From: Stylophora pistillata
Taxonomy: Eukaryota
Assembly (NCBI RefSeq): GCF_002571385.2
Contig: NW_019218323.1
Coordinates: 125,557-189,556, forward strand
Direction: 5' to 3'
DNA: 64,000 nucleotides
Shown: positions 1 through 64,000 of the stretch, in pieces
Position numbering within the stretch: position 1 is the first letter of the stretch
How the letters are laid out: each line of letters starts with the position of its first letter
Program-made: the position numbers and the translations under genes
Notes under the pieces: model-generated
What the model was told of the DNA's origin: nothing
The model's input: the letters and a program-made list of their open reading frames with translations, nothing else
Database searches by the model: none

Positions 1-534
1 TCATCATCACGAATGTTTTTTACATGAATATGCCAGGATGCCCATATTTGGATAAAACGGAGGAGGGTCGAGGGCGTGAATCCTATGTCATAAAAGCTTC
101 AAGAACCGGTTGAATCAATTTTAGCAAATTCATAAAAAGTAAGGATTTCATTTAGAAAATCTCACTTACTGTACTGAAATAAAACTTCGAAACTCAATTG
201 CTCGCTCTCTTGTCTAAAATGTTTCAAAATCCCAAGCGAAAGTCAAAAGTGAAAGTAAGATAAACGCAATAAAGCTGAGGTCACGTTTCACGATCTAATA
301 AAGGTCTACCGACAATTACCCACCAGTTTCGTCTAGCTGTGGTTCAGATGAGCGAGCTTTAAAAAAAAAAAAAAATCAATTTCATTCTAAACGATCGCAC
401 CGTTTATTCGAATGGCGATTGTTCTATCTCCCTGAACTATAACATTGAATAAATAATGTTCCGTTGAGCGACTTAATCTAATTTTGTTGAAAGATGAGTC
501 TCAGCAGCTGGTGGTAATTCACGCGGATTGTTAC

Positions 535-784
535 CTTTTATCCTGTGTTTCTTGTCCTCAAACTTCTCTGTACGATATCCCGGTGGATCAGGCTTGGTAA
601 GTAACCTGTGTTCCACAAATACTCTCGCATTCTCAAAGAAGCCCTCGCACATTTGAGTAAAAGACGGATCCTTTGAATCAGAACTCGTCGACATCTTTTC
701 AACAGCATTTTGAACAGCAGGAAGGCATTTCGCGCTTCTGGCGAGTGCACCTCTAAAAGAGCTAACACACTGAAGACCGAACAT
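535..784 (-). CDS. GLUD1: Glutamate dehydrogenase, mitochondrial (GLUD1-like), coding exon 1; gene continues off the left edge
   Basis: ATG at 784 gives MFGLQCVSSFRGALARSAKCL... (Arg/Ser/Ala-rich transit peptide), then DPSFTQMCEGFFENARVFVEHRL...EDKKHRIKG, which matches the animal GDH N-terminus (DPNFFKMVEGFFD...QKRNRVRG). Phase-1 donor G|GTAAC at 535/534. Confidence 0.85.
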
Positions 785-849
785 TGTAAACTCTAGAAAA
801 CACAACTATCTAAGTATTGATATATAAAATCTTTGCGGAACGCTGAACA

Positions 850-935
850 CGTTCACGTCATTCGTCACGTTCGCTGATTAGGCCGCGCTCGATCGATTGT
901 GAGGTGTTGTGAGGTGACTATTCAGCCAATTGGAG
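850..935 (-). promoter_or_regulatory. Putative GDH proximal promoter
   Basis: 70-150 bp upstream of the ATG: CCAATTGG at 926-933, TGACGTG (CRE-like, minus strand) at 854-860, and a direct repeat TTGTGAGGTG x2 at 897-916. Confidence 0.4.
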
Positions 936-1740
936 ACTAGTGCCAGGTTCTTGTCAAACTTCTCACCACGTTTGCAGAACCTACCCAAGAGTCCTAATAA
1001 GGAGCTTGCTTCTGCGCTAAAAGAAAATAAACTGAACAAGTTAGGGCAAGAACCATCACGGGACAAGCCGAAACGATATGGAAAAACAAGGAAGAAAATA
1101 GTGATCTAGTTTCCCCCTTTTCTTCGTATGGAAAACTTGGGGTGAAATTGAATAAGATTCTTCCTTTTTACTTATCGTATAATTGAATTGAATTTTCGCA
1201 TTTCAAATCAATTCGCGACAGACGATGACTCAAATCCACCTAGTATTAGAAATAAATTCACGCGTTCCTTAACTTCCGGAGGCACGAAAAGATCTTCGAC
1301 CCCTGACCAGCCACTGTCCCCACATCACGTTTCGTCTAAAAAAAACTTCTTCTAACTCTTTAAAATGTTTTCTACAAACGGCAGTTGCAAAGCCATGCTT
1401 ATCCTTAACTTTTAGGTTGTTATACTAGGCAAATTTGATACAACTCACACTCAGCTAGAGTCGCACTCAACTTTTGTAACGTCATTAAAAAGAAAGGAAA
1501 CCTTGGATATTGGACCAGGCTTCTCACAATGTCTGCTACGCTTGTTTTAAAAAAAAAAAAAACTGAAGACAACTCTTAAAACTTATTATTTTTAAGGACT
1601 TTCCTATCTTTGATTGCCCTTTCTCTTTTTCATTCATTTGTGACGAACTGAGGATCTTCATGTGGTATTTTCCATTTTTTGTTTTTACGCGGGAAAATCA
1701 ATCCGATATCGTGACCTCAATCCCTTTGACAAGTTTATAC

Positions 1741-1883
1741 AGGAAAATTCATAACCTTAACTCGTGAATTCCGCGTTAAATTGCACGCGAAAACACTCGC
1801 ATGAATCGCGCAGCGATGAGTGCAATGTCAGTTTTCAAGAGCAATTCGACGCGAATTCACTGGTCAAGTAATTGATTTTTCTT
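1741..1883. mobile_element. Imperfect palindromic (MITE/foldback-like) repeat
   Basis: Left arm AGGAAAATTCATAACCTTAACTCGTGAATTCCGCGTTAAATTGCACGCGAAAAC pairs imperfectly with the right arm, whose reverse complement reads AAGAAAAATCAATTACTTGACCAGTGAATTCGCGTCGAATTGCTCTTGAAAAC. Confidence 0.6.
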
Positions 1884-2454
1884 GAAATGAATAAAAATAA
1901 TAAGAAAAAGTAAACAGCAATAATTCTGTTGTTATACCGCGCACGAAACAATATCGCTCAGCCTCGTTTTCAACTCGCAATTCTTCTTGTGTGAGATTAT
2001 TCAGCGTTAATTGATTTCCGGTTTATTTTTTGCGATAAGTGACACATGATTAAAATGATTTAAAATGAGAGACCAGAGCGCGAGACAAGAACGGTGCGAG
2101 GGAGGGGGAGATCAAGTTGGTTTACAAAATAAAACGTGAAGTTTACTCCCATTTCCGACTTCACCCCCTCCCCCGTTACTAATCTCAGGTGGAATATGGT
2201 ACACCATTCACTTCATTAAAAGTAGGGGGGGTTGTTTCTAGAGAAATTGTAGTGTAGTACAAGATAATCGGGTTTTTATCACCTGAGTTGTGAATTGACC
2301 ACCGTAAAGTGTTCCGGTTCGTGCGTTACAAAGTCACCTCAGAGCGAGATTACCTCAAAACATAATCAAAGGGTGACGACGGGTGTGAGTTCCAGAGTTT
2401 TAAATCACTATCCTAAATCCAACAATTCGCAACAACGATGAGACTTGTATGATC

Positions 2455-2460
2455 TTTATT
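2455..2460 (-). terminator. Probable ZMIZ polyadenylation signal (AATAAA), implying a ~2.4 kb 3' UTR
   Basis: TTTATT on the plus strand, followed on the minus strand by a GU-rich tract (TCGTTGTTGCGAATTGTTGGATTT). The 2460-4820 interval is U-rich on the minus strand. Confidence 0.5.
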
Positions 2461-4820
2461 TCTTATAAAATTTAGATATAGAATATCTACACATACAGGC
2501 GGCTTTAATAAGTCTATCGTAGCCTTCTTCGTAAGAATTTGTTCTCTCCTACAGAACTGTAGTTGTACGCTCTCTACGTTATAAATAGGTATAAAATCTA
2601 CTATGCTATCGATACTACGAGAGAGATGACAATAATGATTTACTTAGCATATAATCTCGAACTTACATTGAACACACTTTTCCCTGAAAACGATCGTCAT
2701 AAAATGTTGTCGCGTCTAGAACTAGAGAATAACGTGACAGACTTCCCAACTCACTTCAATGGGATTCAGACGAGGTTTTGAGTGATGCTCATTTCGTAGC
2801 CAGTGATGTGTAATCCAAATAAAACTGCGAACTACTCGCAATACTATAAATTAACTCTTTCTCTACCATTTTGAAACATCATGGGCTAAAGGCTAGCAAC
2901 GACAGTAACAGAAATGCGGCTTTTATCTCATCTTTCCAGATATGCGTTCCTTACGAGTATTTACAAAGACTAGATCATATCTTGATATACATTATTTATA
3001 GGTATATAAATACATGTTCACTTTATGTACAGCAAGACAAAAACGCCACCAACCAGACCGCAACTATGCCTAAGAGCTTCTTTTTAAAAGTGAAAGTCGA
3101 ACGGGGGGATAGACAATTGCACAGAAACCGTCCACAGTCTTCGCCCAAAGTTCTCTTTCCAAGATTTTTTCAGTCACGTTTCATTTCATCTCTGAACTAC
3201 GAAATGGCTAACTGCACAACATGTAACCTGGAATCAGAATAAATTAAAGCACTCTTCCCGGAATAAAATGCTACCGTATAATCCGAAACAAGTTTCTCAA
3301 GGAAAAAGAAAAATGTGATTGAAACAGAATGTCGAGTTCTAGCCCTTTCAACAGAAAAATAATATATATATATATGAACCTAAAAGGAATATTAAGAAAA
3401 AGAAAGAAGATAAAAAAAAAATCCACTTTTTTGTGAAAGAGGAGTCACCACTGTTCAATACTACAAGACAGAACCGGTTTGTAACAAAACAAATGTGTAA
3501 CCTGTATATTAATGTTAATGCAGTCGAACATGACAACAGAAAAAGAGAAATTGGATGGTTGAGGCGTTTGATGAAAGTAGGATTTGAATAAGTATACAAA
3601 AGTTCGAGAAATTGTACTAACTGCGACACAGTAAAGACGCTTCGCAAAACAATGCCTTTGCTTGAATTCAGCGAGTCATCAAGAGTCAAGTCCTACTTAT
3701 GAGTGTGAAAGCATGAAAGTGAAGAAATGAGAAGTACATACTGTTACTGTACCTCCTAATAATAAAAAGAAATTTAAAAAATAGTAAAATATTTCATGCT
3801 TGACTGATGTGAATAAGAAAACCGAAAAGTTAAAAAAAAAAAAAATTATAAATAAAAGCTGAGATCCCAAGAAAGAAAGAGAAAAGACCGACTTAGGTTA
3901 CGTTATTCCACGGAGGAATGTTCTGCACAGGAGATTATGAAACAAGTATCATGCGTAGCCCTTTCTTAATAACTATATACCTAAACGCTATTATTACCAC
4001 GATAAATCTCATTAACGCATTACTAAATTTTGTTCTAATACTCCTTTCATGGCTCTACCTACATGCAACTAAAATCTATAAATCCCTCTAATTAAAACGA
4101 AAAAGAATACTACTACTTCAGTTCTATGCTTGTAGAGTGTGAGGGTACGTGCCCCCTTTTATTTATTTATGCATATATTATAGCATTTACCGAACTAATT
4201 CCAAATGTTGGAATGATTAATAATTCTCTTTGTCTTTCACCTGCACCTGAGGATTGCAAGGCGTAATGTAGAGTACTTTGTGTAACTCACAACGGAAATA
4301 GTTCCTCTTTCTAGTACTCTGTTTAATAAAATTTGCAGCTTGAGTTTGACCCAAAATCACAGCTTCCTTATCACTATAACTACACCACCACAATAATATG
4401 GCTTTCAATACATAACCTGTAAAAAAAATCACAAATCGCCAAGATCTTCAGGATAAAAACTGCCGTAACTAAGAAATTTTCCCTTGCTCTTTATATCAGA
4501 TTAAAGTAGGAAACGAAACCGAATTGATGGATAAGAAAAAAAGAGTTACTCACAAAAGTATGAAAATTGAAAAGAACTTACACACAAAAGTAAGGACAAA
4601 ACTTCACTAGAAAAACTGAAGAAAAGATTCCAAGTAGTAACGTATCGTAATGGTTAACTAAGTAAACTTGAGAATATTTGTACTATACAAAACAAAAACG
4701 TAAAGGTCTTGCAACCTACCCCCTTCAGTACAAATTACTCGTTCTACTTTCAAGTACAGCAAACTAAAAAATTTCTAGCATGGCTCTTTCCTATTGACCA
4801 AAAAGATCACCATCACAAAG

Positions 4821-18639
<13,819 letters not shown>

Positions 18640-21132
18640 TCCAGCACCTGCAGAAGATGTGATTTTCTTGTATTAACAGAAAGTCAACTTAAGGTTATTC
18701 ATAAGTTACATATAAATAAAACTGCATTTTTGAACCAGTATGGAGAGAATGTAATGATAAGAAATGTTTTCCACATTTAGATAATTGTAAGGAAGAGCTT
18801 CTAGTCTATTTGATAAAGATATTGTACATAATTATTTCCACCCTTATGCTGTACATTAAAATTATATTCCTTGGCTAAGTAGGATTCTATAATACAAAAA
18901 AAAAATATGTAAACTACATGAATAGTGTAATGGAAGGCAAGTGTGGTGAGAGAGGTGTATGAGCTTGTTCTAGTTCTCCTATTATGTGCAAAAGAGTACC
19001 ACTATCCCTGATCCATCACAGATCAGACTGAACTTTCTCCAGTAGCAGAAACCATTGATCTACTTTCTATCCCCTGTCACTTTTAGTGACTTTCAGAGCT
19101 ATTGGGGAGTTTTAAAAATACATATTTAAATATCCTACCAAATTCTGACAAAATAGTTGACCTCTGAAAATGCTACTTCTCTTCATAATACATGTTGAAA
19201 ACAGTAGCTAGGTTGTGAGATTACCTCAAATTAGAAAGTGCAAAACACTTCGCATTTTCCTTCTTGTGCTAAGAATGGTGCGAAAACACTTCAAAAAGAG
19301 TGTTTTCAGATTAATTCTCTTTGTTCCCATAAACAACACTTCTCTCTTGTGGCATCATAATTAAAAATGCCAAATTACTAACAAAAGAACTTAAGATGTA
19401 ATTAAACACCCATCCAAAGCGCATGCAATCATTGTTGATAATTAGCAACCAAATCTGAACATAATTTACCAGCGGCAATATTTATAGATGACCATTATGT
19501 TAGTTTTGGTTTCAAAATTTCAACTCTAGACATACACTAAAAAGTCAGCATGGAACCTAACAGTTCAAAATCTTTCAAAGACTTCTTTGAATTTGATCTG
19601 CTGATATATACACCATCACCTTCTTCCATCAAAACTAACCCTCACCTACAAAACACATGCTACATAGAATTTGAAACAAACTGAACAATTAAGTTTACTT
19701 ATAAAAAAAACCTGAAAGTAAAGCTAGCATGCCTACCTTATGAATTTACTACACAAATCACCCTGCAAGCCCCAACAAATATACAGGCTGTATGTTGTCA
19801 AGCAGGGCAAATTTGCATGAAAATTCAAGAGTTCATAGCCCGTGGAAAATTATTCCTACAAAGCTCAATTCAAATAAGTTTGAATAAGCTACATTTTCAA
19901 AGCAAAATGAACTGATCCCAGTAGAAAAGAAAGTAAACAACTCTGAGTGGCCATATTTAAATCCTGTACATGCTCACAGCAACCTTGCATGTTGAAATAG
20001 AAACCAGAGTCAAAATAAAAGGCCAACCGCACAAGCTACTGCATGGTCTTTGTTACCACCAAATCAGTAATGGAGCTTAATTATTCAAAGACCACAAGCA
20101 ACTCCATTGTCTTTCATCCCCATTCAATACTTGTCTTTGGTTCACCAAATAGACTTCCACATGTACCTCTTTTGAAAAGATGAATTAATTAAGAAAACAG
20201 TGGTGCTCTCCCACAGAACCTGATTCACACTCCTCAAGAAAACTGCTCTGTGGTCCTTGAAGAAAGAGGCTTCTCTGTTTGATAACTATTCATTAAAACA
20301 AAGACTCTCCTGGGCTCCTCTCTAAACATTTTCTTCTTGCTGGGTAACCCTATCAACCGTATCACTCCTTTTAAAAAGCACAACTGGAAAGAAAAGCTGC
20401 TATAAATACCACCATTTCAGCTCAAATTACAACACAGTTGTACAATCTAGGTGCAAATTATAAACCAAACAGTAAGGAGAGCAATAAATTTGGTAAATAT
20501 ACCTTCATATAATGCACTCTGTTTCTTAATCCAATTCACAAGCCACTTACTTAAGAAAATCAGTGTAAAAAATACTATCACTCTGATAAAGAAAATACTT
20601 ATACAAATTATTGTTATAATTGTTAAAAATCTGTTCATTGCACCTTTTATATAATCCCAAAAACTAATTTTCTGTGCTTAATGTTATGTTTATCTTTATC
20701 AATTTGTCTGTAGGATATATGTTAAGTCAACTGGTGTCAGTAAACTGTTAACATGGTTCACTTCACCCACCAAAACAAGCTTGAGTTAGTTCTCACAGAA
20801 GCTATTTTTGTTGTTCTACCCACTTTAATTTTATGAGAAAATTGCCATGAATTGAAAAACCACTAAGACCACATGCCTGAGTGCAAAAAAAACTTGGATC
20901 TCATGTCAAAATAATTGCAATTTTCTGCGATGTTTTACGCAAACAAAGCAACACTGCTGTTAATAATAGTGGTATTGATTTTAACTTGACTATATTCAGG
21001 TTAACAAGTTTAAACGCAGCTCTTGACTGGAATCATATTTACAGTAGTAGCATTCAAGACAATTTTAAGTTAGTATTAAAAAGTTCAAAATTAATCAAGA
21101 CTAAAATATGTCAAGAAAAAAGGTCCATTTAC

Positions 21133-21265
21133 TGTTCTGGTTGAAGTGTTGGTTATCCAACGGTTGACTCTGGGCTGTTGCTGTTCCATAGAAAAGTCCA
21201 TCATCCAAGTCACCCATGGTTTTGCCAGTGAAGTCCCCCAAACCATTCAGAGGGAAATCCCCCAT
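21133..21265 (-). CDS. ZMIZ1: Probable alternative upstream coding exon of ZMIZ (N-terminal extension)
   Basis: ATG at 21265 gives MGDFPLNGLGDFTGKTMGDLDDGLFYGTATAQSQPLDNQHFNQN, then a phase-1 donor A|GTAAAT. This splices in frame to the acceptor at 18647 (GT GCT GGA ATG), giving ...[14 protein letters not shown]. Confidence 0.55.
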
Positions 21266-24200
21266 TCTGACACAAGAGTTGCCAAAAATACCACTGAGTT
21301 GTGAGTCTTCAGTGTAACCAAAACTTGTTAAAACACCTCAGTGTTATGAACTTTGGGATAGAGCTAACAGAGTAATGAGAACACTTGGTTAGGTTTAAAA
21401 CTTTTATGTTTTAAGGGTTTCAGTCATTACTTATTCAACAGTTTCAATTTTAGCTTCTGGGAAGATTTTTACCAGAAAATAACCTGGATATTAAACAAAA
21501 GTTACCATTTATTCAAAAGTTACCACCAAGAAAATATCATTTTAAAAATGTTATGCCTTTAGGTGTTAATAAGTCAGAGCAATTTATTTTCCTTGCACAT
21601 GCATTTCAAGTATCGAACCAAGTGCTAGGCACATCATTAAGATTTAATAACAAGAAGCCTGTGTGCCCATGTGCAAATTCAGGCTTTTTCCAAAATGATG
21701 AGTGACAATAAATACAAGCCAAACCAATGCAGGTACAGGGAACATGATGACCACCTGTACACAAAGACCAACCCCTCCCTTTAACATAAACAAGTGCTTC
21801 ATTACAGCCTCTGGTCTACAAAAAAACATCAAACCCAAATGAACCACCAAAAATCTCTAAAAAATTCTACACAATGCCCTAAGTTTCTCTAACAAGTATC
21901 ATTCACCTTAACATGTTTGTTTGAGTTCACTGTTTCAGATCAGTGGCCATGAAATGTTTAATTTTAAGTCAGTGGCACTATCAATTCTATCAAGACGCCT
22001 GCATGGACACCCTTTACACACTGTGCACCCCTTTGAATAAATGTTTTCTGTTATCAGGAGGGAGGAGTCAACTAAGAAATTAGTGAAACCCTAAAGCACT
22101 CTTTAGTCAACAAGCTGACATGTGTTCATTACTTACTCCAGTGTGTGATTATGGCAGCAGATACATCTAATTCTTTAGCAAATAATATGTTTTAAGAGCA
22201 ATACAGTATAACACAGTATAATTTATCTTAACAATGACATCATAATCAAGTATTAAATCCAATTAAAGTTGTCCATTAAACAAGGTTGATAACACCATTG
22301 ACATGAGCACTCACTAAGTATTCTGGGTTTACAATTCAAATTTTTTAACTTAACTTGAAAACTTTTCAAAACAATTTAAATCAATTTTTAATCTTTCTTC
22401 GTTTATTAAATTAAGATGATTATTAATAATGAGCACAAAAAATATGTATTTCTGGGTGCTCTTACTTGATAAATTCATACCAGAGGCAATGGGAGAACAC
22501 AAAGAAAGCTTCTAAATCACAAGCCAACGGCAAGTGATAAATAAGCTTTCATAACATCACAAGTGACTTTATCACATATAGAGTCTGGAAGAATAATTAT
22601 GTTCTATAACTAGAAATATGATATAACTAGTTGTCACCAATCAAATGCAGGCTCCATAACCTGATAAAGCAGCCAATTGGAAACTGACTTGACCAATCAG
22701 ATGATGCATATAATGTTCTTTAATGTTATAAAAACAAATAAATCAAACTTGTGTGAAAACTAAGAAGAAATAAAGAGAAAACATGGACCCCACCTGTGGA
22801 CCTAAAAGATATTAAATACACCAGCAACCTGAAAACCCTCCAAAAGTATGCAGGCATTGATGATAAACAGCTTATAGGTTTTCCATGAATAATTTCATGT
22901 CATTCTGAAGCTGTTACTATGCTGCTCACAAGTCAGGCATGGTTGGACTTAGTAGCATGGCCCCACTTTGACTTCCCTGGAGTGCACCACCCACCAAACT
23001 GAAATCCATCCTTTAAGTGAGCTGCACTTTTGCTGAAAATTTCCTTTTACAATTATTTTGCTGTTTAGAACTATTTCTACTTGCATGTGACTTTTGTTGC
23101 AATAATTTATATCCAGTTTTTTGAGTAAGCATGTTTAAATGCAATAACTGTCTTTACATGTATGTGCCCCAATAACAACAGCAAAGCATAAAGAGACAAT
23201 GTAGACTATGGCTCCAACAAACAACAACACACATGTATGTTTACAGGCAAGAATAGTGCAAAACAAAAAGGTAAATAAATGCATTATAATTCTATCTTCT
23301 TTATAATTCTACTTCCTATTAGTTTTTTAATAATTTCAAAAGGTTGGTTAGTTTATTTCTTGTTTTCTGACATGTAGTTTGGGTTTTGGTTTCATTTCAG
23401 TCTTGACAAAACAAAATTTTCTAACGTCTTTGAAAATAATAAATACAATTATTCCTGTTTCAATGCAACTTAAAGCAGATTTATGTAAACATTTGAATTT
23501 CCTTTGAAAGACGTGCCAAGGAGACACTCCTAGCAAAGCAGGTGCCATAGCAACCACTCTAAAAGACAATAGACTAAAAAAAAAATCTGCACAAAAGAGA
23601 AAACAGCTGCTACATCATATGGGGGTGGAATAAATATCATCCACAAATAATTTTAACACCTATCATGCTGGCTTTTAACCACAAATAATCTTTGCTGATA
23701 AAGTAAAACTCTGCAAAACTGCCGGTGAAAATGTTGTTTTTTGTTCTGACAAAACATTACTCAAGTTCTAATCAAATGTATTGGAGAACACCGAATGTCA
23801 TGATGGTGTTAACTTGACACACTTACATGCTAATTAGGCAGGGACCTGCCAGCTAAAAATTAAATAAAATGAAAATTTTTCACCTCACAAGCCAGTGATT
23901 TTTGATGTTAATTGTTATCATAAATGGTAACCTTACTGAAAAGCCAACTTCTTCAAAAAACCCTAAACCTCGATACATTTTCTGTACCCATTGGAACCAT
24001 GAAACCAAAAATGAAGGTCTCCTTCGGACAACTCGCCCTTCCCTTGCATGTTTTTAATTTCTCAACAAAACCCTTTAAACTCTAATTTAAATTGCCATGA
24101 AATGCTTTGGACATTTGCTTCACAGTTTTTGCATCAAAACAATGGGTAACTGACATGTTTATATTAACCTCAGAAATAGGAACTCTTTTGATTGGTTTAT

Positions 24201-27200
24201 AATGATAGCCAGCTGTTTTACAATCAACAGTACAAAATTAATTGACAACAAAAAGTGTACAGGTGCTTTGCAATTTTCAAGTTGATATTGCAAACAAAAA
24301 AGATATGTTGAGGCCTATTACCAACTCCTTCCTACTTGAAAAGGACCTTCAAAGTTGGCCCCTCCACCATAAATTTATTGCATGAATTCAACTGCACTAT
24401 ATTTAATATCCAATAAATGTAATATTTTTATAATAGCCATGAACTTCCAAATTATACAGTCCACTATACATCTAAAAAATATTATTTATACCTGCAGCAA
24501 AAGTGGGTTTCAGTCATTTTAAATTTTGGTTACACATACAAAAAGAGTATTTTTTTGGTATGTGTAGCGGAAATGACGACTGAGAATGATTGAAGAGATG
24601 TCATTGTCATTTTAACCAAATAGATGAGAGAACTTTCTGAAGCTAAGAGCATGAGCATAAAATATATCTACAACAATGATTAATCCTTGAAAACCCACAC
24701 TACTTCTGAAAAATGGTATAAAAGACAAACAAACAAACAAAATCAACTTAACCATGTTGAGAAAGATCAATGTTCACCTGAGAAGTACAGCACTTATATA
24801 AGAAAGTTGTAAATAGTATGTAAAAAGTGAACTGTGCAGAATTTAAATAAAGAAATTTATAATTGAAACACAACATGATTTTCATCTCTACAAAAGCAAT
24901 TGCATGCAAACAGAGCTTGAGCATCAATGAATTTAAACAAAGCACTTCCAAAGAACATGCCTTGGTTGATCTCATTACAAAGTACTCAAACTGCATTTCA
25001 TTTGACGTAGATTTAAACCCTTTATTGACTCACAGCCAAGCAAACAAAGTAAAGTAGGGCTTCATTAAATCTCCTGATATATGCTTAGGTCAGCAGTTAC
25101 AATATTTTTGTATCATTTAATATGTAGTCAAGTCTTCAAATAAACTCCACCATCCCCTGCTGAGCCTAACTTCATTCTCTCTTTTTCAATGACATTTGAA
25201 ATAAAACCTTGTCAAAGTGAGTTAGCCAGTTAAACGACTCTTATACATACACATATTTTTAAGATTTAAGACATTTCCTTTCATGAAAGACAAACACGAA
25301 TGACAGAACATCATAAAAAGTAGTTAAACCTGAAAAATTCATAATCATAGGAAAAAATGTTTGGGACCATGTCCAAATCACACAATCCTCATCCTTGAGA
25401 GTGTGTGTCAATCATGTGATTACTTTCCAAAGGTTTTCAGAGATTACAATTAAGGTTTTTTTTTATGATACACAGTACAAAAGTTTAAAACAAAAAAATT
25501 TTGTAAGCATCTTATTTTACAGCATAAGCCTATGAAACCTCTTTCAAGACAGTGCATCTATTAAGAGCTTAATCCACCAAACCAAAGAAATTTTCAGTAT
25601 TAACTTAACATTCTTCTCCTGAAAATGATTTAATAAAAAAATCAAGATAGATACTTGTACAGCTGTAGCATATGAAAATCAACAGTTCTTGTACATTTGA
25701 TACTTACAATTTGAAACAATTGCTAACAAAGATCATAGGACAAGATTGAAACTTTGAACACCATTTAAGCACATGGAAAGAGCATCAATTGCACTTCGTA
25801 TGTTGGAAGTCTTTTTAAAAAAATTGCTAAAAGTGGTGATCAAAGTGAAAGGTTATCACTGTCTTCTCCAAAGCTGTAATTACTATATTTCAATCCACTC
25901 TACTTTAGAGGTCATGGAGAAAGGATATATAGCTGATTTGTAAACATGTAATCAATCTGTTTGAAAACATGAATTTTCTCCCCTGTCAGTTCCATTCTTG
26001 AGGGAGAAGACTTTTCATTTCTGTGTCAATGCTCCTATAAAGACTCATTGTGTGGGACTCCAATAGTCTTAATAATAATTAATAATATGCCTAATCAGTT
26101 CTCATCACACAGTTTGTTCCCTTGTTAAGGAAAAAAAAAAAGAGGAAAAAACAACACTCAAGGGTGGTGCGTGTCATTATTATGCTTGGTTCCTTCACAT
26201 TTGATAAACACATACACATATTTAGGAATGGAGCACAGATTACACAAATTAGAAAGGGAGTTACATCATAAAGAATGAAAGGAATGACAATATCAAAGCT
26301 TGTTAAGTATGTGTTTGGCAAAGAAAAAATTCCAGATGTCATAATATTTTGCCTATGTTAGCAAATTTGTGAGGACAAATTTACTCTGCAACACCATGAC
26401 CAGCAAATTATCCTTATTCCAGATGTCTCACAAATGGCAACAAGATTGCATCAGCATGCCCAAAGAACCAGTACAAGTACAGTAAACATTTGATTGTAAC
26501 TTTAATTAGTTCCCGCCCAGAAGGGGAAAAACAAGAGGAGAGAAAGATCAAATTATACCTTTAAGATTGTTTTCCTTTTGGCCTAAAACCATTTATTAAA
26601 AAAAAAAAAAAAAGAAAGAAATATATCATGACTTGTGTTTTGACTCTAGATTTCTTTCAACACTATCTTTTGAATAAGTAACATGCTTTATCTTCACGTT
26701 ATTGATAAAATGATACAGACAGAGAAGGTTTTTCAAGTCAAGACCTCACAAAGACTTCCAAAATATTAAAACGTGTAATATATTTTCCCTGTGAAATACA
26801 CAGTGGTGGTACAGCGACTCATCAAAGAACGTTGGTTCTTAATATTCAAACCCGCCAAACAAAAGCTGTCACCCCACGATAATTGATTACTGACAAAGTT
26901 AGAAATTCACATTGATGGAAATCCTGACGACTTCCCGTATTTCTGATGATCGTAAATAGGTTAACGTAGTTTTTCTCGATTTGTTTTGTTTTGTTTTCTT
27001 TTTTTCTTTTTTTTTTGGTGAGAATAGTAATTTGAATTAAACTCACAGTTAAGGTCGAGCGATTTCTTTGATTAACCATTCGTAAGTTGAGATTACTCTC
27101 GAATTTTAGCTATCGACAAAATTCCTTAAAATAAACTTGGTAGTTCAGATTTTGCAGTGTCATTTAATTACTTATTTTTAGCGACTAGTCATTAGAAATT

Positions 27201-28858
27201 GAAAGGATCGGTCGCGAAAGAAAACCTGCGTGTCTATGAGAGGAAAGCAAACTTGAAGGCCTCCTTAGCTTTCAATCGCTATGAAGGGCATTTTCAGTAT
27301 TTGATGGGACTGTTTTGGTATTTAATACCCTTAGCATACGAGAATAATGAAGAACTGTTCAGTTTTCACCAAAAGATTACTCATTTACTATTGAGTGACC
27401 GCTCTACACAGGTTTTTCGATTATTGCAAACACCGCTGCACGCGCGATCCGATCGCTTACCAGAAAACAATAGCCCAACTATTCCTCAGAAATTTAAAAC
27501 TTGGAGAGCAATACGGATCAAAATACAGAGGTCTTCAAAGAAAGCTGTACTCCCGATGACCTTATATTGACGATAAAACAAATACTTCAGCAATCGCAAT
27601 AGACACACTTCGCAAAAATGCAAATTAGCAAAAAAGCAAGTCGGTGATGCAAATGAAATTAGGATTACCTTTATCAGCACCGTTTTCCCTTACTATTTGT
27701 ACCGCAAGTTTACTCATTATTCCACTCTGGAATGAGACGAGAGGCTAGCAAAGGTCGTGGATAGTGAGCAGTGGACATGATTAGCGAATTAAAATTAAAT
27801 AGCCGATACTAAAATCATTTTCTCGTAGGAGCAAGGGAAAGTCTCGATATTTGCATAAGAAGCGGTACGCTTGATCAGTAATTTAAAATCCCTAAGCATA
27901 AAATCGAGCTTACTTTAGAGTGATAACCCAACTAGAAACCACAAAATTCTTTAAATAATTTAGTTTAACCTAGTCTTTCGTACATTTATGACGATTCTTT
28001 ACAATAAACTGCTGCTAGCAGTAGGCACAATGGCCTATTTTGATAAGTAAGCTTACTGCCATCCTGTGTATCAGCGAAAATTGCAAACTATGAATCCATG
28101 ATCACAATATTAAACTTCAATAAGACTGCAGTAAGACTATTTCGGTAATGAAGGAAAACTAATCACGCGTGCAAAGAGAAATATTGAAAAGTCAATTCGA
28201 ACCTTGGTACTCGGAAATTTTGTGTAGCATTTCGAACACAATGCATTTTAATAGATCCCCGCGAGAACTGTTTACAACTCTCTCCTGACCCAACACAAAG
28301 ACAAATTGAAATCCTGTGTGTGCCGTCTTACATGGGCTTAAGGACACAACTGAAGCTAAGACGTCACCAATTGGCTCTCGAATTTTTTTATATACTCTCT
28401 GAGGAAAGGGTGGCGAAATTAAAACAGCAAAATATATGGTGATTTTGATGCGATCACTCAAACAAAATGCACGAGATGGTTAGGTTGGAACGTTAACTCA
28501 TCCCGGATTCTTTTCTTTAAATACGAGTCACCGCTATGTTTATATGTCTTCCTAACGGTATACACGGGTCAGAAACTCCTCACAATGCTACAATAAAAAC
28601 CCGCTATAGCTGCTTTTAGAGGCACTTTACCAAATAACTACAAAGAGGCAAATTTAAGTTCAAAGCCGAGCCGCGCCGCGGCTGGCGAAAGTCGAAGCGA
28701 AGACCGCTGTAGCCCGCAACATTACACCACAGTTCTAACTCTTTGAAATTCAAAGCGCCAGAACCTTTCGAAACTAGCTCTATACAATAAATTATTCACT
28801 TAAATTCTCTGATAACTTATACATCATCGAACATTAAACAAGAAGAATGAAAACTTAC

Positions 28859-29380
28859 GTTGTAAAACATCACGTTGTAGGTGAAATGTCTCAATCCAAT
28901 TTTCGAGTAAAATCCTTTCGAAAGCAAAGTTCCTATTTCCCAAAATAATTCACATCATTCTGGAAAAATGATCCCTCGTTATTATCCGCTATATCCCGAA
29001 CACAAAATGTCCAATTATTGCCAAACTCTACGCTTGAAACCTTTAAATTTGTTCAATATAGAACGTCGAGGAGCTTCGCCCGGTCAGGCTTTCCAGACAA
29101 AAAAGCCAAGTTTCATTGTAAATGACACACATGCAATCCAAGTGATTGGATGTCAGATATCCACCAATCAAACACGTCCTGAAATGTACCGCATTGTCAA
29201 TCACCCGCCAACACGAAATCACCCGCGCTTTAGAATTTCCGGTCAAATCACCTAGAACACTTGTAAAACACCACAAAAATAGAAGTAATAAGGGCCAGAT
29301 TACGCCGTGCTTAGGTAAAAGGAGATCCTGAAAGTGGACGAGCACGAAATTCTTCGCTACCTCGAGCGTGAATTTTGGGG
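28859..29380 (-). other. Candidate first (5' UTR) exon of ZMIZ; 5' end approximate
   Basis: Consensus donor AC|GTAAGT at 28859/28858 inside a CpG-rich region just downstream of a motif-rich promoter. Confidence 0.45.
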
Positions 29381-29409
29381 GAGAATCTCAAAAATAGGAC
29401 AAGTGGTGA

Positions 29410-29660
29410 CAAGTTGACGTTGTTTCGTCATTATTTTTATTGACCACACGTGACGTGGTCCTCATTGGACAAGATATATGCAGATTGATAAACAATAGTG
29501 AACAAGGAGGCCATTGAGATGAACAAAGGTTGAAATCGCACTATCCAATGGAACGAGGCGGTGGTGGCTTTAGAATGATAAAAGCAACACACGCGTGATG
29601 CGAATTTTGATTTTCGCACATTTTGGCGTGACAGTGATTTGACGACACCGCACGCTAAAC
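29410..29660 (-). promoter_or_regulatory. Candidate ZMIZ promoter
   Basis: CACGTG overlapping TGACGTG at 29447-29457, ATTGG at 29464, CCAAT at 29545; CpG-rich context. Confidence 0.45.
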
Positions 29661-32600
29661 GTAAAAGGGATTTGTCTCGAACTTGAATGTATCTGAGTAA
29701 CACTGACGCAAATATCTAAACAGTCTTCGTTTATTTTTAGCTTAATCTCCGAAATGAAAGATATCTTTCCCTTGATACAAAAGCTCGAAACATACTTATA
29801 GACCCCTGTTACAGAATTAGAACAACAACGATCAAACCCGCCGCTGTGAAAAGATAACTGGGATCAATGATAAATCAATCAGTAATACGATGAAATCGAC
29901 ATCGTTTTAAAATAGATATGATCACGCAACAGAGGAGGGTTGAGTATACGTGGGAATGGCATCTCCTACACTATTTCATGATTCAGCTAAAGCAACAAAA
30001 CAGGATGCAAAGTGCACGTACGTATACGTCAAGGCATACATATTACTACACGTAAGTATCCGCTTTTGTAGATCTCTTGAGACAATCTCTAAGAAACCGC
30101 GAATGTTTCGATGAGCAAACACTTATGAGGAAGCATGCGATCCCCCTTTTTAGTCAAAATAGAAAGAGGTGGAATAGGTGTATATGTGCCAAGAGTCATG
30201 CGTGTTGACAAAAGAACTAAGAGAGTGAGTCGAGTAAACAAACTCGTGACAGCTGACATCGGCAGTTGTTCATCTTCAATTGAAAGCCAGTGATATTTTC
30301 TCTGGCAACCGTTATTTCTTTATTTTGAATTTTGGAAAAAAGATGAACAAGAACACGTTAAGCCAAACACGACCAACTGCAAGCATAAATCTGCGTCTAA
30401 TAACAAAAAAAATTAAAATGACTCAACCACGATAGCCGTTTTACTTCGAATTACCTTGGCGAAAACAACAAAAAACACTTGTGTATTGAGTGATTAACTT
30501 AAAAATCGACAAAATATTATGCGATGAAAAACAACTGGTAGTGTTGCTCTAATCGCAAGATTCTAGACGTTGAAAACACTTGGCCCTTGCAAGCCTCTAG
30601 GCGTTCAAAACACTTGGCCCGATAAGGAATAAACTCAAAGGCTTTCCGATCCAAAATTAAGACAAATTGCACGAAATTTCGAACATTTAGACAGCTATGA
30701 AAACTGTATGCTGTTTGTCTTATTTAAAAAGCCATGTTCCTCATTTAATGAGGTACATTTTTTTTCCTTCATTCTATTTAATTTTTAATTTTTTTTTCAT
30801 CCGTTAACGTGACCGGAAGGAAAGAGAATTTTCAAGTGTCCGAATCATTTCAAGGTGGGGTCGGCATTCGAACCAAACGTAACTGCGCGCAAGCCCGGCG
30901 TAACATTTAATTGCCGGCTCCTCGCTGGTTTCCTCCGTCAGCCAGTTTCGATTCATCTCTCAAGTTTTCACCGGTAGGACCGCAACGACAATTGGGAACC
31001 TTTTCGTAAGTTGAAAATGGCGTGACTTTGTTGGGTAAAATGAAATGGCCTTCTCAGACAATGGAGTAATATTTTGTAGTATTCAATGGGTTCGTTATCT
31101 GACGTTGGGCACCGTTCAGACTTGTTGACAATTAAAACAGACATAAATTACTAGATTTGCGTGCTAAATATTACAATTTTTTCAAATTGTGAATAGCCAT
31201 CCCCAGGATTAATAAAAACAGAGTGGAGATAAATCAAACAAGGTGTTGCTAAAAGGTAAACAGAGGCTGGATTCTTGAATTATTGGCTTTAAGAGATGGG
31301 TACGCTGCAAATACAGTATACACATTTTCGTCACAGTTTTGTTGCACGAAAAGAATACGAATTTACTTCATTGTCCAATCTACAATACGCCTGCATTTGT
31401 AAATGTCAAACGAATGTTACCAAGGAATTTTGCTCCAAAGGACTTCACGCGCTCAGGTTTGTGAAAGTAGGCGGTACAATGTCACGATTAAGTCACGGCC
31501 GGCGCGTTAAGACGGTTGCAGCGCCCTGCATACACGTTGCCTCTGAAGGTGTGGCATAATTGGTAAGTATACCCACCATGCATACAACTATCTGAAGCTG
31601 TTTGTTTGTTTGTTTGTTTGTTTGTTGGTGTGTGTTAATTGTGACGGTGAGCAGAGATCACTTGTAAAAAAAGAGAAAGAATCCAAATTAGACATTTATC
31701 TTACTCAAGGTATCAAACTGGCTGACAATTTCAGCGTAAAAGGACATCAATTCTTCCGTCATTTGACCGCGCGCGCGAATAGCTTTAAGACTGAAAACTG
31801 ATCTGATCGTTTTTCCCGTTGCCATTAAAATAACTGACAAAATATACACAGTTTCCTTTTCTGTTGGTAACACTCGTAGATTGATTTGTTGAAAAACCTA
31901 GAGATACATCCCTTTAAAAAGTTACTCCGTTAATATTGTTTCAATATGACACAGCGCGAATCAAGGAGAAAAAAAAAGAGATTTTAAATTGTCGTCAGAA
32001 AGATCACATCCATCCATGCGAGACCTACTGTTATTGTTCAGTTATCAATCAACGGTATTCAAAAAGAGAACTTTAGAACTTTAAATATTTAAAAAGAAAG
32101 CTGTAATCGTGTATCAATTACTGGAGTTATACATGAATTCTGTACAACTCATTACCTAAGAAGACAACCGTCGAAAATTTCCTTTCTCGAGTGTTCTGTC
32201 CAACTTGGCAAACGTAAATCAGGCGATGAATAAAGAATTTGATACAACTCCCCATCCACACAAGTAGACCCATGAGCCATGTATATAGGTAAAGAGCAAA
32301 CTCCCTTATGGTAAACTTGAATATCTTAAATCAGAGAAAGAATACAAATAAAGAAGCCGGATAAAAGTACATTTTCTCGATTGGCCCACCTCGCGATCTC
32401 TCCATTGATTCAAGCACCTTTCCTTCGAAGCTATCGGTAGGTAATTTCTCCGTGAAAGACTTTCTTGACGAGAAAATGTGCCCGTGAGTTAGGTAACTTT
32501 TTGGTCTTCAACTAGGCAAATCTAATTTCCCGCTAACAAGATAGCCAAACTAACACATTTGCGGCGCTATTCTTGAATTCTAATGCTTGCTTCGTAAGTC

Positions 32601-35600
32601 GCATAAAACGATTTTGTTTTTTATACAGAATAGTTTTATTTAGGGGGAATGATTATTTTTATGGTCGCAAGAAAAACGGAGGCGAAACCTGCGTGCAAGA
32701 GTTGCGAAAGATATGGCCTTTTGACGCGAAAAGCAAAATAACGCACACAAAATATACAATATCAGGTGAAAGTTAATTGCGACGAATTTCATTTACAGAC
32801 AAACTCCGCTTGTGTCTAACGCTGAATAATTAGACAACCCTAGAGTCTCTTTCTTAGCATTTAAATACGTTCACCTCGGGTGAAATCTCGCAAAAAAAAT
32901 TAACCGATCTCCAACAGCACTTTTCTCTGCTTCCCTAGAAAGTCCATTGTCGAGCACTCCCCGAGGTTTGCGACAAGTCAATAAAGATTATTTCTATGCC
33001 TGGACTCTCGCACGAGCGGAATATTTAAATTGCCTTTCGTTTTAATGCGGCGGGAAACGTATTGCCAGTCAATTTCTTTGAAGTGATTCAGCATTACTTT
33101 TGGTTGGCTTACCTGCGCTGGCTATTCCGGTGGTTTCCAAATCTATGTATTCAAGCTCCATCCGCAGTGAAATTCACCTACCTACAAACAAAGTAAATTT
33201 GAAAATTTATCTTTAATGTTAATTAATTCAAAAATAGATTAGGTTGTCAGGTAAGGCATAAAATTTTCATGCATACATGTCATCAATTTAGCTATTGAAA
33301 ACAGCTGAAACTTTTCGTTTTCGCTATTTTATTTTGGAAGGATAATTTTTAATCACGATTCCGCAAACTAACGTTTTTGCATGAAGTCTAGTCGGTTCTA
33401 CATAAGGTGTCCTGACTAAACAATCACTTTTTATGACCACAATTTTGCATAGAGGGAATCTTCATGTCGGGAAAATGTGGATTGTGCGTTTTTTTGGTCG
33501 AAAGCTGCAGAAACGTTCATTTCATTTTCTACAGCGACTGAGTGAAATTGACCCCGTTCTAGATCTTCATTAATATAGTAAATGAGGATTGCGATAACTG
33601 AACGAGCCAGAGGGGAAATTATTGATATTCTGCCTTTGCTATTCGCCTTAAACAGCAAAACGCCGAATGTTAACATTCACACTGGAGGCCGTTTGATCGG
33701 GTCACTTCCATGAGTAAACATTAAAGCTAAAAGGCGCGGGTAATACCAAACCATTAACTGGAGGGGAGAGAAACATTCATGAACCTTCTTGTAACGTACA
33801 GTTCTTAGGTCACGGCCTGGACAACTTAAAATTAAAAGACTTCATTTTTCGTTCGTTAATCTGTAATCGATGTAAATCTTTCCTACATCTAACCATTCTC
33901 CTGTTTTTCAGGTGGTTTCGTGTTACCCTTGTGGTGTAAACATTAATTTAAGGTTTTATTATAATCGGAAAAAGCTTCTTGTCGATTACCAAAATAACCT
34001 AAAATATCCTGATAAATTCCCTTTCAAGACTCAAGATGGTACAGAAAATAACGTGTTAAAAACCTGTGCATGCAGACTTCGGCCAGACGAATGGAGTTGA
34101 GATTACGCTTACGTTCCCGCTACAAAATTTACTATATTTCCTGGTGATAACTGTAAAAACACTGACGGTCGTAAGTTATTGTTCTTTTAGCAGCGGTTCT
34201 TAGGGCAAACAAAAATTGTCAGCTGCCCTTAACAGTGACTGAAAACAACCCTGCAGGAAATTGTAGTTTGATCTGCAAGTTTATTCTGATTGAAACATTG
34301 TTTAAAAATCATACCAGCCGCAAAGAAATATTGGTTTCACAACATGGAGTTTGCGAAGATACCATAAACGTTTTTCCGCAAGCCTCTTTCTTTTAATCTT
34401 GGTAACAAGAACAGGGTAAACACAAGATGAGAAGTGTGATGAAAAGAAATTTTCCTTGCAGGTTTTGCATCTGAAATTCTTCAGATAATTGTTTAAGTAA
34501 TATAAACAAATTTTCACAACAAAACATCTGCGAATTTCGCAATATATTTTCCACTGATTTTGTAACCTTACCAGACAATTTTTATTTTGCCTCCAGTAAT
34601 GCACAATCTCTAAATAACGCCAATTTTTTTCTTCAAATCGTTTAGATAAGACATGTTTTTCTTTCTGGGTAGACTAAAAGAAAAAAATATTCATTAATTT
34701 AATGAATGGTTCACTTATTCAAATCACACACAAAAAAATGAATTCATTTTTCAATTTTTTTTTCTTACGCGCTCCTTATCCCTAATCGTTCATCTTTAAA
34801 AAGAAGGCGGGTGATTTGTGTCTCTTAGCCAATCAGAAAACAGTTTTTTTTTAGCGCGTGCTTGATTGACATTGTAACACCACAATAGGTTTCTTCAATG
34901 TTTTGATCTTATTCGAAAGCTAATATTGAAACTTGTTTTCTCGTGGGCACTGAGTATCTTTTATGTGGTTTACCAATGTTTCCTATAGTGAGAAGGTAAC
35001 CATATCTTATTTAAAAAAATAATTGTATACTAGTCGGAAAAATAAAAGAATTTAAAAAAAAAAAAAGCGGTTATGCTTTCGGGAGCAGCGGCTGATCCCG
35101 TGGCCGTTGATGATTTGATGCCGGCAAAGCTGCCTTATTTTCCTGTAGTGACGCAACCGAAGAGGCTTTCACATTGGCGTTTTGAAGTTTCTAGCCTTGC
35201 TGAATTATCTATAATTTCAGTTTACCTAAACATATAATTTTGAAGAAGGTGATTTATAGTGTATTCAAAAGAGCTATTATCACTGACAACACAAATTATT
35301 TACTTTTCGTGAAAAAGGTAAAAACGTAATAAAAATCCCACTACCACAAAACCAGATTGCCAAGCGACACCTTTAAGATTCTAAATTCTAACAAAAAAAA
35401 TACAAATTATCACAAATGCAAGTGTGATCGTCAAATATCGCAACGTTTGTGAGAACCACGTACAAAGGTTGCTATTTCTAAGAAAAAATGAAACAAAGCA
35501 TTACAGTTTATTCCTTTGCCAAGAACGCGTAGCCTAGTAACTGCACAAGCAATACTATAGTGTTAGGATTGGATCATGAATTTCGCAATTTGTCGTGGCG

Positions 35601-38600
35601 CGCTTAGGTTGGTTTTCACACTAACAGTGTTTACATTTCCCTGACGACAGAGTAACTGAAAATTAAGGAAGCTATCATTACAAACTAGTGTACATTAAAC
35701 AACAAACTTGTGCCTTTCTGGTGGACGGGATCCATACCTTGGAAGAGGTGCGATTGGATAACTCGTAAAAAATAACCTGCTCCGTAGGCGCAGACGCTAT
35801 AATTTGCTGTTGTATTTTACAACTTGAAAAATTGAGCGATAACCTTTATCGTTGACAAGCCCTGGTCACTCGTAGATCGCGCGTACAGCTGTGAAGAACT
35901 CTGTGATCATCTGGATACAATGAGAAAGGGAATCTATCTTGGCTTCGTATAATTCATGTTTTTGCGACGCCCCCTTTATTTGCATAAAAAGGGACAGTTG
36001 GTACAAACAGCGAATGGCAAAGCGGCTAACAACGTCTTGATTTTTTATGCATTTGAAAAGAAGCTGTTGTTTTCTTTTTCTCGGGATATGAGGTGGGCGG
36101 GATATATACCCTACTTAAGGGTTGCTACTAACCAGAAAATCAGTCGCTTGACCGTACGACCTTTAAGTTTGACAACTTTTCTTATAAAAACCAGCAAATT
36201 GCAGGAGCAAAAAAACTCTAACTTTTGGAAAAATAATTTTTTAAAAAGACAATGGTTCTATTTACTGAAGTAAATTTCTAAGCAAACACAAATCTTATTA
36301 TCGTCCTGAAAATTGGCACCCAAAGAATTTTTTTAATAACAATACATTCTTTCATGTTTCCAGAATAGTCTGGCTGAAGTCACTTGTAACATGTGGAAAT
36401 AACTCGGATTGAAAAATGAGTTAGCTTTAGTGATGAAATATATAAGATCGCAAGCGTTGACTTTATCATACAGGATGTAGGTCAATAACACATCGATAAC
36501 ATTTAATTCGGGAGTAAAAACACCTTCAAATATTAAAGATTACCAAAAATCTCGTGGAAAAGAAAATCATTCGTGACACAAAATCCATCTTCAAGAGAGT
36601 AACAACAAGGACTTGAGTTGTCGTTGTTACTAGTGATCTGATTATGACGTGGTCGCTAAGTAAGAAATACGCTTAAACCTCTTTGAAGTTTATCTGATTT
36701 GGTCGTCATGTGAGCGAGCGATCCACTGATAGCAGAAAACGGTATTATCATTTAGTTAGGGCACATCTAAAATTCTGTGTTGAAACTTTTCAGGAGCATA
36801 GTTGTAAGCTTAAAGTACTTCTAGCTTAGTTCTTAGGCATCTGCCGGCCAGCACCTCATTCCGTGCCATTTGCTGGTAGTAAACAAGTACCTTCCTCCAC
36901 TTCAAAGAGCCATTTGATTGTTGAACTTTAATTCTCGCTAACGTTTTTTTTCTCGTTTTTAATATCATTCTTGCAGACATCCTATTAGAGACTTACTGCG
37001 TTATGCTAATTTCTATCTTAATTGAAAGCTGGATTTGTTGTGAAATGTTGTAAACAAAGTAATAATATCCACCCTCGTTTACCTATTTTATTCCTTCATT
37101 TATTCAGCCCCTCGCTTGTTTCTTAAGTCAAAATTGGTTCTCCCATTCAAAAAGCTGTAGATCTTCTGATTTTGCGCAAAGAGGAGAGTTTCGTGAACAA
37201 ACAAGGCCAAACAAATGCTCCCACTTGTAAAGTGCAGTTTGTACTGAGCATGAGTTCTGAACAACCATTTTCAAGAATATTCGAAAGCGCGCGATCGTAG
37301 GGTGTCTGTGTAGACGAATATGTATGAAAGAACTGATTCGCTGTTTCTTTCCGTCGTCATCAAAGCGTATCTATATCTGGAAGCTATACCTTACGGTAAA
37401 CGAAGAGACAAGGAAGTGGTCTTCAACCAAGTATGACTTTGTGTCCTCACAAAGATATGTACACATAAAGGAGCAAGTCCAGCGCATTGTATTAATCTTG
37501 TTAAAAGGGTGTGATGGGTTACAACAGATAACGCTGACCAAAAGAGTCTCGCCCTCTGCTTTTTCTTTAGGCTGGCTGCTTGCGTAGTGTGCTTGTATTC
37601 ATAACAACTGATGCTCAGATGTTTAAATGCCACATCAAACTTTGTGCTTCACTTTTTTTTCCTGTGTCTCCGAGGATTAAACACTCCTTAAGTCTACGTG
37701 AAAGATAATATTGATCATAAACAACAGGAAAGACTGAGGCTAAGATCACCGCATTGTTCCTTCTCCTTAGAAAGTAAATTTACCACTAAATTCTGTCAAA
37801 TTTTGACCCTTCGCATTCAGTGATATGAGCTATTTGCATGGGAAAATGTTGCGGACTTAGTCGCTCAGCAGTACTGAGTGGCTACGAATAACTTAAAGGC
37901 ACTCTGTCAAAATTAACTCGCCAATTTCTCCTGAAACTGAATACAGAAGGGAAACAAAGAAGAAGCCTATTTCACGATGACAGAGTGGAAAATAACCAGG
38001 CACTTTGATTTCACTTATTCTGACGGATGCAAGCCACCAGAGGAGAAATGGCGCCTTGAGCCATGCACAACAGTGCATAACATTTAACTGTAATGAAAAA
38101 AAAAAAGCTCAAGAAAGAGTCGTATTAAGCAGGTTGAGTGGTTAGCAAAAACATGCCGAGGTCTAGTAGGTGTATTTCTCTTAAAACGGTATTTGCGTAG
38201 GTGTTTTTCTGTCATTATGTCTTTGATATGAAATTGAAGTTGGGAAACATTAATGAAGAGCTTGTGCTTGCGAAGGTGCGAAAACCGAAGAGTGACCCTC
38301 TCATCAAGTTTTCCACTCCTCTCAAAAAAGACAATCTACTGCTCAATGAACAAATAAGCGAAACAAATTCCATGGTTGAAAACTAGGGGAAAATCAACGG
38401 AACCATCCTTAAGTTAAAACCTGTGTTAAAGTCGAGGCTCGATCGTAGCACCGAACAAGGAACAAAAATATTCGAATTCAGTAGACTTACTCCGTACCAC
38501 TATGACTCAGTGTCTTTCTTAACGTTCAACTGTTATGGAAATTGAAGGTCAATTTTCTGTCAAATATTCCTTTAAGTCTCATGAATACACAAGAGTAGAA

Positions 38601-40583
38601 TGAGCGAAGAGGAAGACCACGTTTTAATCCAAAAAAGTTAGGTTACAGTCCGTGTCCATTGAATTAAAAGTCATGAAACACCCCTGTTATACACTTTGAA
38701 AAGGATAAAAATTGGTTGACTGTATTGAATTATGCATAAAGTAAAAGACTTTGAAAAGTCGCTTATTAAATATGCGAACAGGAAATAGGCCATTGTTCAC
38801 AACTGACTAAAGCGACAACCTGGCTTTGCCAGAGTAATGCGCATAGGTAAATTAACGATTTGGTTGAAATACGCTCCATAAAAACACGACGAAATAAAAC
38901 TTCCCACTCTACGAAATGGTCCTTTTCTTGACACACTTTCAACAAGTCCAAGCCAGTAGCGTGGACAGAGCGAAGATTTATTCCAACGTAAGCCTTAAAG
39001 ATTTGGTACGTTAGTGTTCTATTTAGAAAATTTACGAGAGTCGGTGCCAATTCGATTCACGACACGATTGTAAAACGTTTTAGTATTCCTTGGGCCCATA
39101 CTGAAACAAAACATACATAATTACGCAGAAACGATAGCGGTCGGTTAAGATTCAAAACACACAATCTCTTCAAGATCTAACCAACTATGTTAGTTGACTA
39201 CAACAATATTAGGAGAACGTAAACAAGCTTTCACAGGTTGGAGTTGAGTTAATGTCGAATTGACATCGAATTCGATTCACGTCGTTAAGTACATGTTGGG
39301 GTATCAGGGCTTACATTAAGTTACCTCTTGCGTGCTTTCCAAGTGATTCAAAGACATCGATCAGCTGCGACAACGACCATATTAATCTTGTAATAACCAC
39401 ACAAAATCAAAGTTCTCCTCCCCTCAGGTGGATACCAAACATTTGATTTCTGCGCTAATACACAAGGCATACCTTTTGTTTAGAAGCCACCACTCACAAA
39501 TGCGACCGCTGCGGCCAATGAACAAAGCCCTTAATCAAATAGGCTTTCAAGGTTTTTCAAAAGCTAAAGAATCAACGCTTAGCTGATATTGTGACAGCGA
39601 TTGTAATCGAGCAATCTTCGCCTTGATGTTAATGAGGCGAGATTTTGGTACAACGAAAAGCTACACAGTGACTCTTTTCCTACTTACACGATATGGCTTG
39701 AATGTCATTTCATCACAAAAAATTACGCTTGAAATGTTTCAACTCGAAGGTACGAAGAAAGAATCCGTCGATTGAATGATCTCAACAAGAAGACATGAAT
39801 TTTTCTATTCGATTTCAATTTTCACATGCACAAAGAGGCTAATTACAAAGCACTTAAACAATTACTTGAATTCTTTCCACCTTGTTAACTTTTTAACTTT
39901 CCCGTATTGTTTATCTGTTCTCATTCTGTTCCCCAGAGCTTACCTTAATCGAGAGAGGTACAAAAAAAAATTATAATAATCCGTACAAAACAGTTAATTG
40001 AATATCACTTGTATGACGTGAAACGGTACATCGTCAAAATAGGTGGTGAAAATCTACTGATACTCAATATCAGGTGAACTTTCATTTTCACACGATATTC
40101 AACCAGTTGGAATTTTTTTTGAGGGTTTTGTTTCCTTGAGCTTTTTCAGAGTTCAGCAGATCTATGTAATTTGTGTGGAAGCGGTTACTTCTGGTCAAGT
40201 TGTCTTTGAGGTGTACAGTATCACTAGCAAAAGTGATGAGCACTCGAACTCTCCTCAAAGATGCTTGTACATTCGCCTATGAGTGGGCAATGAGAATTAG
40301 ACAAGTTATCAACTAAAGAATAACATTTTGGATTTAAAACACCACCTTCTCATCAGCAGATAACATAAAATTTCTTTGCCATTTGTTAGTTATCTGAACT
40401 CGGGTTTCAAAACCAATGCACTTTTTCTCCGTCATCCTTTCTCGGAGAAGCAATAAATTATCGCAGTGACAACTTTCGTTATTCATTTAACAGTAATTAC
40501 AATATCATCCAGCACATCCCTCAAGACATATGTCGTTAATCAGTTTAACGACATATGATTTGTTTCATCTTCTTGCCCAAAGA

Positions 40584-40631
40584 TAGACTAAGAGCAGTCC
40601 CGTCGCGCGACCAAGAAAAAGTCAGTGATAG

Positions 40632-40665
<34 letters not shown>

Positions 40666-40821
40666 AGAGAGAATTGATATTAGCGCGCCGCGCCGAACTA
40701 CGGGAATGAAGCGCACAAAATGTTCTGCGGAGCGCGCTTAAATCAATTTTTTTTGCTCTGATTTTTTAATTCACACGACACAGACTTCGCTGTAAAGGAG
40801 CGACTGCCGGCCTGAAGTCTA
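40584..40821. mobile_element. MITE with TAGACT...AGTCTA termini and an internal A-run
   Basis: Left end TAGACTAAGAGCAGTCCC, right end GCGACTGC...AGTCTA (imperfect TIR); ~31-nt poly-A at 40632-40662. Confidence 0.55.
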
Positions 40822-41426
40822 AAGCAAGTCTTATTTCATGGAAAAAAAACTATGTATATTGTTTTGGTGTTAGGTAACAAAAATGTAAGCCTCTCAAGCA
40901 TGCTTTATTTTAACATTTGCCTCACAATTTACAAAGCGTTACTGCCCCCGAAAAACTCCTAACCCAACTAGTAATCCATTTGTGCGCGTTGGACAGTTCT
41001 TCAACAATCGGTTATGTTTACTGTAGTTTTCTCTGAGAAACTATTACCTCGAGTAAATGAAGAGCAACCAGCACGAAAGATTTATCTAAATATCAACAGA
41101 CCCATGTCCCTTAACTCTTACACAGTCTTAGAAAGTAGAATGCAGCTTGATACTGAGCTAGGTTGTGGCGTATTGGACAGAAAATATCCATCAATAAATG
41201 TATTTTATTTGTACTTTGACTTTCAAGAAAAACATGAGTTTACAGAAGTCCGAAAATCAGACTGGCGTGCGACCGAAAAGTTTTCGCGAGCGAACCAGTG
41301 ATTAGGACTCTAATCGTAGTTTCACTTCGAATGCACTTGCTGATCTTTGCGGATAATCTGTTTGTCTCAGACGAAACAAGTTGTAAGATGAGATCCTGGC
41401 CTGCTCCTTCTTTTTGTAATCAAATG

Positions 41427-41486
41427 CAGTGGGGTGACCAGTGGGGTGACCAGTGGAGTGACCAGTGGGGTGACCAGTGGGGTGAC
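41427..41486. repeat. Tandem repeat, 5 x 12 bp (CAGTGGGGTGAC)
   Basis: Four exact units and one with a G>A change. Confidence 0.95.
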
Positions 41487-44400
41487 ATAACGATATCAAG
41501 GGGAGAAAGATGGTAAGACCATGTTGTCAGTGTGAATAGTGTCTTTACCACTGAAGTGGAACAATAATATGCAGTTTTTTACAAACCATCTAGTTGTCTA
41601 ACAATTTTGACTGGCAGGATTTCATCACATGACTAAGGAAAACAAGCTCTCTTTCAAAGGAACGTAATGATTTCCCGGAACATATCAAGAGAAGCGAGGG
41701 AAATAAGGTTAATTCGTATCATATGAAAGAACCAAAGAGCACATTCCTACGTCATTTCTGCCAAATGCAACAGTTGTGGCGTGTTTGATTGGTGGTTTTC
41801 CTTGACACCCAGCAATAATAAGTATTATTTTCATAATTGCCTGTATTTTCACCCGATTTCAAGGGACAAGTCATCAGTTAATTAATGTGGTCCAAATGAT
41901 TCCGGGTCGGTAACTTCGTCGGGCATAATTAAACGCCCTCCAACGGTAGTATATCGAGTTCAAAATAGCAACAAATTATGCGGAGCACAACAAAAGTTCT
42001 TTTTGCGAGAAAACGCAAAGTGCAATTAGGTCAAGAATAACTTCCGTTTTAGTTAAAATACTACAAGTCTCCATGGAGATAGGCGATGTAACGTCAAACA
42101 TCACGTGTGCAACAGGTTACTCGTATTGTTTTCAAGCTTTCTTGGCATTTCCTTTCAGGAAGCTCTCAGGAAGCAGACGAAATTTGCAATAAAACAGAGA
42201 TGTCTGGTTATATTAAAACATGCAACAGACTAAACTGAATATTACAACCTGTTAATTACTTATTATTGAACGTCAGTGATGTCATCAAGTCAACTTGAAT
42301 TTTAAAATTTGCGCTTCGCAAGGCAATAGTGCACTAAGCGCGGAACGATTCGCTGAAAGAGTGGTCGACTTAAAACCTTAATTCCCGTTGTGATGGACAA
42401 AATGAAAGCTCATTTCCGGTGGAATTCGACAAGCAAGAGATATACAGATTGAAACATCGCTGATAACGGTGAATTCATTAGCCGATTGAAAGTTACGAGG
42501 TAGCGTTTTACTTCTGGAAAAGATTTGCGTTGGTTTTTAAGGCAAGCCGTTCTTAATGTTTTAAAGAACGGTTATCTATCCTCCAAATCTCTACTTTACT
42601 GACGTTAAAATCTGTCATTCACTCTCTCGGATAATAATTGCCTCCCTCTTTGGTCTCCAGTTTGCCCGATAACCCAATTTTACCGGCGCTCGATTCCAAG
42701 TACTGTCTAATTCAGAAACAGGTAATTCATGGAGAGCTAGTAAAACAAATGTGGCCGATGTTTATGCGCAAAAATCTGCAGTGCGCATCGTAATTTGTAC
42801 TAATAAATTACCAGCTTATTTGTCCTTACGTTAATATTCAAAGCAAACAACACCATCACAAACATTACCGATCTCAATGATTAAATACCCCTTTTCAATA
42901 GATCAAGTCTCTAATGGTTTTCCAACCGCACTGTCGCACTTTTTAATTGATTTGGAGACATTTAAAGGGTTTCTTATCAAAATAAGGCGTTTCGCGCGAT
43001 TTATTTTGAAGCGACGTTTACCCACTTGTAAGAAAACGGCTCGGTGACCCATAAGGGGCGGGAATATTTTAACCTGGTGTTCTATGCGAAATAAACTTCA
43101 AAGCAATGAGGCGAAAGATCCGTTGTTTTTTTACATTCTCTGACTGATATCTAGGAATGAACTGAAGTCAAGCATTAGTAGCGAGCAAGTGTAATCTATA
43201 GCCTTATTGGACAGGCGCGTTTCACCGGGGGTGTTACCGTGCTCCGTGTATAGAGATCAGCGAATATTAACTCTTAGTAACTCACCTATAGTCACTGGAT
43301 CTACCCTGCCTTTAGGCAAAGGACCTTAGCTCGTTGAAGACCACGTGGTCGGCTACACCGTGAATAAAATTACACAAGAGTGGTAAAGAAACGTAAAGAA
43401 AGCCAAGGCCTTTAACGATGATTGTTCGCCATGGCTCAGCGGTGCGGCGCAGATTGTATGTTTTGAGCAACATCAAATGAGCATCGACATCATTTCCTGT
43501 TTGGTTGTTCGCGTGACTCCCCGGGGACATACGAAGCTTGGAATATCTGTGAAAGCCAATGAAATGCGCTGGCAACTCAACTTGAGCCTTTTCATTGTGA
43601 TTTTTATTTTTCTGGTTCAAATTAAACTTGAGAAGCTTTCGTTGTTGTTGTGAGGTGTAATAGCGCGATAGGATTACCCAAAGAACACGAAACAGGGCAT
43701 TTTTAACACTGATAAGTTGATTACCTTAGAAGCCATTAAAGAAATAAAACCAAGCTTAACCTGTGGAGGCATTTGGCTCGCCAGATGTTTTCTTAGTACA
43801 TGCAGCATCTTATATACCGTACGTCAGTATTTGTCAGTAGTTTCAACTTTCCGGAACTACCGAAAGCTCTCGATGTTCCAAGAAATTCCGCAAGAAAAGA
43901 GGGACGCAAAAACGGAGTATTCCCAACCACAATATGACAAGTGTAACGACTGGTGAAGGCTTTCAAGTAAGAAATAATTGATTTTGCTCAATTTGGAGGA
44001 TAACTAGCTGGATGAAATAGAATCCAATGCCGTTATTTAGCCATTATTATTACTTAACATCTAACATTTGGCTCACGTCTAACGCTTTTCAATAGTTTTG
44101 TCTTGGTGTAAAATGGTCAAAACTTTGCTTGACCATTTTACAAAGATGATCTTTGCCAAATGTGATATCTCTTTGGTAATTTTCTGTTACACAATCAAGA
44201 TAATTTAATGTAAAGGAAGTCGCATGTTTCAGCTTTCTTTCTGGCATAGACGATGCTAACTAAACTGGAGATTTCATTACTGACACAAAGTTTTTCGATT
44301 AAGAGACTGATACGGACATGTGAAGCACTTATCAACAAAGTTTCAGAAGTCGTTATAACTTCACCCTTTGTCACGAATTTTAGGGAAAATAATATACTCA

Positions 44401-45074
44401 TAAATTTTAAGTAAATAAAATGTCATTATTTCCGTTCCAACAGATTACGAGCAGTTCATCGCGTGAGAGAAACATAATCAGCAAGAAAAAAAAAAAACTT
44501 GTTATAAGGTAGCCTTGGCGATTTTTTTTTTTTCAAACGCTGTTTACATTTCCCTCACGCCATGAACTAAGCTACAAAGACTAGGAAGATCTAAGATTAT
44601 CTTTTCAGCTCATGGTTTTGTTTGTCTACAGTCCGGCGTCATGTTTCATTTGATATGATTTCACTTCGCCCCTCCGTCATAATCCAGCAATAATCAGGCT
44701 GGTTGGTGTGGATAACAATAATTTGGAGAAAATTGCCAGTTAATTGTTAGGGGAAGAGGATAAACATAGCTTAGTGATCTGAGTTGCGTGTGATCGTGTT
44801 GGAGTCGTGTTCACGTTGAGGAAATCATGTTTATCGGAACAAATAATCCGTCCGCCATTAGTTCACGCATTAGTCACGCGACACTCTTGGGGGAGGGGCA
44901 GGTAACTTTTTTTTTTTCTACAGTAGGAGGGTTATATAATGGCGTCTTATCGGTACTCCACTACACAGCCACAAGATGCATTGCTTAATCATCACAAACA
45001 AGAGATGATAACTCCACTCTCTCTTGTCACATGATAAATGTCTCACAGCCACAGATGGTAGAATCCAAATCGAA

Positions 45075-45330
45075 CTTGTCCCGCTGCTGCAACTACACGA
45101 ACTGCTACGAAATATGGGAAATGTTTGGATTGTAAGAAAGACCAACTGCTAGCCGAAATTTCTGAAGACGCTGGAAAAGTAGATAACAGCATAAATCTAT
45201 ATTGAGTGGTCGTTGTCGGAAAGAAGAAACTCACGCAAACGTTGACTGTGAGAACACTAAAATTATCCATGCAGACAAGCGTGACCAACGAAAACTTAGT
45301 GAGCCTTCTACTCCGCAAGGTTCAGTGGTT
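45075..45330 (+). mobile_element. Possible decayed transposase fragment
   Basis: Frameshifted translation CCNYTNC/YGKCLDCKKDQLL...Y*VVVVGKKK...TLKLSMQTSVTNENLVSLL resembles Cys-rich segments of DNA transposases. Pattern impression only. Confidence 0.2.
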
Positions 45331-45878
45331 GCGGGAATTTGTGGGGCCTGCCAATATGGGAGGGGGACATGTCATTTAGCTTAGGCCCTCTTTTAATGGG
45401 GGGAGCGCGTTATTTAGCAAGTGTGTTAAGAATCAATACAGCAACTTAAAATGCTAATATCACGTGATCTGTTTCTTAGATCAAGACGGAAACCGCGTGG
45501 GCTCGCCACTACTGACGACTGTAGTCACAGTGTGTATTCGCTTCGTTTTGCTTCTTGGCCGTAAATTTGCTTCTTGCGGTAAATGAGATTTCATTGGGCG
45601 CATATAGCATATAGTTCCGGGCAATCAGCAAGATTGAGTCAACGCGTAATTGCCAAGGTAATGAGGAATACATACACTCAAATATGACTCTTCGGCTCAT
45701 TGCGACTTTGATAAAAGGCGGTCAAAGCTTGGCAGAAGAAAGTCACCACGCAGATGGTTATGGAGGGCCTGGATTATTTGTAGAAAAAAAAAAAAGCACA
45801 ATCCTCTTAGCTTTGTGTTATTTTGCAGATAGCTAGACATCATTTGTAATTGTGGTTTAGAGTAGTTTACTTCCTTAT

Positions 45879-46045
45879 CTAGGGCGGAACCAGGGGTGGT
45901 TCGGGTAGTTCGGTCGAATCCCCTAAATTTTTCCTCAGAACGCTGGAAATCATGTTACCGAAGACCTAATTTTCAAAATCTTGAACCCCTCAGAAGGGGA
46001 ACAATTCTCCGAACCCCCCTTGACGAGATCCTGGATCCGCCCCAG
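45879..46045. mobile_element. MITE inserted upstream of the GRDP pseudogene
   Basis: TIRs CTAGGGCGGAACCAGG ... CCTGGATCCGCCCCAG; absent from the homologous flank of the intact copy (~54125). Confidence 0.7.
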
Positions 46046-46605
46046 CTTCTAGAGCAGAGACAAAGGTTAGCTATCATTGTTCTCGTTGCTCATTTAAATA
46101 TCACGCTATTTTTTGTTGCATGGCATGTAGGAGTAATCATAGGCGAATCGGTATAAGAACTTCGTGTACTCTCGCATATTGAGTAATGACTATTTTTTTT
46201 CGAATTTTCTCCATGTCTAGTATTGCTTCATAGTAATTACAAGTCGTGATGTACCGTCCTGAGTTTCAATTCGTTCTTGATCTTGTGGAAGCTGCCCTTG
46301 CTGAACGCCAGTTCTTGAAGCTCGTTGATGATTATCCAAACTTATATGTTGGTCCTCACGTTAAAAACGCAATCAGAAGGTGTGCTCTGTTCCTTTCATG
46401 GACACTACTAAACAAGGAATTCTCGAGAGAAGACCAATGGAATACAGTCAGTATGTTTAGTAGTGAAATCTACTGCTTTGTTATTTTCTGAGTCCAGAAC
46501 TAAAAGCCAACGACGAGCTTTGCTCAAGAACGTAATTTCGACGTGGGAGGCGTGAAATGACTTAAAGGCTCGTCATTATAAAGCGAGAGAGCTTAGTTAT
46601 CAAGT

Positions 46606-46632
46606 GAGAGAGAGAGAGAGAGAGAGAGAGAG
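46606..46632. repeat. (GA)n microsatellite
   Basis: Direct observation. Confidence 0.95.
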
Positions 46633-46966
46633 GTGGTTGGCTTCGGTTAATCCAATGAAATAACAGTACAAAGGTACAGGTGTACTCGACTGTCAATGCA
46701 ACAAGGGGGTGTCTTTCATTTCTTTACACTAAGGCCTTTCTTATGTATTACTTCGCGACGGAAATACTTCCTATTGGCTTGACTAGTTCGATGTTAACAA
46801 GAGCTTTTGGCCCGATGATTTTTTGTTTGGAGCTGCATCATGACGCGTAATAGATGTCGCTGCTACGAAAGATTCCTCTAGCCCATGATGTCTGAATTTT
46901 GTATGCCATCGAAACAAAAAGAAAAAGAAATACATTTATGATAGTTAGATGGAAGTTCTATGAAAC

Positions 46967-47190
46967 CTCTTTCTCTTCTGGTTAGTCAGTCCTATGTGGG
47001 CTGTTCTCATCTGAAGGCAGATCCTTTCATTCATTTTTCCCTCTTCTTTCTCTCTTAAGTAGCCAGTCCTTGTCTGAAGGACTTCTCTATTTTTTGCTTT
47101 TTTTTTAAAGGGGTTCTCTCTCTCTTGGGTAGTCAGTCCTATTTGGGCTGTTTTTATCTGAAGACAGAACTTTTAAGATTTTTTTTTTTC
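46967..47190. repeat. Diverged tandem repeat (~3 units of ~75 bp)
   Basis: Recurring CTCTCTT..GTAGTCAGTCCT...TCTGAAG at ~46970, ~47050 and ~47120. Confidence 0.6.
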
Positions 47191-48289
47191 TTCTGGTTCT
47201 CTCGGGTCTCTCGGCGCGTGTTTTAGATGCTTGGAAATACACAAAATCTGAATCACCGAAATCATGATGCTAATAGTTCCATCCACACTACCACCCCCCC
47301 CCCCATTTGCATTATAACTTTCTTTGAACTAAACCCTCGCTTCTAGTGACTGAATGTCGTTGAGTCCGATATTCGACGTCAGTCCGTTATTCGACTGAGT
47401 TGCTGTTTTCCTCCGTCGCAGTCATGAACCACGTCGGTGATGTTGTGAGCATGGCACACCTTCTTCGCGAAAATTTGCTTCCGACGAAGGAGCAAGTTAA
47501 CAATTTCCCTCTTTGTTGTACTTGGGACGAGTTTGGAGGAGAAAGAGCAATGCTAATAACAGGGTGCAAAGACTCGTTGTCCGGAGCACATGAGAAGAAA
47601 AAAGTACAAAAATGAGAAGAAACCTTCTATATAAATCTCTGTGAAAAAGAGATAATCCAAGCCAACCTTCAGACTGGAGTTATCTCTTTTCCATCAACTG
47701 TAAGCGCTGTATCAGAAAGCATCGCTCTTGGATTCTCTCAATCTGTAGCCGTTCTTCATCTTTTGTGTCAGCCTAACGCTCCGAAGGGAACGACCGTCCG
47801 ATACGTGATGCCATCAGCAATTGCGCCAAACCAGAGATGCTACTTTTACAATCCAGGAATAATTAAGGACGAAAAACTAAAACTTGTGGTTGCGGCAGGG
47901 TTTTAAGCAAGCACTATACCAACTAACTCATATGTGAAGTACGTTCTCGAAGGAGGTGCCTGTGTGTTGTGTTGTGGAGGATGCGGTGGTTGTGGAGGAT
48001 GTGGTGGTTGTGGAGGATGCTTGTGGGGATGTGGTGGCTGTGGTTGCCGGGGATGCGGCGGCTGTGGTTTGAGTTGGCTGTGGGGATTAAGGCTTAGTTA
48101 CTAACGATGGAAATATTAACATAATGTGTGTATGCGATCCTCATTATGCCAGATAAGTCGAGAAGGAACTTGGACTAGACTTAGATTTGTTCGTGTACAA
48201 AGTGTATAAGAACTCGCACCTGCAAGGCATTTAATGCCCTACCCTCTCTTTTACGAAAATAAGCAAAATAGCGAAATATTGTTGTAGGA

Positions 48290-49046
48290 GATGAACATGC
48301 CTGTACGAACAAGCTTTGGACAACATAAGTGCTCGTATGCTTCCTGACCCGTCGGCTGTTATTGCCCCACCTTTGACTTACCTAATTAACATGTCTTTTC
48401 GGACGAAAATCTTTCCGGACACGTTGAGTGTAAAAAGATTAGGGCCTTGTTTAAACGAAACAAAATAATTTACTATTTGATGAACAGTCGCTCCACTGCT
48501 ACTGCCTGCCCTGTGTCAGTTTACTGATGATTTACCTATTAACATGGACAAAGGCAAGTTCACAAGAGTCGTTTACTTCGACTTGAAAAAGGCATTCGAT
48601 ACCGTGGACCATAAAATACTAATTTCAAAACTTAAGACTATCGGTGCCGTGTGTCCGGAATAACATTAAACTGGTTTCAATCTTATCGAACTTCTCGTTG
48701 CCAAATGACTGAAAAGGGTCGATATCTTTCTAGCACTCGGCGAGTAACCGTTGGCGTGCCTCAGGGGTCCATACAAGGGCCCTTATTGTTTTTTGTGTAC
48801 ATTAATGATATTCAAAAGTCCTTGACGTAGGTATCTATGGCCTTATTTGCTGATGACGCAGCGTTGTCCTATTCGTCTTTATGCCAAGTTAATGGACTCC
48901 CTCCAGGTACTGTGCAGTTTTTGGCTGTAGTTATTATCAGTTTTTAGTTTTTTTATTTTAGTTTTTAGTGTTTAAAAACAATACTCGCCTGAAAACCGCC
49001 TGTGAGTGAGGCTATCTCCTGTATAAAGACTGTAACTATTATCATA
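48290..49046 (+). mobile_element. 5'-truncated, degenerate CR1/L2-clade LINE (reverse transcriptase remnant plus 3' UTR)
   Basis: LDNISARML, IAPPLTYLINMS, NMDKGKFTRVVYFDLKKAFDTVDHKILISKL (48541-48633), NWFQSY, GVPQGSIQGPLLFFVYINDI (from 48753), LFADD (~48846); stops and frameshifts; TAT-rich tail. Confidence 0.9.
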
Positions 49047-50739
49047 ACCGTGTCAAAGGCATCTTCCTGCATAGAAGTAAGCTTTTTCAGTCACTTCATG
49101 CCGTAACTTCAAAACAGGGCCGTTCACAGTAATTTATAATGCAACTTCTCTGTATTTGGTTAAACATTTTTGGTGTGCAACAGTTAGGAGACTGTCAGCT
49201 AAAACTTCGTAGAAGCATACTTTTAAAAGTCCAATTTTAAAAACAATGACTCGGACTCCTTCGTTTTAAAGCTTGTAATATTTGTTCAACTTCGTGAATG
49301 CAACGCTTCTTCTCTAGTGAACAGTTGAAAAAAAAAAGGAAAATGAATACGAGTTGGCTGTACTGAGAAAATAGCCATTTTGTATCTCGGTTTAGTGGTT
49401 AAAGTAAGCATATAAAAAGGTTGTGCTTTTTCAGCGTGGTAAAATACGATTGTGATAAGGTATTCTATTGCTTGTCTCACGATGTGTTCACTTATGATGT
49501 GAATCGCGGCGAAGTTTCGACTGCACAATGTGCAGTCGAAACGAAATGTACTCAGGCTAGTCTTCACCTTCTGATGGACCTTATCGCCTGATGAATACTA
49601 GCCGTATGCAGTCCAAACCTCTCGATTCACATAACAGGTATCATAAGTGACCACATCGTGAGACAAACGATAATACTTTAGTATCATTGAACATATATCT
49701 AAAGTTCAAGGTAATCGTGACTGTTACGCTACTTGTGAGTTAATTTGAGCGGCCGACACAAACACATTTTTCTTGCTCGCTATTCACGATTTAAGCTGAT
49801 ACATGCCGGGGAGATGTTAGTTACTTATTTATTGATAACAATAAATGAAAAAATTTTGAATTTGCCGCTGAAAATGAACCGATGAATATAAACGCTGTGT
49901 AAAAAAAAAAAAATTTAAAAACATTCGCTCTGCATCAGAAGATGACTAATTAATTTGAAAGTTTCATTGCAAGAAGATGAAAACGGACGGACGGCTATTC
50001 TCCACAGCAAAGAAACGGGGATTTCCTCTTTCTAGGTTTGCACTAGAGGCGACTTCAGTTAAAGAGCAATGATATCATGGCTTTAACTAAAAACGAAAAG
50101 TATGCTCGGTCGCACAGCCTTGCTTTAAGGTCTACTCCCCTCCCCTCCCATAAGCTTCGCCACTGATCTTCATTTTTGGTACGTTGACTCTAGCAAGTTT
50201 ACTTTCCTTTCGTGTACGAAGTTAAACATAAAGACAAACCACAGTGAAAATGGACAAACAGAAGACCTTAGAATTTGTTTCAGTCGCGTCGTTATGGTGT
50301 ATTTGTTCTAGACAAACTTGGTTTGTTTGTATCATCACGCGCAGAAACTGGAAGAGATTGTTTGCTTATAGTCCGAGCTCCAATCAAAGTAGTTAACCAT
50401 TTCACCTCGTTGGTTTGACAAAATACAAGTACAAAGAAATCAAGTTTACAATTTATTGATTTATAGCATACAGGAATGAATTCGTGAGCATCATGATGCT
50501 AATAGTTCCATCCACACTACCATCCTCCCCCCCCTCATTTGCACAATGACCAGCGCACGTTGCGGTGAATCGCGACAGAGGGATACCGAGAGATTGTAGG
50601 AGAAGTCCAAGGGAATTGTCGCATCATTCCGTTTTTTTTCTTTTTATTTCAAGGGTACAAGCTAATGGGAGTGATTAGAGTACCAATAGGAATAAACCCA
50701 GCAAATTCGAGATTCATTGAACAACAACTTACTTTTAAT

Positions 50740-50928
50740 TTGCAAATTTATGAGCTTTGACAAAGGCTGAGTCATGCCTTGAATGGCTAAAAGAACACCT
50801 ACTTCCTCTTGCAAATTTTATGAGCCTTGACAAAGGCTGAGTCATGCCTTGAATGGCTAAAAGAACACCTACTTCCTCTTGCAAATTTTATGAGCCTTGA
50901 CAAAGGCTGAGTCATGCCCTGAATGGCT
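50740..50928. repeat. Tandem repeat, ~2.7 x 70 bp, each unit carrying GCTGAGTCAT
   Basis: Units start at 50740, 50809 and 50879 and are nearly identical. Confidence 0.92.
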
Positions 50929-51550
50929 TAAATTGCTAAGTGGACGATGACCGACCTTAAATATCGAATGGTTCAAACACTTGACAGAAGATGATCAAGT
51001 GAAAATTGACGTTGGAGAGGCTGGAGTCCATCTCAGCACTGAACTAAGGCTCAAAGAGGAGAATCATACAGTAACTGGTATTTTTCCTTTCTTACTTCCC
51101 GGTAACTTGAATCGGTTGTTTCAAGTAATCGTTTGATATAGATAATGAATTTATATTAGCTAACTTCCTGCTCAGGAGGCTATTTCAAAATGGCTCTTTA
51201 ACACTTTGAAGCACATTTTGTACAGCCTCATGAAGAATAATAGTTTTGACTACATTACCTCGCATTTTTTCACTTTTGCGCTGTAATCTTCAATGAGTAG
51301 TTAGTTTCGAAGTGGTCTTAATATCCGAACTGCTGACTCGTTGAGTAAATAGTTATTAAGACTTAGTTCTCCCAACATAATAGATAAACTGAAATTTAAT
51401 GATCCGAATTTTTGAATATTTCAATGTGCTCGCATTTCATAAACTACCATTTTAGACGAGGCGCACTCTCTTAATCGATTTCGGGGACAGTTTCTAGTAT
51501 ATCTTTAGTATTGTTGTTCTAAGAACGAGAGAATTATGAAGAAAATGTTA

Positions 51551-51591
51551 CTGACATAAGTCACTTGACATAAGTCACTGACATAAGTCAC
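51551..51591. repeat. 3 x TGACATAAGTCA short tandem repeat
   Basis: Units at 51552, 51566 and 51579. Confidence 0.9.
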
Positions 51592-53046
51592 AAAGAGAGT
51601 GTGAGTAAACTTTTTGATATCAGAGTTATGACTTCGAACCGAACAATCTGTCCTAAAATATCTCCTGGAGCACACCTCACGGCTTTCGCTGTATCGTTTA
51701 CCTCTTAATTTGCCATTCGTAGGTACTGTATGTTTACGACAAATAGAAAGCGGAGAAAAGCGAAGCTTTGTCGTCGGTTCAGCTATTTGCACACTACAGT
51801 AAAAGTCTTTCAAATAACCTGTAAAAACAGCCTTTTCTCGCGTTTTTCTGTCGTTGATTTTGAGATTGTAGAAAAATTGAGCAAAGAAGAGTGTGTTGTT
51901 TTCTCAGTTTTCCGTATCCACAAGGGCAAAGTCATGCATCAAGTGTGTTGAGTGGCTGGGAGTACAACGGTGATTGTAGAGCGATCAAAAGTTGACAGAA
52001 CTGAGCCAATCACTTCAGAGTTGACTCTCGAAAACTTAGATTCGTTATCTGGAAGAAAAATGGCAAATGGGCGTTAAATCTGGAAGAAGCATGTTTATAT
52101 TTCCTTTTCCTTGAACTTTCGGTAATTATAAGTAACTCGAATCAGTTATTTCTTCTGTGAATCGTTTAGAACAGGCTGACGATCATGAGTTGCTGTTTAA
52201 AGAGAAAACTTAGTTTTTGAAAAGAAAGTCTCTGAACTTTTTAGAGCATTATAACGTTCTCATGTCATATGACAGGGTCCTCCGTTAATAAATTTACTTC
52301 CTATTCAGCCTAGCACAGTGGCGCATGATATAAACACAAGATATCTGAGTTAATTTGAGTTAAATTGCGCATGATGCCATTTCTCGAGAGTTTATCCATA
52401 CACCCATCCTCTGAGACAATGAAGAAGTGCATGCATTAGGTACTTACTCATCGCATGTTCAGATAGAAGCTATCCTTCGCCATGTAACGTTACAAGTAAT
52501 TAAGGTCGAAGATCAGTCTGTTTACAACTCTGAGTCATTTTGAGCATGATAGAGGATCACCTTTTAAAAAGCGAAACCTTGAAATGACATTTTCCTCGTC
52601 ATCTGCTAGTTATCTGCAAGCGAAGAGTAAATGCCTAGGAATAAATTGGTGCTCACATTAGCCGGGCCTTGTCTGTCTCGATTATGACAAGTAGGAAGTG
52701 AGAAATTGAACTTGTCTGTTTAAGACCGTTTTTGCCTTCAGTTTAAAGTGAAAATATATTAAGTTGACACTGGACAAAACTTTTTTTCAAATGATTCTCA
52801 ATTGTTAATTTGAAGATTTTGGAAATTCGAAAATGAAAAAAAATAAGAGTTAATTTTCATAGTCAGTCTCCGTATCCGCTAAAGCGGGGTCAAATATTAA
52901 GTGGCTTGAGTGTCTAGGAAAACAACGGTAAATATCGAGGTTCTTTGATCAAGCCGCAGCTGTCACCTGGATAAAAGACAAAAGACTGAGTGTTTGATTA
53001 AATTTATACCTGACTAGCTACATGTACTTTACGTTTCTCGTTTCAG

Positions 53047-53132
53047 GAGAGATTCTCTCACATTTACACCTTATTTTGGTCATCCAATTAATTACTTCCG
53101 CAAACAGATAGGAGGTTTACAATTCTAAGGAG
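53047..53132 (+). other. Candidate non-coding 5' UTR exon of the intact GRDP gene
   Basis: Branch-like CTGAC at ~53010, pyrimidine tract and TTTCAG acceptor, strong AG|GTAAGC donor. The coding exon 1 is itself preceded by an acceptor (CCCTGTTTAG at 54359). Confidence 0.4.
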
Positions 53133-53298
53133 GTAAGCAGTCTTAGTCGAGCGCGAAAACACAAATTCTAACTTTCTTACGATGATGGTCTTGTTACATA
53201 CCTTTGCAAATTATCAATCTATGGAAGTGGCGGTCGGTAGAGTGATATCACTCGGGGCCCACACAAGCGGGGTGTCTGGTCGTTTGTTCGAAATATAA

Positions 53299-53744
53299 AG
53301 AAATGTCTGGGAGAATATTGAAGAGTCGTAAATAAATCGTAAACTTATATCAAGGAATGTCCATGTTAAGGCTCACAATAAATGCAAAACCTACCTCACT
53401 TGCTGCGTATTGTCGTTTCTGAGCGATTAATATATTTGGTAGATTTTGCGTTGAGTGTTACTTTACTTCTTATACAGTAAAGTATATTCTATTAATAGAA
53501 GTATATATATATACAGTAAAGTATATTATACAGTAAAGTATATTATACAGTAAAGTATATTATACAGTAAAGTATATACTCAACGCAAAATCTACTAAAT
53601 CGCCCAAATTCGCCATTTAGAACCACAGAAACGACAATACACAGCAAGTGAGGTAGGTTTACATTTATTTTGAGCCTTAAAATAGACATTCCTTGATATA
53701 AGTTTACGATATTACGACTCTTCAATTTTCTCCCATACATTTCT
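53299..53744. repeat. Long inverted repeat (foldback) with central 17-bp tandem units
   Basis: Arms of ~170 bp (AGAAATGTCTGGGAGAATATTGAAGAGTCGTAA... versus ...TTACGACTCTTCAATTTTCTCCCATACATTTCT). TATACAGTAAAGTATAT occurs at 53471, 53510, 53527, 53544 and 53561. Confidence 0.92.
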
Positions 53745-54378
53745 AATTTTCTTTTTTTTTCCCTTCACTTACTGTTGTGAGACCAGATAATACCGATACA
53801 AGTGGAAATTTCTGCTAACTGTTCAGTACCGTTCAAGATCATGAGAGATCGATAATATTGTTACTTAAGCTACCGCTATTGTTTCAGTACGGTTACTACA
53901 TCAAAACTCTATCAAATTTTGTTGTGATATTCATGCTATGAAATAGAAGTGACGGTACAACAAGAGGAATCCGATCGATGTCATCGCAGAATCATTCATG
54001 ACGTACTGAAAAATGACTGCGAACCGAAGAAATATGTTTGAGTAAAACAATGGTCTTAGCTTCATGTTATTTTGCAAATAGCTAGATGTCGTTTGTATTT
54101 GTGGTTTAGATTAATTTTATTTCTTACCAGCGACGTGTATTGGAGCAAAGAAAAAAATAGGAGATATCCTTGCTTGCATTAAATGTCTTGCCGGATATCA
54201 CGCTGTTTTTTCTTACATTACAATAACTTCCTACTGAAATAATAGCAACGCAAGAGAAATAGCAGACAAATCGGAATAGGTACCTCGTGTAACCACATAT
54301 TTAGCAATGGCTTATTGATTCTTTAAGTTTTTTCCTCTTTTAATTTTCTCCCTGTTTAGAAATACCTCAAAGTAAGCC

Positions 54379-57300
54379 ATGACGTTCCGTCCCCCTGGGC
54401 TTCGATTCGGTATTGATTTAGTGGAAGCTGCTCTTGCCGAACGCCAGTTCCTACGGATCGTGGACGATTATCCAAGTTTATACGCCGGTCCTCACGTTCG
54501 AAATGCAATCAGAAGGTATGCTTTGTTCCTTTCATAGACCCTACTAAACAAGGAATTCTCGAGAAGAAGACTCACGTCAAAATGTTTTGTCATGAAATCT
54601 ACTGCTTTATTACTAACCCAGTCCAGACCTTAAAACCGGTTTCCTCGGTTTCTCGGCGAAAAAAAAACTGAATCACCGCATTTCTTCCCGACACTTGAGG
54701 GCTCAAGCATGATCTTAAGGTGTAGTTAGCGTTACGTTGAGTGCATTGAATGCACTCTTAGCCTAAATTGAACAACTTTTTTCGTTGAAGAAAGCTCTTC
54801 ATGGATTCATTACAAAATGCAAAATTGCCTTATTTCTTTCCTTTCCCTTCAGGTATGAACTTCTCTGGCTGCCTTTGCTTGCTCGGCATGCCACTTGTAC
54901 CAACAATTGGTCTAGTACTTTGAATGTCGCAGCACCACTTGACATCGCCTGGGTGTGGCATGTACACATGCTATCCCCCGTCGATTACCAGAGGGATTGC
55001 AATCAAATTGTCTCCACTCGCTTGGATCACAACATACTCATCGGAGAGCAACGTCAGAGAGGGCTTGTAAGGGCCAGGGCCTTATGGGAAGAGCTGTATC
55101 CTGAGGAACCTTTTGAGGTTGACCTGACGGCCCCTGTTAGCAACACGCCACATTTCGAATCAAGATTTGAGTATGACGTCGAAGCTGCTTGTGCTCGACA
55201 GCGGGTTTTTAATTATCAGGTGTCCTTACCTCACTATGCGGATAAGAAATTCTTGACGAAGGCGGTGGAGAGGTACAAATTACACCTTTATCTAAAGCAG
55301 CAAAATCCACAGACGTTTTTTGTACCGTGCTATGACTTCGACCTTATTTGGCACGCACATCAGGTTAATCCGGCAATCTACACAGAAGACACCACGAAAA
55401 TCCTGGGTAAATTATTCAATCACAATGATTCGGTGAACGACCGAAAGCCTGGTTCAAAACTTAGTAAGGCTGAAACAGTAACACGAGAGAAATGGGGAAA
55501 CCTGGGCCATCAATTTGCAGTTAATGGAGCTATGTTTCGCGGAGAGCCTCCTCTTTGTGCCACAACGCCGAAAGAATCCATTGATTACAGTTGTCATGCA
55601 GCATTTGAGTACACTGTGGACGTGACCACGTTGGAAGTTGAAGGTCTCCCAAAACCGAAAACGTACACCGTCAAAATTGATGTCGTCAATGGCCCGCGAG
55701 TGCTTAAGGTGCAAGTTCGTGGACCTACTGCAAGACTTACAAAGTCTAATGGTGTGTTAGCAAGGTTTACATATAAAAAGAAGAAAAGAGAGATTTTGAG
55801 GGTGAGTTAAATTGTTCCATTTTTTTCTACTTTATGTTTTTTTTCACCAGGGCCTCAAACTAACGTATCAGTGAAGAAGTAAAATAAATGACACACCTAA
55901 AGGCTTTCTATGAACGACTGATGATAAAAGGTCGTAGCTTGTCACGAAGTCATTCTACATCACAAGTTTCCTCGGTTAGTAATCTTCCTGTTGCTAAAGC
56001 AATAGTTCTCAATATCCACTGGATTAACGTTTTTTAAGTTGAACACAAGACGGGCGCTAAAAACCTGAGAAAATAGTCGAGATCTGGTTATCACCGAACC
56101 TTAAATCACAGTCACATAGTGAATAGGCATGTGTTTCTGGTTTAATCCGTTAGGTTCGTATTAAGCAACATGGAACTTGCTCTTGCTTTACACATTTAAT
56201 GGACGAGTCTGCCGAGTGTTCCGAAGATTTGATTGGGGAAGTAGCGTCGTACATCAACCGGAAACGCACGAGATTTGGCTGGGAAAGTAACGTGGTGCCA
56301 CAACCAGAAACGCACGAGTTAACTGTCGCTGAAAACCTGATTGTTCGGTTTACTACTGTGGTCCAATCCCATCGGCCAGATGAATACGAATTTACTGTGT
56401 TGCCAAAGGAGGACTTCACTCCAGTCCGAGAAGCTGCCTCGATTTTGAGCTCACCAGCACTGTTCCTTTCGCCTTTTTCTTTGAACCAAACCCTCGCTTC
56501 TAGTGAAATGTCTTTGCATCCGATATCCGACTTTTGGGGACAAGAAGCGTTTACCTGCCGGGTGATGCACTCCGCCGAGTTGTTGTTCTCCTCCGTAGAG
56601 GTCATTAACCCTGTCGGCGATGTTGTGAGCACCGCGCACCTTCTACGCGGAAATGTCCTTCCGACTAAGGAGCAAGTCGACCAGCCCCATGACTTGTGTT
56701 GCACTTTGGATGAAGCAGCAGGAGAAAGAGCAATGCTCATTAGAGGGAGCAAAGACTGGGGCATCTGTATTGGCAAATGGAAAGGAGTTGTAAAGGGTCT
56801 CCCTGGCATACCTGGAATAGCACCGTCTGAACGCAGTCCAGGCGTTAAAGGAAAGCCTGGCGTGAAGGGCCAACCAGGTTATTTGAACATCGAGTTCTTC
56901 TCGGTGTCCGGAGCACAAGAGTGGAAAGTTGTACAGAACCATGGAGAAAACTTCAAGGTGCCTTTAAGCGAAAAAGAGATAGTCTACGTAAACCTTCGAA
57001 CTGGAGTGATCTCTTTTCCATCCGAGGTAACTGCCGTCCCAGAAAGCATTGCACTGGGGTTCTCTATAGCTGTCCTTCATCTTCTGTGTCAGCCTAACCC
57101 TTCGAGCGGTGTTACCGACTACACGAGGCCATCAGCCATGGTTTCAAGCCAGAAAGACAAACCTCGTAGAATCTGTTGTGAAGAGCTAATGCTGGTAGTA
57201 GCCGCAGGGTTCTATGGCACCACTGTGCCCAGCAACGCATATATTAAGCACCAACTTGGAGGTGCCTGTGGTGGCTGTGGTGGTTGCGGAGGTTGTGGAG

Positions 57301-57509
57301 GCTGTGGAGGTTGTGGAGGATGTGCAAGTGGTGGAGGATGCGGTAGCTGCGGTGGATGTGGTGGGTGTGGGTCATGCGATGGCTGTGGAGGTTTCGGAGG
57401 ATGTGCAATTAGTGGAGGATGCGCAATTGGTGGTGGATGCGGTAGCGGCGGTGGATCTGGTGGGTGTGGGTCATGCGGTGGCTGTGGTTGTGGCGGCTGT
57501 GGGGACTAA
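54379..57509 (+). CDS. Glycine-rich domain-containing protein (GRDP1/2-like, DUF1399), copy 2, intact, ~813 aa
   Basis: Exons 54379-54515, 54853-55801 and 56154-57509 (GT-AG, phases 2 and 0; 2442 nt). IDLVEAA...[59 protein letters not shown] and GAMFRGEPP match the plant GRDP family. C-terminal Cys/Gly repeat. Confidence 0.92.
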
Positions 57510-59451
57510 GGCTTGTTTACTTACTAAATAATGATGAACTAAAAGGCTGTGGAACTGAGGAACTTGAAAATAATACGTATAAGTACTCGAAAATAAGCCT
57601 GCCCTTGCGGACAACTGACAAAATTGTCTTCTGATATGATTGATGAAGGTGACATCCTGCGTGAACCGACTCTAGTGCGTTTGTGCATAGTCCTGAGTAA
57701 TTATTTTTAACCTATGCGCATTCATTTCGAATAGGACTGTCCGAATTATAATGGTGGAACTAAGCCGTTTTTTGGTAAAACTTTGGAAGTGTTTCAAGGA
57801 TACTCTTCAATTAGGTATACAAGTTTGTAAGATTGAAAACTTATGCGACCATACCGATGTACATTTTCAAATTGGTGATTCGCAGTCTTTTGTTCCCAAG
57901 TTTGAAATGTTTCTTTTAATTCGATAGAAAGTTATCCTCTTGACACCAGAGGTAAGAAATACTATGTAGTTACATGAAATGCGATTTGAATCTCGATTTT
58001 ATGGTAAAAGTAGAGAGCACGCACCTATGTAAATTTATAGTTGGTAGTTGAAATTATGATAACTTGTGGGTTAATCAGGAGTCATGATTTATATAGATAG
58101 AACAAACACAATGAAATTTCTCTTGCTTGCTATCTACGTACGATTCAAGGTGATGCATGTAATTTTGCTATTGTTACTTTAGGAAGTTATAACAGTAGAT
58201 GAATGTTTTTGAAGTTGTCGCTGAAAATTAACCAAGGAACACTGAAGTTGTTCAGCCAAGTTTTATGCGGAAAACGATTTGTTTTGGCCACGTTTTTTTA
58301 CGTGCATAGCACGATTCTTGCTTATTTTTCTAGGAAAGTAATTCTGGTGATTGCCTTACATGGATTGATATTCATGTAAGCGAAGTACTCTCTCGGAAGG
58401 ATAAGGCTATTTCAAAGTGGTTCCTGGACTCATTGAAGAAAATTTTCAGTTTAAAAAAAAAACTTTCATCCGTTGTTGTTTTAAGATTATTGTGGAAAAA
58501 TTGAGCGAAACAAGATATCGTTATTTCACTTTTCCGTAGTCATGCATAGCATTGGCGGATATCGAGGGGTCATCATTAGCCCCAGAAGACAGTCACGTCA
58601 AAGTTAACTATCAAAAAGCTAGATTTCGTTTTTGGAAAAGAAAAAAAAAAGGGAAAATAGGCATAAATTTCTGTAGAAACACGATGATTTTCCCCTTTCC
58701 TTGAGCCTTGGAAAATTGTATCAATCGAATCAGTTGTTACCTCTGCTAATTGTTGAAATCAGAGTTGAGATCATGAGTCCACTGGTTAGATACTCTTCTA
58801 ACAAAACTGATAACGGCGATTTTCCATTTACAATTTGTTCTTTAGTCTTCTGGTTCTTCGCCAACCGTGGGCTCTCTTACGTCCTTAATTAATCTTGGGT
58901 TCTACACCAATCTCGTTGGAAATTTGGGGGTTAACTAGCTCGAACACCGTGGGCAAGCGAGAAGTACTGGGAGTCTTCTCAGGAACTTTGTTTTTTCTAT
59001 CTGGGACTCTTTCTCTCCTCTAACTCACTCAGCCCCAAGTACACGCTCTTTAATACCCTATTTGAAGGCATGTTTGAGCTCACGGGACAAATGACCTTGT
59101 TAGAGAAATCATATTTTTTTAGAATACAAACGAAAACATTTTCACAAGACGTTCGAAATGAACGAAAAAGTACTTAACACCAACAAATATTCGAGAACCA
59201 AAACCGAAACAAAACCTCCCGTTGAGGACTTTAGGAAATTTCAAGAAACAATGAAAAACACGAGTAACGATAACGATTATCGTACGAGAATTAAGCCCTG
59301 TTACATGTACAACGGTCAAAATAAATAACTGGTCTCGCAGCACACGACAAACTAAAGCTCACAAGACTCGTGTAATGATTCCAAGATAATCTAGAAGGCC
59401 TAAAAAATTCCCGAAAAATTAACCAGAACTTTCCTTTTTCTAATAATTCCC

Positions 59452-59803
59452 NNNNNNNNNNNNNNNNNNNNNNNNNNNNNNNNNNNNNNNNNNNNNNNNN
59501 NNNNNNNNNNNNNNNNNNNNNNNNNNNNNNNNNNNNNNNNNNNNNNNNNNNNNNNNNNNNNNNNNNNNNNNNNNNNNNNNNNNNNNNNNNNNNNNNNNNN
59601 NNNNNNNNNNNNNNNNNNNNNNNNNNNNNNNNNNNNNNNNNNNNNNNNNNNNNNNNNNNNNNNNNNNNNNNNNNNNNNNNNNNNNNNNNNNNNNNNNNNN
59701 NNNNNNNNNNNNNNNNNNNNNNNNNNNNNNNNNNNNNNNNNNNNNNNNNNNNNNNNNNNNNNNNNNNNNNNNNNNNNNNNNNNNNNNNNNNNNNNNNNNN
59801 NNN
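59452..59803. other. Assembly gap (352 N) followed by a (CA)n microsatellite at 59804-59825
   Basis: Run of N abutting a CA repeat. Confidence 0.99.
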
Positions 59804-60139
59804 CACACACACACACACACACACAAAAGAAATGATATTTAAAATAGAATAAGCGATAAACACGTAACAAAATTGTAAATATATAAATCGATGAAAGAGT
59901 AAACTATGTATAAAAGATTCAACAGGGGTTGTGGTTGGCACTATGAACAGTTACAATAAAAAGAATCGTGGCAAACTGAGCACAGTAGATCCTGCAGGTG
60001 CTCAGTGGAAGAAAGGCGCGCGAGAAAAAAATTTCTTAATTTTGACTTAATAGGTTAGAACATATTTGAACGTAGGCGGAGAAGAAAAAGTAGACAAATC
60101 TTTTAAGTCGGATTTAAGATCATTGAAAAGTTTGTCTCT

Positions 60140-60300
60140 ATGGACCTACTTAAACGGCCAACCTGTCACGAGTCCCCATCGCTTAGTGGTGGAGCATCCG
60201 AAGTACCGATTACTAGGACAGAGGTTGGACTCCTATTGGGAGCATGCGGAGTATGGCTGCATCACCTATTGATTAACATCACCATTCACTTAGACTAAGA
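60140..60300 (+). mobile_element. Old, degenerate tRNA-derived SINE fragment
   Basis: Decayed A box (CGCTTAGTGGTGGAGC) and B box (GGTTGGACTCC) at tRNA-like spacing. Confidence 0.5.
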
Positions 60301-61992
60301 GTTCTTCACAATTCAAATTAGAGGAAAACGAGATTAAAAATGAGTGACTGGCAACTTCATGCATGTAAATGCTTTTGCCTTCGCTGATAAAAGTTTACAA
60401 ATCGATCACAATTTTTCTTGGTCTGTAACTCTATTGTTGATAGAAATTACTTCAACCATGTCCAAAACTAAAGTGAAACCTCGTGGCGCATGCAGCCGAG
60501 TGGTTTCATTGAAAAGTGAGAATTTCCACAGTTAATTTTAAAATGCAAAAAAGTTGACTACTAAGTCATGCTTTCTCTTTCTACAAAACAAGGGATTTAT
60601 CTCATTGGAATTTTCCCTATGATCGCAATTACAAGAAAAGGCAAAACTATAGCTGTTTTGTAACTCATAACAATTTCACTGACATGATCAACCGCTGGCT
60701 TGGATGCTTAGCAAGTATTGAGCCTCGACATCATGTTTTCGAAGTGTGTGTGTGTGTGACATGAGATAATGTGGCCGAGGCTCATCGTGGAAAATGAAAT
60801 TACTTTCTAGGAGGCGAGGGCTTGCGGGATATAAGTTCGGTGGGTAAGATGTTTTGTAGTTTTTTCCTTCACTCACCGTTACACCTTCACTATTCAATAG
60901 AATATGAATCTGCCTATTTCACCGATTGTTGAAATCGGCCTGATTCTCTCAAGTTTGAGCTCACCAAGATAACTCCATGTATTCCCGGTTTCTATGACTT
61001 ACTTGTTGTGAAATTTGTAAAATTTATCTGATGGAAAGGAGTAGGGTAGATCTGTCACCTTTGTGCAGAAATCTCGCAAGGCCAGAAGCATTTAGTCATA
61101 CCTTGAGTCCGAGTCTCCCAATAAATTTTTCATTAGACTTGTCTGAATATCTAATCAGTCCAGTATCGCGAACTTTCTTACCTTTGTGACGATTATCCAA
61201 ATATTATCGATATTACTTGCAATTATTCAAATGGCTATTTAATTGATAAAGTTTGACGCACTCATACCAAACAACCGTTCATAATCAGTAAGAGGTGTGC
61301 GTTTGTAACGCGTATTCAACTGGATTAATTTTACCTATGCAAATATCACTGTACAATTTTTGAAATCATTCGCAGTTTAGTCCAATATTAAGTCCTGGAG
61401 ATCCCGAGCTATAATGGTAGATAGGAAAGATTGCTTTTCTTACCATCTAAAAGATTTTCTTAAAGAGAGAGGCCTTTTTATTTAACCGTAATTTATAAAG
61501 TATCCTCGAAATTCGTGGAGCAGGTGCTCTGAGGGAATTGAGATGCAAAACATTCATTTAGGCGATTAAACATGCCAGAATAATACAATTACAATTTAAT
61601 AAATAAAGAATGGCAGTACTTAACATTTCTCTCTGCTTTTACCACCGTGGGAACATAAGATCTTAAAGAAGCATAAGATCGTTAAGAAAAGGTACGATTT
61701 TAAAACTCCACACTTTGGAAATCAAAACAGTAAACTACAGCAATCCGATAGGAATACTCGAAGCTCGCATCTGACACACGATGGGGGATAAAGACTGCAA
61801 TACGAAAATTGTCAGCGAAACATTCGAGGAATCAAGAGAGCATGAGGACACAGTTAACGGAAAGCATGATAAAACGGATAAATTACTTTATTTTACAATG
61901 TACATTATTTTAATTGCAGCAATTAATGAATTAAAACTTTGAATATTTTTCATTACTATCCAGAGTGTGACTCAATGCAAATGTAAATCGGC

Positions 61993-63879
61993 ATGTCACG
62001 CGGTAAGATAAAACTCAGCATCGATTTAGTGGAGGCAGCTGTAGCGCACCGTCAGTTCTTACAGCTCGTTGATGACCATCCAAGTTTATACTCTAGTCCA
62101 CTCGTTCAAAACGCAATCAGAAGGTTAGTTTAGTTCAACTGTACTGTTAATCACTCACTTGAAATGTTTAAGAGTATGGCCTTTGGAATCGAAACAAAAA
62201 GCCCACAGTTTCCCTTTTCACCCTTAGGTTTTGAATTACCGAGCAACAGCAGCATACAGAGAAACCGTACCGTAAACAACTGCCATAAAGTCTCGGAAAC
62301 TATTCCCTTTACGACACACTGAAAGTTTATTGGCTACGAGGCATGTTTAAGCGAAAGAACAGTAACATGTTCTTAAGTAATCAAAGAAAACTCACACGTC
62401 TCACACAAAGTAATGACTGATTCAAATACGTTTGTCTGCACGTCACGAAAACAATCTTATCGAAAAAGCAAGGGAACAATATTATTCAAATGCTGACCTT
62501 TTCGTTTATTTTTCACGTCCCGAATATAATTCATGGACTAGTATCATTTCTTTCCCGAAAGCTCAAATCATAAAAAATTCGGTGAATTTCAAGTTCGACG
62601 TGTCAGTAAGTCTGTTACAATGATGTAGGAGATGTAGAGTGCAATATCATCATCAGACATGGGGACTGATTTAGTGAGGTCCCCACTCTCACTAAGTTTT
62701 CATTTTCGAGTACCAAGCACTGAACTAAGTGAGGAGACTGAAAAGAAGGAGTAGAAAGTTAAAGTGTGGGCTCACTAAACAGCGAGAGAAAGAACAGAAT
62801 GAGAAAATCAACGATTTCAATCAATCTTGTCCGGAAATGTATCGTGCACCCATGGTATCCTCCCAACCATGGAGTCTTTACAGTCGGATTGCAAGGAAGC
62901 CTTTACTTGACTCTAAACTGATATCAACTATTTTTAACCTTGTTTTTCTTTTAGGTATGAGCTTTTCTGGCTGCCTTTGCTCGCTCAATCCACCACCTCA
63001 GAAATTGCGGCACCACTCGACATCGCATGGGTTTGGCACGTGCACATGCTGTCACCTGTCAATTATGAAAGGGACTGCAACGAAATTGTCTCTATACTAC
63101 TAGATCACAAGATACTAAGCGGAGAGCAGCGTCACAAAGGGCTTGTTAAGGCCAAAGCTCTATGGGAAAAGTTGTATCCTGGCGAACCTTTTGAAGTTGA
63201 CCTGACGGCCGCTGCTAACAATGCGCAAGATTTCAAGTCAAGAATTGAGTACGACATCGCAGCTGCTTGCGCTCGACAGAGAGTCTTTTATTATCAGGTG
63301 TCCTTACCTCACTATGAAGATAAGAAATTTTTGACTGAAGCAATGGAGAGGTATAAATTTCATCTCATGCTCAAGCGAGATAATCCAGGCACGTTTCTTG
63401 TGCCTTGCTATGACTTTGACCTCATTTGGCATGCGCATCAAGTAAATCCACTACTGTATAAAAAGGACACCACGGAAATACTGGGAAAAGTACTTAAACA
63501 TGATGACTCGGTGAACGACCGACAGCCTGGCTCAAAGCTCAACATGTCTGAAGAAACAACACGTGAAAAATGGAAAAACCTGGGCCAAGAATTTGCAATG
63601 AATGGAGCCATGTTCCGCGGAGAGCCTCCACTTGGAACTAACACATTAACAGGGCCCATTGACTACACTTGGCTGGCAGCGCTCGAGTACACTGTAGATT
63701 TGACCAAATTCGAAGTTGAAGGTCTCCCTAAACCAAAAGCCTACACCGTTAAAATCGAAGTCGTGAATGGTGAGCGGGTCCTAAAGAAACAGGTTCGCGG
63801 GCCAAACGCGACACTTCTGGAATCCAACCGTGCTTTATCAACGTTTACATTTAAAACGAAAAATAGCAGTAATCTCAAG
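61993..63879 (+). CDS. GRDP-like (DUF1399) protein, copy 3; exons 1-2 only, continues beyond the window
   Basis: Exon 1 at 61993-62123 (MSRGKIKLSIDLVEAAVAHRQFLQLVDDHPSLYSSPLVQNAIR) and exon 2 at 62955-63879 (YELFWLPLLA...[15 protein letters not shown]...NLK|GTAAGA). Same intron positions and phases as copy 2. Confidence 0.92.
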
Positions 63880-64000
63880 GTAAGAGTCTTAATGCAATAA
63901 TTATTTCTCTTCTACGAGTCAGAGTTATATATCGGTTGTCTCCTTTTCATTTGATCTGTATTCTTAAGATACGCTCCTTAGAATTCCTCTTCTCTCACCC

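What the first reader, a model, noticed from the sequence alone, without database searches (positions are those of the whole stretch)
54379..57509. GRDP/DUF1399 protein with twin WHxH motifs fused to a 21-Cys (CGG)n tail: possible metalloenzyme plus metal-sink or self-substrate module
Seen in the sequence: an internally duplicated motif, [17 protein letters not shown]...LDH (~54935-55030) and [18 protein letters not shown]...NHND (~55325-55430), whose D-x4-WHxH cores are identical in copy 3. It is followed by a beta-rich middle region and an ~80-aa Gly/Cys tail. Known: Arabidopsis GRDP1/2 are linked to stress responses, and I know of no defined biochemistry for them. Bacterial TIGR04222 proteins end in similar Cys/Gly tails that have been likened to RiPP precursors. 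BURP and DUF3328 proteins are His-motif copper enzymes that modify peptides. Inference: the paired D/WHxH/H motifs could form a metal centre, and the tail could be a metal or redox buffer, an acylation anchor, or a cis substrate. This would be an uncharacterised stress system in an animal.
Basis: partly seen in the sequence, partly recalled or inferred. Interest (0 to 1): 0.75.

Follow-up and report, generated by a model that had tools for sequence, protein, structure and literature searches.

The report
Coral GRDP gene with cysteine-glycine tail
This is a real, expressed coral gene of the widespread but biochemically unexplained GRDP (DUF1399) family, and its cysteine-glycine tail is a family hallmark, not a special fusion.

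Summary
Window 54379-57509 (+) is a three-exon gene (54379-54515, 54853-55801, 56154-57509; 813 codons). Both introns are confirmed by poly(A) RNA contigs from four runs. Exon 2 matches Pfam PF07173 GRDP-like (E 4.5e-39). The two D-x4-WHxH blocks are a true internal duplication (hhalign E 2.6e-15). The tail is 83 residues with 21 Cys and 46 Gly.

The architecture is not special to this gene. Full-length relatives in corals, anemones, amphioxus, molluscs and annelids share it. Plant GRDP2 is described with a Gly-rich, Cys-interspersed C-terminus (PMC4299439).

New here:
- The "beta-rich middle" is a Tubby-like 12-strand barrel around a buried hydrophobic helix. The top five PDB matches are all Tubby or LURP-one-related, Z 9.7-10.6, and the next is 6.2.
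- The helical GRDP-like domain has no solved look-alike.
- Six conserved residues (R115, D163, H190, D191, D192, R197) are lost mainly in relatives with Cys-poor tails. This is suggestive only.

A metal centre, tail chemistry and a stress role remain untested. The scan noted the surrounding tandem cluster on this same window (s1-791978). Exons were searched and folded separately and never joined.

The parts
54379..54515 (+). Coding exon 1: ATG plus 45 2/3 codons for the conserved N-terminal helix ([35 protein letters not shown])
   Evidence: ORF and sequence. An in-frame TAA lies at 54373-75. Donor GT is at 54516. RNA contigs join 54515 to 54853. Homologues start the same way.
54516..54852 (+). 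Intron 1 (337 nt, GT..AG)
   Evidence: Joint 'skips 337, GT..AG (cut +2)' in contigs of all 4 runs laid.
54853..55801 (+). Coding exon 2: helical GRDP-like (PF07173) domain (exon-2 residues 1-~235) and the start of a small beta-sandwich (residues ~247-316)
   Evidence: Pfam E 4.5e-39. AF2 model mean pLDDT 88.7 with helices to residue 216 and strands 252-308. 2486 representative clusters at E<=1e-3.
54935..55033 (+). Repeat 1 motif P-x-D-x4-W-H-x-H ... Y..DC ... DH (WHVH at 54956-54967)
   Evidence: Counts in alignment A1: D30 92/92, H36 82/92, H38 93/93, Y45 94/95, D48 95/95, H59 90/95.
55325..55444 (+). Repeat 2 motif P-C-Y-D-x-D-x2-W-H-x-H ... Y..D ... H-N-D-S-V-N-D-R (WHAH at 55349-55360)
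   Evidence: Counts in A1: D161 91/95, D163 95/95, H167 94/95, H169 95/95, Y176 95/95, H190 93/94, D192 95/95, R197 92/95. Position 191 is N here, where 87/94 have D.
55802..56153 (+). Intron 2 (352 nt, GT..AG, phase 0)
   Evidence: Joint 'skips 352, GT..AG (cut +1)' in contigs of all 4 runs laid.
56154..57509 (+). Coding exon 3 (451 codons plus TAA): rest of the beta-sandwich, Tubby-like barrel, two short helices, Gly/Cys tail
56373..57089 (+). Tubby-like closed beta-barrel (exon-3 residues 74-312) wrapped round the hydrophobic helix 295-312
   Evidence: VIA-align: 1zxu Z 10.6 (137 of 162 residues aligned), 1i7e 10.4, 3c5n 10.2, 1c8z 10.1, 2fim 9.7, next 6.2. Same top two among 48,161 chains. 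pLDDT is mostly above 90.
56796..56885 (+). Collagen-like G-x-P-G stretch (GLPGIPGIA ... [13 protein letters not shown]) inside the barrel region, modelled as two strands bridged at every third residue
   Evidence: DSSP pattern E--E--E--E twice, pLDDT 92-96. Conserved as G.PG...G.PG.PG.L in relatives. 3 of 50 relatives hit Pfam Collagen.
57036..57089 (+). Hydrophobic helix [18 protein letters not shown]: the core helix of the barrel, not a membrane span
   Evidence: Highest hydropathy of exon 3. Helix 295-312 has pLDDT 95-98 and lies inside the aligned range of the Tubby-like matches. PMC2639001 makes the same argument for scramblases.
57189..57257 (+). Conserved post-barrel helices ([24 protein letters not shown]) leading into the tail
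   Evidence: Helices 346-353 and 361-368, pLDDT 83-96. The 'AAGYY..VPTN.Y' motif is conserved.
57258..57506 (+). Disordered (CGG)n-type tail: 83 aa with 21 Cys, encoded by tandem DNA repeats
   Evidence: Composition. pLDDT below 50 for residues 371-451. Repeat period 9 with 11.7 copies, plus an 81-99 bp higher order.

Best explanation
Shown:
- This is a transcribed, spliced three-exon gene of a stony coral. It encodes an 813-residue protein with no hydrophobic N-terminal signal.
- The protein belongs to the GRDP (DUF1399, PF07173) family.
- Its parts, in order, are:
  1. An all-helical GRDP-like domain made of two copies of one ancestral unit. It carries about 20 almost invariant polar residues and has no solved structural relative.
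  2. A small beta-sandwich.
  3. A Tubby-like 12-strand barrel closed round a hydrophobic helix.
  4. Two short helices.
  5. A disordered Gly/Cys tail that grows by DNA repeat expansion.

Inferred:
- The barrel-plus-tail half holds the protein at the cytosolic face of membranes. The tail cysteines would carry fatty acids (S-acylation), as in phospholipid scramblases, which share the barrel fold and are anchored by palmitoylated cysteines.
- The helical half is the working module. It is probably an enzyme, or a ligand-binding regulator, whose site is built from R115, D163, H190, D191, D192 and R197, with H36, H167 and Q116. These residues decay in relatives that have lost the tail cysteines, so the site and the cysteines appear to serve one function.

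Confidence by step:
- Gene and family: about 0.95.
- Tubby-like fold: about 0.85.
- Membrane tether by acylated tail: about 0.35.
For: Gene and family:
- Gene model and expression.
- Family: Pfam E 4.5e-39.
- 61 relatives of exon 3 and 212 of a full-length relative. Named ones come from corals, an anemone, amphioxus, molluscs and an annelid.
- Duplication. Conservation counts.

Tubby-like fold:
- five of five top rows are Tubby-like, with a gap from Z 9.7 to 6.2.
- A protein-language-model search puts Scramblase and LOR clusters among the nearest named ones (0.85 and 0.84, a lead only).
- Scramblase precedent: buried 'transmembrane' helix with palmitoylation as the anchor (PMC2639001, passages).
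- Cotton GhGRDP1 is cytoplasmic and co-localises with an ER marker (PMC13001069, passages).

Coupling of site and tail:
- In 68 full-length proteins, mismatches at 20 key sites against Cys count after the core helix give Spearman -0.72.
- Intact proteins (n=33) have a median of 11 Cys. Degenerate ones (n=35) have a median of 3.
- Six sites are kept in 25-27 of 27 Cys-rich proteins but only 16-24 of 40 Cys-poor ones. Eleven other sites are kept in 39-40 of 40.
- The third paralogue in this genome has 6 of 20 sites changed and no tail.
Against: - No experiment on any GRDP tail is known to me. My paper searches found none linking GRDP with palmitoylation or Tubby (listings only).
- The Tubby-like assignment is by predicted fold only. 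None of 50 relatives hits Pfam Tub, LOR or Scramblase among the 25 of 26 families shown, and the PDB profile search finds only Gly-linker noise.
- The site-tail association rests on few independent events. There are 6-7 independent pairs: same direction 3.1, opposite 0.1, no difference 2.8, sign test median p 0.25.
- Tails vary widely in relatives. Some are Gly/Asp-rich with one terminal Cys and some are absent. Plant DUF1399 proteins also exist without a tail.
- The scramblase palmitoylation motif lies elsewhere in that protein.
- This copy has N at the 87/94-conserved D191. In 3 of 4 RNA runs its start codon reads CTG.
Confidence: 0.5

Rival explanations
1. First reader's main reading. The His/Asp residues of the two repeats form a metal centre (a metalloenzyme). 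The (CGG)n tail acts as a metallothionein-like metal or redox buffer.
For: - Six His and six Asp are kept in 87-95 of about 95 relatives.
- Consecutive tail cysteines are spaced CxxC, a common thiolate-chelating spacing (sequence; chemistry recalled).
- 2 of 50 relatives' tails hit Pfam 'FeoB-associated Cys-rich membrane protein'.
- A wheat DUF1399 gene is listed as induced 3.36 (log2) in iron-starved roots, next to metal transporters (PMC6859736, one passage).
- The site-tail association fits this reading as well.
Against: - Both WHxH blocks are inside predicted helices (29-39 and 160-170), so the two His of one block face apart (inference).
- No structural match to any metalloprotein fold: 0 of 48,161 chains at Z>=5.
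- No Pfam metallothionein hit.
- Many relatives have tails with only 1-5 Cys.
- No metal data exist.
Confidence: 0.2
2. Non-enzymatic scaffold. The helical domain binds and tunes partner enzymes, as cotton GhGRDP1 does with UDP-rhamnose synthase. The tail is a fast-evolving low-complexity spacer whose cysteines are incidental to a GGY/TGY repeat.
For: - GhGRDP1 binds and activates GhRHM1 (PMC13001069, abstract and passages).
- The tail is encoded by tandem repeats of period 9 and 81-99 bp.
- Tail length and Cys content vary greatly, from 5-6 Cys in the nearest relatives to 24 here.
- The tail is predicted disordered.
Against: - About 20 invariant polar residues are many for a mere binding surface.
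- Cys-rich tails recur from cnidarians to molluscs and in plants.
- Cys loss goes with loss of six domain residues.
Confidence: 0.2
3. Self-substrate. The GRDP-like domain chemically modifies the cysteines of its own tail, a eukaryotic in-cis counterpart of MNIO enzymes acting on Cys-rich tails.
For: - The tail resembles those of TIGR04222 proteins, which are proposed MNIO substrates.
- A TIGR04222 protein was the weakest hit of the exon-3 search (E 1.7e-4).
- The site-tail association.
Against: - No similarity of the domain to MNIO, BURP or DUF3328.
- The TIGR04222 hit is explained by low complexity, and the TIGR04222 model itself does not match.
- DUF1399 proteins without tails exist.
- No modified GRDP tail has been reported in the papers I saw.
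Confidence: 0.07
4. This particular copy is on its way to becoming a pseudogene in a birth-and-death cluster, so its unusually long tail is unconstrained repeat growth.
For: - The start codon reads CTG in contigs of X1, X7 and X8, and there is no other ATG in exon 1.
- Ten nonsynonymous against eleven synonymous differences. One is H to L at a >=90% conserved His of the barrel, in X1.
- It has D191N.
- The upstream copy is already a remnant.
Against: - The 813-codon frame is open in the assembly, and no frameshift or stop was reported in any of the four RNA contigs (tables 3 and 4).
- Both introns are spliced correctly.
- 19 of 20 key residues are intact.
- X5 keeps ATG.
Confidence: 0.1

Closest known systems
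Plant GRDP1/GRDP2 (AtGRDP1 At2g22660, AtGRDP2 At4g37900, cotton GhGRDP1)
   Same: N-terminal DUF1399 domain (described as two DUF1399 domains in cotton), similar length (787 aa for AtGRDP2), and a C-terminal Gly-rich domain with interspersed Cys. Some mollusc relatives of this gene are already named 'glycine-rich domain-containing protein 2' in NCBI.
   Different: The plant tail consensus is [CG]GGGCGG[GC], whereas here it is mostly CGG. The plant 'RNP-1' motif was not looked for. I did not test whether plants have the Tubby-like barrel. This protein is from an animal, and there are no functional data for any animal member.
Tubby/TULP C-terminal domain and LURP-one-related (DUF567, At5g01750)
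   Same: Predicted closed 12-strand barrel round a central hydrophobic helix. Z 9.7-10.6, with 137-165 residues aligned.
   Different: No sequence-level match. There is a collagen-like insert. Phosphoinositide-binding residues were not examined. In this protein the barrel sits in the middle and is followed by a Cys/Gly tail.
Phospholipid scramblases (PLSCR1-5)
   Same: Same superfamily fold according to PMC2639001. They are cytosolic proteins with a buried 'transmembrane' helix, anchored by palmitoylated cysteines. They are among the nearest named clusters in the language-model search.
   Different: No Pfam Scramblase match. Neither the Ca-binding motif nor the CCCPCC-type motif was seen. The cysteines are in a C-terminal tail rather than within the domain.
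Bacterial TIGR04222 membrane proteins (putative MNIO substrates)
   Same: A hydrophobic helix followed by a Gly/Ser/Cys low-complexity tail ending in CGGCGG-type repeats (P0061; PMC12452194).
   Different: The TIGR04222 model does not match. There are no transmembrane segments, the context is eukaryotic and cytosolic, and no MNIO partner is linked to this gene.
Cysteine-string protein and metallothioneins (recalled, not tested)
   Same: Dense runs of cysteines, used as multiply acylated anchors or as metal-thiolate clusters.
   Different: There is no sequence relation. Here the Cys are spaced by Gly-Gly and attached to two large folded domains.

Membership tests
GRDP-like / DUF1399 (Pfam PF07173) | Match to the family model above its gathering score | tested here: met
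   134.8 bits against 22.7, E 4.5e-39, profile positions 2-143 of 143.
GRDP-like / DUF1399 (Pfam PF07173) | Twin WHxH-containing repeats with the conserved Asp, Tyr and His | tested here: met
   19 of 20 key residues match the consensus; the exception is D191N.
GRDP proper (plant GRDP1/2 sense) | C-terminal glycine-rich domain with interspersed cysteines | tested here: met
   83-aa tail with 46 Gly and 21 Cys. Family description in PMC4299439. The exact plant consensus [CG]GGGCGG[GC] is not reproduced; the unit here is CGG.
GRDP proper (plant GRDP1/2 sense) | Central RNP-1-like motif (KGSCFLPM in AtGRDP2) | not tested
   Not searched for.
Tubby-like superfamily (Tub, LOR/DUF567, Scramblase) | Closed 12-strand beta-barrel round a central C-terminal hydrophobic helix | tested here: met
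   Tested on the predicted structure only. The top five PDB matches are all of this superfamily, Z 9.7-10.6, and the next is 6.2. They rank 1 and 2 of 48,161 chains.
Tubby-like superfamily (Tub, LOR/DUF567, Scramblase) | Sequence match to PF01167, PF04525 or PF03803 | tested here: not met
   No Pfam family for exon 3 at E<=1. None among the 25 of 26 families shown for 50 relatives. There is only a weak language-model lead.
Tubby-like superfamily (Tub, LOR/DUF567, Scramblase) | Phosphoinositide-binding basic pocket (Tubby), or Ca-binding and palmitoylation motifs (scramblase) | not testable with these tools
   No coordinates or residue-level structural alignment were available.
TIGR04222 | Match to the NCBIfam model; multi-span membrane N-terminal domain | tested here: not met
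   0 NCBIfam families at E<=1 for exons 2 and 3. The only strongly hydrophobic stretch is the barrel's core helix.
TIGR04222 | Gene neighbourhood with an MNIO (PF05114) enzyme | tested here: not met
   The only PF05114 match in the assembly is on another contig of 5.9 kb, with bacterial-type neighbours.
BURP / DUF3328 copper-dependent peptide-modifying enzymes | Match to the family models | tested here: not met
   Pfam scan of all three exons at E<=1 lists only PF07173 and a chance Arnt_C hit.

The most novel reading that the evidence does not exclude
The GRDP-like domain is an enzyme of a fold not yet seen in solved structures. Its site (R115, D163, H190, D191, D192, R197 with H36 and H167) acts on, or through, the cysteines of the protein's own tail while a Tubby-like barrel holds the protein at a membrane. 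This would be a eukaryotic, single-chain counterpart of the bacterial enzyme-plus-Cys-rich-tail systems. It would yield a membrane-bound, chemically modified or metal-loaded poly-thiol. It would also explain why plants and invertebrates alike keep a Cys/Gly tail on DUF1399 proteins.
Probability: 0.08. Interest if true: 0.85.

Novelty: new member of a known kind. Interest (0 to 1): 0.4.

Why it matters
GRDP/DUF1399 proteins affect seed size, stress tolerance and cell death in plants, yet no biochemical activity is known. Animal members have not been studied at all.

This report does not make the coral gene special. It does give the family three concrete handles:
- A Tubby-like, scramblase-like barrel. 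This suggests reversible membrane tethering and explains a helix that looks like a membrane span.
- A helical domain with no solved relative, split into a structural tier and a likely functional tier of invariant residues.
- A hint that the functional tier and the tail cysteines are kept or lost together.

Each handle can be tested with ordinary mutants and acylation or metal assays.

Tried and rejected
Searches that led nowhere:
- Foldseek against the PDB for both models found nothing at E<=0.001 (best 0.29 and 0.013).
- Profile searches of PDB sequences gave 0 hits for A1 and only Gly-linker artefacts for A2.
- NCBIfam gave nothing.
- The language-model search of the helical domain, leaving out its own family, gave no usable hit.

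Prokaryote gene context:
- I scanned 185,579 species genomes with three peptide patterns. 27 stretches matched and only 1 was a relative. That one is a 3.9-kb metagenome-assembled contig with 42% identity to the animal protein, probably eukaryotic contamination. No operon evidence came from this.

Pfam PF27765.1:
- It is listed on many relatives but is absent from the local library. I could not learn what it covers.

Readings rejected:
- 'Transmembrane anchor' for [18 protein letters not shown]. It is the barrel's core helix.
- True collagen for the G-x-P-G stretch. It is about 30 residues, lies inside a cytosolic domain, and there is no signal peptide.

Not done:
- I did not test whether plant GRDP1/2 share the barrel. 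The third homologous-protein search went unused, because the listing limit of 120 rows would have been filled by animal hits.
- Supplementary files of the papers were not opened. Figures S1 and S2 of PMC4299439 (plant tail and motif alignments) may bear on the comparison.

Rows dropped and crude counts:
- For some searches, 237 of the 304 database proteins held were excluded. Reasons were: under 600 aa, more than 2 gaps at the key sites, no core-helix motif, or under 60 residues after it.
- The C446 paralogue failed the motif filter and is reported separately.
- One search's count (40 of 129 long proteins with a tail) used a crude threshold. It includes truncated and frame-shifted gene models.

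Paper searches:
- One search was badly framed: 12 of 1,558 papers listed, none on GRDP.
- Searches found 1 and 2 papers, unrelated by title. I did not read them.
Full report
WHAT IS THERE

The + strand between 54379 and 57509 holds three open stretches in frame with canonical splice sites:
- 54379-54515, with ATG preceded by an in-frame TAA at 54373-75 and a donor GT at 54516.
- 54853-55801, with acceptor AG at 54851-52 and donor GT at 55802.
- 56154-57509, with acceptor AG at 56152-53 and stop TAA.

Together they make 2442 nt, or 813 codons. All searches and folds used window:54379-54513, 54854-55801 and 56154-57506 separately.

EXPRESSION AND SPLICING

Of the 24 public runs listed, 20 hold the stretch or part of it, and 8 of these are on record as RNA. 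All are labelled as a coral or coral metagenome. I laid the contigs of four poly(A) RNA runs on 54200-57800. X7 and X8 gave identical tables and are probably one data set.

In all four, one long contig covers the three exons and skips exactly the two introns, with GT..AG at 54515|54853 and 55801|56154. It runs on at least 1.2 kb past 57800, which indicates a long 3' UTR. There were no indels in the coding part.

Of 21 coding differences, 11 are synonymous and 10 are not. Two deserve notice:
- 54379 A>C turns ATG into CTG in X1, X7 and X8, but not in X5.
- In X1, a His of the barrel that is kept in at least 90% of relatives becomes Leu.

THE HELICAL DOMAIN

Exon 2 matches Pfam PF07173 GRDP-like (E 4.5e-39, two stretches). 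A HMMER search of 1.84 billion representatives found 2486 clusters at E<=1e-3.

I aligned 94 of the best 150, choosing those of at most 560 residues, with exon 2 to make alignment A1.

They are a real duplication: a profile of residues 1-100 against one of residues 105-235 gives probability 98.5% and E 2.6e-15 over 66 columns.

Column counts in exon-2 numbering:

| Residue | Kept | Residue | Kept |
|---|---|---|---|
| D30 | 92/92 | D161 | 91/95 |
| H36 | 82/92 | D163 | 95/95 |
| H38 | 93/93 | H167 | 94/95 |
| Y45 | 94/95 | H169 | 95/95 |
| D48 | 95/95 | Y176 | 95/95 |
| H59 | 90/95 | H190 | 93/94 |
| R115 | 94/95 | D191 | 87/94 (N in this gene) |
| Q116 | 95/95 | D192 | 95/95 |
| H127 | 95/95 | R197 | 92/95 |
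| R140 | 95/95 | | |
| Y141 | 95/95 | | |

The AlphaFold2 model (mean pLDDT 88.7) is helical up to residue 216 and then turns into strands 252-308. Both WHxH blocks lie at the ends of helices 29-39 and 160-170. On a helix, residues i and i+2 face apart. A single WHxH is therefore unlikely to hold one ion, and any metal site would need residues from several helices. This is my inference.

No solved structure resembles the model:
- Foldseek best E is 0.29.
- VIA-align found 0 of 48,161 chains at Z>=5. The best, Z 3.5, concerns only the beta part, with weak C2- or Ig-like matches.
- The PDB sequence profile gave 0 hits.

Two caveats apply. The helical part was not searched as a separate model, and it lacks the exon-1 residues.

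THE MIDDLE DOMAIN

Exon 3 has no Pfam or NCBIfam match. It has 61 relatives at E<=1e-3. Full-length relatives share the following:
- PF07173 at the front.
- The same middle region.
- A hydrophobic 'VPE..ALG.S.A.L..LCQP' helix.
- An 'AAGYY..VPTN.Y' motif.
- A Gly/Cys end.

The model built on 50 sequences (mean pLDDT 77.6) is above 90 through most of residues 80-310 and below 50 for 371-451.

Foldseek found nothing. The Foldseek-independent search ranked mouse Tubby (1i7e, Z 10.4, 148 aligned) and At5g01750 (2q4m, Z 10.3, 137 of 162 aligned) first among 48,161 chains, with the next at 7.3. A second look gave 1zxu 10.6, 1i7e 10.4, 3c5n 10.2, 1c8z 10.1 and 2fim 9.7, followed by a drop to 6.2.

These are all the Tubby or LURP-one-related fold: a closed 12-strand barrel round a central C-terminal helix (PMC2639001, passages). 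The aligned range, 74-312, includes helix 295-312. That helix is therefore the core of the barrel and not a membrane span.

Independently, the language-model search placed Scramblase (0.85) and LOR (0.84) clusters among the nearest named ones. This is a lead only.

At the sequence level there is no link. I therefore claim the fold, not family membership.

A collagen-like G-x-P-G stretch (56796-56885) is modelled as two strands bridged at every third residue, and it is conserved.

THE TAIL

The tail spans 57258-57506. It is 83 residues with 21 Cys and 46 Gly. It is predicted disordered and is encoded by tandem repeats of period 9 (11.7 copies) with an 81-99 bp higher order.

It is a family trait:
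- AtGRDP2 is described with a C-terminal Gly-rich domain containing interspersed Cys, consensus [CG]GGGCGG[GC] (PMC4299439, passages).
- Relatives in Hydractinia, oysters, a lobster and a bryozoan end in CGG/GCGG runs.
- The downstream paralogue has an approximately 45-residue (CGG)n tail.

Tails vary. Many coral paralogues end in Gly/Asp runs with one terminal Cys, and some have none. This gene has the most cysteines after the core helix of the 68 proteins compared: 24, against 5-6 in its nearest relatives.

A LINK BETWEEN SITE AND TAIL

I took 67 database proteins that passed my filters, plus this gene, with domain and tail read from separate exons. Across these 68, the number of mismatches at 20 key sites falls with the Cys count after the helix:
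- Spearman -0.72.
- Median 11 Cys for the 33 proteins with at most 1 mismatch.
- Median 3 Cys for the 35 proteins with 2 or more.

The sites split into two tiers. Eleven sites are kept in 39-40 of 40 Cys-poor proteins and 26-27 of 27 Cys-rich ones: D30, H38, Y45, D48, H59, H127, R140, Y141, D161, H169 and Y176. Six sites are kept in 25-27 of 27 Cys-rich proteins but in far fewer Cys-poor ones:

| Site | Kept in Cys-poor proteins |
|---|---|
| R115 | 16/40 |
| D163 | 18/40 |
| H190 | 17/40 |
| D191 | 24/40 |
| D192 | 22/40 |
| R197 | 20/40 |

H36, H167 and Q116 behave in between.

Relatives share history, so I built a tree from the barrel region only. It shows 7 changes of 'degenerate' and 6-7 independent pairs. 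Cys-poverty goes the same way in 3.1 of them, the other way in 0.1, and does not differ in 2.8, with a sign test median p of 0.25. The direction is consistent, but the test is underpowered.

The third copy in this genome (C446, a single 678-codon frame) fits the pattern. Six of its 20 sites are changed and it has no tail.

WHAT IT MOST LIKELY DOES

Shown: the gene, its expression, its family, the duplication, the fold of the middle domain, and the disorder and repeat origin of the tail.

Inferred: the barrel and tail hold the protein at the cytosolic face of a membrane, with the tail cysteines S-acylated. Three points support this:
- Scramblases share the fold, have a buried 'transmembrane' helix, and are anchored by palmitoylated cysteines.
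- Cotton GhGRDP1 co-localises with an ER marker although it has no membrane span.
- A weak C2-like sandwich precedes the barrel.

The helical domain would be the working part. Its second-tier residues (three acidic, two Arg, one to three His) look like a catalytic or ligand site.

I put the tether reading at about 0.35, a metal-buffer tail at about 0.2, a pure scaffold at about 0.2, and a self-modifying tail at under 0.1.

COMPARISON WITH TIGR04222 AND MNIO

The tail likeness is real. P0061 ends in a hydrophobic helix followed by [21 protein letters not shown], and such proteins are proposed MNIO substrates. Against kinship:
- The TIGR04222 model does not match.
- The E 1.7e-4 hit is of low complexity.
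- The only MNIO gene in the assembly lies on an unrelated 5.9-kb contig with DUF2063 and DoxX neighbours, the layout described for bacterial bufferin clusters.

NOVELTY

Cnidarian GRDP-like genes have been counted before (PMC7642931, one table row), and animal members are in NCBI, some named GRDP2. The gene is therefore a new member of a known kind.

In the paper library I found no text linking GRDP with Tubby-like folds or palmitoylation (listings only). That library lacks most subscription journals, and domain databases may already show the barrel.

Noticed in passing
window 54379: The start codon is polymorphic. RNA contigs of X1, X7 and X8 read CTG, while X5 and the assembly read ATG. Exon 1 has no other ATG, and an in-frame TAA lies just upstream.
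   Followed up: partly
window 54361 (acceptor AG at 54359-60): Contigs of X1 and X5 carry 88 further letters 5' of 54361. These are found neither in the window nor in the whole assembly (up to 1-2 mismatches). X7 and X8 instead run on unspliced to 54299. The extra letters could be an unassembled 5' exon, a leader, or a contig artefact.
   Followed up: partly
window 56569: In X1 only, A>T changes a His kept in at least 90% of relatives (exon-3 residue 139, 'RVMHSA') to Leu.
   Followed up: no
window 46246-47948: An upstream copy is a remnant. It has an exon-1-like ORF (75% identity), no exon-2 match, and an exon-3-like piece (48% identity) cut by a stop.
   Followed up: partly
window 62008-64000 and L003 1-4091: The downstream paralogue is complete. 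Exon 2 is 69% and exon 3 is 58% identical, the WHVH and WHAH cores are identical, HDD is intact, and the (CGG)n tail is shorter, at about 45 residues. From L003 position 4714 on the sequence reads N and was left alone.
   Followed up: partly
L002 2424-4460 (-), G000 contig C446: A third GRDP copy of the genome has a single 678-codon frame without introns. It has WQTH and WKTH instead of WHxH, and HPE instead of HDD, and it has no Gly/Cys tail. A reverse-transcriptase-like ORF lies nearby (6089-6712), so it may be a retrocopy.
   Followed up: partly
L004 (G000 contig C2644, 5924 bases): A bufferin-type cluster (MNIO PF05114, DUF2063, DoxX) with broken frames lies beside a RING/Sina zinc-finger ORF at 2593-3735, at coral-like G+C (0.34-0.43). 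It could be a bacterial associate, a chimeric contig, or a decaying gene transfer.
   Followed up: partly
L001 1832-2680: A 3.9-kb contig filed under a Lentisphaeria metagenome-assembled genome encodes an animal-type GRDP domain (42% identity over residues 1-290). This is probably eukaryotic contamination of that bin.
   Followed up: no
window 56796-56885: A collagen-like G-x-P-G pair of strands sits inside a cytosolic barrel domain and is conserved from corals to crustaceans. Its DSSP pattern suggests a polyproline-II-type hairpin.
   Followed up: no
relatives P0039, P0048, P0066 and others: Many relatives carry a precomputed label, Pfam PF27765.1. It is missing from the local Pfam copy, so its extent and meaning are unknown to me.
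   Followed up: partly
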